Assembly (NCBI GenBank): GCA_947053925.1
Contig: CAMRUG010000002.1
Coordinates: 34,461-98,460, forward strand
Length of the DNA stretch: 64,000 bases
Reading direction: 5' to 3'
Source of the DNA: an uncultured Clostridia bacterium
Lineage (GTDB): Bacteria; Bacillota; Clostridia; Christensenellales; CAG-314
Shown: in pieces, positions 1-64,000 of the stretch
Position numbering within the stretch: position 1 is the stretch's first letter
Layout of the letters: each line of letters starts with the position of its first letter
Translations under genes and position numbers: made by a program
Notes under the pieces: model-generated
The model's database searches: none
What the model was told of the DNA's origin: nothing
Seen by the model: the letters and a program-made list of their open reading frames with translations, nothing else

Positions 1-432
1 TCTGCGGAAGAATTGCTTAAAGGATATACCGAACTGGAAAAAAGTTTTACCCAAAAGTGTCAGCAATTATCCGCATTAGAAAAACAATACAATTCAACAA
101 GCGGTACAAGCGAAGACGATACGCCACCGCAAACGGACAGAGCACAAAATTTACAGGCTGCAGCCCAAGACGGAAACGCAGTCCCCGCAACCAAGTCCGC
201 CGACGGGACGGAAGTTGCCGTTTCCGTTGCTCAGTCCGAACAAACTCTCGCGCAACTGATAAAACAATACCTTGACGGTCATCCGGAGGAAGCCGCCTTG
301 CTGTTAAAAGATGCGCAGTCAGTTATACCGCCCAAAATTATGACTTCGGGCGGAAACGCGTCTATGGCGTTGCCGTCGCGCCCTAAAACTATACGCGAAG
401 CGTCGGAGATGGCAAAAGAATATTTTAAATAA
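1..432 (+). CDS. Phage head scaffolding-like protein, C-terminal part (the frame is open to the window edge; the track lists 13..432)
   Basis: The reading frame is open from nt 1. The product is Ala/Gln/Glu-rich with a coiled-coil-like N-terminal part. It ends 16 nt before the capsid gene, the usual scaffold-capsid order. Confidence 0.45.
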   Translation, partial: SAEELLKGYTELEKSFTQKCQQLSALEKQYNSTSGTSEDDTPPQTDRAQNLQAAAQDGNAVPATKSADGTEVAVSVAQSEQTLAQLIKQYLDGHPEEAALLLKDAQSVIPPKIMTSGGNASMALPSRPKTIREASEMAKEYFK

Positions 433-448
433 GGAGAATTAACAAATT

Positions 449-1615
449 ATGGTAACATTAGCAAGCGCGGATAACGCGCTAAAAACACTGTATCTCGGAG
501 TAGTGGCGGAGCAACTCAATACGTCTGTCAATCCTTTGTTTGCCAAAATCAACCAAACAACGTCGGACGTTTGGGGCAAGGAAATACGCAAACTTGCGCC
601 TTTCGGCATTAACGGCGGTATAGGCGCAGGCACGGAAGACGGCGCGTTGCCCAAGTCGGCGTCAAACAATTACGCGCAGTTTGTGCTTACTCTCAAAAAC
701 CTGTACGGAACAATCGAATTGTCCGACAAGGCTATACGTGCCAGCGAAAACAATGCGGGCGCATTTGTAAACTTGCTTGAGGCGGAAATGGAAGGACTTC
801 TCAAAGCCTCTAAATACAATTTCGGACGTATGCTTTTCGGAGACGGCTCGGGCGTTATCGCCAAGGCTTCGTCAAATACAGGCAACGTAATTACCGTAGA
901 CGCCGTTAATAACGTAATAGAGGGTATGGTGGTGGACGTCTTGAACTCCGCAACCAAATCGCCAGTTGCTTTGGCTCGCAGAATCGTGGACGTTGACAGA
1001 GTGAACAAAAAAATTACCGTAGACGGAACGAGTATCGCAAGCAGTTCTGTATCGGAAGGCGACCTTATTACAGTACAGGGCAGTTACGGCAAAGAGCTTA
1101 CGGGTCTTGCCGCAATATTCGGGGATTCCGAAACGCTTTACGGACTCAGCCGCGCGTCCAACAAATGGCTTACGCCTTACAGCAAAACCTCTTCAACCCT
1201 TACCGACGTTACTATTCAAAGCGCAATAGATTCGTTGGAAGAAGTGGCGGGATCGACAGCTGATTTCATAGTATGTTCCAGCGGAGTCAAACGCGCTTAT
1301 CAGGATTACTTGATTACCAACCGCAGTAACATAGACGTTATGAATTTGCAAGGCGGTTACAAAGCAATTTCTTATAACGGAATTCCCGTAGTGTCGGATA
1401 GATTTGCGCCTCGGGGAACAATGTACATACTCAATACTTCCGATTTCCATTTGCATCAACTGTGCGACTGGCGCTGGCTCGAAGGCGACGACGGCAGGGT
1501 AATAAAACAGATTGCAGGCAAACCGCTGTATACGGCTACGCTTGTCAAGTATGCAGACCTTATCTGCGACAGGCCGATAGGTCAGGCGGTAATCAAAGGC
1601 ATTAGCGAAATGTAA
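449..1615 (+). CDS. Phage major capsid protein (probably HK97-fold type)
   Basis: 388 aa with RBS AAGGAGA upstream. The size, its position after the scaffold-like ORF and its sequence character (NLYGTIELSDKAIRAS, GRMLFGDGSG) recall tailed-phage major capsid proteins. Not verified by HMM. Confidence 0.65.
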   Translation: MVTLASADNALKTLYLGVVAEQLNTSVNPLFAKINQTTSDVWGKEIRKLAPFGINGGIGAGTEDGALPKSASNNYAQFVLTLKNLYGTIELSDKAIRASENNAGAFVNLLEAEMEGLLKASKYNFGRMLFGDGSGVIAKASSNTGNVITVDAVNNVIEGMVVDVLNSATKSPVALARRIVDVDRVNKKITVDGTSIASSSVSEGDLITVQGSYGKELTGLAAIFGDSETLYGLSRASNKWLTPYSKTSSTLTDVTIQSAIDSLEEVAGSTADFIVCSSGVKRAYQDYLITNRSNIDVMNLQGGYKAISYNGIPVVSDRFAPRGTMYILNTSDFHLHQLCDWRWLEGDDGRVIKQIAGKPLYTATLVKYADLICDRPIGQAVIKGISEM

Positions 1616-1684
1616 TGACAAACCGCAAATCACGGTAAATCACAATAGCCGTATTTGCTGTTGCAAGTAATTAAAATAACAATT

Positions 1685-1996
1685 ATGGAACTGGTAAAAA
1701 TAACAAACGATTTGTTTGACGTCGCTTGGAGACTGAAAGCAATAAGAGAAAGTTACGTTGTGTACTACAATGTACAACTGCATAGATACGAAGTTCACGA
1801 CTCGGCGCAATACGGTAATACTCTTGCGTTTGTTGTGCCGTACGGCAATCTCGACTGCCGTACGGTCGACTATGCACTCAAAACACGCGTCCAGAACGCC
1901 AATGAAATATTTGACGGAATCGAACGCGCTAACGCGCGGCAGGACAAATTGAACTGCGATGCGGCAGTTTGTCAAGCGGCGCAGCAATTTATGTAA
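1685..1996 (+). CDS. Hypothetical small phage protein
   Basis: Track ORF 1655..1996; the first ATG is at 1685 (MELVKITNDLF...). It sits in the phage module, and the start is uncertain because there is no clear RBS. Confidence 0.4.
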   Translation: MELVKITNDLFDVAWRLKAIRESYVVYYNVQLHRYEVHDSAQYGNTLAFVVPYGNLDCRTVDYALKTRVQNANEIFDGIERANARQDKLNCDAAVCQAAQQFM

Positions 1997-2006
1997 AGGA
2001 GATGAT

Positions 2007-2561
2007 ATGAATTTTATTAAAGTACTGAAAATCTGCGGAGATATTCTCGGACTTAATTATACCGACGAATTTTTGTACGGAGACAAAGCGGAAATAGAAC
2101 AGGATACGACTGCAAAAAGGCTGCTTGATTGCTGTAATTCCGTTTTGGACGTTTTGTACCGCGAATACGCGTTGGAAACGCGTCAAACCGTAATAGAAGT
2201 TAAAGACGGTTTTGTAAATACCCAAAATCTAAAACTTATCAAGGCGGTTTCGCTAAAAGATTCCTGCGGCAATGACGTAAAGTACCGCTATGCAAGCGGC
2301 GGTTTGTTTGCGGATAAGGACGGCAAATACAATTTAAAATACGTTCACAGTCCCGACGAAGTAACCGTCGACGGAGAAATCGAGTTTCCTTCTCCGCGCA
2401 TCACCGAGCGCATTTTCGTTTACGGAGTACTTGCAGAGTATTTCAGCCAAATCGGAGACGTTACCCAAGCGGACGTATGGACGGAAAAGTATTCTTCCGC
2501 GCTGAAAGTTTTGGAACTGAGTTCCGTTTGCAGAGTAATGCCTGCAAGGAGGTGGCTGTAA
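2007..2561 (+). CDS. Hypothetical phage structural protein (connector or head-completion size class)
   Basis: Track ORF 1959..2561. The internal ATG at 2007 is preceded by GGAG (1997-2000) and follows the previous stop at 1996. Confidence 0.5.
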   Translation: MNFIKVLKICGDILGLNYTDEFLYGDKAEIEQDTTAKRLLDCCNSVLDVLYREYALETRQTVIEVKDGFVNTQNLKLIKAVSLKDSCGNDVKYRYASGGLFADKDGKYNLKYVHSPDEVTVDGEIEFPSPRITERIFVYGVLAEYFSQIGDVTQADVWTEKYSSALKVLELSSVCRVMPARRWL

Positions 2562-2563
2562 CT

Positions 2564-3802
2564 GTGGTAAAAACTAATAACAGGGCAAAGGGCAAAAACG
2601 TCCGTCAGCAAATAGATTTTTTGCACAAAGCGGATAACGGCGATTTTCTGCTTTCCGACAATGTTTTTGTCGGCGGCAACGTCCTGCGCGCACAGCGCGG
2701 TTGGACTTTGTTTAACGACAAGGCGCATTACACGCGGTTTTACGGAAGTTATACCACGGGCATTGTGGCAAGTATCGGCACTAATCTTGTTTACATAGAC
2801 GTATTCGGAAAAATATTAGTGTACAATTTCAGTCAGCCCGCCGAGCCGTTTGCCAGCGTAACTCACCGAGACAAAATTTTCGGCACGATAAAAAGTTTAT
2901 CTACGCTTTTGATGTATAACGGCAATTCCTATCCGTTTTGGTCGGTTAAAGCAACCAGTTATGCAGTTCTCGGCGAACGCTTATTCGGCATCAACGAAGC
3001 GACTCTGTATTTTTCGGAGATAAGCGAAAACTTTTCGGACCACACGCTAAACAATATAAAACTGCCTAGCCGCTGTACGGCGCTTGCGGCAATAGATAAC
3101 TGTCTGTACGTTTTGGGAAGCAAGTGCTATAAACTTATTCCGTCCGCCGACGGCACGGAGATGAAATATACCCAAATTTACGACGGATTGCAAGACGTTC
3201 TAGCAGATACCGTTACGGTAATAGGTAACAAAATCGTATTCGCAACCGAAAACGGTATGTACTGTATGACGGACGGCAAAGTCAAGCGTATATTCAAAAA
3301 TCTCGTAAATATAGTCGACTTAAAAACTATGTATTGCCGCGGCTTGGATAATTACTGCGTTGCCTACTGTTATCCTAAGGGCGGCGGCGCTAAAAAAGCC
3401 GTAATGCTGGATATCGAAAACGAAAGCGTTGCAGGAGTATTAAGCGACGTTTACGATATTACTTATTTCCGCGGCAAAATGATTGCCGTATGCTCCGACG
3501 GTACAATCAAGTCGCTTGCCGAATCTTACGCCGACAATGTAAAATTTGTAAAAAGCGGTATCGATTTTAGTATCTTGGGCAAAAAGCATTTGCGTAAACT
3601 CGTTGTCAAAACGGCAACGCCGATTGACGTTTACATAACGGCGGATAACGTTACCCGTCTTTACAAAGTAAACGGCAAAAAGGGCGTACAGTCTTTGCCG
3701 ATTGCAGGGACGGGCGAGCGGTTTAACGTAACCGTCCGCGCAACAGGCGAAACTAAAACAGACTTTCTGGAACTTGTCGCAGAAACATACGGGGAGGGCT
3801 AG
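2564..3802 (+). CDS. Hypothetical phage structural protein (412 aa, predicted beta-rich)
   Basis: Track ORF 2477..3802. An in-frame GTG at 2564 lies 3 nt after the upstream stop, with a strong RBS AAGGAGGTG at 2547-2555. Confidence 0.5.
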   Translation: MVKTNNRAKGKNVRQQIDFLHKADNGDFLLSDNVFVGGNVLRAQRGWTLFNDKAHYTRFYGSYTTGIVASIGTNLVYIDVFGKILVYNFSQPAEPFASVTHRDKIFGTIKSLSTLLMYNGNSYPFWSVKATSYAVLGERLFGINEATLYFSEISENFSDHTLNNIKLPSRCTALAAIDNCLYVLGSKCYKLIPSADGTEMKYTQIYDGLQDVLADTVTVIGNKIVFATENGMYCMTDGKVKRIFKNLVNIVDLKTMYCRGLDNYCVAYCYPKGGGAKKAVMLDIENESVAGVLSDVYDITYFRGKMIAVCSDGTIKSLAESYADNVKFVKSGIDFSILGKKHLRKLVVKTATPIDVYITADNVTRLYKVNGKKGVQSLPIAGTGERFNVTVRATGETKTDFLELVAETYGEG

Positions 3803-3805
3803 AAT

Positions 3806-4738
3806 ATGGCGGCTATCACTCAGGAACGTATGCTGGAACTGATTGCTATATATGACGCTTTAAAAGTAAAGGTAGAAGCGGTAGACAGAAAATACAGTTT
3901 GGATTACCACGAACCGCTTATAGATATGCCCGAAAGTTTAAATCTGACTAAACTCGAATTTATTCCAAAAACAGAGCAGGAACTGACGGAATTAGCGAAT
4001 AGACAGGTTGAGGCGACGTATATTTCCAAGCAAAGGCAACTCGATACTTCCAAAAACAACAGTATGCAAAGCATAAACAAAAAGTATGCCGATTTGGCGG
4101 AAGAATTGCGCGTAAAGTCTCAGACTCTGTTAAACAATTATAATGCCGCTTGCGATAAACTCAAAATAAAACTTATCAATAACGGACTGATGTATTCTAC
4201 CGTCAACAGTAAAGCCAATGCACAAGCGCGCGACGATTACGACAAAAGCGTCCGCGAGTTAAACGCGCAGTATGACGTCAAGCGCGAACAAATCGACGAT
4301 GAAAAAAAATATATCGAAACGTCTTATAACCAAAACTGTCTGTCGCTTGCCGATGAACAAAAAGCGGCGGCGCTGAAAGTGTACGACAGTCTTGTTGAAT
4401 CTCAGTATAAGGAAGAGCAAAGCGTTGACAAGTACAACACGGGTTTGGACGAAAAAGAAGCCAAGTATCAAGCCGCCCGCGCAAAAGCGATAGAGTACGC
4501 CTGGGAAGCGGAGTACGACCGTGCGTTCAACGCGGCAAAACTGTATCAGCAAATGGGCGCAAACGGCTTTCAGGAAATGAAACTGACGGAAAAACTCAAC
4601 TTGTGCAAACAGGCGTTTATGCCGCTGAAACGCAACGAAGCGCAGACTCTGCTTACGGTGGACTCCTTTCTCAAAACGCATTTGCTAGATTATTACTCTG
4701 CGTTTGTCGACTGGATTAACTACGCGCTTATCGCTTGA
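3806..4738 (+). CDS. Hypothetical coiled-coil phage protein (310 aa)
   Basis: The ATG lies 3 nt after the previous stop. The product is rich in K/E/Q/A heptad-like sequence. It is the last ORF of the module. Confidence 0.5.
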   Translation: MAAITQERMLELIAIYDALKVKVEAVDRKYSLDYHEPLIDMPESLNLTKLEFIPKTEQELTELANRQVEATYISKQRQLDTSKNNSMQSINKKYADLAEELRVKSQTLLNNYNAACDKLKIKLINNGLMYSTVNSKANAQARDDYDKSVRELNAQYDVKREQIDDEKKYIETSYNQNCLSLADEQKAAALKVYDSLVESQYKEEQSVDKYNTGLDEKEAKYQAARAKAIEYAWEAEYDRAFNAAKLYQQMGANGFQEMKLTEKLNLCKQAFMPLKRNEAQTLLTVDSFLKTHLLDYYSAFVDWINYALIA

Positions 4739-5065
4739 TTTTAGAGTATCCGAACTTGTAAGGTCTAGGCACGTTAAGCGCGTTTAAATCAGTCTAGACA
4801 TACTCACAATACTAAGGACTAATTCTGTTTTGCTTGCCTATGCGCCGCATTAAATTTGTAAAAAACCGCAAGGCGCATACAGGGCAGAGATAGTGCAGAA
4901 TTGACGAATTGCAGAGTAAATTAAATGATATTTGACTAGGCAATACGCAAGGACACAATACGCGTTTGCGGATTTAATGTGTTTGTGTGCTGTTTTGCTA
5001 ACTGTCAGATTTTAAACAATTAGTGCATTTTAGGTATTATTAAGTTAAAATAATTTTGAGATTGC

Positions 5066-5100
5066 TATCCGCTTCGGAATTTGCCGAGGCGGATATTTTG
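5066..5100 (+). terminator. Rho-independent terminator
   Basis: TATCCGCTTCGG (5066-5077) pairs with CCGAGGCGGATA (5084-5095), 12 bp with one G-U, followed by TTTTG. Confidence 0.6.
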
Positions 5101-5417
5101 TGTATCGACAGAAAACGGACGGTATATGTGTTTTTTAAAATTTTATTTTTCTAAGGTTGGTTATTTTGAGAAAACGGCAATTCAGTCTGAAAATTGCAAA
5201 ACCGAAAAAGCGTATTGCACAAGCGAATGTAAATAAAACTATACGGCAGTGCAATCAGTCAAACGGAAAAACGGAACGCACATTTGCGCACAGTTAATCA
5301 AACGCTTCTTAATGTATTTCGGTATGAGCGTAGGCTGTAAACCGTTAGGCGTAAAGCCGCAATATTCCTTTATTATTCCGCAAATTTTTGAGATTAGCGA
5401 AAATATATGTTAAAGAG

Positions 5418-5446
5418 TTGAAAAAAAGCCTTGTTTGGTGTATACT
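5418..5446 (+). promoter_or_regulatory. Sigma-A-type promoter
   Basis: TTGAAA (5418-5423), a 17-nt spacer and TATACT (5441-5446), with TG at -15/-14. Confidence 0.55.
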
Positions 5447-5551
5447 TACAATCATCGGTATGTCGGTTTTAATAGCTTTTTATTAAGTTGTTTTATCGGC
5501 AGTAATCCGTTAAACCGATTCAATATATCGGCTGATGTCGGAGTTAAAATA

Positions 5552-6373
5552 ATGAAAGTTCAACGCAAATCTGCAATAGCATATTTATTCAGGAATTTCT
5601 GGCAACTCGTTTTAGTTTCGTTGCCGGCGGCTGTCTTGTTGGGCTTTTTTGTTACTCCGTCGGACGAAATCACCTTTATGCAGTCGCTTGCGCGCGGCGA
5701 ATTGACGCTTGAAAACTATTTCGGGGCGTATGCCAACGCTTACAGCGCGCTAAGACTGGTTAATAACTGGTGGGTAATTATCATATCTTTTGTTTTGGTA
5801 TGTTTTACTTTCAGCGTTTTGATAGTAAAAATAGACCGTCATATGCGAGTCGGAGAAATGGTTGCGTTTCCTTTAAAACGCTCTTTTGCGCTGTTCCCGT
5901 TAATACTCGCGTATGTTTTCATTTGGTTTTTAGCGTCCGAAATCGCTAACTTCGTCGGAATAGGCTTGATGTATATTTTTAAGTTTATAAATAACGTCGG
6001 AGCAGTAGTATCGATCGGAGTAGTTTCGGATTTTCTGGCAAATATGTTTGTTACGGGATTGTTTTTCAGACTGATAATTACAATTCCGCTCAAAGTCAGC
6101 GAAAATTACAGACTCAATATAGCATTATCGTATTCCGCGCGTTGTTCTGCCGGACACAAAGGAATTTTGTGGGGATTGACGTTCGGATACGTTTTGGGCA
6201 GATACGCCGTTATGTGCTTGGGGTATTTGCTTATGCCGTTCAATTTGGACGTGCTTGTGTATGCCTTAGCGTACCTGTTCTGTATTGCTTATATACCCTG
6301 TCTCTCTTACAAACTGTATCACGATACGGTGGGCGGCGAACGCAGAGATATTTCGGAAATTATTTTCTATTAG
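5552..6373 (+). CDS. Multi-pass membrane protein, function unknown
   Basis: Track ORF 5435..6373. The ATG at 5552 has a GGAG RBS (MKVQRKSAIAYLFRNFW...). About 6 hydrophobic segments. Confidence 0.7.
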   Translation: MKVQRKSAIAYLFRNFWQLVLVSLPAAVLLGFFVTPSDEITFMQSLARGELTLENYFGAYANAYSALRLVNNWWVIIISFVLVCFTFSVLIVKIDRHMRVGEMVAFPLKRSFALFPLILAYVFIWFLASEIANFVGIGLMYIFKFINNVGAVVSIGVVSDFLANMFVTGLFFRLIITIPLKVSENYRLNIALSYSARCSAGHKGILWGLTFGYVLGRYAVMCLGYLLMPFNLDVLVYALAYLFCIAYIPCLSYKLYHDTVGGERRDISEIIFY

Positions 6374-6385
6374 GAGGAAGTTGAT

Positions 6386-7384
6386 ATGATAAAAGCCGTT
6401 AGTATTGCTTCCTGCAACTGGAAAGTACTGATCAAATCGTTAGTGTGTCAAATGTTGGTTTTGGCTGTAATTATTGCTTTCGGGTATACCGTATTCGGCG
6501 AAGTAATCAGCGACTTTGCCCGAGTGCTGAGTTCTGACGACATAAAACAGTTTGTCGGAAATACCGTTACTGCGATTGTCAGCGGCGAATTTAACAGCGC
6601 GCAATTTACCGAGGAACTGAACGCCGTATTAAGCAATTTGCAAAATAACATTCAGTCAATACGTTATCCTTGGGGCGGCGCGACGTTATCTTACATTATG
6701 TTTTTTGTAATGCTGTGCGTATACAGACTGTTCGTGTCGTACACCGACGTAACGGTAATGTGTCAGATACAGGAATTTATGACTTCTAACGCCTCCCGTC
6801 CGTTTGTATGGTATTTAATGAAAAAACAGGGCAGAACGTGGCAGTTTTCTCTTTTGCAAATGCTGTGCGCGTTTCCTATGGATATTTTGATTGCAACCAG
6901 TTGCATCGGTCTTTACCTACTTGTACTTGTCGCATTCGGTTGGTGGACAATTATCCCCGTTATAATTTTGGCATTGCTGTTGTATTCCGCGCGTCAAACG
7001 CTGTTCGCTTTCTGTTTACCGGCAGTAGCGTGCGAAGAAACGTCTACGAACAAGGCATTTAAATCGGGTTTATCCCAAATAATGATGAGATTTTGGCGGA
7101 TGTTTTGGAAAACGCTGATAGTTATAACGTTAATGCTTGCGATAGCGCTTTTAGCGGTAGTGTTTATTGACAACTCTTTACTGAGTACGGCGGTAATGAC
7201 GGTTCCGAGTTTTATACTTTTCTTTTATTTAAAATGCGTCAATGCCGTCGGATATTTCGATGCTAACGAACGTGCGTATTTCCACAAGAAAATATATATC
7301 GAGGGAACGGACGCTTACGTTAAACGCCAACGCAGGTTGGAAAAACGTCAGCGCCGTCAAGCAAGCAGGATTAACAAAGCGTAA
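6386..7384 (+). CDS. Multi-pass membrane protein with a basic C-terminal tail, function unknown
   Basis: 332 aa with RBS AGGAGGAAG upstream. Several hydrophobic segments and an RQRR-rich tail. Confidence 0.7.
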   Translation: MIKAVSIASCNWKVLIKSLVCQMLVLAVIIAFGYTVFGEVISDFARVLSSDDIKQFVGNTVTAIVSGEFNSAQFTEELNAVLSNLQNNIQSIRYPWGGATLSYIMFFVMLCVYRLFVSYTDVTVMCQIQEFMTSNASRPFVWYLMKKQGRTWQFSLLQMLCAFPMDILIATSCIGLYLLVLVAFGWWTIIPVIILALLLYSARQTLFAFCLPAVACEETSTNKAFKSGLSQIMMRFWRMFWKTLIVITLMLAIALLAVVFIDNSLLSTAVMTVPSFILFFYLKCVNAVGYFDANERAYFHKKIYIEGTDAYVKRQRRLEKRQRRQASRINKA

Positions 7385-7394
7385 CCGTTAAACT

Positions 7395-7424
7395 AAGCTC
7401 CGAAATTATATCGGAGCTTTTTCT
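7395..7424 (+). terminator. Rho-independent terminator
   Basis: AAGCTCCGA (7395-7403) pairs with TCGGAGCTT (7411-7419), followed by TTTCT. Confidence 0.7.
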
Positions 7425-7528
7425 ATTGCTGTCTTTTGAAAAACAAAAAAGCATATCTGTTTCATAACGGTTTGTATTTTGGTGATACGGTAAAATGTAT
7501 GTTGCAAGTTTATACGCGGTCAATTTGC

Positions 7529-7557
7529 TTGATTTTGCGGTCAATCTGTTATATAAT
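7529..7557 (+). promoter_or_regulatory. Sigma-A-type promoter about 410 nt upstream of rnj
   Basis: TTGATT (7529-7534), a 17-nt spacer and TATAAT (7552-7557). Confidence 0.55.
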
Positions 7558-7966
7558 AAAATAATGCACATATTGCAAAAAAGCGCTTTTGGCAGAAAAC
7601 ATACTTGACACTAGGGCATTGCAATTTATCGACAAACAAAATTTATCGGTGTTTTTCTTGAAAAAACAGTCGATAATAAGACAGAGTAATCTCAGCGGAA
7701 TTTTTTGGGTCGAATTTTGAACTTCCGTAGGATAAATGAGTCAATATTCTGAATGCAGAATTCAGTTTAATAAATAAAACAAAAACAAAATCAGCGTAAA
7801 CGTAAAGCAAAGAATGACGTTTCTGATTGCAGGCACAGTGCAGTATTACCGGCTTTCAATTTGCGTTAGTCGTTTTGGTGCGTAACCTATCGGGTTTACC
7901 GTTCCGCGTTACAGGCAAGATATGCTCTTGCTTCTTTTGCGTTGATTAAATAATTACGAGGTAACT

Positions 7967-9874
7967 ATGAAAAATAAAACAAAAAAGCAGTCGGTTGACG
8001 CTTTAAACAGCGGCAGTCCCGTTGCGTTGTCCTTTAACGGCGACAAACAGAATACCGCTTCTAAAAAGGAACAGCCGAAGCGTTCAAAAAACGGCGGCAA
8101 ACCAAAACAACAGCCTGCAAATCAGTTTGCAAAGGATAAACATACGGAAAAATCTCCGCGCGAACGTAAAAAACAGCCGTCGGATTTGGCAGTTCATTCC
8201 CGTCCGCACGGCAAACTTAAAGTTATGTTTTTGGGCGGAGTAGGCGAAATAGGCAAAAATATGACCGTGTTCCAATTCGGCGACAGTATCGTAGTGGTCG
8301 ATGCGGGTACGTCCTTTCCGGGTTCTGATATGCCGGGGGTGGACGTGGTTATTCCCGATATGTCGTATCTTGTGGAAAACCGTTCTAAAATCAAAGCGAT
8401 TTTATTAACGCACGGACACGAGGACCATATCGGCGCAGTACCTTTTCTTGTGGAAAAACTCGGCGGCAAATTAGATATTTACGGTACGAAATTAACTCTT
8501 GCGTTGGTCGAAAACAAACTTCTCGAACACAATATCGTCGATAAGGTGCGTCTTGTTCCCGTATCGAGCAAAAGTATCGTAACTCTCGGAGATTTTACGG
8601 CAGAGTTTATACACGTTTCCCACTCCGTTGCAGGTTCGGTGGCAATTTGTCTCCGCTGTCCTGTCGGCGCGATATTGCACACGGGCGATTTTAAAATAGA
8701 CTATACGCCTTTGGGCAACGAAATAATGAATCTCAACCGCATTGCGGAAATAGGCAAGCAGGGCGTTTTACTGCTGATGAGCGAATCTACAAACGTAGAA
8801 AAACCGGGTTATACTATGAGCGAATCGGTCGTTCAGGAAACGATAAACAATGTCTTTCAGGAGGCAAAGGGCAGACGGATAATTATTGCTACGTTTGCTT
8901 CCAATATCGACAGATTGAGTATGATTATCGAACTTGCCGAACGCTACAAACGCAAAATTGCCGTTACGGGCAGAAGTATGGTCAAGTATATCGAAACGGC
9001 TCAGCGCATAGGTCTGCTGTCTGTAGACAACAAAATATTTGTGGATATAGACAAAATTAACGGCATAGACGACAGCAAACTGCTCATTCTTTCAACGGGC
9101 AGTCAGGGCGAACCGATGTCGGCTTTAACCCGTATGGCAGACGGCGAATTCAATAAGGTGCAAATAGGCTCTAACGATACGATAGTTATATCGGCAACCC
9201 CCATACCGGGCAACGAACGCGACGTATATAACGTTATCAACAAACTGTACCGTTTGGGCGCAATGGTTGTCTACTCGGCGCTTTCCGCAGTGCACGTTTC
9301 GGGGCACGCCTGTCAGGAAGAATTGAAGTTGGTTTATACTCTTTCAAAGCCCAAATATTTTATTCCCGTTCACGGAGAATACAGACATTTAAAACAGCAC
9401 TGTATGCTTGTCGAACAATTGCATCACAAGCGTTCCAATATGCTGATTCCCGAAATAGGAGATTGCGTAGAGGTAGACAACAGTTCGTTTAAGGTCGCAG
9501 GACAGGTTGTAAGCGGCAGTATAATGGTAGACGGCTTAGGAGTAGGGGATGTAGGCAACGTCGTTTTACGCGACCGCTTAAGCCTTGCGGAAGACGGTAT
9601 TTTAGTGTGCGTGGCGGGCGTGGACAAAAAGACGCGCCGTATGGTTGCAGACTTGGAAATCGTAAGTAGAGGCTGCTTCTTCCAAGGCGACACAAATACC
9701 GAAAGTCCCGTTGACGAGGTACGTCAGGAAATTGTGTCAGAACTTAATAAACTCACATTTCAGACTATGACGATTGCAGGAATGAAGTCTGCTATACAGC
9801 GCGCGGCAAAGCATTATTTCCGCGTAAAACTCAAACGTAATCCGATTGTCCTGCCGATAATAATCGAAGTTTAA
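7967..9874 (+). CDS. rnj: Ribonuclease J with an N-terminal basic extension of about 80 aa
   Basis: GGVGEIGKN strand, HGHEDHIG metallo-beta-lactamase motif and a full-length RNase J-like core. Confidence 0.92.
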   Translation: MKNKTKKQSVDALNSGSPVALSFNGDKQNTASKKEQPKRSKNGGKPKQQPANQFAKDKHTEKSPRERKKQPSDLAVHSRPHGKLKVMFLGGVGEIGKNMTVFQFGDSIVVVDAGTSFPGSDMPGVDVVIPDMSYLVENRSKIKAILLTHGHEDHIGAVPFLVEKLGGKLDIYGTKLTLALVENKLLEHNIVDKVRLVPVSSKSIVTLGDFTAEFIHVSHSVAGSVAICLRCPVGAILHTGDFKIDYTPLGNEIMNLNRIAEIGKQGVLLLMSESTNVEKPGYTMSESVVQETINNVFQEAKGRRIIIATFASNIDRLSMIIELAERYKRKIAVTGRSMVKYIETAQRIGLLSVDNKIFVDIDKINGIDDSKLLILSTGSQGEPMSALTRMADGEFNKVQIGSNDTIVISATPIPGNERDVYNVINKLYRLGAMVVYSALSAVHVSGHACQEELKLVYTLSKPKYFIPVHGEYRHLKQHCMLVEQLHHKRSNMLIPEIGDCVEVDNSSFKVAGQVVSGSIMVDGLGVGDVGNVVLRDRLSLAEDGILVCVAGVDKKTRRMVADLEIVSRGCFFQGDTNTESPVDEVRQEIVSELNKLTFQTMTIAGMKSAIQRAAKHYFRVKLKRNPIVLPIIIEV

Positions 9875-9903
9875 AAAGGGATACAACCCGTCGATTAAAA
9901 AAT

Positions 9904-10494
9904 ATGTCTACGCTAAAACAACTTGAAGAATATGCGCGCGAGCGCTACATACCCGTAATGCTGGACGATACCAAAGAACTGCTGTTCAATACAGTCAAAG
10001 AACGTCAACCTGAAAGCATTTTAGAAATAGGCACGGCAATAGGGTACAGCGGCATAGTTATGCTTACCGCCGCGCCTGAATCTACTCTCAATACAATCGA
10101 ATTCAGCGAAAAGTCCGTAGCCCTTGCCCGAAAGAATTTTGCGGAATTCGATTTGACGGACAGGGTTAATATTTTTGTCGGCGACGCTCGTGAGATTGTT
10201 CCGCTTTTAACGGGCAAGTACGATTTTATCTTTTTGGACGGACCCAAGGGGCAGTACAAAGCGTTTTATCCTTTTCTTACCGATTTGCTGGCGGTGGGCG
10301 GAACGCTTTTTTCCGATAACGTGCTCTATAAGGGGCTTGTCGAGAATATTCCCGAAGATAACCGCCACAAGCATATAACGGTGGCGCGTAATATGCGCAG
10401 TTTTTTAGATATTTTAACGGCTGATAAACGGTATGAAACAACGCTGTACCGAATAGGCGACGGCGTAACAATTTCCCGCAAAATCAGCGAATAA
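9904..10494 (+). CDS. Class I SAM-dependent O-methyltransferase (YrrM/TrmR-like)
   Basis: LEIGTAIGYSG SAM-binding motif, about 196 aa. Its TAATG overlap with the downstream U32 gene matches the B. subtilis yrrM-yrrN/O arrangement. Confidence 0.8.
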   Translation: MSTLKQLEEYARERYIPVMLDDTKELLFNTVKERQPESILEIGTAIGYSGIVMLTAAPESTLNTIEFSEKSVALARKNFAEFDLTDRVNIFVGDAREIVPLLTGKYDFIFLDGPKGQYKAFYPFLTDLLAVGGTLFSDNVLYKGLVENIPEDNRHKHITVARNMRSFLDILTADKRYETTLYRIGDGVTISRKISE

Positions 10495-11756
10495 TGCAAG
10501 AAAATCACACAATATATACTACTATGACAAACATAATAAGCAAAAATATCTCAAAAATCGAACTTTTGGCTCCTGCCGGCAATATGGAGAAACTTAAAAC
10601 GGCAATTCATTTCGGGGCAAACGCAGTGTATCTTTCGGGTAAGCGTTACGGCTTACGCGCTTTTGCAGATAACTTTACCGATGACGAAATAAAGCAGGCG
10701 GCAGATTACGCGCACGCGCACGGGGCAAAGGTATACGTTACGCTTAACATATTTGCAAAAAACGGCGACTTTAACGGGCTTGAAGATTATCTCGAAGTTT
10801 TGCAAACGGCAAAAGTGGACGCGGTACTTGTGTCCGACGTCGGCGTATTCGATTTTGTCAAGAACCGTTCTTCCCTTGCCGTACATATTTCCACGCAGGC
10901 AAATACTACAAATAAATACGCTGTAAAATACTGGGCGGAGCAGGGTGCGGAGCGCGTTGTTTTAGCGCGCGAAGTAAACCTCCGCGATATTGCCGAAATT
11001 TCTCGGTTTTGTCCTAATGTACAACTGGAAACTTTTGTACACGGCGCAATGTGTATCAGTTATTCGGGCAGGTGCCTTATGTCTAACTACCTTGCTCAAC
11101 GCGACGCTAACCGCGGCGAATGTGCGCAAGCTTGCCGCTGGCAGTGGGAAGTGCGCGAAGTCGGCAGGGAAAACGTTATGCCAGTCGAACAAGACGGCTC
11201 AGGCACATACATATTCAATTCTAAGGATATGAATATGCTTGCTCACTTGCCCGAACTTATCAGCGCAGGCGTTGTAAGTTTCAAAATAGAAGGACGTATG
11301 AAATCGCCTTTTTATGTGGCAACGGTTGTAAACGCTTACCGCAGAGCACTGGACGCAATCGCTTCGGGCGCGTTTAACGACGCTCTCGTTCAGGAATTGA
11401 ACACAGAACTTAACAAGGCGTCTCACCGCGATTATACAACGGGTTTTTATTTTGACGAAGAGGAAAGCCGCCAATATTACCCGTCAAGCAAGGCTGTCGA
11501 AACGCACAAGTTTATTGCCGTTGTCAAGGAAGTTTCGGACGGCTATATCGTAGTGGAACAGCGCAATAAGTTTTGCCTAGGGGATACTCTCGAAACGCTG
11601 TCGGTAACGGAAGATACAAACAAGACTTTCAAGGTAACAGAGTGTACCGACGAAAAGGGCGGCGCAGTCGAAGTGTGCAACCGCGTACAGCAGATACTGA
11701 AAATAAACTGCCCGTACCGTCTTGCCGCAGGAGATATTCTTCGTAAGGAAATTTAG
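10494..11756 (+). CDS. Peptidase U32 family protein (YrrO/TrhP-like)
   Basis: U32 signature ETFVHGAMCISYSGRCLMS and ELLAPAGN near the N-terminus. Confidence 0.88.
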   Translation: MQENHTIYTTMTNIISKNISKIELLAPAGNMEKLKTAIHFGANAVYLSGKRYGLRAFADNFTDDEIKQAADYAHAHGAKVYVTLNIFAKNGDFNGLEDYLEVLQTAKVDAVLVSDVGVFDFVKNRSSLAVHISTQANTTNKYAVKYWAEQGAERVVLAREVNLRDIAEISRFCPNVQLETFVHGAMCISYSGRCLMSNYLAQRDANRGECAQACRWQWEVREVGRENVMPVEQDGSGTYIFNSKDMNMLAHLPELISAGVVSFKIEGRMKSPFYVATVVNAYRRALDAIASGAFNDALVQELNTELNKASHRDYTTGFYFDEEESRQYYPSSKAVETHKFIAVVKEVSDGYIVVEQRNKFCLGDTLETLSVTEDTNKTFKVTECTDEKGGAVEVCNRVQQILKINCPYRLAAGDILRKEI

Positions 11757-11817
11757 TTTAAAATTTTAATTAACTTTTTTATAAGAATTAAAATGCAAAA
11801 ACAGCATTAAATATCAA

Positions 11818-11846
11818 AATCTCCCTGATTTAAAAGGGAGATTTTT
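11818..11846. terminator. Bidirectional rho-independent terminator between convergent U32 and dapB
   Basis: AATCTCCCT pairs with AGGGAGATT, flanked by an A-run upstream and a T-run downstream. Confidence 0.65.
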
Positions 11847-11962
11847 GTGTTTAAACCGAAAAGTACTCAATAGTCTGTCCGTAAAATAGTTTTGCCTGTT
11901 CCGCGTTTTTACAAAAACGCTGCAAACACCGTTACTGTATTTCAATTCTGTTATACGGTATA

Positions 11963-12589
11963 CTAATACTGTTTCAACATATTTTCCGCTTCTTTAACCG
12001 CGCCTAGCGCAAATATTTCTACGTTTTCTGCCTGATGCGTAACGGTAATGCTTTCGCCGTCGGAGGCAAAAACTATTTCGTGTTTGCCGAAGTTGCTCCC
12101 TGCCCGTACGGAGTGTACCGTAACGGTCGAAAAACTGCCTTTGTTTTGTGAAATAATGCTTGCCAAAGCCTTTGCAGTACCGCTCGGCGAATCGGTTTTG
12201 CCTTTTCTGTGCGTTTCTATTATAGCGCAATCCCAGTTTTTCAGTTCGCTTGCCGCAAGTTCGGCAATTTCTTTCAAGAAGGTTACGCCCGTACTGAAAT
12301 TTTCTTTTTTTATCACTTTAACTTGCTTGCTCAGTTCTTCTAAATCCGTCAACTGTTCAGTGTTATGCCCCGTAACTCCCGAAATAAGCGGACACTTGTG
12401 CGCCGAGCAAAAAGCGCACACGTCGCTTGTTGCGCTTGCAGTCGAAAAGTCTATTACCGCGTCGACTTTATCGAGTTTGTTATGTTCAAAATTTTTGTCG
12501 ATTTGGTAGACTTTGTGATTGCGTTTTAATGCAATTTCTACAACTTTGCTTCCCACTCGGCCTTTTGCGCCGAATACGGCTATGTTCAT
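11963..12589 (-). CDS. dapB: 4-hydroxy-tetrahydrodipicolinate reductase (short form, 208 aa)
   Basis: GAKGRVG NAD(P)-binding motif and ETHRKGKTDSPSGTA, equivalent to the E-x-HH-x-K-x-DAPSGTA motif. Confidence 0.88.
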   Translation of the reverse strand: MNIAVFGAKGRVGSKVVEIALKRNHKVYQIDKNFEHNKLDKVDAVIDFSTASATSDVCAFCSAHKCPLISGVTGHNTEQLTDLEELSKQVKVIKKENFSTGVTFLKEIAELAASELKNWDCAIIETHRKGKTDSPSGTAKALASIISQNKGSFSTVTVHSVRAGSNFGKHEIVFASDGESITVTHQAENVEIFALGAVKEAENMLKQY

Positions 12590-13419
12590 TTTATTTCTCC
12601 TTCAAACCGCTTCCAAAATCCGTCTATTTCCCGCCTTGTTTGTCTGCGCGCGCGCGTTAAAGGCAGGCGCATAGCGTAGTCGTCAAAAATTCCCGATTTA
12701 TAAAGCATATATTTTACAGGTACGGGATTTACTTCGCGCATAGAAATCTCTGCAAGCGTTTGGAATATTTCCGAATATTCTCCGTTCAGAACCTTGCGCG
12801 TTAAAAGGGGCGCAACGTTGCTTACTACCGAAATTACTCCCTTTGCGCCGCAGTTCAGACTGCTTGCAAGCAGACCGTCGTTTCCCGAAAAAACTATTAA
12901 AAATCTGCTTATATCAGCAGTGTAATTCAAGTCGTCTCCTGCGTCCTTTATATAGTTTATGCCTTCTTTTTCGTGCAGTTTTTTTAAAACGTTTTTGTTT
13001 AATATGTAACCGCACCTTGCGGGAATGTTGTAAAGCACAAGCGGAATGGACGCGGCGTTTTTTATTGCCTTTATATGACGGTAGTAGCCCGAAGCAGTGC
13101 ATTTGCAAAATGCGGGCGGCGCAACGAGCAATGCGTCCGCGCCGTATTTTTCGTATTTTTCGGCGCATTTTACTGCTTTAAGCGTGTCGGCTTCTTCTAT
13201 ACCTGCTATAACGGGCGTGTTAACTGCCGTTTCTTTTGCAGCGGTAATAAGAAGTTTTTTTTCGCATTCCGTTAGCAGTTGCGCTTCCGCAGTAGTACCG
13301 CAGCACAGTATTCCGTCCGCGTAATCTGCTTGCCGTCTAACAAGTTCCGCGTAACTATTGAAATCTATTTTGCCTTTTTTATACGGCGTTGCAAGTGCGG
13401 TTATCAATGCGTTTTTCAC
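12586..13419 (-). CDS. dapA: 4-hydroxy-tetrahydrodipicolinate synthase
   Basis: GTTAEAQLL (variant of the GTTGE motif) and the IKDAG lysine region. Overlaps both dapB and asd by 4 nt. Confidence 0.85.
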   Translation of the reverse strand: MKNALITALATPYKKGKIDFNSYAELVRRQADYADGILCCGTTAEAQLLTECEKKLLITAAKETAVNTPVIAGIEEADTLKAVKCAEKYEKYGADALLVAPPAFCKCTASGYYRHIKAIKNAASIPLVLYNIPARCGYILNKNVLKKLHEKEGINYIKDAGDDLNYTADISRFLIVFSGNDGLLASSLNCGAKGVISVVSNVAPLLTRKVLNGEYSEIFQTLAEISMREVNPVPVKYMLYKSGIFDDYAMRLPLTRARRQTRREIDGFWKRFEGEIK

Positions 13420-14396
13420 AGTGTAACTCCGTCATAAAACGCCGCCCGTTCCAGTATTTCGTAAGCGTTATATGCCGCGCCTCTAAGCAGATTGTCCGCA
13501 ACTACAAACATATTTACGGCATTTGACGTCGGGTCTTTGGTAATTCTGCCTACTCCTACGTATTTTGTATTGCGCAGCGTTATAGGCATAGGGTAAACGC
13601 CGTTTTGTATTTCGTCCATCAGCAAAACGTTGGGTTCGCTTCTTAACATTTCCCTAATTTCGTCTAAATTTATTTTTTTACGCAAGCGCAGATTAACAAA
13701 TACGCAGTGTCCGACGGTTACGGGTATACGCACGCACATTCCGTTTACGCGCAGGCGCGGTAAATCCAGAATTTTTCGGCTTTCGTCAACAAGTTTCCGT
13801 TCTTCCGAAGTAAAACCGTCTTTCCGTACCGAGCCTATACAGGGAATAACGTTGTCGTAGACGGGGTGCGCAAAAGCTTGCAATTTGCCGTAGCCGTTAG
13901 CGTATTTAAGGTCGTCTAATCCCTGTTTGCCCGCGCCGCTCGCCGCTTGGTAAGTTACCGCGGTCATAGCGGTAGGTTCCAGTTCTTTAAGCGCGTTAAC
14001 CGCTATAACGGTTTGTATTGTCGAACAGTTGGGGTTGGCAATAAGTTTAGAGTCTTTAATCAGTTTGCCGTTTATGGACGGAACAACCAAAGGAACGTCT
14101 TTTTTCAGTCTGAAATACGCGCTGTTGTCTATTACCGTTACGTTAGAATCGAGCAATTTGGGAATATACTCTTTGCTTACATCGTCGGTAGCCATAAACA
14201 TAGCGTAATCTATATTGCCGTCGGTCAGTTTGTCGCAGTGTTCAACCGTCAGTTTTCTATGTCTGAATTCTACCTTTTGTCCTACGGAGTTGTTGCCGAA
14301 CAACCTGATGTTAGAGTTCGCGGCTTTGTCCGCCAGTATATCTCTGAGTTTTTCTCCGACAAGTCCGCTTGCGCCTACAATGGCTATAGTTTTCAT
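13416..14396 (-). CDS. asd: Aspartate-semialdehyde dehydrogenase
   Basis: IVGASGLVG N-terminus and the NPNCSTIQ active-site cysteine motif. Confidence 0.92.
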   Translation of the reverse strand: MKTIAIVGASGLVGEKLRDILADKAANSNIRLFGNNSVGQKVEFRHRKLTVEHCDKLTDGNIDYAMFMATDDVSKEYIPKLLDSNVTVIDNSAYFRLKKDVPLVVPSINGKLIKDSKLIANPNCSTIQTVIAVNALKELEPTAMTAVTYQAASGAGKQGLDDLKYANGYGKLQAFAHPVYDNVIPCIGSVRKDGFTSEERKLVDESRKILDLPRLRVNGMCVRIPVTVGHCVFVNLRLRKKINLDEIREMLRSEPNVLLMDEIQNGVYPMPITLRNTKYVGVGRITKDPTSNAVNMFVVADNLLRGAAYNAYEILERAAFYDGVTL

Positions 14397-14777
14397 AATT
14401 CTCCTTTGTAATAGGGTATTTACGACATTTTTAAGTAATGCAAAATTATTGAATTTTTTACAAAACTTAAATTAAACTGTAAAAAGAATTTAAAAAACGG
14501 AGGCGCAATGACTTGTAAATTACGTTATAGTTTGATATAATAAGAAAATCAGAGTAATAGGCTTTGCTTTTTGAGCGGATTTTTGTTTAGCGTAACTCGT
14601 TTTTTGCTTAGGCAAAAGTATCTTTGCATAACAAAGTCGGCTAAGGGCAATGAGTAGTGTATATGCTTTACCTACGGCGCTGTCGGAATTATTTATTCCT
14701 GTTTGTCCGACACGATATTAAATATACCGCAAACGGCAACTATTCAATTTAACGTAAAAAGGTTAAAAGGTATAATA

Positions 14778-15932
14778 ATGAATTTCAGTAAAATCAGACT
14801 TAACAACGAGCGTAACGGACACGTTACCAAACGCTTAAACCGTTTAAACACTTGGAACTTTTTTAAAGTATTGTACCGCGAAAACACTTGGCGTCTGTTC
14901 GGTTTCAGCTTGCTTATGCTTGCTTGCTTGGCGCCTATGTTTGCGGCGTTTGTTTACGGCGGTTTTTCAAGTTCTTCTATAACGCAATCGTTGCCGCAAC
15001 TCAATTCTTTCGGTTTTTCAACCGGTATTTGGGACGGTATGGATGCTTATATACAGCAAAAACTGTACGACAACAATATCTTCATAGGTCTTTTGGCTGT
15101 CGCAGGGTCTGTGGTCATTTCACTTGTTTTATCGGGCGGTTTGGCTGTTGTCCGCGATGCGTTTTGGACAGGTAAGTTGTCAAGCGTAGGCGTATTCAGA
15201 AGTATAGGCAAAGGTATCAAAGCCAATTTCCTTTATGCCTTGATAAGCAATGTCGTAATGTCCTTTACCGTTTTCGGATTGTATTGCCTGTATATGTGGA
15301 TGGAAACGGTACTGCCTTTGTGGGCGGCAATAGTAATAATAGTCGTGCTGAGTTTAATAGCCGCATTGCTGTTTATGTATCTTCTGATACTTTGTTCAGT
15401 AACGGTAACTTACAAACAGTCCGTTTACGAAAACCTAGACGACAGTTGGCGGTTAATGTGGCTCAACATTTTGCCTAATATCATACACTTTGTTTTAGCT
15501 CTTATTCCTATCGGGCTGTATTTCCTTTTCCAGAGTTCGATGCTCAATATGATATTTATGGTAATAATGCTTATGTTCGGCGGATTGTATTTCCCGTTGG
15601 TATGGCAAACCCATATGATGAAAACTTTTGCTTTGTTCCACCCTGTAGAAGTAAAGAAAAAGCGCGCTAATAAACAGCAGGCAAATCAACCGCAAGCGGA
15701 ACAGACGGTTGCCGACGCTACACAATATAGCGGCAAAAAGAGTAAAAAAGGCAAGGGCGCCAAAAACGCCGCGCCCGAAACGGAATTGCCCAAAGCGGTA
15801 TCCGATGCCGAAGACGACGATTCCGATCCGTATGCAATCGAAGAGGACGAAGAAGAAAGCGTATCGGAGCAAACTACCGATGACTCTGTCGCACAACCGC
15901 CTGAAACGGAAGAAAATAAAACCGAAGAGTAA
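14778..15932 (+). CDS. Multi-pass membrane protein with a long Lys-rich then acidic C-terminal tail (possibly YesL/DUF624-like)
   Basis: Track ORF 14703..15932, with an ATG at 14778 after AAAGG. Six or more hydrophobic segments. The tail is KKKRANKQQ... followed by a D/E-rich stretch. Confidence 0.7.
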   Translation: MNFSKIRLNNERNGHVTKRLNRLNTWNFFKVLYRENTWRLFGFSLLMLACLAPMFAAFVYGGFSSSSITQSLPQLNSFGFSTGIWDGMDAYIQQKLYDNNIFIGLLAVAGSVVISLVLSGGLAVVRDAFWTGKLSSVGVFRSIGKGIKANFLYALISNVVMSFTVFGLYCLYMWMETVLPLWAAIVIIVVLSLIAALLFMYLLILCSVTVTYKQSVYENLDDSWRLMWLNILPNIIHFVLALIPIGLYFLFQSSMLNMIFMVIMLMFGGLYFPLVWQTHMMKTFALFHPVEVKKKRANKQQANQPQAEQTVADATQYSGKKSKKGKGAKNAAPETELPKAVSDAEDDDSDPYAIEEDEEESVSEQTTDDSVAQPPETEENKTEE

Positions 15933-16003
15933 TCAAACGTAATTAAGACTTATGAGTTGCGACTACCGTGTGCGTGGTCGCAATTCTAATAGGAGTGAGA
16001 GTT

Positions 16004-16870
16004 ATGTCTTGTCAATTAGTCAAAGCAATAATCGAAAATTCTATTGTCGTCAGCGCAATAGAAAGCAAACAGATAGTAAACAAAGCGATACGCGTACATA
16101 ATCTATCGCCCGTTGCCGCAGTGGCAATGGGGCGCGCGCTTACTATGGCGGCGCTTATGGGTAAGGAATTTAAAAACGCGCAGGATTATCTTACCGTAAC
16201 AATCGACGGCGGCGGTCCGCTAGGCAAGATTACCGTTTGCGCGGACGGCAAAGGACACGTCAAGGGCGACGTAATCAATCCGCAGTGCGAAACACTGCTC
16301 AAACAGGACGGAACGCTCGATATAGGCGCGGCTGTCGGAAAAAACGGCAGTATTACCGTAATAAAGGACATAGGCTTAAAACAACCCTATGTAGGTATGT
16401 CTAAACTCGTAAGCGGAGAAATTGCCTCGGACTTTGCCTACTATTTTGCAAAAAGCGAGCAGCAGCCTTGCGGCGTAACTTTGGGCGTGGGGCTTAACAA
16501 AAAGTCCTGCAAGTCCGCAGGCGGCGTTTTCGTTCAGGTAATGCCCAACTGCAGGGAAGACATTTTGTTCCGTGTGGAAACGGTTATGTACGCAATGGAC
16601 GAAATGAGTTACCAGTTTGACGGCAGTACGGCGGAAGAAGTCATAATGCGCTTTTTCGGCGAATTTAATCCCGTCATAACCGAAAGGTCAGAGGTAACGT
16701 ACAAGTGCGATTGCGGCAAACGTAAAATAAACCGCCTGATTAAGGGGCTAGGTAAGGCGGAAGCCGAACAAATACTTGCAGAACAGGGACAAATTGAAGT
16801 CTGCTGTCATTTCTGCGGCAAAAAATACGTTTACGACAAACAGGCAACGGAGAAATTGTTTACAAAATGA
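16004..16870 (+). CDS. hslO: Hsp33 family redox-regulated chaperone
   Basis: C-terminal zinc centre CDCG...CHFCG. Track ORF 15968..16870, with an ATG at 16004 after AGGAGTGAG. Confidence 0.9.
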   Translation: MSCQLVKAIIENSIVVSAIESKQIVNKAIRVHNLSPVAAVAMGRALTMAALMGKEFKNAQDYLTVTIDGGGPLGKITVCADGKGHVKGDVINPQCETLLKQDGTLDIGAAVGKNGSITVIKDIGLKQPYVGMSKLVSGEIASDFAYYFAKSEQQPCGVTLGVGLNKKSCKSAGGVFVQVMPNCREDILFRVETVMYAMDEMSYQFDGSTAEEVIMRFFGEFNPVITERSEVTYKCDCGKRKINRLIKGLGKAEAEQILAEQGQIEVCCHFCGKKYVYDKQATEKLFTK

Positions 16871-18600
16871 AGATAGAAATCGGCGGCGATGCTTTAATGC
16901 TTGCCGCAATACAAAAAGTTGACGACGGCGATATTATTCAGGCTTTAAAACTGTTTAATAAGGTCGACTCTTACGAAAGTATGCTTAATCAGGTTGCCTG
17001 CCTATCGGAACTCAAAGATTATCAGTACGCGCTTACGGCTTACGCGCGCCTTTTAAGCAGGTATTTTACCGAGTACGACTGTATGAACGACCTTTATGCA
17101 ACGGGAGATGCGGCAGAACCGGTGCGCACTTTTTTCCGCAACGAACCGACATACTCTTTGCCCGTTCACAACCGAAACAAAAAATCCGCCGATGACGGTT
17201 TGATTTGTAATATCGGCGAAATAGATTTGGACGCGCTTGACGGCATTCTTGCAGACGACATTGACGCATACTTCGACCGTTTGAACCGGTGTATACAGGA
17301 AGAGCCCGTCTATGCGTTTTACGACGTTAAGAGCAAGAAATTTTTTAACGAACAGTACAACCGTCTGCGCAAGTCGTTCATACGCGGAGATATGGCGGAA
17401 TACAACAGACGCAAGCAAAATATTCTCGACTATTCTCAGGAAGACAGTTATGTTCTGCAAATAAAAATTATAACGTGTTTTGTGGACGGCAGTTACCAAC
17501 TCGGTTTGGAATTTGTCCGTAAACTGCTCGTCTTGGCAGAACCGACTGCGGAAGCGTTGGACGCCGCAGTTCGCTTTTTGACGCATAGCGACGAAGATGA
17601 CAGCAAAGAATTGCTGTATACCGCGCTTTCTAAACTGCTTGCTTTTGCCGACGTTTCGGATATAGGTAAACTTTTGGATTATTTAAAAATTGCAATGATA
17701 GAACTGCGCGATAAGGATTTGTCTTTGCGTTACGCGCAGGAAATTTTCTCTGTCGAAACGTTATCGTTGCAGGCGCTTAAACTTTGTATAATCGCCTTTT
17801 ATAACAGCGGCGAAAAGGAACTTGCAAAGCAGGCTTTAAGAGCGTTTGCAAGTTGTATGCCGCACAATGCTTTCGGGTATTTAATGTCCGAGTTGCTGTA
17901 TTCCGACTCTGTTTCTTACGGCAGTTTGAGGCTGGTAAATTACGACGGTACGGAGTACGACGCTCCTTTGGAAATGATTATCCGCGCGCAGACAGAACTG
18001 CTTGCTAAAGCGACGGAACCAAATCCCGTTTTTACGGACAGAGATTTGATGCTTTTGGATTTGCTTAACGACGCACGCCGCGCGGCGGTAATTTCTTCTG
18101 ACCGTAAAAGGAATAACGAGATTGCCGACACGTTAGTAAAAGTTCTGCATACATTCGATGTCGAATATAAGGAGGGTTTCGAGGCTTTTGCCAAAGTAAT
18201 TTTGGCGGACGTTTTGCCTGACCCGACAATAAACGCCCTTTTGCTCTGCAGACTTATAAAAGCAGGGTACAAAAAGCAGATTGTTATCACGATTGCCGAC
18301 GATACTTATATTCTGGATTTATCCAAGGTAAAAACCGATGACGAACTGTTTGTAAACGCGTTATCGGTATGCGCCGCGCTCCGCAAGGTAAACGTTCGCA
18401 AAATGGCTGACGTTTACGGCAATTTACGCAAGGTTTGGTATCCGTCAGACGGCATTACTACGCTTGATACGATGCAAACGGCGTATTATATGATGGCTGC
18501 GGCGTACAAAGGTTTTTCTCAAAGTAAAATTGCAGACTTTTTCTCCGAAGAAGAACGCGCGCTTTACAAGGCTTTTTTCGGTGTTTTCAACGCCAACTGA
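16867..18600 (+). CDS. Hypothetical helical-repeat (TPR-like) protein
   Basis: 577 aa, with an ATGA overlap onto the hslO stop. Predicted alpha-helical repeat character with no recognisable catalytic motif. Confidence 0.65.
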   Translation: MKIEIGGDALMLAAIQKVDDGDIIQALKLFNKVDSYESMLNQVACLSELKDYQYALTAYARLLSRYFTEYDCMNDLYATGDAAEPVRTFFRNEPTYSLPVHNRNKKSADDGLICNIGEIDLDALDGILADDIDAYFDRLNRCIQEEPVYAFYDVKSKKFFNEQYNRLRKSFIRGDMAEYNRRKQNILDYSQEDSYVLQIKIITCFVDGSYQLGLEFVRKLLVLAEPTAEALDAAVRFLTHSDEDDSKELLYTALSKLLAFADVSDIGKLLDYLKIAMIELRDKDLSLRYAQEIFSVETLSLQALKLCIIAFYNSGEKELAKQALRAFASCMPHNAFGYLMSELLYSDSVSYGSLRLVNYDGTEYDAPLEMIIRAQTELLAKATEPNPVFTDRDLMLLDLLNDARRAAVISSDRKRNNEIADTLVKVLHTFDVEYKEGFEAFAKVILADVLPDPTINALLLCRLIKAGYKKQIVITIADDTYILDLSKVKTDDELFVNALSVCAALRKVNVRKMADVYGNLRKVWYPSDGITTLDTMQTAYYMMAAAYKGFSQSKIADFFSEEERALYKAFFGVFNAN

Positions 18601-19541
18601 ACGGCTGAAGATACAACGGTAACCAATCCGATAACTCCTACTAAAACGTAACCGGCTTTAACTGCGAAATCGAAGCCGAACATAGAAAACGCAAGTGCCA
18701 ACCCGAATATCGAAACGCAGCACAAGTCGCTGTCGGGCATTACGGGATAAATTTGCTCGACAATAGGGTAAGCGCAGGCGACAATGCCTGTAACTGCGGC
18801 AAACGCGAGAGTTACAAGGGCAAAAACTTTTGTCGGAGTATCCTGTATATTGTCAATTGCGGGAAGATTCAAACTGAAATCGCTGACGTTAATTATTGCC
18901 GTCATAAACAGTGCAAGGATAACCGCGGCGGCGGCAGGACATATCAGGTTGCGCTTAAAGTCGCTTTCGTATCCCAATTTTACCGTTACGCCGAAAGACA
19001 TCGTTGCGGAGAACAGCGCATATACAACGGGTTTTAGCGGAGATATTTTCGTGGATATTACGGTATCGAAGTTTTTACGGCACAGCAAAATAACTACAAG
19101 TATTATTGCCAACGCAATCGAAACGGCGTTGGCAATTTTTAATGCCTTATCTCCGTTTTTAAGGGTAATGCCCGCTATAACGGCGCAGGCAAGTCCGTAA
19201 AGCGGTATCGGGGCTATATGAAGCGTTTGGTCGAAACACTGTTCCGCTCCTGCAAGCGCGGTTACAATGCACACAAAACAGCAAAGGGAAATCAATGTGT
19301 CGAAAACGGTTCCGCCTTTTTTAAACAGACTGTGCGACAGCTTTTCCATTGTATTGCATTGCTTTCTTCGGCAATACTCACGGAATACGGTTGTAATCAG
19401 CGTAAAAATAACTGCAAATACAATAACGTTTAAAGCATTGCCGAAGTAAACTTGCGCTTCCTTTCCGCTTACAAATCCCACTCCTAAGCAACAGCCCGTC
19501 ATTACGGCAATATCGGATAAATAATTTATTACTTTTTTCAT
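18564..19541 (-). CDS. YkvI-family membrane protein
   Basis: Track ORF 18564..19712. The internal start MKKVINYL at 19541 avoids overlapping the divergent aspartate kinase gene. GVGFVSGKEAQVYF matches the YkvI G-x-GF-x-SG-x-E motif. Confidence 0.7.
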   Translation of the reverse strand: MKKVINYLSDIAVMTGCCLGVGFVSGKEAQVYFGNALNVIVFAVIFTLITTVFREYCRRKQCNTMEKLSHSLFKKGGTVFDTLISLCCFVCIVTALAGAEQCFDQTLHIAPIPLYGLACAVIAGITLKNGDKALKIANAVSIALAIILVVILLCRKNFDTVISTKISPLKPVVYALFSATMSFGVTVKLGYESDFKRNLICPAAAAVILALFMTAIINVSDFSLNLPAIDNIQDTPTKVFALVTLAFAAVTGIVACAYPIVEQIYPVMPDSDLCCVSIFGLALAFSMFGFDFAVKAGYVLVGVIGLVTVVSSAVQLALKTPKKAL

Positions 19542-19631
19542 ACTAAGTTTTATTGCGAAAAAACAATTATTATGACGGTTTTTAAAGGCATTATTGCGCA
19601 TTAAAACCGAAGTATTGTCGTAAATTACATT

Positions 19632-20708
19632 ATGATAACTGCTAAGTTCGGCGGTACGGCAATAACTCCGCGCAACCTTATCTATGTAAAAAGGATTATT
19701 ACCCCAGCACACAAAAGAATTGTAGTCAGCGCAGTCGGAAAGGAAAGTCCCAACGACGTCAAGACGACCGATTTGCTCGAACGCTACTACATTGACGGCG
19801 ACGAAAAATACTGGGATAAGATAGCCGACAAGTACCGTAGGCTTGTTTCGGTCAACGCAATCGATGCCGACGCGGACGAAATTTTATACGATGCCAAGAG
19901 CCGCGCGCGCAAGTTCAGCCGCGCCTACTGTATGTCGCTGGGCGAAGAAATATCGGCAAAACTCGTTGCCGCTTTTCTCGGTTTTACTTATGTCGAAGCC
20001 GACAGCATAGTGCGGTTTAATTCGCGCGGTTTGGCTTATAAAAAAACAATAGCGCAAATGAGTAAAGCGTTTGAGGGCGTAGACAGCATTGTAACGGGCG
20101 GTTACTACGGTATGGGTAAATACGGACGTCAAACATTTTCGCGCGGCGGAAGCGATGTTACGGGCGCATTGTGCGCAGTTGCTTCCGATAGTACGCTGTA
20201 CGAAAACTGGACGGACGTAAACGGCGTATGCGCGGCAAATCCTGCGCTTGTATCAAACGTTTACACGTTACCTGCTTTAAGTTACGCGCAAATGCGGCAA
20301 CTGTCGTATGCGGGCGCGGAGGTGCTTCATCCCGATGCGGTATTGCCTGTCGAGCGCGCGGGTATACCTGTAAAAATCGGCAATTTTTTCAACCCCGACG
20401 GCAGTGCGACTTTGGTCGGTTACTGCCGTGCCGACGACGCCGTTTTGTCCGTTGCAGAGAAGAGACGGAACGGGTACTTTGTAACGACTGTTCTTCACAG
20501 TATGCCGCTTGCCCTAATTTTGAAAGTGCTTGCGGAATATCTGGAAAGCAATCTCTGCACTGTCAATATTGCCGGTTGCAATTTATGCCGAGACAAGGTC
20601 TCTTTGTCCGAAATAAAGTTGAACGAAAATACGGTAATTATCGCAACCAAAGTCAGCGTAATAAAGGGACTTTGCAAATATTTTCAAAGCGCAAATTGTT
20701 TAGGTTGA
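19632..20708 (+). CDS. Aspartate kinase (amino-acid kinase family, short form)
   Basis: KFGGT N-terminal motif, VVSAVG and GGSDVTGA motifs. Confidence 0.8.
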   Translation: MITAKFGGTAITPRNLIYVKRIITPAHKRIVVSAVGKESPNDVKTTDLLERYYIDGDEKYWDKIADKYRRLVSVNAIDADADEILYDAKSRARKFSRAYCMSLGEEISAKLVAAFLGFTYVEADSIVRFNSRGLAYKKTIAQMSKAFEGVDSIVTGGYYGMGKYGRQTFSRGGSDVTGALCAVASDSTLYENWTDVNGVCAANPALVSNVYTLPALSYAQMRQLSYAGAEVLHPDAVLPVERAGIPVKIGNFFNPDGSATLVGYCRADDAVLSVAEKRRNGYFVTTVLHSMPLALILKVLAEYLESNLCTVNIAGCNLCRDKVSLSEIKLNENTVIIATKVSVIKGLCKYFQSANCLG

Positions 20709-20777
20709 CTAATTACTTTAAGTAAGTTAAAATTAAATTATCAGTATTATTCTTTTACATTACCGGGTGGTATACAA

Positions 20778-21959
20778 ATGAAAATTTTGGTAATCGGCGG
20801 CGGTATGGCAGGTCTCACTTATGCCATAGTAGCGGCAAAAAACGGATACGACGTAACTGTTGCGGAACGCAACCCGCGCTTGGGCAAAAAAATTTCTATG
20901 ACGGGCAACGGCAAATGTAATATAGGCAATGCCAACGTCAATGCAAGTTGTTATAATAAAAGCGCGATAGTATCTAACGTTTTAAACAAAATATCTGTGG
21001 ACGAATACGTCAAATTTCTATATTCCTGCGGTATCGTTATCTATGCCGATAACGAAGGGCGTATGTATCCTTTGTCCGATTCGGCAAACGGCGTGGTGGA
21101 CTGTTTACGGGAACAGTTGGAAAAGTACGGCGGCAAGACCGTTTGCGGAGTGGAAGCGTCAAACTGCCGCAAAGTGGGCGACCGTTACGAAGTGCGTATA
21201 GGTGGCGGCAAGTATATTTTTGATAAAGTCGTGCTTGCTTGCGGAAGCCGCAGCCAGTCGTTGGACGTCAATCCTTATACCGTTGTTTCGCAAAATATGT
21301 TTACTCCCCTTGTGCCGAGTCTTACTCCCGTCAAAGTGTTTAATATGGACGGCGTTTTAAACGGCATACGCGTAAAGGCAGACGTAACGCTTCTTGACGG
21401 CGCTTTAACTCTAGGTAAGCAAAGCGGCGAAGTTTTGTTTAAAGATTACGGACTTTCGGGCATTTGCATTTTCAATTTATCGTCGATTATAGCGCGTAAA
21501 CAGGTACAGCGCAAAAACGGCAATTATATTTTCAGCGTCGACTTAGTTCCGAGTATGTCTCAGTGGGATTTGGGCGAGTTGTTGTATACGCGCATTAAAG
21601 CAGGATATGAGCGCAGTAAACTCTTTTACGGTATACTTCACAACAAGGTTGCCGAAATCGTTTTAAAGCGCGCGGGCGGCGACGTCAGCGACGTTTCAAA
21701 ACTTTCGGAAACGGCAAAAAATCTGCAGTTTGAATTTTATAAACTGTTAGATTATTCTATGAGTCAGGTAACTTCGGGCGGCATAGACGACAGGTATATC
21801 GATACCGATACGCTCTCCCTTCCCGACGGTATTGTTGCGCTTGGGGAAGTGCTTAACGTAGACGGTATTTGCGGCGGTAATAACCTTTATTTTGCGGCGG
21901 CTTCCGCATTGTATACTTTCAGCGAGACCGAACGCGCCACGGCATATAAGAAACTTTGA
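20778..21959 (+). CDS. HI0933/BaiN-family NAD(P)/FAD-dependent oxidoreductase
   Basis: VIGGGMAG dinucleotide-binding motif and the TGNGKCN motif typical of the HI0933-like family. Confidence 0.85.
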   Translation: MKILVIGGGMAGLTYAIVAAKNGYDVTVAERNPRLGKKISMTGNGKCNIGNANVNASCYNKSAIVSNVLNKISVDEYVKFLYSCGIVIYADNEGRMYPLSDSANGVVDCLREQLEKYGGKTVCGVEASNCRKVGDRYEVRIGGGKYIFDKVVLACGSRSQSLDVNPYTVVSQNMFTPLVPSLTPVKVFNMDGVLNGIRVKADVTLLDGALTLGKQSGEVLFKDYGLSGICIFNLSSIIARKQVQRKNGNYIFSVDLVPSMSQWDLGELLYTRIKAGYERSKLFYGILHNKVAEIVLKRAGGDVSDVSKLSETAKNLQFEFYKLLDYSMSQVTSGGIDDRYIDTDTLSLPDGIVALGEVLNVDGICGGNNLYFAAASALYTFSETERATAYKKL

Positions 21960-22370
21960 CAGAGTAGAAAGAACGCTTGGAAAATATGTCCGTTTTACCG
22001 TTTCGGCAACAGAGCGGATAGGATTTCAGTATTCTTTTCCTAATGTCGGTTTACTGTAAAAATTTTGTCAAAAGCGGCACTGCAGTGATAAATTTTTATA
22101 CCGTAAATTTTCGGCAGTGTAATAAATGCAGAATTTTCTGTCGGCGAACCGACTCTTTGTCGGCATATTCAATACTATGTAAACACGGTAAAAAAACGGT
22201 TTTCCGTTTGAGCGAACTGTCCGTTTTATTAACGTCTAAAAAACAAAAAATTTTCTAAATATCAAGTGCGCAGTATTGTCCTGAGCATTGTAATAAACGA
22301 CAACCAAAGTCAGGTAAACCGATACCGTAAAACTTTGTTTTATTATCTATTAAGGCTTAAATTACAAATT

Positions 22371-23963
22371 ATGTCATTGTATCTAACAAAATCGCTAAAT
22401 ATCCCGCTCGGTAGTTCCAAGCAAGCGGTACAAAAAAAGTTGTGCAAATTGATGGGTATAAAACCCGACAGTTTGCTTTCTTTCCGTTTGCATAAGCAAA
22501 GCGTAGATGCCCGTAACAAAGCCGACGTACATTTCGTCTGTTCGTATGTTGCGGACGTCGATACAGTACCGCGTAATGCAACGCCGTACTCTCAGCCCGT
22601 AAACGTAACGGAAACCGCCCCGAGCGTTTCTAATAAGACAAGTTGTGTAATTGTAGGAAGCGGACCGTCGGGACTGTTTGCCGCGCTGTATTTAACCAGA
22701 TGCGGAGTAGACGTTACCGTTATCGAGCGCGGCGCGGATATAGACGAACGCGCTCAAAAAGTACAAGCCTTTTTTGACGGCGGCGATTTGGACGAGCATA
22801 CCAATGTGCAGTTCGGTTTGGGCGGCGCAGGTACTTTTTCCGACGGCAAATTGACCACGGGTATTTCTTCTCCTTTAACCTTTACCGTATTTGACGAATT
22901 TGTAAAACACGGCGCGCCTCAAAGTATTTTGACCGACGCGTTGCCCCATATAGGCACGGATAAACTCAAAACGGTCGTCGCAAGTATGCGCGACAGTATA
23001 ATGTCTAACGGCGGGCGTTTTATGTTTAAAACGGACGTTACGGGCATAATTGCAGAAAACGGCGTTTGCAAAGGCGTAGAAATTTCAACAAACGGCAAAA
23101 ACGAAAAGCTGCTTGCAGACAAAGTAATACTTGCCTGCGGACACAGCGCGCGCGAACTCTTTTTTGCGTTGCACGGTAGCGGCGTACAAATGCAGTTCAA
23201 GCCCTTTGCCGTAGGATTGCGTATAGAACACAAGCGCGAATTTATAAATACGGCGCAGTACGGCAAACTGTTCGCCGCTCATCGCGATTTGGGTTCGGCG
23301 TCTTATAAGTTGGTAAATAAATGCGCAAGCGGCCGCGGCTGTTACAGTTTTTGTATGTGTCCGGGAGGAGTGGTAGTTGCGGCGACAAGTAAGACGGGTG
23401 CGGTCGTCGTCAACGGAATGAGCGACTATGCCCGTATGGCGGACAACTCCAACAGCGCAATAGTAGTAACCGTCTCTGCGCAGGATATTGCAAAAGCAGG
23501 GTTTGGACAGGACGCCTTTTCAGGAGTGCGCTTCCAGCAGCATCTCGAACAACTCGCTTTTAAACTCGGCGGCGGCAATTTTATTGCGCCGTGTCAAAAC
23601 GCTTCCGATTTTGTTCAAAACAGGCTGTCAAGCAGTTTTGTCATTGCTCCCAGTTATCCGCGCGGAGTCTTATCCGCCGATTTGCGCCGACTTTTTCCCG
23701 AGTCCTTTGCCGACGATATAGCGGAATCGCTTGTAAGTTTTGACCGCAAAATAAAGGGATTCGTAAACGGCGGAGTACTTTGCGGAGTCGAGTCGCGTAC
23801 TTCATCGCCGGTAAAAATAGTGCGTAACGCTTCTTTTCAGTCCAATATCGCCAATTTGTACCCCGTCGGAGAAGGCGCAGGATATGCAGGCGGTATTGTA
23901 TCCGCCGCCGTTGACGGACTTAAAACTGCAATGGCAATTATTGAAACGCTTACAGACGTTTAA
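22371..23963 (+). CDS. FAD-dependent protein (COG2509-like)
   Basis: Track ORF 22266..23963, first ATG at 22371 (MSLYLTKSL...). Contains the IVGSGPSGLFAA FAD-binding motif. Confidence 0.8.
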   Translation: MSLYLTKSLNIPLGSSKQAVQKKLCKLMGIKPDSLLSFRLHKQSVDARNKADVHFVCSYVADVDTVPRNATPYSQPVNVTETAPSVSNKTSCVIVGSGPSGLFAALYLTRCGVDVTVIERGADIDERAQKVQAFFDGGDLDEHTNVQFGLGGAGTFSDGKLTTGISSPLTFTVFDEFVKHGAPQSILTDALPHIGTDKLKTVVASMRDSIMSNGGRFMFKTDVTGIIAENGVCKGVEISTNGKNEKLLADKVILACGHSARELFFALHGSGVQMQFKPFAVGLRIEHKREFINTAQYGKLFAAHRDLGSASYKLVNKCASGRGCYSFCMCPGGVVVAATSKTGAVVVNGMSDYARMADNSNSAIVVTVSAQDIAKAGFGQDAFSGVRFQQHLEQLAFKLGGGNFIAPCQNASDFVQNRLSSSFVIAPSYPRGVLSADLRRLFPESFADDIAESLVSFDRKIKGFVNGGVLCGVESRTSSPVKIVRNASFQSNIANLYPVGEGAGYAGGIVSAAVDGLKTAMAIIETLTDV

Positions 23964-24242
23964 TTGCTTTGGTCGTATGAGTAAATAAATTTGTTGTAAA
24001 AATCAAAGTTATCTCAAACGGCGTTTTACATTCCGTTTGATTTTCTAAATTAACTCTGTAGAATATCGATATAGATTTTTAACAAAACGGCAGTTTGTAT
24101 TTTCAAAAAAACTCAAATATTATTATGTGTATCATACAAATTGCATTTTTTTACAGCGGTTAGGCAGTTTCGCTGCTGTCGACAATAAAAATTGTTTTCG
24201 CTTGAAAAGGGCTCAACAATTTTTGTTGCAAAAGACGGCAAT

Positions 24243-24275
24243 AAAAGCACGAACTTACAATTTGTTCGTGCTTTT
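24243..24275 (-). terminator. Rho-independent terminator of the 1030-aa gene (perfect 12-bp stem)
   Basis: AAAAGCACGAAC (24243-24254) pairs with GTTCGTGCTTTT (24264-24275). On the minus strand the stem ends in TTTTATT. Confidence 0.7.
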
Positions 24276-24317
24276 GCGTTTGCTCGGCAAAATACCTATT
24301 ATTTACTGCTTAGCGGT

Positions 24318-27300
24318 TTAAATAGCGTCAAGTAACGTTTGGATAAAACTCGACAGTTGCTGATTTTGCCAGTAGTCGCGGTGCGCGGTTTGTTCTTCCG
24401 TAAGTTCGTTTTCGCTTGTAACGCCGTGCGCTTTCAACCAGTAGTCTTTTGCGCTCTGATTTGTCATTTGGTTAGCAACAATGTATCCTTGCAAAGAGCA
24501 GTTGTGCGCGCTGTTTCCGCAGTAAATTATTGCAAATTTGTAAGAATTTTCCTCGGCTTTTTCTTCCGTATCTCCCAAACTCATCATTCCGCTGTCAATA
24601 AGGTCCTTTACGGTTAAAGTTGCAACTACATTCGTCAGCCCGTTTCCGCTGCTGAATCCTGCCATAGTCATATCGGACATTTTTGCGTTGAGTCCCGTTA
24701 CTTCCTGTTTAAAGCAACCGTCAATGTGCTCGTGGCTTTCGTCGGTATTTCCGCAGTTGTGCGTATACCATATTCCGCCAATTTTCTTGTATCCCATAAC
24801 CGTGCCTAGCGACATATCGCTTATCGCGTCGCCTATTTCGGTTATTTTGGTGTCCTGCAACTGGTCCAAAATGGTGTTACCGCGTATTCCCAATTTTCTC
24901 AAAGTCAGATTGTTCACCGTAAGCGAAATATCGTCGGATATCTTGTTGTTTACAAATACCTTAGTTACGCCTTCAACCGCCGTTTGCCCGTCATACCAAA
25001 CGTATCCGTAACAGTCAGTCGTATGAGTGTGTTCGACTGTGCAACTCAATTCCGCTTCGTACCAAACCGTACCGTCGATTTTGATAAAATTACCGTTATC
25101 ATCGCCTTTAACCGTATTGTCGACTATGTTAACATAACTTCCGTTGTCGGCAATTTCTTTGCGTGAATATCCCATTGCCGAACCGAGATATATGTCGTTT
25201 ATTCTGTTGCCCAGTTCGGATATTTTAACGTTGGAGAGTTCTTTTAAAATGCCGTTGTCCTGTTCGCCAAGTACTTCGCCGAGAGTCATACCGTTTATTG
25301 CGTCGGTAATAGTGTCGGAGTTAAGGTTGCCTACGGTTATTCCTACAATATGGCTCAATGCGCCCGTAACGGGATTTCCGCTCTCGTCCGTCCATACTCC
25401 GTCTGCTTTATTAAATTTCAAAAATTCGCCTAAATACATTCCGTCGATAGCCGTTCCCAATTCGCCGATAGGTGTGTCCGCAATGGAATTCAGTGCGGCA
25501 GGAATATCCGTCATAACTTCGCGCAAAGTTAAAGACTGTACGGTTTCGTTTAAGGAATTTAGTTCGTTCACTTTTTTATCTGCAATTTTGGCAATCGCTC
25601 CGGTAATCTCCTGTCCGTTTGTGTCAAGCCACTTGTCGCCGACTTTTTCGTATCCTAACAGTTCGCCTAAATACATATTGTCAATTGCGTTTTCGAGTTC
25701 GCCTATTTTTGTATCTTTTATGCCTTGCAATACGGCAGGGATATTATCTCCCAGCACTTCGTGCAAAGTCATTTCCATTATGTACCCGTTCAAATTGTTA
25801 AGATAACCTATTTTTTGATTAGCAAGCGCGGCTTGTACTCCCTTGTCGGGTTTTGTGCCTATTGTAACGTCTATGTACCAAACATAACCGTAGCAATCGG
25901 CGTAAGCGTGCGCGCAGCCGTCCTTTTTGCAGATAATTTCTCCTTCGTACCAGGTTTTGCCGTCGTCCGAAAGAATAATTCCGTTATCGCTAATTTTCGT
26001 TGTAATATATATCGTTAAAATTTCAGAATTGTTCTCATTTTTGGCAAGATGTCTTATATAGTTTTTATCGATGTCGGTTTCGTCAACGCCTTTTTGTCTG
26101 TATCCGAAAAACGAGCCCAAATATATTTCGTCAAGTTGACCGCCTATCAGTTCGCCTACCGTTAAATGCGATACGGCTTGCATCAAAGCGTTATCGTTGT
26201 TTTCGTCTATAAAGTCAGAAATAGGCACTTGATAAAGTTTTTGCATCAATGAGTCCTGATCTCCGCTTGTAAGTTCGGCAACCGTCAAATTTGCAATTAC
26301 CGAATATACTCCGTTTGCTTCGTTACCGTTTGCGTCGTACCAAACGGTTTTAAAGCACTCTTTGCCGTGTTGGTGAGAGGTTTCTTCGCTGTCGCAGTCC
26401 AATTCGGCGATAAAATACTTGTCGTCTTTAAGCATTATGTATTCTCTGCCGCCGTTCGACTCTTTGTATAACACAACGGATACTTCGCGCGCTTCTTCTC
26501 CTTCTCCTACCGTTTCGGATATAAGCGTAGTGTAACCGTCAATTTCGGCAACTTCTTTTCTTGTCAGTCCAAGCATTTCTCCGAGCGAAATTCCGTCCAT
26601 AATTTTGTCCAGATTGACATTGCCGTTTTCGTCTACAATATCGCAGATTTTTAAATCGCCCGCAATTGCCTGTATCATTTCGTTGCTGCCTGCAATTTCC
26701 GTTATTTGCAGTTGTCCCAACATTTCAAACGCTCCGCCTGCATTTAACTCGGACAGAATATTGTCCGCGCCCGATACTCCTTTTAATAACTTGCCTATAG
26801 AGGTTTGCCCGACGGCCCACATAAGTTTGTTGTCTGTGTCCTGCGAGGGAAATACGCCTAAAAGCATATCGGCAAATTTAATGTTTTCGAATACCCCCGC
26901 AATGCCGATATTTTCGTCTTGCAACAGGTCAAAAAGCGAATGTTTGGAAAATTCGGCAATTACTTCGTCCGAAAAGGCGGACCCATCTTCGGAAGAAGAA
27001 AACATATTCATCAAGGCGGGCAGAGAACTCACTTTAATTTGCTTCATAGCGTTTGTTACGCCGTTGTCGGAATTGAAAAATTCAAATGCAGGTACGTCTA
27101 ACACTTCCTGCGGCAGTTTTACTCCGAACGCCTTTTCGGAATCGATATGATACTGCTCCATAAACTCGCCTAAAGTGTAGTAGTGGTCGCCGTCGGCAAC
27201 TCCTATTTTGGACTTGTACAAATCGGAGATACTTTTTGCCATATCCATTATCGACATATTTGCAAAGTCGCCTATATAGTTTGGCGAATCGGGCAAAACG

Positions 27301-27410
27301 TCGCTGGGTCTTACGACTGTTAAGGCAATATAAATACCGCCTGCCAACGCCGCAAATACAAAAATTATTCCGAACAGCATTCCCAGCATAAAGATAAGAA
27401 ATTTTTTCAT
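24318..27410 (-). CDS. Large N-terminally membrane-anchored repeat protein with Cys/His knuckles, function unknown
   Basis: 1030 aa with an N-terminal hydrophobic helix (aa 4-32). Repeated modules of I-x-EL-x2-AI-x2-(M/I)YLG-x2-(L/M)GY and four C-x3-6-H-x-H-x3-C motifs. Confidence 0.85.
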   Translation of the reverse strand: MKKFLIFMLGMLFGIIFVFAALAGGIYIALTVVRPSDVLPDSPNYIGDFANMSIMDMAKSISDLYKSKIGVADGDHYYTLGEFMEQYHIDSEKAFGVKLPQEVLDVPAFEFFNSDNGVTNAMKQIKVSSLPALMNMFSSSEDGSAFSDEVIAEFSKHSLFDLLQDENIGIAGVFENIKFADMLLGVFPSQDTDNKLMWAVGQTSIGKLLKGVSGADNILSELNAGGAFEMLGQLQITEIAGSNEMIQAIAGDLKICDIVDENGNVNLDKIMDGISLGEMLGLTRKEVAEIDGYTTLISETVGEGEEAREVSVVLYKESNGGREYIMLKDDKYFIAELDCDSEETSHQHGKECFKTVWYDANGNEANGVYSVIANLTVAELTSGDQDSLMQKLYQVPISDFIDENNDNALMQAVSHLTVGELIGGQLDEIYLGSFFGYRQKGVDETDIDKNYIRHLAKNENNSEILTIYITTKISDNGIILSDDGKTWYEGEIICKKDGCAHAYADCYGYVWYIDVTIGTKPDKGVQAALANQKIGYLNNLNGYIMEMTLHEVLGDNIPAVLQGIKDTKIGELENAIDNMYLGELLGYEKVGDKWLDTNGQEITGAIAKIADKKVNELNSLNETVQSLTLREVMTDIPAALNSIADTPIGELGTAIDGMYLGEFLKFNKADGVWTDESGNPVTGALSHIVGITVGNLNSDTITDAINGMTLGEVLGEQDNGILKELSNVKISELGNRINDIYLGSAMGYSRKEIADNGSYVNIVDNTVKGDDNGNFIKIDGTVWYEAELSCTVEHTHTTDCYGYVWYDGQTAVEGVTKVFVNNKISDDISLTVNNLTLRKLGIRGNTILDQLQDTKITEIGDAISDMSLGTVMGYKKIGGIWYTHNCGNTDESHEHIDGCFKQEVTGLNAKMSDMTMAGFSSGNGLTNVVATLTVKDLIDSGMMSLGDTEEKAEENSYKFAIIYCGNSAHNCSLQGYIVANQMTNQSAKDYWLKAHGVTSENELTEEQTAHRDYWQNQQLSSFIQTLLDAI

Positions 27411-27455
27411 AATTCTCTGTTTCCTTGTAATGTCGTAACTTGTAAATATGATTAG

Positions 27456-28256
27456 TTAAGGTGCCGTTTTAATAACCGGTAAGTTATTCTGGTCGGTGTC
27501 TTTCAGTAACTCAAGGTCGCGTCTGACAGGTTCAAACGAATCAAAAATAATATTGTCGTAATACTCTCTCAGTTCGTCTGCCTGTTGCTGACTTCTGATT
27601 GTCCAACACAAAACGGGAATTCTTTTTCTGAATTTGTTTACGGCTTTGTTTGTTTTAATCGTTGCCGCGTCGTAAGCGATAAACTGACTGCCGTTCCATT
27701 TGCACAGTTTTAAGTCGGCAAGCAGATGTTTTTTGTAATCAGACCACGGCGCTGCTTCAAACGAGCAGGACAGTGTTCCGCGTATGACTTCGGGCGCGTG
27801 CTTTTTAAACCAGCGTATAATAAACGGGTTAAACGATTCTATACAGTAATTGCCTTTGTAGTTCTTTAACGCGTCGTAAGTTTTTTGTTCGGTTTCGCCG
27901 ATATCGTCGTGCGTTTTGATTTCTACTACCAAATTAACCCCGTTTGCGGCTTGCAAAAATTCTCCAAAGGTCGGAATACGGCAGTCCGTATCAAGCAGAC
28001 GCAATTTGCTTAGTTCTTCAAAAGTGTAGTCGCAAAGTTTGCCGTCTACGCCCGTCATTCTCTTTAACGTATCGTCGTGAAATACAACTAATACGCCGTC
28101 CTTGCTCATTTGTACGTCCGTTTCTATTCCGTAATTGTTTTTGACGGCTTTTTCAAAAGCAGGTATCGAGTTTTCAGGTATACCGTTTCCGTTATCAAAA
28201 AGCCCTCTGTGGGCAATATAAACGTCTGTAAGCCATTTGTAATCTTTTCTTATCAT
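27456..28256 (-). CDS. Glycerophosphodiester phosphodiesterase family protein
   Basis: AHRG...ENS...AF...ETDV...HDD motifs of the GDPD family. Lies 45 nt upstream of the 1030-aa gene on the same strand. Confidence 0.88.
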   Translation of the reverse strand: MIRKDYKWLTDVYIAHRGLFDNGNGIPENSIPAFEKAVKNNYGIETDVQMSKDGVLVVFHDDTLKRMTGVDGKLCDYTFEELSKLRLLDTDCRIPTFGEFLQAANGVNLVVEIKTHDDIGETEQKTYDALKNYKGNYCIESFNPFIIRWFKKHAPEVIRGTLSCSFEAAPWSDYKKHLLADLKLCKWNGSQFIAYDAATIKTNKAVNKFRKRIPVLCWTIRSQQQADELREYYDNIIFDSFEPVRRDLELLKDTDQNNLPVIKTAP

Positions 28257-28642
28257 ATTTGCCTTCTAATGTACAAATTCGCATAAAACCGCTAATCTGC
28301 GTTAAATACCATATAATAAATAATTATATATTATAGACGCACAAAAATCAACGCTTTTATCCGATTGCAAGATAAAAATAGTCTATGCCTGTCTTGAATT
28401 TAAAGCCGTCAAAAAGTAAGTACTTTTAGTTTTAGAAAAACAGCGTACAAATCTTGTAAGTAACGGTATTTGTGTTTAATGTAATGCTTTTTACCGTTTA
28501 TTTCAAATGCGGCAAATTCTTCAACAATAAGCAGTTATGATTTTCGAATTTTTAATAAATATGTTTTAATGTACAGAATTGAAATTCGCTATTGCCGTTA
28601 TTCTTCAAAATTACGTTATTGTAACAAAACACCGTTACATTC

Positions 28643-28671
28643 TAGACAAAATTGCGTTATTTCGTTATAAT
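28643..28671 (+). promoter_or_regulatory. Sigma-A-type promoter of lepA
   Basis: TAGACA (28643-28648), a 17-nt spacer and TATAAT (28666-28671). Confidence 0.5.
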
Positions 28672-28800
28672 GATATATACAAAATAATCGGTTGTTTTTT
28701 AACTTGACCGCCAATCGCTTGCCGTTACAACGTGTATTGAAAAGTAACCGCAAAGGTACAAGCGGTGCAAGGTATTACAAAAAACAACATCGGGATAACT

Positions 28801-30600
28801 ATGTCAAAACAAAACACACGGAATTTTTGCATTATAGCGCATATCGATCACGGCAAAAGCACTCTTGCCGACAGACTTATGGAGTACACGGGGCAAGTCG
28901 CCAAGCGCGATTTGGAAGCCCAAATGCTGGACTCTATGGATATCGAACGCGAACGCGGAATAACTATCAAGTTGACGCCCGTCCGTATGAATTACGAAAA
29001 AGACGGCGTAAACTATACTCTCAATCTTATTGATACTCCGGGGCACGTCGACTTCAACTACGAAGTATCCCGTTCTCTTGCCGCGTGCGAGGGCGCGCTT
29101 TTGGTAGTGGACGCGTCGCAAGGCGTGGAAGCGCAAACGCTTGCAAATTGCTATTTGGCGCTTGAAAACGATTTGGAGATTATCCCCGTTATCAACAAGA
29201 TAGATTTGCCGTCGGCAGATATCGAGGGCGCCAAGCAGGAAATCGAAGACACAATAGGTCTTGACGCAAGCAGCGCGCCGCTTGTTTCCGCTAAGGAAGG
29301 TCTTAACATAAAAGACGTTTTAGACGCCGTTGTCGACCGCGTGCCGAGTCCCAACGGAGACGATGCCGCCCCCTTAAAAGCGCTTATTTTCGACTGTCAG
29401 TACGACAACTACAAGGGTGTAATAATTTTCTGCCGCATTGTGGACGGCGAAGTTAAAACGGGCACTTCTATCAAAATGTTCGAGACGAAGGGCAAGGTAT
29501 TCGACGTTACAGAAGTGGGTATTTTTGCCCCTTCTATGCAGGCTGTAGATTCTCTCAAAGCAGGCGACGTAGGATACGTTTGCGCAAGCATTAAAACGGT
29601 GTCCGATACCAAGGTGGGCGATACCTTAACCGACGCTCAAAACCCCTGTAAGGAGCCGTTAAAGGGCTACAAAGAAGTAAAACCGATGGTATTTTGCGGT
29701 ATTTTCCCTGCGGACGGCAGTAAATACAACGATTTGAAAGACGCTTTGGAAAAGTTGAAACTTAACGATGCGGCGCTCTCGTACGAGCCCGATACGTCGG
29801 TTGCGTTAGGCTTCGGGTTCCGTTGCGGTTTTTTGGGATTGTTGCATATGGAGATAATACAGGAACGCTTAGAGCGCGAGTTCGATTTGGATCTTGTAAC
29901 AACCGCGCCCAGCGTAGTGTACAAGGTATACACGACGCAAGGCGACGTACTCGACATCGACAATCCTACAAAGTTGCCGCCGGTAACTAGTATCGAGCAT
30001 ATCGAAGAACCTATCGTGCGCGCCGAAGTTTATTCTCCGCCCGAGTATGTGGGGGATATAATGCAACTCTGTCAGGAAAAGCGCGGCGTCTTTATCGATA
30101 TGACATACCTTGATACGCGTAGGGTAAAACTCACTTACGAAATGCCTCTTAACGAAATTATCTATAACTTTTTTGACAGTCTGAAGTCGCGTACGCGCGG
30201 TTACGCCAGTATGGATTACGAACTGACGGGATTTAAAACGGGTAAACTCGTCAGAATGGATATGATGCTTAACGGAGAAGTATGCGACGCTTTGTCGGTA
30301 ATAGTCAACGAGGAACGCGCTTATCAACGCGGCAGACAAATGGCGGAAAAACTGAAAGAAGCAATTCCCCGTCAAATGTTTGAAATTCCCGTTCAGGCGG
30401 CAATAGGCAACAAGATTATTGCCCGCGAAACAATCAAGGCATTAAGAAAAGACGTTCTTGCAAAGTGTTACGGCGGAGATATTACCCGCAAAAAGAAATT
30501 GCTCGAAAAGCAGAAAGAAGGCAAAAAGCGTATGCGTCAGGTAGGTTCGGTATCTGTTCCCAGCGAAGCATTTATGTCAATCCTTAAAATCGACGATTAG
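28801..30600 (+). CDS. lepA: Translation elongation factor 4
   Basis: [19 protein letters not shown]1 motif and DTPGHVDF. Track ORF 28765..30600, with an ATG at 28801 (MSKQNTRNF). Confidence 0.95.
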
Positions 30601-30603
30601 TCA

Positions 30604-30955
30604 GTCGCTCGTGCATTCCGCTTTTTATTCCGATTCACTTGCGTTCATAGTCAAAAAAACGGAACGCACTCGCTCTCGGTATCACAAGGTTGAGTTTAAT
30701 AAAACTTGTCGCTCGTGCATTCACACAAAAACGGCTTCACAGCGCTACGCTTGTTGCAGATTATTGTCGTCCTTTGCAACAAAAATTACTGAGTTGCAGG
30801 TAAGCGAAAGTAATTTTTCTTTTTGTTGCGAATGCACCCGCTTCTGTGTCAAGCGGAAGGACGTTATTTGAAATTGTCGCCCGTGTATTACATTTTTTTG
30901 CTTGCGATTCACTTGCGCTCATAGTAAAAAAAAGCCGAACGCACTTACTTTCGGT
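30604..30955 (+). repeat. Intergenic repeat family: three GTCGCYCGTGYATT heads plus two 50-nt arms
   Basis: The identical 15-mer GTCGCTCGTGCATTC occurs at 30604 and 30708, with a variant at 30876. The arm at 30631-30680 is about 86 percent identical to 30905-30955. Confidence 0.75.
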
Positions 30956-31416
30956 GTAAATCGGTCAACATTATTCGGACTTACTTGTTTCTTAGTCAAA
31001 GCAGATTTGAGAAATTCAAAAAAGCAAAACCTATATAAGAAATACTTGTTGAGTTGTTTTTTTTAGGGAATGTCTTACTACGCGCCGTATGACAATAAGC
31101 CAACTGAGCACAAGTAAAAATATGTTTTCACTATGTTAATATAGACTGAGAGAAAGTAGTGGAGAAATACTGAAAAGCGCAACTTTATAAAAAGAGTAAG
31201 ACTATTTTTGCATTGTTTTTCTTGCGGACACGTTTTAAAAAGTACTAAGTACAATATATTATCCGTCTTGCTATGACGCAAATATGCCGTCAAACGGATT
31301 TGTACGGTTTCTTAGCGGTCAAAACTTTCGGCGCGTAAAAGACATTTAAATCTGCTTATATGCGCGTTGTCCTATCTATCTGTATTAGAATTTACTTTTG
31401 AGTGATATTAAGTATA

Positions 31417-31761
31417 ATGAAAAAAGACATTTTTAACGGTAAAATAAAAGAGCAATATGTCGGATATATGAAGACAAGTATCGTTTTTGTGGAAGCAATT
31501 TTTTTCTGCTTTGCTGCCCTTTGTCTATGTTCGGCGCTTTATTTCGACAATATGGATTACGATATGCGTTTGGTATTGTATATATTATCGGGTGTGGTTT
31601 TTGCGTTTTGTATTGCTTTTCCCATTGTAACGATTTTGTGTATTCGTTCTTATCCTAAGCACAAAGCATTTACAAAAAGGCTTGTCAAAGAATACGTTCT
31701 AAAAACTTATATAGATGAGGACATCAAAACAAATGACGGCGGCAGCGATGAAAAACAGTAA
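31417..31761 (+). CDS. Small membrane protein
   Basis: Track ORF 31402..31761, ATG at 31417 (MKKDIF...). Two hydrophobic helices. Confidence 0.55.
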   Translation: MKKDIFNGKIKEQYVGYMKTSIVFVEAIFFCFAALCLCSALYFDNMDYDMRLVLYILSGVVFAFCIAFPIVTILCIRSYPKHKAFTKRLVKEYVLKTYIDEDIKTNDGGSDEKQ

Positions 31762-32872
31762 ATGCGGCATATACGTTCATATACCGTTTTGTAAGGCGAG
31801 ATGCTATTACTGCGCTTTTTCGTCGTGTTGCGATTATACTCTCCAAGAAAAATACTTTGCTAAACTTTACGGCGAGATTGCCGCCCGAAGCGACAAAAGC
31901 GTTCAAATTTCTACCGTCTATCTCGGCGGCGGTACGCCGTCCTCTGTCGATACAAGGTATTTAGAAGAATTATTTGCCGTCTTGCGCCGTAATTTCGATT
32001 TGTCCAACGTGCAGGAAATATCGGTGGAATGTAATCCCGAAAGCGCAAATTCGGAACTGCTTGACTGTTTGAAAAGTAACGGAGTTACCCGAATCAGTTT
32101 CGGTCTGCAAAGCGTCAACGACAAAACATTGAGTACAATAGGGCGCTTGCATACCTATTCCGATTTTTTATCGGCTCTAAGCCGTGCAAGAAAAGCGGGC
32201 TTTAACAATATCAATGCCGATTTGATTTTAGGCTTGCCGGAAAGTCCCTCTGACTTTTACCGCTCGGTAGAAACGGTTGCCGAATTGCCCGTTACGCACG
32301 TCAGCGTTTACGCGCTCGAACTGCACGAAAATTCGCCGCTGTATGCTATTAGTAAATCTCAATTCGACTACACCGACGACCAACTGGCAGATATGTACGA
32401 CAATGCCGGCGCGGTTTTAAATAAGCACGGGTTTGAACGGTACGAGATTTCTAACTTTGCCAAATCGGGGCAGGAGTGCAAACACAATCTCATTTACTGG
32501 ACGGAAAACAGATATTATGCTTTCGGCGCTTCGGCAAGCGGATTTGTAGGCGATATCCGCTATACCAATCCCTATTCTCCGGGCGAATATATTGCAGCGC
32601 CTTTAACGGAAATGCTTCTACGCGGCGACAAAATATCGTTAAAAGGTCAAGCCAACGAATATGCAATGCTTGCCTTGCGCTTAAAGCGCGGCGTGTCTTT
32701 GTCAGAGTTTAAGAGCCGCTTCAATATCGGTTTTTCGGACTTTTTCAAAAATGCGCAAACCTTGTTTGAGCAAGGTCTGCTCATTGCCGACGGCGATAGT
32801 GTCCGTGTTCCGTCTGACAAAATTTATGTCGTCAATTCTATACTCTGCGAACTTTTGTCTTTTGACGAATAG
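31748..32872 (+). CDS. hemW: Radical SAM heme chaperone HemW (HemN-like)
   Basis: IHIPFC-type start with CKARCYYC (CxxxCxxC). The position after lepA is typical. The start could be 31733 or 31748. Confidence 0.88.
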   Translation: MKNSKCGIYVHIPFCKARCYYCAFSSCCDYTLQEKYFAKLYGEIAARSDKSVQISTVYLGGGTPSSVDTRYLEELFAVLRRNFDLSNVQEISVECNPESANSELLDCLKSNGVTRISFGLQSVNDKTLSTIGRLHTYSDFLSALSRARKAGFNNINADLILGLPESPSDFYRSVETVAELPVTHVSVYALELHENSPLYAISKSQFDYTDDQLADMYDNAGAVLNKHGFERYEISNFAKSGQECKHNLIYWTENRYYAFGASASGFVGDIRYTNPYSPGEYIAAPLTEMLLRGDKISLKGQANEYAMLALRLKRGVSLSEFKSRFNIGFSDFFKNAQTLFEQGLLIADGDSVRVPSDKIYVVNSILCELLSFDE

Positions 32873-33001
32873 GTTTTAAATTGTCAATACCTAGCGGATT
32901 GTAAATAATTTCTTATTTAAAGGCTTTTAAATACATTGCAATCTAGTTTATTTAAAAACAATTTTTTCTGTATATTTTTGCAGAAATAGTCTTTTTAGCG
33001 T

Positions 33002-33052
33002 GTATTATGCCTGAAATCCGCCTTTTCTGACATACTATTACAGGCATAATAC
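33002..33052. repeat. Perfect 12-bp inverted repeat separated by 27 nt
   Basis: GTATTATGCCTG (33002-33013) and CAGGCATAATAC (33041-33052), with a T-run 6 nt downstream. Confidence 0.8.
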
Positions 33053-33102
33053 TAAGATTTTTTATTAAAAACCAAAAAATTCTAAAATTTTATTTATATT
33101 AC

Positions 33103-33131
33103 TTGCTTATTCGTTAAATTTTTGTTATAGT
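33103..33131 (+). promoter_or_regulatory. Sigma-A-type promoter of the LysR gene
   Basis: TTGCTT, a 17-nt spacer and TATAGT. Confidence 0.45.
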
Positions 33132-33199
33132 ATCATCAAGAAATACTTATGTCGCAGGCAGAGAACTTGCGGCAAATTTTTGAGTATCAAGGTAGTAAT

Positions 33200-34075
33200 A
33201 TGAAACTGTTACAAATGAGATATTTTCAAACCGTTTGTCAGTACGGCAGTATCACCCGCGCGGCGGAAGAATTGTTTGTCAGTCAGCCGACAATATCGTT
33301 TTGCATCAAAGAATTAGAAGACGAATTCGGCGTAAAACTTTTTCACCGCAGACATAACCGTTTGCAGTTAACGGTAGAGGGCGCGTATTTTCAAGACAAA
33401 GTAAATTATATTTTGCAGTCGGTTGACTCATTGGCAACCCAAATGAAAGATATGGGCAACAATCACAATCACGTCAAAATTGCCGTACCTGCGATGATAT
33501 CCACTTTTCTGTTTCCGCAAATGTTTAACGCATACAAAACATTGTATCCCAATGTCGAACTGGAAATGTTGGAAACAGGCTCTCTCCAAGCGCGCAAACT
33601 CGTTGACGCTCATTCGGTAGATTTAGGCATTACAATTTTAGATAACGTAGTGGAAGATACCTACAACGTTTTACCGCTTGTTTCAACCGAACTGGTATTC
33701 TGCGTAAGCAAGGATCATCCGCTTGCTAACCGTACAAAAATATCTTTTAAGGAACTTGCCGACGAACATATTATTTTGTTCAAGGCGGACAGTTACCAGA
33801 ATATATTTATCAAGCGTGCTTTTTCGGAAGTAGGAGTTACTCCCAATATACTGCTGTATTCTTCGCAACTGTATACTATCAAAAAGTTTATTTCCTACGG
33901 CAACGTAGGCGCGTTTTTGTACCGTCAAGTGGCGGAGATAGATTCCGACCTTGTGTGTATCCCTATGGACACGCCCATCAATCAGGACGTGGTATTGTTC
34001 TGGTCCAAAAACAGCAGTCTGTATTCCGATTCGGAAAACTTTATCCAATTTGCAAAGCAGTTTAAGTATCAATAG
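33200..34075 (+). CDS. LysR family transcriptional regulator
   Basis: N-terminal HTH MKLLQMRYFQTVCQYGSITRAAEELFVSQPTISFCIKELE. Track ORF 33149..34075. Confidence 0.9.
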   Translation: MKLLQMRYFQTVCQYGSITRAAEELFVSQPTISFCIKELEDEFGVKLFHRRHNRLQLTVEGAYFQDKVNYILQSVDSLATQMKDMGNNHNHVKIAVPAMISTFLFPQMFNAYKTLYPNVELEMLETGSLQARKLVDAHSVDLGITILDNVVEDTYNVLPLVSTELVFCVSKDHPLANRTKISFKELADEHIILFKADSYQNIFIKRAFSEVGVTPNILLYSSQLYTIKKFISYGNVGAFLYRQVAEIDSDLVCIPMDTPINQDVVLFWSKNSSLYSDSENFIQFAKQFKYQ

Positions 34076-34122
34076 AAGATTATCAAAAGCAAAGCGCACA
34101 AAATTTAAAAGGAGATTTTGTT

Positions 34123-34659
34123 ATGAATATTTGGCACGATATATCCCGTAGCCGTATCAAGAAAGACGATTTTTATGCGGTAGTTGAGATTACAAAGGGC
34201 AGTAAAATGAAATACGAACTGGACAAGGAAACAGGCTTGCTTGTTCTTGACCGCATTTTGTATACCTCTACGCATTATCCTGCAAACTACGGATTTATTC
34301 CCCGCACGCTTGCCGACGACGGCGATCCAATGGACGTGCTTATTTTAAGTTCCGAATCGCTTTTACCTTTAAGTTTGGTGCGTTGCTATCCTATCGGCGT
34401 AATCACAATGAGCGATAACGGAGATATGGACGAAAAAATAATAGCAATTCCCTACTCCGATCCTACATACAACGGTTATAAGTCGATAACAGAACTTCCT
34501 CAGCATATTTTTGACGAAATGCAGCATTTTTTCCGCGTTTATAAAGAACTGGAAAATAAATCTACTTCCGTGTCGGAAGTACACAATCTTGAGGTAGCCG
34601 AAGAAATCGTCCAAAAGTCCATTGACAACTATGTCGAAAAGATTTTGTCTAAAAGGTAA
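34123..34659 (+). CDS. ppa: Inorganic pyrophosphatase (family I)
   Basis: YPANYGFIP and DGDPMDVL motifs. Confidence 0.92.
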   Translation: MNIWHDISRSRIKKDDFYAVVEITKGSKMKYELDKETGLLVLDRILYTSTHYPANYGFIPRTLADDGDPMDVLILSSESLLPLSLVRCYPIGVITMSDNGDMDEKIIAIPYSDPTYNGYKSITELPQHIFDEMQHFFRVYKELENKSTSVSEVHNLEVAEEIVQKSIDNYVEKILSKR

Positions 34660-34737
34660 GCAAAGTTATACTTACATAAATTCACTAACAAAACTTGATT
34701 TTGTTTTGAAGTGAGCTTACGGAGTAAGAGGAGAGAA

Positions 34738-35262
34738 ATGGAGAAAACCTACCATTACAGTTTGACTGAAAAACAAATGCGGGATTGTACAAAACGAGTA
34801 AACGCAAAGAAACATAATATAGCTTTAATAATTGGTTTGGTAGTTTTTGTTGTAAGCATTCCGCTGTTTATTTGGATGGTAAGCGACAGACAGTTGTGGG
34901 ATATAGCGACATTACCTGCAATGTTATTCTTGCTTAGTATTATAGAGTTGCTTATCGTTGCTGTTAACAAAATTGTAATCAAAAACCGAGATGGAGCGTA
35001 TTTTGATGCCAATCAGGTTGACGGCAAATTGGTTTACGAGGTTCAGCTCGGCGAAAAAGGCTTTAAAGTTTCGTTACCGCTTGTAGACAAAGATTTCAAT
35101 TATTCATATGATTATGTATCAAAGATTAAGGAGTTTGACTCCTATGCTATCGTTATGGTTATTGATAAGCGTTGGAGTTATATGCCAATTGTTTTAACTG
35201 AAGATACTAAGCCGCTTGTAGAAACGCTTAAAGTCCGCGTAGCAGAAACTTGGCGTAGTTAA
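34738..35262 (+). CDS. YcxB-like membrane protein
   Basis: Track ORF 34711..35262, ATG at 34738 after GAGGAGAG. Two central TM helices followed by a soluble domain. Confidence 0.55.
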   Translation: MEKTYHYSLTEKQMRDCTKRVNAKKHNIALIIGLVVFVVSIPLFIWMVSDRQLWDIATLPAMLFLLSIIELLIVAVNKIVIKNRDGAYFDANQVDGKLVYEVQLGEKGFKVSLPLVDKDFNYSYDYVSKIKEFDSYAIVMVIDKRWSYMPIVLTEDTKPLVETLKVRVAETWRS

Positions 35263-35286
35263 AAATACTTTTTAACCGAATTTATA

Positions 35287-35317
35287 ATCTCACCCGAATA
35301 TCGGGCGAGATTTTTTT
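35287..35317 (+). terminator. Rho-independent terminator
   Basis: ATCTCACCCGA pairs with TCGGGCGAGAT (one mismatch), followed by T6. Confidence 0.7.
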
Positions 35318-35421
35318 AGCGTAAATAATGTTTTTTTATTTTTAAACACTTGTGTTTATATTTTATAAATTATATATTATATAATCTTGCAAAAAAATTG
35401 TTGTAGTGCTAAAATAGTAAT

Positions 35422-36732
35422 ATGGCACAATATGAACAAAACTCGATATTCGAGCAAGAAAAAATAAATAATATTCCTTTGGCGGAGCGAATGCGCCCCG
35501 TTGTTTTGTCGCAATTTGTCGGTCAACGTCATTTAATTTATGACGGCTCGCTTCTATGCCGCGCAATCAAAGCGGACAAACTGGGCAGTTGCATTTTTTG
35601 GGGTGTACCGGGTACGGGCAAAACGTCTCTTGCAAACGTTATAGCCAACAGTACGGGCAGTCATTTTGAAAAGTTAAATGCGGTTTCCAGCGGCGTTGCC
35701 GATGCAAAGAAAATTATTGACGAGGCGACAAAACGCTTTAATGCCTACGGACAAAAGACTTATTTGTTGCTTGACGAGTGCCACCGTTGGAGCAAAGCGC
35801 AAAGCGACTGCGTGCTTCCCGCAATCGAAAAGGGATATATAACTTTTATCGGCTCGACAACCGAAAATCCCTATGTCTCTATGACCAGGGCTATCGTTTC
35901 GCGTTGCCGCGTATTCGAGTTTCTGCCTTTAGAAAAACGAGATATAATAGACGCTTTAAAAGACGCGTTAAAGCGTGATGTCGTATTGTCTAAAATGAAA
36001 ATTGTAGCAGACGCTGACGCGCTTGAATATATTGCCGAAACGGCGGCGGGGGATCTGCGTAACGCATACAACGCTTTGGAACTTGCCGCGCTTACAACCG
36101 ACATAGGCTCGGACGGAGCAATACGCATTACAAAACTTGTGGCAACGCAGTCTATGCAGAAAAAGGCTCTCTCTATAGACACGGGAACCTACTACGATAT
36201 GATCAGTGCGTTTATCAAGTCTATGCGCGGAAGCGACGCCAATGCCGCAATGTTCTGGTTTGAACGGCTTATCGAAGCGGGTACAGACCCGTTACTGCTT
36301 GCCCGCAGGATAGTAATTCACGCGGCGGAGGATGTCGGACTTGCTGACCCGTTGGCATTGCCTGTTGCGGTATCGGCTCTAACGGCTTTTCAAAATCTAG
36401 GGCTTCCCGAAGGGCGTATTCCTTTGAGCGAAGCCATACTGTATATTTGCAATGCCCCCAAGTCGAATTCCGTTGTCGAGGCTTTGAGAGCGGCTACCGA
36501 GTCCGCCCGTAACAACCCGTCTGCGCGCGTACCGTCGTACCTATGCGATATGAACTTCCCCCGCGGAGAAAACGGTTTGGACGATATTCCCTACAAATAT
36601 CCGCATAATTACGGCGGCTGGGTAGAGCAGCAATACCTTCCCGACGAAGTTAAAAACGAAGTGTATTTTACGCCTAGCGGAAACGGTCAGGATACGGGTT
36701 GCCGCCAACCTAAAAACAGCAAAAAGCAATAG
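35422..36732 (+). CDS. rarA: Replication-associated recombination protein A (AAA ATPase)
   Basis: Walker A GVPGTGKTS, a Walker B LLDECHR-type motif and an MgsA-like C-terminal domain. Confidence 0.92.
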   Translation: MAQYEQNSIFEQEKINNIPLAERMRPVVLSQFVGQRHLIYDGSLLCRAIKADKLGSCIFWGVPGTGKTSLANVIANSTGSHFEKLNAVSSGVADAKKIIDEATKRFNAYGQKTYLLLDECHRWSKAQSDCVLPAIEKGYITFIGSTTENPYVSMTRAIVSRCRVFEFLPLEKRDIIDALKDALKRDVVLSKMKIVADADALEYIAETAAGDLRNAYNALELAALTTDIGSDGAIRITKLVATQSMQKKALSIDTGTYYDMISAFIKSMRGSDANAAMFWFERLIEAGTDPLLLARRIVIHAAEDVGLADPLALPVAVSALTAFQNLGLPEGRIPLSEAILYICNAPKSNSVVEALRAATESARNNPSARVPSYLCDMNFPRGENGLDDIPYKYPHNYGGWVEQQYLPDEVKNEVYFTPSGNGQDTGCRQPKNSKKQ

Positions 36733-37047
36733 CGGACAAAAGTTTTAAATCAGTTTTTGTACATGCTTAAAATCTAACAAACTAAAACAGGATCTGCGTA
36801 CAGGCGTTAAATTATCTTATTGAATCGGTCTGTTCGTTTCAGTTCGGTTGATTTGGATTTTACGCGGTTTTGGTTTTGGACTATGGATAATTGTCGCGAT
36901 TGTTATACCTACGGACAGCCGAAAAGGAATTTGAGTACAGTGATAGCACTGCCGAAAATTTTATTTTTGCCGTATTCTGTCGTTAAACGGTTTAAGCAGT
37001 CGGTATATTAAACATATCTTAGTATTTAGGTAAAAGGGAGTTTAACA

Positions 37048-37356
37048 ATGGCAAGCAGTCAGTCTTATGTAACATTTATAGTAGACAAACTTTCGCCGCT
37101 AGGCAAAGTTACCGTCAGAAAGATGATGGGAGAGTATTGCCTGTATCTAAACGGCAAACTTGTAGGCGACATTTGCGACGATACTTTGTTTTTGAAAAAA
37201 TTCGATACAAATGCGGAATTTTTGCAGGACTGTTTACAGTCGCCGCCGTATGAGGGAGCAAAACCGATGTATGTTCCCGATGTCGATGACGATATGTTTT
37301 TATTGCGTGCCGTACAGTTGACTTACGACGGCGCGCCCGAAAGAAAGAAAAAATAA
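37048..37356 (+). CDS. TfoX/Sxy N-terminal domain protein
   Basis: 102 aa; VRKMMGEYCLYLNGKLVG is typical of the TfoX_N domain. Confidence 0.7.
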   Translation: MASSQSYVTFIVDKLSPLGKVTVRKMMGEYCLYLNGKLVGDICDDTLFLKKFDTNAEFLQDCLQSPPYEGAKPMYVPDVDDDMFLLRAVQLTYDGAPERKKK

Positions 37357-37371
37357 AAAGGGCTACAAATA

Positions 37372-37749
37372 ATGATAAACAAAAAGTGGCTTCAAATATC
37401 GATGTTTTTGCCTCTTTGGGGTGCGATTATCGACTTAATTATTTGTATGCGGCAGTTTAACAGGCATTTGAATAAGGAAAACGACAATTTGCTTCTAATA
37501 AAAAAAATCTTTTCTTGGACAGGAATATTGGGAGCGGCGTTTGTTGGCGTAATGCTTTTAGTGGCTTTGATTAACGAAATTATAGTAAAGATTACGGGAT
37601 TGCGGTTTGATTATATTTTTTTGATTGCAATCGTTGCGGCGGGATATGTAACTAATGTAGTTTTTTACGCATATTACCGCAAAAGGATAAAACCGCTGTT
37701 TGAAGAAAACAGTAATGAAACAAAAGAAGAATATGAAGAAATTAACTAA
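37372..37749 (+). CDS. Small membrane protein
   Basis: 125 aa with three hydrophobic segments and an acidic tail. Confidence 0.55.
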   Translation: MINKKWLQISMFLPLWGAIIDLIICMRQFNRHLNKENDNLLLIKKIFSWTGILGAAFVGVMLLVALINEIIVKITGLRFDYIFLIAIVAAGYVTNVVFYAYYRKRIKPLFEENSNETKEEYEEIN

Positions 37750-37787
37750 CGGACATTATCTCTCTTTTACAAACGCTGTTTGCGCGT

Positions 37788-37796
37788 GGGGGGGGG
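37788..37796. repeat. Homopolymeric G9 tract in the ABC-transporter upstream region
   Basis: Nine consecutive G residues at 37788-37796, inside the loop of GTTTGCGC (37777-84) / GCGCAAAC (37819-26). Confidence 0.9.
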
Positions 37797-37945
37797 TATA
37801 AGTCTTTAAACTGTATTTGCGCAAACGCTAGCCGTCCGCCATAGTAAGTGATTAAGCAAACAACATAATGCGGCGTTGTACGGTCATAGTACCGTCAGAT
37901 TTTAAGCAACGCAAATCAACTCGATTAAAGGAGAAAATTTTTATT

Positions 37946-38683
37946 ATGATAAGACTTACAAACGTGTCTAAAACATACGCCAAATCCACAGTCAAGGCAG
38001 TAGAGGATTTAACGCTCGAAATTAAAGACGGCGAAATTTTCGGTTTTTTGGGACCGAACGGCGCAGGTAAATCTACGACAATCAAAATGATAACGGGCAT
38101 TCTTTCTCCCGATTCAGGCGTTATAGAAGTCGACGGGATAAATATTGCGGAGAATCCTATTGCCGCCAAATCGCTTATCGGGTTTGTTCCCGACAATCAC
38201 GAAACTTACGAAACGCTGAAAGGCATAGAATATCTCAATTTTATCGGAACAATGTACAATATTCCTTCCGAGTTGTTGAAACAGCGTGTGAGCGAATATG
38301 CCGAAATGTTCGGTCTTACCGATGCGCTTCCCAATATGATTTCTTCCTATTCGCACGGAATGAAACAAAAACTAATGGTAATTGCCGCGCTGATTCACGA
38401 GCCTAAGGTGTGGATACTCGACGAGCCTTTGACTGGTCTCGATCCGCAGTCGGCGTTTCAACTAAAACAACTTATGCGTAAGCACGCCGAACAGGGCAAT
38501 ACCGTATTTTTCAGTTCGCACGTTATTGACGTTGTAGAGAAAGTCTGCGACCGAATAGGTATAATAAACCACGGTAAACTCGTAACGGTGGATACGCTGG
38601 ACAATATCCGTCAGGATGAAAATGTGTCGCTCGAAAGTTTGTTCCTGACAATTACCGCGGACGGCACCGACAGTGTAAAGTAG
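37946..38683 (+). CDS. ABC transporter ATP-binding protein
   Basis: Walker A GPNGAGKST, signature SHGMKQK and Walker B ILDEP. Track ORF 37868..38683, ATG at 37946 after AAAGGAGAAA. Confidence 0.92.
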   Translation: MIRLTNVSKTYAKSTVKAVEDLTLEIKDGEIFGFLGPNGAGKSTTIKMITGILSPDSGVIEVDGINIAENPIAAKSLIGFVPDNHETYETLKGIEYLNFIGTMYNIPSELLKQRVSEYAEMFGLTDALPNMISSYSHGMKQKLMVIAALIHEPKVWILDEPLTGLDPQSAFQLKQLMRKHAEQGNTVFFSSHVIDVVEKVCDRIGIINHGKLVTVDTLDNIRQDENVSLESLFLTITADGTDSVK

Positions 38684-38692
38684 GTGAGAGAT

Positions 38693-40411
38693 ATGAAAAA
38701 ATTTTTATCTCTTGTTAAATTGCTGTTTGTTCAGCAATACAGAACTAAGCCTACGGAGGGAAAGAAAAGGCGCGGCGGAACAATAGCCACATATATTATC
38801 CTTGCCGTTTGCTTTACTCCTATGTTAATAAGTATAGCTATCGCTATGTACGGGGTGGGCAAAATTTCGCAGGGGCTAGAAGGCGGCGGTACCAATATTT
38901 GCGCAATGCTGATATTTATCAGTCAGGGAGCGGTATTGCTGTTCGGTATTCCCACTTTAATATCAAACGTGTTTACCGTTAAAGACGCCGACAAATTGCT
39001 ATTCTTGCCGATTCGTTCTTCAACGATATTCGCCGCAAAACTGACGGTAGCGTATTTAAACGAAGTTATCACGACTGCGGTAATGCTGGTATTTATGCTT
39101 CTGCCGTTTGGAATCGGTTATTCTGCTCCGGTCGGATTTTACTTTTTGTTATTGTTGGCATTGGTGCTTATACCTATGTTGCCTATGCTTTTAGGCAGTA
39201 TAATAGCCGTACCTATGTCGGCTCTGATTACCAAGATAGGCAAAAACGGCGTAGTTAAGACAATACTGCAAGTACTAATGTTTGCAATTATTATGGGCGC
39301 GTATATGTTTGCAATGTACGAATTCGGTTTTATAGGCGGCAGTGAAGAGGGCGACCCGACAGATATGGCGCAAATGCTGCTTGACAAACTGCAAGGTATG
39401 GGCGCTATGATGAAATATGTGCATTCAGATTATACGCTTGCGGCGGCAATGTTAGGTTCTACTTTCTCTGTAGTAATAGTTAATTTGCTTATTTCCGTGG
39501 CGGAAAACGCGTTACTGGTTGCGCTCGTAATAGCAATGTCGTTACCGTTTTATCACCGGATGCTTACAACCTCCGTTGAGGGCGTAGGCGGCAGAAGTCG
39601 GAGAAAGGCGGCAAAAGTAACGTTAGAAGTAAAGAATAAGGGCGTTGTAAAAGAACTTATATTTACCGATTTAAAACGTGTAATGCGCGAAAGTCAAATG
39701 GGGTTCCAGTGTATAATGTCGCTTATTATGTTACCGCTTATGGTCGTGGTATTCTATTTCTGTTTTAATATAAGCGGAGAAGGCGATCAAAGCATTGTAG
39801 AAATGTTTAAAGGACAAGCACTATATCAGGGGATAGCGCCGATTATATTTTTGTCGTATATGTCTTTATTGGGAATGTCTAGCAACGTATTGGGCATTTA
39901 TCCTATCTCTCGCGAAAACAAAGCAATATATTTGGTAAAGAGTCTGCCTGTGTCGTTCAATAAGTACTTGCTTGCAAAAGTAATACTCGCAACTGCGGTT
40001 ATGGTAATATCCGATTTTGTTATGTGCGTATTGATAGTCGCGCTGTTCGGCGTCAAATGGTATTTCGGTTTGGCAATGTGGTTTGCTATGGCGGCTTTGG
40101 GGTTTGGCGGAATGTGCATTACGACTCTTATCGATTTAAAAAGTCCTAAACTCGGTTGGACAAACTTTAACCAAAGTCTTAAAAATGCCAAAAACAGTTG
40201 GATGGCATTACTTGTTGCATTTGTTGTATCGCTTGTGCTCGGCACAATATCGGGTGTTTGTTTGCTCGGGTGGTATTTGACAAATACAAGTTGGTATATG
40301 TTGCTTATTATGTGGGTACTGATTATCGGCGCAAGCGTTGGCTTTGCCGCTGTAAGTTACAAGATAATGACAAAAAACGCGCAAAGGCATTTCGATAATA
40401 TTGAGCCGTAA
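38693..40411 (+). CDS. ABC exporter permease (large multi-pass, putative ABC exporter family)
   Basis: About 572 aa with more than 10 hydrophobic segments, immediately downstream of the ATPase gene. Confidence 0.8.
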   Translation: MKKFLSLVKLLFVQQYRTKPTEGKKRRGGTIATYIILAVCFTPMLISIAIAMYGVGKISQGLEGGGTNICAMLIFISQGAVLLFGIPTLISNVFTVKDADKLLFLPIRSSTIFAAKLTVAYLNEVITTAVMLVFMLLPFGIGYSAPVGFYFLLLLALVLIPMLPMLLGSIIAVPMSALITKIGKNGVVKTILQVLMFAIIMGAYMFAMYEFGFIGGSEEGDPTDMAQMLLDKLQGMGAMMKYVHSDYTLAAAMLGSTFSVVIVNLLISVAENALLVALVIAMSLPFYHRMLTTSVEGVGGRSRRKAAKVTLEVKNKGVVKELIFTDLKRVMRESQMGFQCIMSLIMLPLMVVVFYFCFNISGEGDQSIVEMFKGQALYQGIAPIIFLSYMSLLGMSSNVLGIYPISRENKAIYLVKSLPVSFNKYLLAKVILATAVMVISDFVMCVLIVALFGVKWYFGLAMWFAMAALGFGGMCITTLIDLKSPKLGWTNFNQSLKNAKNSWMALLVAFVVSLVLGTISGVCLLGWYLTNTSWYMLLIMWVLIIGASVGFAAVSYKIMTKNAQRHFDNIEP

Positions 40412-40456
40412 TCTGTTTTTTGCAAAAGAAATTTAAAAATCTATTGGGAGAATATA

Positions 40457-41662
40457 ATGAAAAACGTATTGGACGTATTGAAAGAACGCGGATATGTCAA
40501 GCAAGTGGTGTTTGAAGAAGAATTGTACGAATTGTTATCAAAGGAAAGCATAACTTTTTATACAGGTTACGATCCCACGGCAGACAGTTTGCACGTAGGA
40601 CACTTCGTTACGTTGATGGCAATGGCTCATTTACAGCGGGCAGGACATCGTCCTATAGTGCTTATCGGAGGCGGTACGGCAATGGTCGGAGATCCTTCGG
40701 GCAGAACCGATATGCGCAGTATGATGACAAAGGAGACTATTCAGCATAATGTGGATTGCTTTAAAAAGCAAATGTCGCGTTTTATCGACTTTTCGGAAGG
40801 CAAAGCAATTATTGCCAACAATGCCGACTGGCTGTATAATCTAAATTATATAGACTTCCTGCGAGAAATAGGAACGTGTTTTTCGGTAAACCAAATGCTG
40901 ACTGCAGAATGTTTTAAACAGCGTTTAGAACGCGGACTGAGTTTTTTAGAGTTTAACTATATGCTTATGCAGGGGTATGACTTTTTGGAACTCAATAACC
41001 GTTATAATTGCGTTTTGCAGGCGGGCGGCGACGACCAGTGGAGCAATATGCTTGCAGGTGCCGACCTTATTCGCCGTAAGACAGGCAAAAAGGCTTACGC
41101 ATTGACGTTTTCATTGCTTACTACGTCCGAAGGTAAAAAGATGGGCAAAACGGCAAAAGGCGCGGTATGGCTTGACGCAAACAAAACAACGCCTTTCGAT
41201 TTCTTCCAATACTGGCGCAATGTCGAAGACGACCGTGTGGAAACTTGTATGAAGTTGTTGACCTTTATGGATTTGGAAGAAATAGCAACCCTTACGGCTC
41301 ACAAAGATGAACGTATGAACGCGGCAAAAGAACGTTTGGCGTACGAAGTTACGGCGATAGTGCACGGCAAAGAAATTGCCGACGAAGTTATAAAACAAGT
41401 CCGCGCTTCATTTACTCTCGACGTCAGCAATATGCCCGTGGTGGAAATCAGCGCACCGTCCAATATCGTTGATATTCTTGTAAAGTGCGGACAGTGCAAA
41501 TCTAACGGCGAAGCGCGCAGACTGATTGACGGTGGCGGAGTATCGGTTGACGATACTAAGATTAACGACTATGCGTGGGCACTGACTTCGGAAATTCTTG
41601 ACAAAGGCGAATTTATTCTCCACAAAGGTAAAAAAGTACATTTAAGGGTTGTTGTAAAGTGA
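40457..41662 (+). CDS. tyrS: Tyrosine--tRNA ligase
   Basis: HVGH (HIGH) and KMGKT (KMSKS) motifs, and a C-terminal S4-like domain. Confidence 0.95.
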
Positions 41663-42285
41663 AAGAATACACGACTGTAGGAGTGAACGAAGTTGTTTCG
41701 GAAAACGTAATTGAAAAGTCCCGTTTTATAGCTTCTGTAAAACGTGTAGAAACGGTAGAACAGGCGACGGAGTTTGTTGCTGCAAAGCGTAAAAAGTACT
41801 TTGACGCTACGCATAATTGTTTTGCTTATATTGTAGGCGACAAGGCAAAGTTTTCCGATGACGGCGAGCCTCAAGGTACGGCAGGTATGCCAATATACGA
41901 ATGTATCAAGAACAATAATCTCGATTATATTTGTGTTGTCGTTACCCGCTACTTCGGCGGAGTAAAACTCGGAGCGGGAGGTCTTGTGAGGGCGTACAGC
42001 GGTGCTGCGGCAGACGTTTTGCGTGATTGCGATAAAGTGCAAATGCGTTTGTGTTGCCGTGCAGAAGTGGTTGTAGAGTATCCTATGCTTAAAGCCGTCC
42101 GCAAAGCAATGAGCGGACGCGCCATTGAGGAAAAAGCCGTTTACGGCGACAAAGTATACCTGCAATTCTTATTTTTAGAAGAATTGTCGACTACTATTTC
42201 AGACATAATACAACAAAACACTCTAGGAAAAGGTGTTTTTACAGTAAAAGAGCAAGTTTTAAGCCCTTATACGCAGTCAAAGTGA
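41659..42285 (+). CDS. yigZ: YigZ/IMPACT family protein
   Basis: SRFIA...ATHNCFAY...[10 protein letters not shown] motifs. Overlaps tyrS by 4 nt. Confidence 0.85.
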
Positions 42286-42426
42286 TTTTCGATAAACATA
42301 TTGTTTTATCAACAGAGTAGTTGTATGGTTGTTAGATAACGAAGTTTACGGGCACAGTGTTAAATTTTTGTTTTTTTTTGAATGCCGACGTTTATAAACT
42401 GAATTTGTGCGGCAAAAGGAGAGCAG

Positions 42427-43068
42427 ATGTCTAAGACAGTATTAAAAGGAGCGTCATTGCTTGCGCCGTTGCCCGTTGTAATGGTAACAGTGGGCGACGA
42501 TAAAAACTCTAATATAATAACCGTCGCTTGGACGGGAACGGTTTGTTCCGATCCGCCGCGGGTATACGTTTCTATCAGACACGAACGCCATTCTTACGAA
42601 ATTTTGAAAAGAACAGGCGAATTTGTGATAAACTTTACTTCCGAACGTCTGTTGCCTGCGTGCGACTATTGCGGAATACGAAGCGGACGCGATATAGATA
42701 AATTTGCAGAGATGAAATTCTCCAAAGAAAAAGGTCAATTTGTGTCCGCGCCGATGATTGCCGAAAGTCCCGTCAATATGGAATGTAAGGTTTTTAAAGT
42801 GTTAAATTTGGGTTCTCACGATATGTTTGTTGCCGACGTACTTGCTGTACACGTTGACGACAGCGTTATGACCGACGGCAAAATTGATTACAAAAAGGCA
42901 AAACTCGTTAATTATCAGCACGGCGATTATTACGCGACAGGCAGACAACTCGGACGTTTCGGCTATGCCGCTCAGCGTAAATTTATATCGAAGTACGGCA
43001 AGGGATTGGACGTGGACGTTAACAAAGTAAAAACTCTTACTAAGCGCAAACCTGCTAAAAAGAGTTAA
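42427..43068 (+). CDS. Flavin reductase family protein with a Lys-rich tail
   Basis: Flavin reductase-like FMN-binding domain character (PVVMVTVGD...NIITVAW). Confidence 0.8.
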   Translation: MSKTVLKGASLLAPLPVVMVTVGDDKNSNIITVAWTGTVCSDPPRVYVSIRHERHSYEILKRTGEFVINFTSERLLPACDYCGIRSGRDIDKFAEMKFSKEKGQFVSAPMIAESPVNMECKVFKVLNLGSHDMFVADVLAVHVDDSVMTDGKIDYKKAKLVNYQHGDYYATGRQLGRFGYAAQRKFISKYGKGLDVDVNKVKTLTKRKPAKKS

Positions 43069-43424
43069 AATCGAGGCGGTTTCGGTAAGGACTATTTTTA
43101 GTAAAACTGTGTTAAAAATGGTTGCTGTTACTTTTAATTCCTGAAAGCAGGCTTATTGCTTTTAGTCGTTGCAAACCGATGCTTTAAAGTCAAATACAGC
43201 GTTGAGTACGGCAAGTTCAACAGAATCGTTTTTGTGTTTGTAAGTTTTGGACACTGTAAATGACAAAAAAATATGATACATCGAAGATACTTCTATGCCA
43301 CTAAAAAACTGCGCGGGAAGCGAATGTTGCTATCAACGGTAAACTGTCATTGACGCGTATGAATAGAAATACTTAATACAACACTGTTGCTAAATGGCAA
43401 TAAGATAATATTTTAAAACAGACA

Positions 43425-45644
43425 ATGAAATTACAAAATCTTAACAACGCGCAACTTGCGGCAGTTACTGCGCCTTTGGCACCAACATTGGTGCTTGCCG
43501 GAGCGGGCAGCGGCAAAACGCGCGTATTAACAAACAGAATATTGTATTTGGTAGAAGAGTGCGGAGCGAATCCGTCGGAAATTCTTGCTATTACTTTTAC
43601 AAACAAAGCGGCGAACGAAATGAAACGCCGTTTATACGATTTTGACTGTAATGCGGGTTTTATGCAGATTTCGACAATTCACTCTTTTTGCGCTAAAGTT
43701 TTACGGCGCGAAGCCTCAATGCTTGCGCGAAGCAGTTCGTTCTCTATTTATACCGAAGAAGAGAAACTCAGTGTTTTGAAGAAAATCGTCAAAGACGTAT
43801 TCGATGACGGCGACGCAAAAATGGCTGACAGTTTTGCTGACAGTATTTCCGAAATAAAAAACCGCGCGCCCGAACTTTTGGATAACGAATTGAGCGCGCT
43901 TATCAGCGACGAGTATTTCGGCGAACAAATGGACAAGCTGCAGGCGGAAACTCAAGGTACGCAAAGCGATTTGTTGCGCGTAATAAGCGAATATGCAGAT
44001 AAAATGCGTCAAAACAACGCTATGGACTTTGACGATTTGCTGTATTATACACACAAGTTGTTCAGTAAATTTCCCGAGATTTTGGACAAATACAGAGAAA
44101 CGTACAAATACATACTGATAGACGAGTTTCAGGATACCAACAAAGTTCAATATCAAATTTTTAAAATGCTTGGCGAAAAGTACCGCAATATTTTTGTGGT
44201 AGGCGATGACGACCAGTCTATTTACAGTTGGCGCGGAGCGGAATCATACAATCTCAAAAAATTTCAAACGGATTTTCCTGACTGTAACGTTTACGCTTTG
44301 GAACAAAATTACCGTTCAACTAAACGAATACTTGATGTCGCCAATGAAGTAATAAGTAAAAACGTCAACCGCTTTGATAAAGTATTGTGGACGGAAAACG
44401 AAGACGGAGTAAAAGCGCAGTTGCACGCGGCATATAACGAGCAGGACGAAGCGTACTTTGTCAGCGAGCAAATAAAAAATCTGCTTTATTTTAATCCGCA
44501 GTATAAGTTGCGTGATTTTGCAGTGCTTATGAGAGTCAACGCATTATCCCGCAGTTTCGAGCAGGCGTTTCAGCGTAACCGTATGCCGTACAAAGTGTTT
44601 GGCGGCTTTAAGTTTTTTGAACGTAAGGAAATCAAAGACGTTTTGTCTTATATGCGTTTGTGTCATAACCGTTACGATCAGGAAGCCTTTATAAGGGCTT
44701 TAAACACGCCTGTAAGACGCGGAATAGGCGATGCGACAATTGATAAACTGCGCGAGTTATCGGCGGAATACGGCATTTCTATGTACGACGTTATATCGGA
44801 TGAACGTAATCTGGAAACGCTTACAAAATCCGCACGGAACAAGCTTTGCGGTTTTTATCAAACGGTTAATGCGCTTATAGAAATATCTAAACTGCCCATA
44901 AGCGTTTTTGTAAACAAGCTTTTAAAAATGTTAGAATTCCGCGAAGTTTACCGCGAGCAAGGAGACGAAGACCGCACGCTGAATATAGACGAATTCGAGG
45001 CCTCGGTTATCGAATTTCAACAAGCCTATCCGGAAGCCGATTTGCAAGATTATCTGGAAACGGTCAGTTTGGATAACGAACTCGATAATGACGAAAATGC
45101 GGGGGATTATATTACAATCGCTACGATTCACGCCGTTAAAGGGCTGGAGTTTAAAGTGGTGTTTATAGTCGGTTTAGAAGACGGTCTTTTTCCGTCAGGG
45201 CGTGCAACGTATTCTTTTGAAGGACTGCAAGAGGAACGCAGACTTATGTATGTTGCCGTTACCCGTGCCGAAAAACGTCTTTATCTCACGCGTGCGAATT
45301 CACGTTTTATGTGGGGGCAAACTAAGCGGACATTGCCCAGTAAATTTTACGGAGAAATTCAAAAATTCCTTTTACCCGAACGTCAGCCTGTATCCGAAAG
45401 GCAATTATCGGACGATAAATTTTTGGATAAACTAAACAATGCCGAACCGCTAAGGCGTGCGCCGAATCAAGGAAAGAGCAACGGCGAAGTTGCAAAGTAT
45501 CGTGTCGGGCAGATTGTCAATCACGCTAGTTTCGGCAAGGGAATTATATTGCGAATCAGCGGCGAGACGGCAGATGTCGTTTTCGATACGGCAGGCAAAA
45601 AATCTCTTAATATGAAATTTGCGCCGCTGGAAATACTTAAATAA
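43425..45644 (+). CDS. pcrA: ATP-dependent DNA helicase PcrA (UvrD family)
   Basis: AGAGSGKT, DEFQDTN and VGDDDQSIYSWRGA motifs. Confidence 0.95.
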   Translation: MKLQNLNNAQLAAVTAPLAPTLVLAGAGSGKTRVLTNRILYLVEECGANPSEILAITFTNKAANEMKRRLYDFDCNAGFMQISTIHSFCAKVLRREASMLARSSSFSIYTEEEKLSVLKKIVKDVFDDGDAKMADSFADSISEIKNRAPELLDNELSALISDEYFGEQMDKLQAETQGTQSDLLRVISEYADKMRQNNAMDFDDLLYYTHKLFSKFPEILDKYRETYKYILIDEFQDTNKVQYQIFKMLGEKYRNIFVVGDDDQSIYSWRGAESYNLKKFQTDFPDCNVYALEQNYRSTKRILDVANEVISKNVNRFDKVLWTENEDGVKAQLHAAYNEQDEAYFVSEQIKNLLYFNPQYKLRDFAVLMRVNALSRSFEQAFQRNRMPYKVFGGFKFFERKEIKDVLSYMRLCHNRYDQEAFIRALNTPVRRGIGDATIDKLRELSAEYGISMYDVISDERNLETLTKSARNKLCGFYQTVNALIEISKLPISVFVNKLLKMLEFREVYREQGDEDRTLNIDEFEASVIEFQQAYPEADLQDYLETVSLDNELDNDENAGDYITIATIHAVKGLEFKVVFIVGLEDGLFPSGRATYSFEGLQEERRLMYVAVTRAEKRLYLTRANSRFMWGQTKRTLPSKFYGEIQKFLLPERQPVSERQLSDDKFLDKLNNAEPLRRAPNQGKSNGEVAKYRVGQIVNHASFGKGIILRISGETADVVFDTAGKKSLNMKFAPLEILK

Positions 45645-45715
45645 ATTAAAAACCGTTTGGCAATAAGATAAAAATAATTTTACCGATTTTTTTCAGTAAG
45701 GAGCCTAGTCGTAAA

Positions 45716-47656
45716 ATGACAATGCAGCAGATTGTAGACCAACTTAATATTTGGGCGCACGAGTATTACGTTTTAGATAATCCGTCCGTTCCCGATACGC
45801 AGTACGACGCTTTGTACGACCAGCTTGTTCTGTTGGAAAAACAGACGGGAATAGTCTTGCCTGACAGTCCTACGCACCGTGTAGGCGGCGAAACGCTTAA
45901 AAATTTTGCTCAGCACCGTCATTTAAAGAGACTTTACAGTTTGGACAAAGCGCAGAGTTTCGGCGAATTGAAAGAGTGGGTAGACAAAGTAAATAAAGAG
46001 TTGGGCGACGTAGAGTTTACTGTGGAGCTTAAATATGACGGTTTGACGATAAACGTTACTTACCGTAACGGTCAGCTCGTAAGCGCGGCTACGCGAGGCA
46101 AGGGGATTGTAGGCGAAGACGTTACCGAACAAGTCAAGACAATACGCTCCGTGCCTTTAAAAATTCCTTTTAAAGGGGTAATCGAACTGCAAGGCGAAGG
46201 TATAATGCGGTTGTCCGTTTTGGAAAAATACAATGCAAAACATCCGGACGACAAACTTAAAAACGCGCGTAATGCAGCCGCCGGCGCAATACGGAATTTG
46301 AATCCCAAAGTAACTTCGGAAAGAAATTTAGACGTTGTTTTTTACAGTAACGGTTACGAAGAAGGATTAACATCTCAATCACAGACTGAATTGGTGGAAT
46401 TTTTGAAATCTTGCGGTATGCGAACGAATAACGTCTTTAAAACGGCGCGAACGTTTGACGGAATAAAAAAGATTATAGAGCAAATAGCGGAAGAACGCAG
46501 CGGCTACGATTTTCTTATCGACGGAGTAGTAATAAAAGTAAACAACTTTGCTTTGCGTGAAGAACTTGGGTACACCGACAAATTCCCTAAGTGGGCAATA
46601 GCGTTTAAGTTCGATGCCGAACAGGTAACAACAACGCTTAACGACGTTGTGTGGCAGGTCGGACGCACGGGTAAGCTCACGCCTACGGCGGAACTGGAAG
46701 CGGTCGAACTGTGCGGAGCGACTATCAGACGCGCAACGCTCAATAACTACGGCGACATTATCCGTAAGGGAGTAAAGCGCGGCGGACTTGTTTTTATACG
46801 CCGCAGTAACGACGTTATTCCCGAAGTTTTGGGTGCGGCGGACAATAACGGTTTAGACATTGTCAAACCGACTAACTGTCCCGATTGCAACAGTCAGTTG
46901 CAGGAAGTCGGCGCACATTTGTATTGCGTTAATGTCGAGCATTGCCGTCCGCAGATTGTCGCAAGACTTTCTCATTATTGCAGTAAAAATGCCTGCGATA
47001 TCGACGGCATAAGCGACAAAACCATAGAATTGCTTGTGGATAAACTCAATGTACATTCGGTTGCGGATTTGTACGACTTAACGACGGAAAAGTTGCTTTC
47101 TCTCGAAGGAATACAGGATAAAAAAGCGCAAAATATAGTAAACGCAATCAAGGACAGTATCAGCGTAGAGTTACCTAAGTTTATATTTGCGTTAGGGCTT
47201 GATAATGTGGGAACAGTTACAGCCAAAGATTTGGCGGTAAAATTCGGCAGTATAGAAAGGCTTTCGCAAGCAACGGTTGAAGAACTGGTTTCGATAGACG
47301 GGATAGGAGACGTTGTTGCCGACGGCATTATACAGTATTTTAAAGAAGAGCAAAATCTTACAATACTCCAAAAGCTCAAATGTATCGGGATAAATCCGAT
47401 ATACGAAGTTAAGGAGGCTGACGGAATATTTGCAGGCAGGAAAGTTGTACTTACGGGCAGTTTATCCAAATATACGCGTAGTCAAGCGGCTAAAATAATA
47501 GAAGACAACGGCGGCGAAATATCTTCAACCGTATCCAAAACCGTTAATCTTGTAATTGCAGGAGTTGAGGCAGGCAGTAAACTCGATAAGGCAAAGGCAC
47601 TAAACATCGAAATAATAGATGAAGACACATTTATATATATATTAAATACTAAATAA
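45716..47656 (+). CDS. ligA: NAD-dependent DNA ligase
   Basis: ELKYDGL adenylation motif, a four-Cys zinc finger, HhH repeats and a BRCT-like C-terminus. Confidence 0.95.
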   Translation: MTMQQIVDQLNIWAHEYYVLDNPSVPDTQYDALYDQLVLLEKQTGIVLPDSPTHRVGGETLKNFAQHRHLKRLYSLDKAQSFGELKEWVDKVNKELGDVEFTVELKYDGLTINVTYRNGQLVSAATRGKGIVGEDVTEQVKTIRSVPLKIPFKGVIELQGEGIMRLSVLEKYNAKHPDDKLKNARNAAAGAIRNLNPKVTSERNLDVVFYSNGYEEGLTSQSQTELVEFLKSCGMRTNNVFKTARTFDGIKKIIEQIAEERSGYDFLIDGVVIKVNNFALREELGYTDKFPKWAIAFKFDAEQVTTTLNDVVWQVGRTGKLTPTAELEAVELCGATIRRATLNNYGDIIRKGVKRGGLVFIRRSNDVIPEVLGAADNNGLDIVKPTNCPDCNSQLQEVGAHLYCVNVEHCRPQIVARLSHYCSKNACDIDGISDKTIELLVDKLNVHSVADLYDLTTEKLLSLEGIQDKKAQNIVNAIKDSISVELPKFIFALGLDNVGTVTAKDLAVKFGSIERLSQATVEELVSIDGIGDVVADGIIQYFKEEQNLTILQKLKCIGINPIYEVKEADGIFAGRKVVLTGSLSKYTRSQAAKIIEDNGGEISSTVSKTVNLVIAGVEAGSKLDKAKALNIEIIDEDTFIYILNTK

Positions 47657-47659
47657 TGA

Positions 47660-47688
47660 TTGAAAAAAATATCAAAATGTGTTATTAT
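47660..47688 (+). promoter_or_regulatory. Sigma-A-type promoter heading the yicC-to-rsgA block
   Basis: TTGAAA, a 17-nt spacer and TATTAT, with an extended TG. Confidence 0.55.
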
Positions 47689-47744
47689 ATATAGTTAGTA
47701 AAGCATTTTTCTAAAAAAGAGAAGAAGTGTTTTTAAGGTGATTT

Positions 47745-48623
47745 ATGAAAAGTATGACAGGTTACGGCAAATCGATTGTCAGTCGTGATAATAAAGAATT
47801 GACGGTCGAATTAAAAAGCGTAAACCATAGATTTTTGGACATATCGACAAAAATTCCGCGAATGTTTATTCCGTTGGAAAACGTTGTCCGTAACGGACTG
47901 TCAAAGGGATTGTCGCGCGGACATATCGACGTATATATCAATTACAGTCAATCGGGCGACAGCGACAAAACGGTCAAAGTAGATATGTCTCTTGCAACGG
48001 GTTACGTCAATGCGGCAAAGCGACTTGCAGAAGTCTTTCCTTCTTTGCATTACGATTTTAACATAAATGCGCTTATGCGCAGTTCGGATGTGTTGACGTT
48101 AGAACAAGTCGACAATGACGAAGATACTTTGCGTGAAATGCTCGAACAAGCGGTATCCCAAGCGGTTGACAATCTCAATGCGATGAGAGAAATAGAGGGA
48201 AACGCGTTAAAAACCGATTTGCTTAAAAAGATAGATAACGTCGAAAGGCTTTTATCAACAGTAAAACAGTATGCGCCTAAAGTTGCCGAACAATACCGAG
48301 AAAAACTTAAAGACAGAGTAACGGAAGCATTGCAAGGCGTAGATTTGGATGAAAACAAACTTATCAACGAAGTATGTTTCTTTACCGATAAGTCGTGCAT
48401 AGACGAAGAAATAACGCGGTTGCAAAGTCATATAGCACGCGCAAGAGAATTATTAGCGCTAGACGAACCTGTCGGGCGCAAGTTGGACTTCTTAGTTCAA
48501 GAATTTAACCGCGAAACCAATACGATATGCAGTAAATCGTCATATTTGGAATTGACTAATACTGCGTTGGAAATGAAAAACGAAATAGAAAAAATTCGGG
48601 AACAAATTCAAAATCTCGAATAA
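47745..48623 (+). CDS. yicC: YicC/YloC family stress-induced protein
   Basis: MTGYGK N-terminus and a C-terminal DEEITRL...HI motif. Confidence 0.9.
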   Translation: MKSMTGYGKSIVSRDNKELTVELKSVNHRFLDISTKIPRMFIPLENVVRNGLSKGLSRGHIDVYINYSQSGDSDKTVKVDMSLATGYVNAAKRLAEVFPSLHYDFNINALMRSSDVLTLEQVDNDEDTLREMLEQAVSQAVDNLNAMREIEGNALKTDLLKKIDNVERLLSTVKQYAPKVAEQYREKLKDRVTEALQGVDLDENKLINEVCFFTDKSCIDEEITRLQSHIARARELLALDEPVGRKLDFLVQEFNRETNTICSKSSYLELTNTALEMKNEIEKIREQIQNLE

Positions 48624-48638
48624 TCATAGGAGAAGAAT

Positions 48639-49208
48639 ATGGAACAAAATGCAATCGGTAAGTTAATTATAGTATCCGGTCCGAGCGGAGCAGGCAAGGG
48701 AACTATTTGCGCAGAACTTATGCGCCAAATGCCCGATCTTGTTATGTCTTGTTCGGTTACAACCCGCGCGCCACGTCCTAACGAAAGAAAGGACAGAAGT
48801 TACTTCTTTGTTTCTAACGAGACTTTTTTGGAAATGGTCCGTAAAAACGAACTGTTGGAATACGACCAACATTTTGAAAACTATTACGGCACGCCCAAAA
48901 AGTTTGTCGAAGATATGCTCAGTTACGGTAAAGACGTTATTTTGGAAATAGACGTCAAAGGCGCATTGCAAGTTAAACAGAATTATCCCGACAGCATTTT
49001 GTTTTTTATAGAAGCGCCTAGCGAACAGGCATTATACGAAAGACTGATTAAACGCGGTTCTGAAAGCGAAGATAAAATACAGATAAGAATGGCAAGGAAT
49101 AAACTCGAACTTGCTCAGCGTTATAAATACGACTATTGCATTTTAAACGACGACGTAGACAGAGCCGTCGGAGAAATTATCCAAATATTGAAAGAAAGGA
49201 GAATATAA
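48639..49208 (+). CDS. gmk: Guanylate kinase
   Basis: GPSGAGKGT P-loop. Confidence 0.93.
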   Translation: MEQNAIGKLIIVSGPSGAGKGTICAELMRQMPDLVMSCSVTTRAPRPNERKDRSYFFVSNETFLEMVRKNELLEYDQHFENYYGTPKKFVEDMLSYGKDVILEIDVKGALQVKQNYPDSILFFIEAPSEQALYERLIKRGSESEDKIQIRMARNKLELAQRYKYDYCILNDDVDRAVGEIIQILKERRI

Positions 49209-49209
49209 T

Positions 49210-49395
49210 ATGATTACTAAACCGCCGATTGACGAATTGACAGAAAAAGCCGGAGATAAATACACTCTTTGCTGTGTTGTTGCAAAACGCGCCAAAGAAC
49301 TAAATAACAGTCCCGAACTTCCGCAGAACAAAAAGCCTATTTCTTATGCGGCGGAAGAATTTGACGATGATACTCTTCAAATTGCAAGAAAGTAA
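49210..49395 (+). CDS. rpoZ: DNA-directed RNA polymerase subunit omega
   Basis: 61 aa; the KYTLCCVVAKRAKEL motif, and its position after gmk. Confidence 0.85.
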   Translation: MITKPPIDELTEKAGDKYTLCCVVAKRAKELNNSPELPQNKKPISYAAEEFDDDTLQIARK

Positions 49396-49402
49396 TTAAG
49401 CT

Positions 49403-50581
49403 ATGAAATTGCAAGGTAAAAATATCGTAATAGGGATAACAGGGGGCATTGCCGTATATAAGGTGTGCCAAGTTGTGCGCGGATTTAAAAAATTGGGCGC
49501 TAACGTTGACGTTATAATGACTGATAACGCCACAAAGTTTGTTGCGCCTTTAACGTTTGAAACGCTTTCAAACAGACCTGTTGTAACCGATATGTTCAGC
49601 CGTTCGTCTCACTGGGAAGTCGAGCATATTTCCCTTGCAAAAAAAGCCGATTTAATGCTCGTTTGTCCTGCTACTGCAAACATTATAGGAAAATATGCCA
49701 ACGGTATAGCAGACGATATGTTGTCTACGACTCTTATGGCAACGACTGCGCCCGTGGTGGTATGTCCTGCAATGAATGTCAATATGTATCACAGTCCCGC
49801 TTTTAAAAACAACCTCGAGTCGCTGAAAAAACGCGGAGTTCTTGTTGTAAACGCCGAAAGCGGTTTTCTCGCCTGCGGAGACAGCGGAGAGGGGCGTATG
49901 GCAGAACCTGATACGATTGTCGACTATTGCGTCGGCGTACTATGTCCTAAACAGGATTTATCAGGTAAACGCATTTTGGTTACTTGCGGCGCAACGGCAG
50001 AAAAATTGGACGATGCAAGATGCATTACTAATTTTTCAAGCGGAAAAATGGGCGCGGCGATAGTCTCTGAGGCATTAAAACGCGGTGCGGAAGTTACGGT
50101 CATTCTGGGTAAACATACTGCAGAAATCGACTGTAGCGCAAATATAGTCAATGTAAATACTACAATTGAAATGTACAATGAAACGATTGACCGCGTTAAT
50201 GATAACGATATCTTTATAATGGCAGGCGCGCCTTGCGATTACAGACCTGAACAGTATTCCCAAACCAAAATAAAGAGTGAAAATCTTACCGTAAAATTTG
50301 TTAAAAATCCTGATATAGCCCAAAAAGTCGGCGAAATCAAGGGTAAAAAATATTTATGCGCCTTTGCTGCCGAAACGGATAACGGCGTTGCGAATGCCCG
50401 TGCAAAATTGACAAAAAAACACGCCGATTTAATTGTTTTAAATAATATTAAAACAAATAACGTATTCGGTAGCGACACTAACTCTGTAACGCTTGTTACT
50501 TCCGATAGCGAGACGGAATATCCCGAAATGAGCAAATCGGATGTGGCAAATCTCATCTTAGACAGGATAAACTCCAAATGA
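49403..50581 (+). CDS. coaBC: Bifunctional phosphopantothenoylcysteine decarboxylase/phosphopantothenate--cysteine ligase
   Basis: N-terminal flavoprotein domain (GITGGIAVYK) plus a CoaB domain. Confidence 0.92.
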   Translation: MKLQGKNIVIGITGGIAVYKVCQVVRGFKKLGANVDVIMTDNATKFVAPLTFETLSNRPVVTDMFSRSSHWEVEHISLAKKADLMLVCPATANIIGKYANGIADDMLSTTLMATTAPVVVCPAMNVNMYHSPAFKNNLESLKKRGVLVVNAESGFLACGDSGEGRMAEPDTIVDYCVGVLCPKQDLSGKRILVTCGATAEKLDDARCITNFSSGKMGAAIVSEALKRGAEVTVILGKHTAEIDCSANIVNVNTTIEMYNETIDRVNDNDIFIMAGAPCDYRPEQYSQTKIKSENLTVKFVKNPDIAQKVGEIKGKKYLCAFAAETDNGVANARAKLTKKHADLIVLNNIKTNNVFGSDTNSVTLVTSDSETEYPEMSKSDVANLILDRINSK

Positions 50582-52776
50582 TATATTCGGTAATAGTAGA
50601 CATATCTGCGAGCGAAGTCGATAGGATATTCGATTACAAGGGCGAAGGTTATCAAGTCGGTATGCGTGTTGCGGTCGATTTTGCCAACCGTAAAAAGGAA
50701 GGGTACATTGTTGCCCAAAAGGAAACAACCGACTGTCCGCTTCACAAACTTAAAGAGATTATCGCCCCGTTAGACGATTTTGCGGCAATTTCTCCCGAGC
50801 AATTAAAACTCGGCGAGTTTATGCGCCGCGAATACCATTTAAGATGGGTCGACGTGTTAAGATTGTTTATTCCTGCCGAAATGCGCGGCAACCGCGTAAA
50901 AACGCTTTCTAAAAAGCAATCGTATTTGACAGCAGATAAGAGTCTTGACGATATTTTAAGTTCACTAAAGCCCAATGCCGCAAAGCAAAGGGATTTGGTG
51001 TCTTTTTTGTATAAAAACGGAGCAACTTTAAACGAGCAACTCAATAACAGTTTCGGTGCTGGCGCGTTAAAAGCGCTAGTTGAAAAAGGAATAGTATCAA
51101 CAAACGAAATTGTGGTACGCCGTTCGCCTTACAAAAATCTCAAAACGGCAGAACAGCAAAAAAAAGTTTTGCTTCCTGCTCAGCAAAATGCGGTCAATAC
51201 GGTACTGTCAAATAAACAAGGCCGTTATTTATTGCACGGAGTAACAGGTAGCGGCAAAACCGAAGTATATCTTACAATTATTGAAAATATAGTTGCGGAA
51301 GGCAAAAGTTGTATTATGCTTGTGCCGGAAATTGCTTTGACTCCCAATATGTTAAGGCAACTGAGAGAGCGTTTCGGCGATAATGTCGCATTATTGCACA
51401 GCGGACTGTCGGTTGGCGAACGTTACGATGAGTGGCTAAGACTGAGAAACGGCGAAGCGCAAATAGCGATTGGCGCAAGAAGCGCGATTTTTGCGCCGTT
51501 GACAAATCTTGGCGCAATAATAATTGACGAAGAACACGATTCCAGTTACATATCCGATTTTAATCCGCGTTATAATACTCTGGAAGTTGCGGAATTCAGA
51601 GCGCAGGAGAACGGTGCCTTGCTTCTTATGGGAAGTGCAACGCCGAGTTTGACTAGTTACTATGCCGCACAAAAAGGACAGTTACGTCTTATAGAAATGC
51701 CCGAACGCATAAACAAGCGTCCGTTGCCTAATGTAGAAATCGTAGATATGGCGGAAGAAACGCGTAGCGGACACAAAGGTATCTTTTCGCGGTTGCTCAA
51801 ACAGCGGCTTCAGGAAACGCTTGATAAAGGCAATCAAGCAATGCTGTTTTTAAACCGCAGAGGTTTTTCCTCTTTTTTGATGTGTACAAAGTGCGGTTAT
51901 GTTGCAAAGTGTGCCGACTGCGACGTTAGTTTGACTGTTCACCGCGAAGACAATATGCTAAAATGTCATTATTGCGGCAAAAAATACTATATGCTTGCAA
52001 AGTGTCCCGAATGCGGGCAAAACAGTTTTAGGCAAGGCAGAATAGGTACCCAGCAAGTAGTGGACTTGTTAAAAGAAATGTTTCCGACTGTAAACGTATT
52101 GCGGATGGATGCTGATACTACACAGACAAAGGAAAGCCACGGTAAAATTTTGGAAGCCTTTGCGCGCGGCGAAGCGCAAATACTTGTAGGTACGCAAATG
52201 ATTGCCAAAGGACACGATTTTCCTAAAGTTACATTGGTAGGCGTACTTGACGGCGACCAAAGTTTGCATCATTCCGATTATTTGGCAACCGAGCGTACTT
52301 TTGAATTGATTACTCAAGTTGCAGGGCGCAGCGGCAGAGATACAGAAACGGGTACGGTCGTGCTTCAAACCTATACTCCCACGCATTACTGTTTGCAACT
52401 TGCGGCGAAACAAGATTATAAAGGATTTTATAAACGGGAAATATCCCTCAGAGAAGCGTCGGCGTTCCCGCCTTTCAGTGAAATTTTAAGGATTCTGTAT
52501 CAAGGCGAAAACGAAAAGGACTGTATAGACGAATTGACTACGCAGTACGCCGATTTAACAAATTTAAAGGCGGATAACTCTCTTGACTTTTTCTATATGG
52601 ACAAGATGAGATGCCCTTTAAAACGTGCGGAAAAGAAGTACCGTTTTCAAATATTGATAAAACTTTCTAAAAACAGCGTCAATAAAATTTTACCGCAAAT
52701 TTATTCGATTTGCGATAACAAAAAACGCTCAAACGTTCAAATTTTCGTCGAGCGCAATCCGCAAAATCTTTCTTGA
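50578..52776 (+). CDS. priA: Primosomal protein N'
   Basis: GVTGSGKTEVY, IIDEEHD and paired Cys-x2-Cys zinc clusters. Confidence 0.95.
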   Translation: MIYSVIVDISASEVDRIFDYKGEGYQVGMRVAVDFANRKKEGYIVAQKETTDCPLHKLKEIIAPLDDFAAISPEQLKLGEFMRREYHLRWVDVLRLFIPAEMRGNRVKTLSKKQSYLTADKSLDDILSSLKPNAAKQRDLVSFLYKNGATLNEQLNNSFGAGALKALVEKGIVSTNEIVVRRSPYKNLKTAEQQKKVLLPAQQNAVNTVLSNKQGRYLLHGVTGSGKTEVYLTIIENIVAEGKSCIMLVPEIALTPNMLRQLRERFGDNVALLHSGLSVGERYDEWLRLRNGEAQIAIGARSAIFAPLTNLGAIIIDEEHDSSYISDFNPRYNTLEVAEFRAQENGALLLMGSATPSLTSYYAAQKGQLRLIEMPERINKRPLPNVEIVDMAEETRSGHKGIFSRLLKQRLQETLDKGNQAMLFLNRRGFSSFLMCTKCGYVAKCADCDVSLTVHREDNMLKCHYCGKKYYMLAKCPECGQNSFRQGRIGTQQVVDLLKEMFPTVNVLRMDADTTQTKESHGKILEAFARGEAQILVGTQMIAKGHDFPKVTLVGVLDGDQSLHHSDYLATERTFELITQVAGRSGRDTETGTVVLQTYTPTHYCLQLAAKQDYKGFYKREISLREASAFPPFSEILRILYQGENEKDCIDELTTQYADLTNLKADNSLDFFYMDKMRCPLKRAEKKYRFQILIKLSKNSVNKILPQIYSICDNKKRSNVQIFVERNPQNLS

Positions 52777-52810
52777 CGGGTTATGATAGAATTTAGGTGG
52801 TAATTACATT

Positions 52811-53263
52811 ATGGCAAGAAGAAACATAGTAAAAATGGGAGATCCGTTGCTCCGTAAAAAATGCAAGGAAGTAACGGAGTTCGACGGTAAGTTGCATCAA
52901 CTTTTGGACGATATGGCGGATACATTGCACTTCGCCGAAGGGTTGGGGCTTGCCGCTCCGCAAGTCGGTATTTTAAAACGGGTCTGTATTGTGGAATACG
53001 ACGGAGTTTTGTACGAACTGGTTAATCCTGTGCTAGTCAAAAGCAAAGGCAAGTGCGTAGACAACGAGGGCTGTCTGTCGGTAGAAGGCTTTAGAGGTCT
53101 TGTCGAACGTCCAAAGCAAATAGACATAACATACTATGACCGTAACGGAGTCAAAACCGATCTTCACGCCGAAGGATATTTTGCACGTGTGTTTTTGCAC
53201 GAAATGGATCATTTGGACGGGATTCTTTTTGCGGATAAAATGATTCGCAAAATAATGGATTAG
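52811..53263 (+). CDS. def: Peptide deformylase
   Basis: GLAAPQ, EGCLS and HEMDHL motifs. Confidence 0.95.
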   Translation: MARRNIVKMGDPLLRKKCKEVTEFDGKLHQLLDDMADTLHFAEGLGLAAPQVGILKRVCIVEYDGVLYELVNPVLVKSKGKCVDNEGCLSVEGFRGLVERPKQIDITYYDRNGVKTDLHAEGYFARVFLHEMDHLDGILFADKMIRKIMD

Positions 53264-53309
53264 TCGGTTTTCTGCTAATACGTTAATAAGTCCTTTTAGG
53301 AGATATTAA

Positions 53310-54236
53310 ATGAAAGTGGTTTTTTTGGGAACGCCGGATTTCGGTATTCCTGCTTTAGAACAAATATCGAAACATCATCAAGTTTTGGCGTGCGTCTGTC
53401 AGCCGGACAAGGTCGGCTCGCGCGGAAAGACCGAGTGTTGTGCGGTAAAGCAGTTTGCCATTCGGCACAATTTTCCGCTTTATCAGTTTGAAAAAATTTC
53501 CCGCGACGGCGTTGATGTATTGAAAGCCTTAAACCCCGATATTATGGTTACAGCGGCTTACGGACAAATTCTGTCTCAGGAAGTAATCGATATTCCCCGT
53601 TACGGAATTGTCAATATTCACGGTTCGCTTTTGCCGGAATTACGCGGCGCCGCGCCGATACAGTACGCCGTATTATTAGGTCTAAAAAAGACGGGCATAA
53701 CAATACTCAATACTGTCCGTAAAGTAGATGCGGGCGATATAATTTTGCAAAAAGAATTGGAAATTAAACCTTACGAAACTAACGGAGAACTGTTTGAGAG
53801 GTTGTCTGATTTGGGCGCGGAAGCGATTGTCGAAGCACTGGATAAAATAGAAAAGGGCACTGTCGTTTATACTCCGCAAAACGAGGAACTTGCAACTTTT
53901 ACGGGAAAAATTACTGCCGAGCAGGAAAAAATTGACTGGTCGTCTTCTTCTGACGATATCATCAATTTAGTCAGAGCGTTAAATCCCAGTCCGGTTGCTT
54001 GGACTACTTACCAAGGCAAACGGCTGAAAATTTATTCTTTAAGACCCGCCGACAAAGAGTATCAAGGCGTTTGCGGACAGGTAGTGGAATGTACAAAGAA
54101 AAGCGTTGCCGTTATGTGCGGCGACGGACGCGCGGTAACAGTACTTGAGTTGCAGGCAGAAAATTCCAAACGTATGGATATTGTAAGTTTCTTGTGCGGA
54201 AGAAAAATTTTACAAGGCGAAATATTGGGCGAATGA
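53310..54236 (+). CDS. fmt: Methionyl-tRNA formyltransferase
   Basis: HGSLLPELRGAAPIQ motif. Confidence 0.95.
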   Translation: MKVVFLGTPDFGIPALEQISKHHQVLACVCQPDKVGSRGKTECCAVKQFAIRHNFPLYQFEKISRDGVDVLKALNPDIMVTAAYGQILSQEVIDIPRYGIVNIHGSLLPELRGAAPIQYAVLLGLKKTGITILNTVRKVDAGDIILQKELEIKPYETNGELFERLSDLGAEAIVEALDKIEKGTVVYTPQNEELATFTGKITAEQEKIDWSSSSDDIINLVRALNPSPVAWTTYQGKRLKIYSLRPADKEYQGVCGQVVECTKKSVAVMCGDGRAVTVLELQAENSKRMDIVSFLCGRKILQGEILGE

Positions 54237-55504
54237 ATACGGCATTTTTAAAGAGTTTTGAAACCTTGCGGCAAGTGTACGGAAACAAAGCATTTTCCGG
54301 CATTGCGCTTAACAAAACTCTTGCTTTTTGTAAAAATCAAGATAAAGCGCTTATCACAAAAATAGTTTACGGAGTATTGGATAACGATATAAAACTTAAT
54401 TATATCATATCTAAATATGTCCGCAAACTGCCCAAAGGCGACACTCTTATTTATTTAAAAATAGGCACTTATTGTCTTATTGAATTGTCTATTCCGTCTT
54501 ATGCGGTGGTAAACGATGTGGCCGAATTGTCAAAACTTTCGGGTGATAAATATACCGTAGGCTTTGTAAACGCAACGTTAAAGAACATTGCTCAGACGGT
54601 AAGAAATTTTAATTCTTATCCCGAAGACAAAGCGGAATATTTGTCTGTTAAATACTCTTATCCGCTTTGGTCTGTTAACAAATTGATTAAAGATTACGGA
54701 TTTGATACCGCTTGCAATATACTCTCTTTTGTGCCCGGCAATAGGCAATCTGCGCGCTTTGTTAATCAAGTCGACTGTTTGGGCGTGCAACAAAAATTCG
54801 GCGTTCAAGCACAAATAACGCCTTTTAGCGACGCTTTTTATATTGTCGGTTCGCTTTGCGGACAGTCGGACGAGTATACGGTTCAAAGTTTGTCATCTAT
54901 GGCTATAGCGCGCATTTGCTCGTCAAAATTAGGTAACGGCAATTTTTTGGACTGTTGCAGCGCACCGGGCGGCAAGGCAGTTTACGTCAAGCAACTTTGT
55001 CCGAATTCCACTGTAACCGCGTGCGATATTCATCAGCACAGAGTACAGTTAATTGACGGTTACGCTAGCCGAATGAATGTGCAAATCGAAACCGTTTGCA
55101 ATGATATGACGGAATATATTGCCGAATGGAACAAACAATTCGACGTGGTACTGTGCGATGTGCCTTGTAGCGGATTCGGCGCCTTGGACAATCATCCCGA
55201 TATAAAATTATTTAGAGAAAATAAGGATATATCCGAACTAATGAAATTGCAATATGCAATTTTGTCGACTTGTTCTAATTACGTTAAAATCGGCGGATAT
55301 TTGGTATATTCTACCTGCACGGTATTCGATAACGAAAACGGTCAGAATATACGCAAGTTTCTAAAAGAACACAGCGACTTTACTTACGACAGAATAGAAC
55401 TCAAAGAATTTCCGAACGCCGACGGTAAACCTTATTATCAATTTTTACCCCATATCGACGGAATACAAGGTTTTTATGTGGCGGTATTAAAACGCACGGA
55501 GTAA
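54233..55504 (+). CDS. rsmB: 16S rRNA (cytosine-C5) methyltransferase RsmB
   Basis: DCCSAPGGK SAM-binding motif and PCSG catalytic motif. The ATGA overlap with the fmt stop supports the start at 54233 (track 54194). Confidence 0.88.
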   Translation: MNTAFLKSFETLRQVYGNKAFSGIALNKTLAFCKNQDKALITKIVYGVLDNDIKLNYIISKYVRKLPKGDTLIYLKIGTYCLIELSIPSYAVVNDVAELSKLSGDKYTVGFVNATLKNIAQTVRNFNSYPEDKAEYLSVKYSYPLWSVNKLIKDYGFDTACNILSFVPGNRQSARFVNQVDCLGVQQKFGVQAQITPFSDAFYIVGSLCGQSDEYTVQSLSSMAIARICSSKLGNGNFLDCCSAPGGKAVYVKQLCPNSTVTACDIHQHRVQLIDGYASRMNVQIETVCNDMTEYIAEWNKQFDVVLCDVPCSGFGALDNHPDIKLFRENKDISELMKLQYAILSTCSNYVKIGGYLVYSTCTVFDNENGQNIRKFLKEHSDFTYDRIELKEFPNADGKPYYQFLPHIDGIQGFYVAVLKRTE

Positions 55505-55507
55505 CTA

Positions 55508-56545
55508 ATGGTCATACTTCAAGACTACAATTTAACAGAACTTACCCAATATCTGACGGACAACTATAATGTTAAGCCTTATGTCGCCAAACAAATTTTT
55601 GAATGGCTGAATAAATCTGTCGATTTTGAAGGTATGACTAATGTGGCGAAATCCGTCCGCTCAGAACTCAAAAATAATTGCATAGCAGTAGCAAGCAGAA
55701 TTGTTAAAACATTGACTTCAACTGACGGCACGCAGAAGTTTTTGTTTGAGCTTTACGACGGCAATGTCGTAGAAGGTGTTTTGATGAAGTACAAGTACGG
55801 CAATACTCTTTGCGTATCCAGTCAAGTAGGTTGCCGTATGGGCTGTAAGTTTTGTGCAAGCACTCTTGACGGACTTGTCCGTAACCTTTCTGCAGGAGAA
55901 ATATTGTCGCAGGTTTTGTCTGTAAACGCTTTGTCGACGGACAAGGAACGGTATGTTACCAATATTGTTCTAATGGGTAGCGGAGAGCCGTTGGATAACT
56001 TTGATAATGTTGTAAAGTTTTTGCATTTAGTAACCGATAAGGACGGGATAAATATTTCCGAACGCAATATTTCGCTTTCTACTTGCGGCGTTGTCCCCAA
56101 AATGAAACAACTTGCAGATATGGGATTTTCGCTTAACTTGACATTGAGTTTGCATAATGCCGATAATGACGAACGTTTGAAGATAATGCCGATAACCAAA
56201 GCGTATTCGGTAGAAGAAGCAATATCGGCTTGCCGTTATTATTTTGAAAAAACAGGCAGGCGCGTTATTATTGAGTATACGTTGATAGACGGTCAGAACG
56301 ATACGCGCGCGCACGCTTTAAAATTAGCCTCGCTAATTCACGGAATGTCTGCGCACGTCAACGTTATTTCTTTAAATCCCGTAAAGGAAACGGGTTTAAA
56401 GGGAACAAGCGAAACAAATCTTAAAAAGTTTTTAAAGATTTTGGAGAGTTTAAATATTTCCGCAACGCGGCGCAGAACGATGGGACAGGATATTGAGGGT
56501 GCGTGCGGACAACTTCGAAGACGCTATTTGGATGATAAAGTATGA
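55508..56545 (+). CDS. rlmN: 23S rRNA/tRNA adenine-C2 methyltransferase RlmN (radical SAM)
   Basis: CRMGCKFC CxxxCxxC motif. Confidence 0.93.
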   Translation: MVILQDYNLTELTQYLTDNYNVKPYVAKQIFEWLNKSVDFEGMTNVAKSVRSELKNNCIAVASRIVKTLTSTDGTQKFLFELYDGNVVEGVLMKYKYGNTLCVSSQVGCRMGCKFCASTLDGLVRNLSAGEILSQVLSVNALSTDKERYVTNIVLMGSGEPLDNFDNVVKFLHLVTDKDGINISERNISLSTCGVVPKMKQLADMGFSLNLTLSLHNADNDERLKIMPITKAYSVEEAISACRYYFEKTGRRVIIEYTLIDGQNDTRAHALKLASLIHGMSAHVNVISLNPVKETGLKGTSETNLKKFLKILESLNISATRRRTMGQDIEGACGQLRRRYLDDKV

Positions 56546-57411
56546 GTAAAAACGGTATTGTAACTAAATTAGTCGGCGGCGTTTTTAACGTAATGGAGGA
56601 AAACGGTAAAGTAACCGTTTGTTATTCTCCCAAAAAATTACGTTATAAAGAAAGCGACGTAATTATAGGCGACAATGTACGCTTCGATACGCTTAAAAAC
56701 GGCAAAGGCATTATTAACAAGATATTGCCCCGCAAAAATAAACTCAGCCGACCGGAGATTGCAAACGTCGACGTTTGTTTTATAGTGGTGGCATCAGAAC
56801 CGCAACCTGATTTGTATTTGGTAGACAAAGTGCTTATTAACTGTTTTCAGGAAAAAATCGAGCCGATAATAGTGGTTAACAAATCTGATATATCGACGGA
56901 ACTGTTTGATGTCATTTGCGATAATTATAAATCCGTTGCCGATATTATTCCCGTATCTGCCTTGAATGAAACGGTAAACGCTCTAAAACCGTTTTTTAGC
57001 GGCAAAACGGCTTGCTTTGCAGGGCAGTCAGCGGTAGGCAAAACGTCGATAATAAACGCGTTGTTGCCCGATTTTTGCGGTGCGGTCGGAAGATTATCTG
57101 TAAAATCCGGCAGAGGTATGCACACGACGCGCCACGCATCCTTGCACAAAGTCAACGACGGTTTTCTAGCGGATACCTGCGGTTTTTCTTTGTGTGATTT
57201 GCATAATATACGTTCGGACGAATTGCGGCTTTATTTGGACGATTTTGTAGAGTGTTCCCGTAACTGTAAATATAACTCCTGTACACATACCGTTGAACCC
57301 GATTGCGCTGTAAAAAAAGCCGTATCAAACGGTAAATTAAATAAAGACAGGTACGACAGATATCTTGAAGAATATAACGAACTTGTCGAAGCAGAGAAGA
57401 ATCAGTATTAA
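56542..57411 (+). CDS. rsgA: Ribosome small subunit-dependent GTPase A
   Basis: Circularly permuted GTPase: NKSD precedes GQSAVGKTS. C-terminal zinc site CKYNSCTHTVEPDC. Confidence 0.92.
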   Translation: MSKNGIVTKLVGGVFNVMEENGKVTVCYSPKKLRYKESDVIIGDNVRFDTLKNGKGIINKILPRKNKLSRPEIANVDVCFIVVASEPQPDLYLVDKVLINCFQEKIEPIIVVNKSDISTELFDVICDNYKSVADIIPVSALNETVNALKPFFSGKTACFAGQSAVGKTSIINALLPDFCGAVGRLSVKSGRGMHTTRHASLHKVNDGFLADTCGFSLCDLHNIRSDELRLYLDDFVECSRNCKYNSCTHTVEPDCAVKKAVSNGKLNKDRYDRYLEEYNELVEAEKNQY

Positions 57412-57565
57412 AGAAGTTAATATGATAATCTGGGCGGGCTTACTGCTTATAGGCAGATTGGAGTCAATTATCGACTTTATATTGCGCTCGGTAAGTTTTG
57501 CATTGTTTTACTTAAATATTTTATTAGATATACTGAGCTAATTCTGTTTAAATACATTAAATATC

Positions 57566-57595
57566 TTGACTGCAAATAGTTGTTTGTGTTAATTT
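57566..57595 (+). promoter_or_regulatory. Candidate promoter of rpe
   Basis: TTGACT (57566-71), an 18-nt spacer and TAATTT, with an extended TG. The predicted 5' end forms a GGAAACAAA/TTTGTTTCC hairpin (57601-57639). Confidence 0.4.
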
Positions 57596-57715
57596 GTTAA
57601 GGAAACAAAAAACTTTTACTTGTATTTCCATTTGTTTCCTAATTGGGCGAAAACAAGTGTTTTGAAAAGCCGACATTGTTTTGTTTTTCAAAAATAGAAA
57701 ACGGAGAAATTGGAA

Positions 57716-58357
57716 ATGAGAAAAATATTCGTAAGCCCATCGATATTATCTGCCGATTGCGCGCGCTTAGAACAGGAATGTAAGTCCTTGGAAAAAAGCG
57801 GTGCGGATTGGATTCATTGCGATGTTATGGACGGCAAGTTTGTGCCGAATATATCGTTCGGTATGCCTGTTATAAATAGCCTGAGAAAGCGTATCGTTAT
57901 TCCATTGGATGTTCATCTTATGATTTGCGAACCGGAAAAATATGTAAAACAGTTTGCCGAAGCAGGCGCAAATATAATAACTTTTCATATTGAATCAACC
58001 GATAAAATAAAACAAACCATTGATATTATCAGGTCTTGCGGTAAGAAAGTGGGAATTTCGTTAAAACCCGATACGCCGCTCGAAGTATTAGAACCGTATC
58101 GCGGTATGTTTGATATGCTGCTTATTATGTCGGTTGAGCCGGGGTTCGGCGGACAGCGTTTTATTGAAACCAGTTTAGATAAAATCCGCAAAGCCAGACA
58201 GTTGTACCCCGACGTTTTAATCGAGGTTGACGGCGGAATAAATAAAACTAACGCTAAAGCTGTGGTAGACGCCGGTGCGGATATTCTTGTAGCGGGAAGC
58301 GCTATTATGAACGCCGCTAATCGAAAAGAAGTTATTGCAGAACTGCGAAAAGTGTAA
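57716..58357 (+). CDS. rpe: Ribulose-phosphate 3-epimerase
   Basis: HCDVMDGKFVPN and MSVEPGFGGQ motifs. ATG at 57716 after GGAGA. Confidence 0.95.
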   Translation: MRKIFVSPSILSADCARLEQECKSLEKSGADWIHCDVMDGKFVPNISFGMPVINSLRKRIVIPLDVHLMICEPEKYVKQFAEAGANIITFHIESTDKIKQTIDIIRSCGKKVGISLKPDTPLEVLEPYRGMFDMLLIMSVEPGFGGQRFIETSLDKIRKARQLYPDVLIEVDGGINKTNAKAVVDAGADILVAGSAIMNAANRKEVIAELRKV

Positions 58358-58409
58358 CGTTTGAAAAATATGCGGCATATATTGTTACAAAAACGATATG
58401 GAGAATGTA

Positions 58410-58502
58410 ATGAAAAACAAAATTTATTGTATCAAATTACCTCAGCCGTTAGGAACTGTCTTAAAGCTTATTTTAGGAAAATTAGTAATAGGTAAGAAAT
58501 AG
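58410..58502 (+). CDS. spoVM: Stage V sporulation protein M (30-aa amphipathic peptide); absent from the ORF track because it is under 60 aa
   Basis: MKNKIYCIKLPQPLGTVLKLILGKLVIGKK aligns with B. subtilis SpoVM (MKFYTIKLPKFLGGIVRAMLGSFRKD). GGAGA RBS, a terminator directly downstream, and conserved rpe-spoVM-rpmB synteny. Confidence 0.8.
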   Translation: MKNKIYCIKLPQPLGTVLKLILGKLVIGKK

Positions 58503-58506
58503 CAAT

Positions 58507-58542
58507 AAGCCGCTAACTGTTTTAACATTTAGCGGCTTTTAT
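58507..58542 (+). terminator. Rho-independent terminator after spoVM
   Basis: AAGCCGCTAA (58507-16) pairs with TTAGCGGCTT (58529-38), followed by TTAT and a T7 run at 58547-53. Confidence 0.65.
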
Positions 58543-58654
58543 ACTGTTTTTTTAAATTCATATTTAAATATTTTATAAAATACAATTAAAAAATTATAAA
58601 ACGGCATACTGACTAAGGAATATTTGCAAGAACACGAAATATTTTATAACAGCT

Positions 58655-58716
58655 ATAACAAAGTTTAACGATATTTAACTATAATTAACTACGGTTAATC
58701 ACTCGCTATTACATCG
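58655..58716 (+). repeat. Phased-pentamer element, copy 1
   Basis: ATAAC/TTAAC/TTAAC/TTAAC/TTAAT start at 58655, 58665, 58675, 58685 and 58695. 50 of 62 nt are identical, ungapped, to 63573-63634. Confidence 0.85.
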
Positions 58717-58777
58717 TATCACACGATAAAATAAAGGTTTGCGTAAAAATATATTCGTGTACGATATAATAATATAT

Positions 58778-58843
58778 TTAATTAAGTTTAACGGCACTTA
58801 ACTACGACTGACTACGTCTAACAACCATTAAACATCACATAAC
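58778..58843 (+). repeat. Phased-pentamer element, copy 2 (degenerate)
   Basis: TTAAT/TTAAC/TTAAC/CTGAC/CTAAC/TTAAA start at 58778, 58788, 58798, 58808, 58818 and 58828. Shares AAGTTTAACG with copy 1. Confidence 0.7.
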
Positions 58844-58990
58844 GTGAACCGTTAATAAGTATTGGTTTGTTTTGTACGTGTGTGATATATTTATTAAATC
58901 ATAAATTATAATTCATCTGCATTGCGTTACTTGAGTTGTAGTGCATTTTTACTTCAAATAGTTTTTTTAAAGTAAAAAATCTAAAAATTT

Positions 58991-60055
58991 TTATTGAGCG
59001 TTTTCAGGTTTTTCTTCCGTTACCGTTGCAGTCGTAACGGTATCGTTGTCTTCGGTAACGGCGACTTCGGTTTCCGATTCTTCTTTAACCGTTTCAATGC
59101 TTTCTTCTTTTATCCAACCCAGTTTTTTCCAAAGTTTTTCCGTTTGCGCAAAAAGTAACGGATAAACGCCTATCATAGCAAAAGTAACAATAGCGTATCT
59201 AAGTGTTCTGAAAATTCTTTCAAACCAAACGTTATCTTTGTAGTCGTGGTAGCAGGCGCCTACTATCAATTTAAACAATTCGTTAAGTCCCAAAAACAGT
59301 CCGCCGCCTACAGCAACGCGCAAAATTATTCTCCACCAAACTTTGGTATTGTTAAATTTTGTGATTTTTTCTTCAAAAATAATTCCGCATATAAAACCGA
59401 CAAGCAATCCGTAAGCCGTATAAAAGTCGCTTGTGGTGCAATAGAAGAATCCTGCAATTCCGATAATTGCCATGCCGCCGTAAATAAAATATTTGTTAGG
59501 CACTACTTTATAAAGAAGTGCTATAAAAAATACCATAGCAACGCCTAAAATCAAACCGCATATAACGTCTGTAGGGTAATGCGCGCCTAAATATGTACGC
59601 GATAATGCAACTAAAACAGGTATAATAACTGCCAGAGAAATTAGCCATTTGTATTTTTTCTTACGGTAAACATAGGTGGTGCCTACAAGGGTTGAAGACG
59701 AGCCCGATGAGTGTCCCGAAGGGAATGAATAACCGTCGACATCACGGAAATTTTCAATTCCCACGTCGCTGTCAAACGGGCGGGTGCGGCATACGATATT
59801 TTTGATTAGCGGGTTTACAAGCGCAGTCGAAATCATCATAAAACCGACTTGCTCGCCGCCTTTTTTATCTAGTCCCCAATATAGCAGTCCTACGATTCCG
59901 ACAAGAATCATTTCTTCTCCGAACATAGAAATAAAGTTCATTAAGTAGTATAAAAAACTGCCTTTCCCCGACAAACTTTGAAACCACAGTATAAACTGAT
60001 TCTCCCACGGGAACGACCAAGTATGACCGATTGCTGCCGAAACGATTTCTAGCAT
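58991..60055 (-). CDS. PAP2-family phosphatase with an extra C-terminal membrane domain and an acidic tail
   Basis: KxxxxxxRP (KNIVCRTRPF), PSGH (FPSGHSSG) and SRxxxxxHxxxD (SRTYLGAHYPTDV) motifs. Confidence 0.9.
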   Translation of the reverse strand: MLEIVSAAIGHTWSFPWENQFILWFQSLSGKGSFLYYLMNFISMFGEEMILVGIVGLLYWGLDKKGGEQVGFMMISTALVNPLIKNIVCRTRPFDSDVGIENFRDVDGYSFPSGHSSGSSSTLVGTTYVYRKKKYKWLISLAVIIPVLVALSRTYLGAHYPTDVICGLILGVAMVFFIALLYKVVPNKYFIYGGMAIIGIAGFFYCTTSDFYTAYGLLVGFICGIIFEEKITKFNNTKVWWRIILRVAVGGGLFLGLNELFKLIVGACYHDYKDNVWFERIFRTLRYAIVTFAMIGVYPLLFAQTEKLWKKLGWIKEESIETVKEESETEVAVTEDNDTVTTATVTEEKPENAQ

Positions 60056-60083
60056 ACGATTACTCCTATATTGTTATTTTAGT

Positions 60084-60112
60084 AGTGTATCACATTTATT
60101 TTATAATTGCAA
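60084..60112 (-). promoter_or_regulatory. Candidate promoter of the PAP2 gene
   Basis: On the minus strand: TTGCAA, a 17-nt spacer and TACACT. Confidence 0.4.
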
Positions 60113-60113
60113 T

Positions 60114-60146
60114 AGCTAAAAAATAAGCCCCGAAAGTTCTCGGGGC
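60114..60146 (-). terminator. Rho-independent terminator of rpmB
   Basis: GCCCCGA pairs with TCGGGGC, and a T-run (TTATTTTTT) follows on the minus strand. Confidence 0.75.
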
Positions 60147-60159
60147 GGATGGACTAAAA

Positions 60160-60345
60160 TTAGTCTTCTTTATTTGCTGTTCTTATGCAACGGGTGCAAA
60201 CGTATTCGGTAGATTCTTTTCCGTTGATTTCCACCTTAACTTTTTGCAAATTGGCGCTGTAAGTCTTGGGAGTCTTTCTGTTAGAGTGAGATACTTTGTT
60301 CCCTGACATTTTGCCTTTTCCGCATATAGCGCATACCTTGGACAT
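60160..60345 (-). CDS. rpmB: 50S ribosomal protein L28
   Basis: GNKVSHSNRKT motif, 61 aa. Confidence 0.95.
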   Translation of the reverse strand: MSKVCAICGKGKMSGNKVSHSNRKTPKTYSANLQKVKVEINGKESTEYVCTRCIRTANKED

Positions 60346-60396
60346 ATTTACACCTCCGTGTAAGTAGAATAATTTTGCAGAATTTAACGCTAAATA

Positions 60397-60425
60397 ATGA
60401 TAGCATTATTTGCATCGTTTGGCAA
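60397..60425 (-). promoter_or_regulatory. Candidate promoter of rpmB
   Basis: On the minus strand: TTGCCA, a 17-nt spacer and TATCAT. Confidence 0.4.
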
Positions 60426-60504
60426 GCAAATAGCATTAAAAAAATAAATATTGTGCTTTTTTGCTGTTTTGTGTAACAATTATTACGGTTTTTGGCTTAA
60501 ATTA

Positions 60505-60533
60505 CTTGTTAAAAAACGTATTTTGCGTTAAAA
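60505..60533 (+). promoter_or_regulatory. Candidate promoter of asp23-DAK2
   Basis: TTGTTA, a 17-nt spacer and TAAAAT. Confidence 0.45.
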
Positions 60534-60565
60534 TTATATATAATTATATTTAGGGGGAATTACGA

Positions 60566-60916
60566 ATGGCGTTACGCACAAAAAATTCGTACGGTGCTAT
60601 AACCGTATCAGATGACGTAATTGCGTCGCTTGCGGGACATTTTGCAACAGAGTGCTACGGCGTTGTTGAAATTGTGCCTTATAATTTCTCCGACTCTTTT
60701 ACTGACGTTTTTAAGCGCAATGGTAAAAGTCGCGGAGTGCGAATTGCTACCAAAGGCGACAGGATTTTTGTAGACCTGTTTGTTAAAATTAAATATGGTC
60801 TTCCCGTTTCTGCTGTGTCGTCTAGTTTAAAAAAGACAGTAAAGTACGGCTTGGAGCACTTTACGGGAATGATTGTCGATTCTATCGACGTGCACGTAGT
60901 AGGTGTCAAGCTTTAA
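60566..60916 (+). CDS. Asp23/Gls24 family envelope stress protein (YloU-like)
   Basis: 116 aa with Asp23-family sequence character, and conserved synteny with the DAK2 gene. Confidence 0.88.
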   Translation: MALRTKNSYGAITVSDDVIASLAGHFATECYGVVEIVPYNFSDSFTDVFKRNGKSRGVRIATKGDRIFVDLFVKIKYGLPVSAVSSSLKKTVKYGLEHFTGMIVDSIDVHVVGVKL

Positions 60917-60954
60917 AATTTTACATTAGCAAAACGAGAGGAAATTAAAATATT

Positions 60955-62637
60955 ATGGCATCTGCACATTCTGGCACAACACATATTACTGCGTCGGTAA
61001 TGAAACGTATGTTTATCGCCGGCGGTAAAATGCTCGAGGTTAATAAAGCACAAGTAGACGCTTTAAACGTCTTTCCCGTTCCCGACGGAGATACCGGAAC
61101 AAATATGTCTTTAACTATGATGTCGGCAGTTAAAGAAATAACGTCCATTGACAGCGCTTCTATGGCGGAAGTTGCGGATAAATTAGCAAAGGGCGCGTTA
61201 CGCGGAGCCCGCGGCAATTCCGGTGTTATTTTATCACAGATTTTAAAAGGTTTTTCTAATATTATAGCGCAAAGAGACGAGTGCGATGCGCGTACTTTTG
61301 CCAAAGGTTTACGCGAAGGCGCTGAACTTGCATACCGTGCTGTAAGCAAGCCTAAGGAAGGCACTATATTAACTGTTGTACGCTCTATGGCGGAAGAAGC
61401 CGTAGATATGGCAAAGAGAACGACAAGTATTCAAAAACTTATGGAGTCCGTTCTTGCAAAAGGCGAAGAAACGCTTGCCAAAACTCCCGATATGTTGGAA
61501 GTTTTAAAGCGCGCAGGAGTAGTAGACAGCGGCGGATACGGTTTGATTACTATGTTTAAGGGACTTATTATGGGTTACCTTGATCAAGAGATCACCGGCG
61601 CGGAAGATTACGAGCAGCCTGCAGAAACATTAAAACCGCAATCTATCGACTCTGCATTTCCTGACGATTCCGAATTGATTGTCGATTACGAAAGTTTGGG
61701 CAAATTGGATTTCGGTTACTGCACGGAATTTTTTATCATCAATATCAAAAAGCGTACTACGGTAACCGATATTGACAAATTGCGCGAATACCTGAACGAA
61801 ATAGGCAATTCGGTAATTTGTATCGGTGATTTGTCTTTGATAAAAGTTCACGTTCATACTAATAACCCGGGAAAAGCCTTGGCAAAAGCGCTGACTCTCG
61901 GCGAACTTGATAAAGTAAAAATCGAAAATATGATGGAGCAGAACAGACAACTCCGTGCAAGATACGAAGCCGAACGTAAACCTATCGGTTTGCTTGCCGT
62001 ATGTTCCGGAGACGGTTTTGCCGCTATATTTAAGGATTTGCTTGTCGATCAGGTTATAGAGGGCGGTCAAACAATGAATCCTTCGGCAGAGGACATTGCT
62101 TCTGCCGCGCGTAAAATCAATGCAGAGAATATTATCATTTTGCCTAATAATAAAAATATCATTCTTTCTGCAGAACAATCGAGAACGCTTGTTCAAAACA
62201 GAAACATTTTCGTTTTGCCTACAAAAGATATTCCGCAGGGACTTACAGCGGTGTTAAATTACAGCCCTGATGCGTCTTTGTCCGAAAATCTTGAGAATAT
62301 GTCTACGGCATTTACTTCAGTTGACGCAGGACAAGTTACTTATGCCGTTCGCGATACTGTAATAGACAAGTTTACAATTAAGAAAGGCGACATAATAGGG
62401 CTAGATAAGGGAAGTATCGTAACCTCAGGCAAAGATGTTGAAAAAGTTACAACCGCTCTTATCGACAGTATGCTGACGGAAGAAAAAGAAGTAGTAACAT
62501 TGTATTACGGTATAGACGTTGCGGAAGAAAAAGCAGAAGCGTTTGTGGAGAAATTGCAAAGTTCTCATCCCGATATTGAGTTCATTCTCCATTACGGCGG
62601 ACAACCGTTATATTATTACGTTTTAAGCGTAGAATAA
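60955..62637 (+). CDS. DAK2 domain-containing protein (YloV-like)
   Basis: PVPDGDTGTNM and GARGNSGVILSQ motifs. Confidence 0.92.
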   Translation: MASAHSGTTHITASVMKRMFIAGGKMLEVNKAQVDALNVFPVPDGDTGTNMSLTMMSAVKEITSIDSASMAEVADKLAKGALRGARGNSGVILSQILKGFSNIIAQRDECDARTFAKGLREGAELAYRAVSKPKEGTILTVVRSMAEEAVDMAKRTTSIQKLMESVLAKGEETLAKTPDMLEVLKRAGVVDSGGYGLITMFKGLIMGYLDQEITGAEDYEQPAETLKPQSIDSAFPDDSELIVDYESLGKLDFGYCTEFFIINIKKRTTVTDIDKLREYLNEIGNSVICIGDLSLIKVHVHTNNPGKALAKALTLGELDKVKIENMMEQNRQLRARYEAERKPIGLLAVCSGDGFAAIFKDLLVDQVIEGGQTMNPSAEDIASAARKINAENIIILPNNKNIILSAEQSRTLVQNRNIFVLPTKDIPQGLTAVLNYSPDASLSENLENMSTAFTSVDAGQVTYAVRDTVIDKFTIKKGDIIGLDKGSIVTSGKDVEKVTTALIDSMLTEEKEVVTLYYGIDVAEEKAEAFVEKLQSSHPDIEFILHYGGQPLYYYVLSVE

Positions 62638-62654
62638 TTTAATAATCAGTATTT

Positions 62655-62717
62655 AACAGACTGTTGCTAATCAGTTAAGCATTTGTTGCTTTTGTAATTT
62701 CAACAGTCTGTTTTTTA
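62655..62717 (+). terminator. Terminator-like long hairpin after the DAK2 gene
   Basis: AACAGACTGTTG (62655-66) pairs with CAACAGTCTGTT (62701-12), a 12-bp stem with a 34-nt loop, followed by TTTTTATT. Confidence 0.55.
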
Positions 62718-62826
62718 TTGCAGATATAAAAATTAAATTGCTAATAAATTCAGTGATTCTTGATTCTTAGCTTAGAAATTTTTGTTTTAAAAGATAATTT
62801 TAAGTAGTTATTTGTCGCTAAAACTA

Positions 62827-62856
62827 TTGACTTTTGATAGTTGCAAAATGTATAAT
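62827..62856 (+). promoter_or_regulatory. Sigma-A-type promoter
   Basis: TTGACT, an 18-nt spacer and TATAAT, with an extended TG. Confidence 0.5.
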
Positions 62857-62872
62857 TATTTAGAGGAAAATT

Positions 62873-63283
62873 ATGAAGTGTTTTATACATATGGATACTG
62901 AAGCAGTGTCAGTCTGCAAACATTGCGGTAAAGCGATGTGCATTAACTGCTCATCTTATTCGCAACATAACGGCATTTGTCCTGAGTGTAAACTTGACGA
63001 ATATATAGAAGAACGTAACGAGCTGTATGATGCTTTACAAAAAAATAAATCCTCTATAATCAAAAGTTCTGTTTTTGCAGTTTTGCTTGCAGTTATAGCG
63101 GTTTTTTTAGGCGTTAAAGTTACAGTGTATTGTTATGCTTTGCTTGTAGGCACATTGGCATTTGCAATACGTATTGCTGTATTGGTAGTTCGTAGGAAAC
63201 CGATAAACGAACGCGTCGAATTCTTAACGGATGAAATTGATAAATTGACATTAGCATTGCAAAAGGGCAGTAGGAGTATTTAG
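62873..63283 (+). CDS. Zinc-ribbon/B-box-like membrane protein
   Basis: CxxC pairs in the N-terminal 40 aa (CKHCG, CINC, CPEC), followed by two TM helices. Confidence 0.7.
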   Translation: MKCFIHMDTEAVSVCKHCGKAMCINCSSYSQHNGICPECKLDEYIEERNELYDALQKNKSSIIKSSVFAVLLAVIAVFLGVKVTVYCYALLVGTLAFAIRIAVLVVRRKPINERVEFLTDEIDKLTLALQKGSRSI

Positions 63284-63323
63284 TAAAACAATCTATATTT
63301 CGGCTGTATTTAATATTGTTTAA

Positions 63324-63358
63324 AGCGGTATATTTCTGTGGAAGTATACTGCTTTTTT
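63324..63358 (+). terminator. Rho-independent terminator
   Basis: AGCGGTATA pairs with TATACTGCT (one G-U), followed by T6. Confidence 0.7.
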
Positions 63359-63572
63359 GTTGAAAACTATCTATGCGCTTGGTAAGATATTAACTATGTG
63401 TACATATTTTGCGTGTAAAAGCAAATCAAAAAGTAAAAATATATTTTATCGTATACAAATACGATTTTATACCAGTAATTACTTATTTATGTGATACAAT
63501 ATAATGAGTTATTAGCAAACGTTAATCGTATTAAAAGTCATCAGTAGTTGTTGGTACGATATACTAGCATAC

Positions 63573-63634
63573 ATAACAAAGATTAACGATGTCTAACTAT
63601 AACTAATTGTGTTTAATCGCTCGCTATAATGTCG
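63573..63634 (+). repeat. Phased-pentamer element, copy 3
   Basis: ATAAC/TTAAC/CTAAC/CTAAT/TTAAT start at 63573, 63583, 63593, 63603 and 63613, followed by TATAAT at 63625-63630. Confidence 0.85.
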
Positions 63635-63856
63635 CTCATTCAGAAAGCTTACTCGGCGAATAGAAATTGTTAAAATAATTAAGTGAAGCGCACACTAAAT
63701 TTCGATTGTGTTTTTTATAAATACATATTTTTGCGATTTCTTCTGCATAATTTTAAATATTAGCGAATAAGCAAAGTTGCTATAATGATAAATTAGGCAT
63801 TACAAGTCTAATATTTTGTTTTTGCAATATAATTATATAAATATTAGCTAAAACTC

Positions 63857-63885
63857 TTGATTTTTTTTGCGTATTTTGGTAGAAT
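63857..63885 (+). promoter_or_regulatory. Sigma-A-type promoter of tRNA-Cys
   Basis: TTGATT (63857-62), a 17-nt spacer and TAGAAT (63880-85), ending 15 nt before the mature tRNA 5' end. Confidence 0.6.
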
Positions 63886-63899
63886 ATTCTAGGTTGTAC

Positions 63900-63973
63900 G
63901 GCACCATAGCCAAGTGGTAAGGCAGAGCTCTGCAAAAGCTCCACCCCCAGTCCGAATCTGGGTGGTGCCTCCA
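63900..63973 (+). tRNA. tRNA-Cys (anticodon GCA), CCA encoded
   Basis: Acceptor stem GGCACCA/TGGTGCC, anticodon arm GAGCT-CTGCAAA-AGCTC, T arm CCCAG-TCCGAAT-CTGGG, discriminator T and CCA. Confidence 0.9.
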
Positions 63974-64000
63974 ATAAAGCGCAAGACCGCGCCATCGGTT

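Follow-up and report, generated by a model that had tools for sequence, protein, structure and literature searches.

What is a 62-nt non-coding element, built from YTAAY pentamers that recur every 10 bp, doing in near-colinear copies at two places of a 64-kb stretch of DNA (the whole stretch analysed, hereafter the window)? The original prediction had aligned positions 58655-58716 with 63573-63634 without gaps, and on re-reading both copies we found the sequence as described, with 81% identity (50/62) and every pentamer start correctly placed. The phasing lies well above chance, as the pattern (YTAAY-N5)x2-YTAAY matched five times in the window, every time within these elements, against 0.04 ± 0.20 matches in shuffled sequence. 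There are three copies on the + strand (58655, 58778 and 63573), the middle one (58778-58848) being offset by 123 nt from the first, together with a decayed copy on the - strand (63438-63566); a looser scan of both strands of the window for at least four in-phase YTRAY pentamers returned the three + strand places only. Whilst the repeat is thus real, its extent is not 62 nt: the conserved unit is ~121 bp long (~131 bp counting the boxes at both ends), and the 62-mer is its 5′ half. On balance, we favor the view that the element is the 5′ half of a mobile ~121-bp repeat, and that its pentamers are a probable cis-acting platform for protein binding. The units in the window, and their parts, are as follows.

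58642..58772, + strand: unit c1, stem type i (covariance model R1, 112.5 bits, E 1e-18; nhmmer E 5e-25)
58645-58650, + strand: degenerate 5′ box of c1, TATAAC, from reading the sequence
58655..58699, + strand: pentamer array of c1, from pattern scans and per-column information
58655, 58665, 58675, 58685 and 58695, + strand: starts of the c1 pentamers ATAAC, TTAAC, TTAAC, TTAAC and TTAAT
58707..58771, + strand: hairpin of c1, the sole structure in the centroid fold, loop ~30 nt
58707-58725, + strand: 5′ arm of the c1 hairpin, TATTACATCGTATCACACG
58756-58771, + strand: 3′ arm of the c1 hairpin, CGTGTACGATATAATA
58765..58770, + strand: TATAAT box common to c1 and c2, at once the end of the c1 hairpin 3′ arm and the 5′ box of c2
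58765..58895, + strand: unit c2, stem type ii-like (nhmmer E 2.7e-22)
58778, 58788, 58798, 58808 (CTGAC) and 58818, + strand: starts of the c2 pentamers
58834-58845, + strand: 5′ arm of the c2 hairpin, ATCACATAACGT, from the fold
58876-58886, + strand: 3′ arm of the c2 hairpin, ACGTGTGTGAT, from the fold
63438..63566, - strand: unit c4, degenerate (R1 53.4 bits, E 2e-7; nhmmer E 1e-5 in the window and 1e-9 in locus L009)
63560..63675, + strand: unit c3, old and diverged (R1 57.4 bits, E 4e-8; nhmmer E 1.8e-15)
63560-63565, + strand: box of c3, TATACT
63573-63617, + strand: pentamers of c3
63630-63638 with 63684-63694, + strand: tentative, weaker pairing that takes the place of the hairpin in c3, TGTCGCTCA with TGAAGCGCACA, arms assigned by eye

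Units c3 and c4 stand head-to-head and overlap at the box, and strains differ by SNPs inside the pentamers and box of c3. The c2 unit scored 109.5 bits (L009) and 110.6 bits (L010) with model R1 in the strain loci. By eye, a terminator-like hairpin precedes c1, downstream of a small ORF that follows rpe; the consensus scan did not list it.

The anatomy of the unit was defined by end-to-end alignment, starting with 20 units, taken from the window and from ten other loci (four GTDB species-representative genomes), and extended to 23 units by two metagenome contigs and a second strain. Each unit opens with a TATAAT(A) box followed by AGCATAYA. Next come four to six YTAAC(TAC)nn decamers and CTCGCTATTAC, and then an imperfect hairpin, which has a bulged T and a loop that varies around ~30 nt, before another TATAAT(A) box closes the unit. 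Some units are solo, whereas others are arranged head-to-tail with a common box (L084, L100, L051, and the window, with a period of 121-123 nt) or head-to-head (in the window and L114). The stem has TATTA / TAATA at its foot, and TATAATA forms the core of the junction. TATAAT is invariant in 20 of the 21 non-redundant units, and its distance to the first pentamer is fixed at 17-18 nt, solo units included. At the unit ends, GCATACA and TGTACGA show, by eye, an inverted match at 5 of 7 positions, or 9 of 12 counting the box.

Within the unit, the exact 10-nt phase of the pentamers was borne out across the aligned copies. The original prediction had raised the question of whether the pentamers are kept more strongly than their spacers, and they are: information content per column, computed over the 21 non-redundant units, reaches 2.0 bits for the TAA cores in three of four repeats and ~1 bit for the spacers, of which the first three bases (TAC) are partially conserved. 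We considered the possibility that the period is a relic of a 10-bp minisatellite (~8 copies, CAT-TTAAC-TA-like) from which the 5′ half of a selfish repeat arose, and that it has no sequence-specific role, with conservation reflecting recent common ancestry and gene conversion. In keeping with such an origin, a 10-nt register can be traced by eye through ~8 rows from the box into the 5′ hairpin arm, unrelated genomes commonly contain perfect 10-bp tandem repeats with TTAAC in them, and the units are homogenised and exchanged between loci. However, the spacers are position-specific and vary between subfamilies whereas the TAA cores are invariant, and repeat number is stable, with 10-nt length variants absent among the aligned units. 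Furthermore, the hairpin loops are far more variable than the TAA cores of the same units, so that the cores appear to be under selection and not simply young, and we therefore regard a relic as unlikely. The idea that the loops are CRISPR-like variable spacers was dropped because they form a few related families. The phased TTAA steps had also been proposed to bend DNA intrinsically; this is questionable, since T4A4 tracts, unlike A4T4, were reportedly found by Hagerman not to be curved.

The 3′ half of the unit is a hairpin. In the 23 aligned units 91% of its cells are paired, and sliding the partner columns lowers this to 18-59%. Changes on both sides are seen in five pairs, the covariation score was reached by none of 500 shuffles, and the covariation is confined to the hairpin. 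The bulged T occupies alignment column 78 and a C.A mismatch columns 71/125, and a conserved TTAC motif lies directly 5′ of the stem. The hairpin is of moderate stability (about -12 kcal/mol), and the folding energies of units are no better than those of shuffles (z-scores -0.8 to +1.1), which rules out a thermodynamically exceptional RNA.

These features bear on the idea that the units are small RNA genes or transcribed modules, in which TATAAT would be a sigma-A -10 element driving a ~115-nt RNA and mobility would be secondary. The unstructured 5′ half, with its YUAAC sites, would then be a multivalent sponge or seed to which an RNA-binding protein or complementary GUUAA sequences attach, and the 3′ half would be a stabilising hairpin. 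Such a role is consistent with the near-invariant box and its fixed distance from the first pentamer, with the compensatory changes in the hairpin, where G.U pairs outnumber A.C pairs by 12 to 3 on the + strand, and with centroid folds in which the pentamer array is unpaired. The terminator-like hairpin noted before c1 would also fit, as c1 expression would need its own promoter if that hairpin does terminate transcription. In contrast, the promoter scan called no promoter at any + strand box and found no -35 element at 16-18 nt, the hairpin is not followed by a U-tract, and terminator-like sites were not called within the units. Searches of Rfam at the gathering threshold and at E<=10 returned tRNA-Cys only, with no match within the units. 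Moreover, the position of the units is not conserved in sister species, and replacement of units between strains outpaces neutral change in the flanks (see below). A transcribed module is accordingly possible, albeit rather doubtful. Several more specific candidates of this kind were rejected: a canonical sigma-70 promoter or an intrinsic terminator (none called by scan), sporulation-sigma -10 boxes (which failed on inspection), a bacterial sRNA gene (a -10-like box only, at loci that sister species do not conserve), templates of the retron or DRT type (every frame of the units contains stops), and a type III toxin-antitoxin array of the ToxI type (a period of 121-123 nt vs 34-45 nt, and unrelated, variable downstream genes).

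The genomic setting was examined in loci of 8-15 kb. Units often begin 14-26 nt past a stop codon or sit between convergent genes, and the neighbors are unrelated housekeeping genes that differ between loci. At the orthologous loci of sister species, in which the DAK2 protein is 85-95% identical, the unit is absent. No response regulator gene is linked to the units among the neighbors in the loci examined, and no transposase, integrase, recombinase, or reverse transcriptase adjoins them in ~25 loci.

The original prediction had likened the pentamers to sites bound head-to-tail by OmpR/PhoB-family response regulators, and an operator for such a regulator, or for a similar head-to-tail binder, with monomers on successive helical turns, has to be weighed against this setting. 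The arrays of that family (OmpR F1-F3, CpxR GTAAA-N5-GTAAA, SaeR, and B. subtilis PhoP TTAACA) are likewise direct head-to-tail repeats about one helical turn apart, with a GTTAA/TTAAC-like core. SaeR (GTTAA-N6-GTTAA) and ArcA are examples of OmpR-family regulators that use half-sites of the GTTAA type. The four to six directly repeated YTAAC at exactly 10 nt, with their conserved cores, fall within the spacing expected of such sites (half-sites of 5-7 bp at 10-11 bp), and, read on the - strand, the array is closely followed by a TATTAT box. However, the period is 10 bp and not the 11 bp of SaeR, ArcA, and B. subtilis PhoP, and each genome holds many arrays of four to six sites. Sites of this family are placed at or upstream of the -35 element of several regulon genes, whereas the arrays described here belong to a mobile repeat and lie 17-55 nt beyond the sole conserved promoter-like box of the unit on the + strand, in units that follow stops or lie between convergent genes and are tied to no gene class. 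In addition, the same genes lack the sites in sister species, and pattern scans of the 64-kb window found no array apart from a full unit. An isolated operator thus fails on the position of the array, its confinement to the unit, and the lack of a linked regulator gene, and we consider a host operator highly improbable; the likeness to OmpR/PhoB sites is one of geometry only.

The frequent location behind stop codons suggested a host function similar to that of REP or BOX elements, in which the upstream mRNA would be protected or insulated at its 3′ end by the hairpin. With TAA codons at 10-nt intervals, all three reading frames are closed, and ribosomes would therefore halt before reaching the hairpin. 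Indeed, 19 of 23 units carry a TAA in each of the three frames of the + strand array, closure of every frame on both strands is seen in fewer than 2.5% of composition-matched shuffles, and the units in L017, L019, L121, and L178 start 14-26 nt behind the stop codon of a co-oriented gene. On the other hand, three-frame closure requires neither a 10-nt period nor four to six copies, divergent promoter regions host about as many clusters as post-stop sites, and the hairpin is only moderately stable. We think that such a function is distinctly unlikely to account for the units.

Comparison of strains provided the evidence for mobility. Locus L121 differs from L166, L167, and L168 by an exact 121-nt insertion, next to a left flank that is 99.7% identical over 1.5 kb. 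The empty site has a single copy of the 7-bp TATAATA and the filled site has two, and the inserted unit shares 93% identity with one on another contig but only 58% with the resident neighboring unit. This is a single case of presence/absence whose direction is not polarised, and slippage deletion between the 7-bp boxes could equally well explain it. A second comparison, of L084 with L178, showed exchange. Here the flanks are closely similar (coding sequence 98%, third codon positions 96%, and spacers 97-98% identical), whereas unit 1 is only 69% identical, a type i unit having been swapped for a type ii unit in an exchange bounded by two boxes, and unit 2 carries a foreign loop. Unit replacement between strains is much faster than change at neutral flanking sites. 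The swap could reflect ectopic gene conversion anchored in the conserved blocks, rather than site-specific recombination. Whole units are gained or lost exactly at the 7-bp TATAATA box and exchanged exactly between two boxes, and insertion beside a resident unit gives rise to head-to-tail arrays with one common box. The box that c1 and c2 have in common in the window is equivalent to the site of insertion and exchange in related strains. As the pentamers are part of a repeat that inserts and swaps, the element is a small mobile element and not a stand-alone regulator site.

Units were found in five related uncultured species and on two metagenome contigs, ~35 in total, and the family is limited to a small clade of uncultured gut Clostridia, whose genomes are deposited as “Corallococcus sp.” (CAG:1435-like), Christensenellaceae, or Eubacteriales MAGs. 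The JGI metagenomes contributed two true members among seven matches. In IMG/VR, a conserved 17-mer had no match, and a looser 3′-arm pattern matched 34 loci, none of which matched the unit HMM; blastn against PLSDB plasmids and INPHARED phages gave no match. A search of a genome collection with the phased-TTAAC pattern yielded 109 matches, mostly plain 10-bp tandem repeats from unrelated phyla that are not relatives of the units. Literature searches on TTAAC/GTTAA direct repeats, UUAAC repeats, and 10-bp pentamer periodicity returned generic OmpR-family papers only.

The units are a new MITE-, REP-, and cassette-like family of small, non-autonomous mobile elements. With MITEs and mosaic repeats (the Correia/nemis and NIME/dRS3 elements of Neisseria, pneumococcal BOX and RUP, and enterobacterial ERIC) they share a short length (~120 bp), a non-coding, multi-copy, and intergenic nature, restriction to one lineage, strain presence/absence with a short direct repeat at the junctions, a long imperfect hairpin, promoter-like boxes, and modular arrays. 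Like MITEs, the units are short, dispersed, and non-coding (~121 bp, ~35 units, stops in all frames), as the original prediction had held when it called the element non-coding and repeated, and polymorphism with a target-site duplication is seen in one case (L121 vs L166). The prediction had also named the possibility that its copies are the ends of a known IS or MITE. They are not known IS ends, but they do belong to a dispersed, strain-polymorphic, MITE-like family, and in spirit that possibility holds. We know of no parent IS for the family, and no IS bearing GCATACA/TGTACGA ends was seen within the loci examined (8-15 kb each). The units nevertheless differ from MITEs and mosaic repeats in that their terminal inverted repeats are weak at best, whole units are swapped between boxes in a cassette-like manner, and the four to six helical-turn-phased pentamers occur in none of those families. 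Furthermore, every unit is flanked by the same 7-bp TATAATA, whereas MITEs carry a variable target duplication.

REP and BIME elements, mobilised with RAYT (an IS200/IS605-type Y1 protein), are similarly dispersed and extragenic, often lie just past stop codons, and have an imperfect, strand-specific hairpin with a bulged base and TTAC just 5′ of the stem. However, REPs are palindromes of 20-40 nt that form clusters of alternating orientation in BIMEs, whereas the unit, at ~121 bp, is three to four times as long, is arranged head-to-tail, and is without a GTAG-type signature. No RAYT gene was seen within the 8-15 kb loci. Integron cassettes and their attC sites offer another parallel, with head-to-tail units, one short core per junction, and precise exchange, as well as an extrahelical base, an unpaired center, a variable terminal loop, and folding that re-creates the junction duplex. 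Unlike cassettes, the units have no ORFs, and TATAATA takes the place of the RYYYAAC and GTTRRRY cores, which are absent. No IntI or attI was seen, and no recombinase adjoins any array, in the loci examined. To our knowledge, integrons have not been reported in Firmicutes. Finally, lambda-like att arrays (Int P′1-P′3, Xis X1-X1.5-X2) and pMV158-type origins with iterons and a hairpin have phased direct repeats beside a crossover core or hairpin, where the repeats are the platform for an oligomeric recombination or replication protein. The analogy is architectural only, as the sequences are not similar, the units have no linked integrase, Xis, or Rep gene, and the element measures only ~121 bp.

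How might such an element propagate? Its three most conserved features, namely the box, the pentamer array, and the hairpin, are the probable cis-acting sites. The box may serve as the crossover or target core. The hairpin may be a folded-strand recognition structure, with G.T pairs tolerated on the + strand only, and once folded it would re-create a duplex copy of the unit junction. From their conservation and phase, we infer that the pentamers are most likely the family's cis-acting protein-binding array: four to six identical sites, one per helical turn, would present a one-faced platform to an oligomerising, sequence-specific protein encoded elsewhere. Candidates for the binder include the arm-type domain of a recombinase, or an accessory factor resembling Xis, RHH, or winged-helix proteins, which could bend this very short element for synapsis.

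A bolder version, which we judge very unlikely, is that the units are ORF-less cassettes of a novel folded-strand site-specific recombination system in Firmicutes. A recombinase encoded elsewhere, by the host or a mobile element, would recognise the hairpin, the pentamers, and TATAATA. The hairpin in single-stranded form would rebuild the junction GTACGA-TATAATA-GCATAC, the pentamers would be arm-type or accessory sites, and the 7-bp crossover core would be TATAATA, which is the consensus -10 hexamer with an A added. The enzyme would thereby insert 121-nt elements at promoter-like boxes, and in function it would be a counterpart of attC x attI recombination in integrons or of hairpin integration by CTX phage. 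If true, this would be a new system of site-specific recombination, whose target is short and looks programmable.

If the description of a small mobile repeat holds, the family is an undescribed element, active at the strain level in uncultured gut Christensenellales-like bacteria. Its architecture, which combines an unchanging TATAATA junction and arrays resembling cassettes with pentamers phased to the helix, would be unusual and would point to a mobilising protein. It would account for puzzling conserved intergenic blocks in these MAGs, which should not be annotated as regulator sites or sRNAs. As each unit brings a consensus -10 box and stops in all frames, insertions could rewire the expression of neighboring genes, and the units could be used as markers for strain typing. 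Because its right-hand inverted arm is missing, we take the likeness of the tandem junction (TTCGT.TA ... GCATACAT) to loxP to be a coincidence.

The original prediction described a 62-nt element of YTAAY pentamers, present in two copies 4.9 kb apart. On reading the window, this description was borne out: positions 58655-58716 and 63573-63634 are identical at 50 of 62 positions (81%) in an ungapped alignment, and the pentamers of both begin at 10-nt steps. Such phasing is also commoner than chance, with five matches to YTAAY-N5-YTAAY-N5-YTAAY in the 64-kb window, all within repeat copies, versus 0.04 in dinucleotide-preserving shuffles; a looser in-phase scan of both strands found nowhere else in the window with at least four in-phase pentamers. 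However, the window holds more than two copies, and the 62-mer comprises the pentamer array plus the initial few bases of a hairpin arm. A middle copy begins 123 nt past the first, and a degenerate fourth copy lies head-to-head with the one at 63573:

58655, + strand, copy 1
58778, + strand, copy 2
63573, + strand, copy 3
63438-63566, - strand, copy 4, degenerate

The array belongs to a ~121-bp unit that is confined to one lineage, present in many copies and polymorphic between strains; besides the phased pentamers, it has a covarying, strand-specific hairpin and a 7-bp junction box that is constant. We consider it very probable that this element is a mobile repeat unit. Alignment of 20, and later 23, units gave the following order of parts:

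TATAAT(A) box
AGCATAYA, then ~10 nt
four core YTAAC pentamers at exact 10-nt steps, usually each followed by TAC, and flanked on either side by one or two weaker ones
CTCGCTATTAC, between pentamers and hairpin
hairpin 5′ arm, ATCGTA[T]CACG
variable loop, ~30 nt
hairpin 3′ arm, CGTGTACGAT, then ATAAT(A)

The unit thus has an identical box at both ends. Units occur solo, head-to-head (window copies 3 and 4, and L114; L numbers denote loci from other genomes, strains or contigs) or head-to-tail, the last with a period of 121-123 nt and one box common to neighbours. L084 and L100 each have three units head-to-tail, L051 has four, and in the window copies 1 and 2 form such an array.

A collection of species-representative genomes was scanned with a phased-TTAAC pattern, which returned 109 loci. 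The majority are plain 10-bp tandem repeats from unrelated phyla; ten, from four MAGs ('Corallococcus sp.' NALB_7961_6 and NALB_7811_3, Christensenellaceae MGBC160019 and Eubacteriales MGBC159553), resemble the window unit well beyond the pentamers. JGI metagenomes contributed two further members, and there were no copies in IMG/VR, INPHARED phages or PLSDB plasmids. Altogether, five species plus two metagenome contigs supplied the sample, which amounts to ~35 phylogenetically non-independent units. The window encodes a DAK2 protein whose homologues place the host lineage among uncultured gut Clostridia, deposited as 'Clostridiales bacterium', 'Corallococcus sp. CAG:1435' and 'Candidatus Fimimonas'. 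The window's copies are also present in same-species contigs (~99% identity). At orthologous loci of sister species, whose DAK2 is 85-95% identical to that of the window, neither an HMM nor a covariance model found units, and the intergenic regions, where inspectable, are shorter than the window's.

The strongest indication of mobility came from strain comparisons. In MGBC160019 (L121), a solo unit begins 16 nt past the ileS stop codon. In other samples, the contigs L166-L168 match its left flank at 99.7% identity over 1.5 kb and lack exactly 121 nt; this is the sole clean filled/empty pair found, and its direction, gain or loss, cannot be polarised. The empty site has one TATAATA, and the filled site has one per junction. 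Since the extra unit shares 93% identity with one on another contig (L084), versus only 58% with the degenerate resident unit just downstream that is common to both strains, it is not a local duplication. Judging from these alignments, it may have landed on the box of the resident unit, and the same route would yield box-sharing head-to-tail arrays. A second comparison concerns the udk-array-GNAT locus, where L084 and L178 show 98% identity in the coding flanks (96% at third codon positions) and 97-98% in the flanking spacers. Identity drops to 69% in unit 1, which has changed from hairpin-stem subtype i to ii, and the difference opens right after one TATAATA and closes at the following one. 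Unit 2 (83%) has an identical 5′ half and a loop exchanged for one like that of L019, and unit 3 reaches 92%. Turnover of the units, by modules or as wholes, is therefore far faster than that of neutral sites nearby. In one sister species (L174-L177, ~4450-5960), three small opposite-strand genes, one encoding an HTH_3/HTH_31 protein, form an insertion that separates ileS from the methyltransferase gene; in other species (cf. L166, L170), this gap holds only a short spacer or repeat unit, and it seems to receive insertions recurrently.

The constant TATAATA at each junction would fit the homology core of a site-specific recombinase, or an extremely strict insertion target, and would be a poorer fit to an ordinary variable target duplication. 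By reading, an imperfect palindrome, GTACGA-TATAATA-GCATAC, makes up the tandem junction, and the folded hairpin would remake a duplex copy of this junction.

Information content per column was calculated from 21 non-redundant units. It is highest in the box and in the pentamers' TAA cores (2.0 bits in three of four repeats), followed by the stem positions; the spacers have ~1 bit, with base identities that are position-specific and differ between subfamilies. Inspection of the alignment found the loops to be least conserved and the pentamer number without 10-nt-step variation, so the array is not a currently unstable minisatellite. The idea of a relic minisatellite is likewise weakened by the fixed repeat number and by cores that are invariant beside variable spacers; the pentamers appear to be under constraint of their own. 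Given that 10 is 1 modulo 3, all three + strand frames are closed by TAA in 19 of 23 arrays. Stops in every frame, together with an mRNA-protecting hairpin, could give the unit a REP-like role, which would suit copies directly past stop codons but leaves the 10-nt period unexplained.

The hairpin has a 15-pair stem with standard pairs in 91% of cells of the 23-unit alignment, compared with 18-59% when partner columns were slid. Five pairs are changed on both sides, and none of 500 shuffles reached the observed covariation score. Two stem subtypes, ATCGTA..CACG / CGTG..TACGAT and ACACA..CACG / CGTG..TGTGT, coexist within the same arrays, which speaks more for base pairing than for an inverted repeat bound by protein. 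The excess of G.U over A.C pairs (12 versus 3) identifies + as the folding strand, for RNA or single-stranded DNA alike. A possible extension via TATTA / TAATA pairs the 3′ box with the conserved CTATTAC block, with one C.A mismatch and one bulged T. RNA folds leave the array unpaired, with the hairpin as the sole consistent structure; folding energies are unexceptional (z-scores -0.8 to +1.1). Degenerate relatives (L019 5350-5700, - strand; L121 5768-5890; L166 5648-5769) keep the TTAATTACATCGTA...TACGATATAAT hairpin module, whereas the array is lost or its place taken by another small hairpin (CCGG...CCGG); in one variant of the stem, ATCGTAAAACG / CGTTGTTTTACGAT, both sides are again altered. 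Because the hairpin is kept and the array is not, the former may be the older core of the family.

Possibly, the unit is a transcribed small RNA or UTR module: the -10-like box is invariant and at a fixed distance, there is a + strand bias, and the array is single-stranded. However, a consensus scan called no sigma-70 promoter at + strand boxes and no intrinsic terminator within units, and there is no -35 at 16-18 nt from the box (some units have a TTGCGA-like hexamer 20 nt upstream). Furthermore, position is not conserved and units are rapidly replaced. Rfam matched only tRNA-Cys, even at E<=10.

Copies 1 and 2 sit between convergent features, with rpe, a small ORF and a terminator-like hairpin (by reading; absent from the consensus scan list) on the 5′ side, and a PAP2 gene on the opposite strand 3′. 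Copies 3 and 4 precede a tRNA-Cys gene by ~330 nt; in strain locus L011, this gene is followed by tRNA-Leu and tRNA-Glu. Elsewhere, units neighbour unrelated housekeeping genes (ligA, yicC, ileS, udk, peptidyl-prolyl isomerase, M14 peptidase and others), and among these neighbours no transposase, integrase, reverse transcriptase or response regulator recurs. A host OmpR/PhoB operator, as suggested by the original prediction, resembles the array in geometry only, and the placement and distribution tests come out against it.

Helically phased arrays serve oligomerising proteins such as OmpR-family regulators, MraZ and RHH centromere-binding proteins, and are also found as lambda Int arm-type and Xis sites and pMV158 RepB iterons. 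The unit's geometry, four to six identical sites at one per helical turn, makes the pentamers a candidate platform of this kind. By this analogy, their likeliest role, which we put forward tentatively, might be to bind a protein that mobilises or bends the element. For the mobile repeat unit as a whole, we infer that box, array and hairpin would be cis-acting requirements for propagation.

The nearest class is that of small intergenic mobile or mosaic repeats: MITEs (Correia/nemis), RUP, BOX, ERIC, REP/BIME and NIME/dRS3. Unlike all of these, the unit has a constant TATAATA junction, cassette-like head-to-tail arrays in which whole units are exchanged, and a helically phased pentamer block; it has no known parent element, and its terminal inverted repeats are not clear. 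A folded hairpin that would remake the junction duplex recalls the CTX-phage attP(+) hairpin and integron attC sites, but the unit lacks the integron cores. Only a dedicated folded-strand recombination system behind it would make the unit highly interesting.

Two ORFs lie near the copies:

window 58411-58495, + strand (L001 4680-4772), small ORF of 28-30 codons directly after rpe
window 62873-63283, + strand, 136-aa ORF with an N-terminal CxxC...CxxC zinc-ribbon and hydrophobic stretches

The first has the sequence MKNKIYCIKLPQPLGTVLKLILGKLVIGKK in the window, versus MKNKIYCIKLPSVLGGFLKLILGKLIIGRK in a sister species (DAK2 93% identical), is followed in the window by a hairpin and T-run at ~58505-58546 (by eye), and is probably a genuine small hydrophobic peptide gene. 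The second, directly upstream of copies 4 and 3, is confined to contigs of the window species; its only Pfam matches are weak and sub-threshold (B-box). The genes for tRNA-Cys(GCA), tRNA-Leu(UAA) and tRNA-Glu(CTC), spaced ~260-310 nt apart (window 63900-63970, on into L011 5034-5839), include at least one, tRNA-Cys, with its own promoter-like TTGATT-17-TAGAAT; past them, L011 has ~1.3 kb without a called gene or Rfam match. Finally, three unrelated MAGs each have several dispersed copies of a short element of their own, made of three to five TTAAC decamers and not homologous to the window unit: Saccharibacteria (L026, L035, L063, L080, L081, L124; e.g., TTA-TTAAC-NN repeats directly upstream of ORF starts), Verrucomicrobiota (L030, L049, L075, L112; e.g., CC-TTAAC-TAGG repeats after an A-run) and Bacteroidota (L020, L047, L103). 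This suggests that phased TTAAC arrays recur in other phyla as multi-copy intergenic elements.
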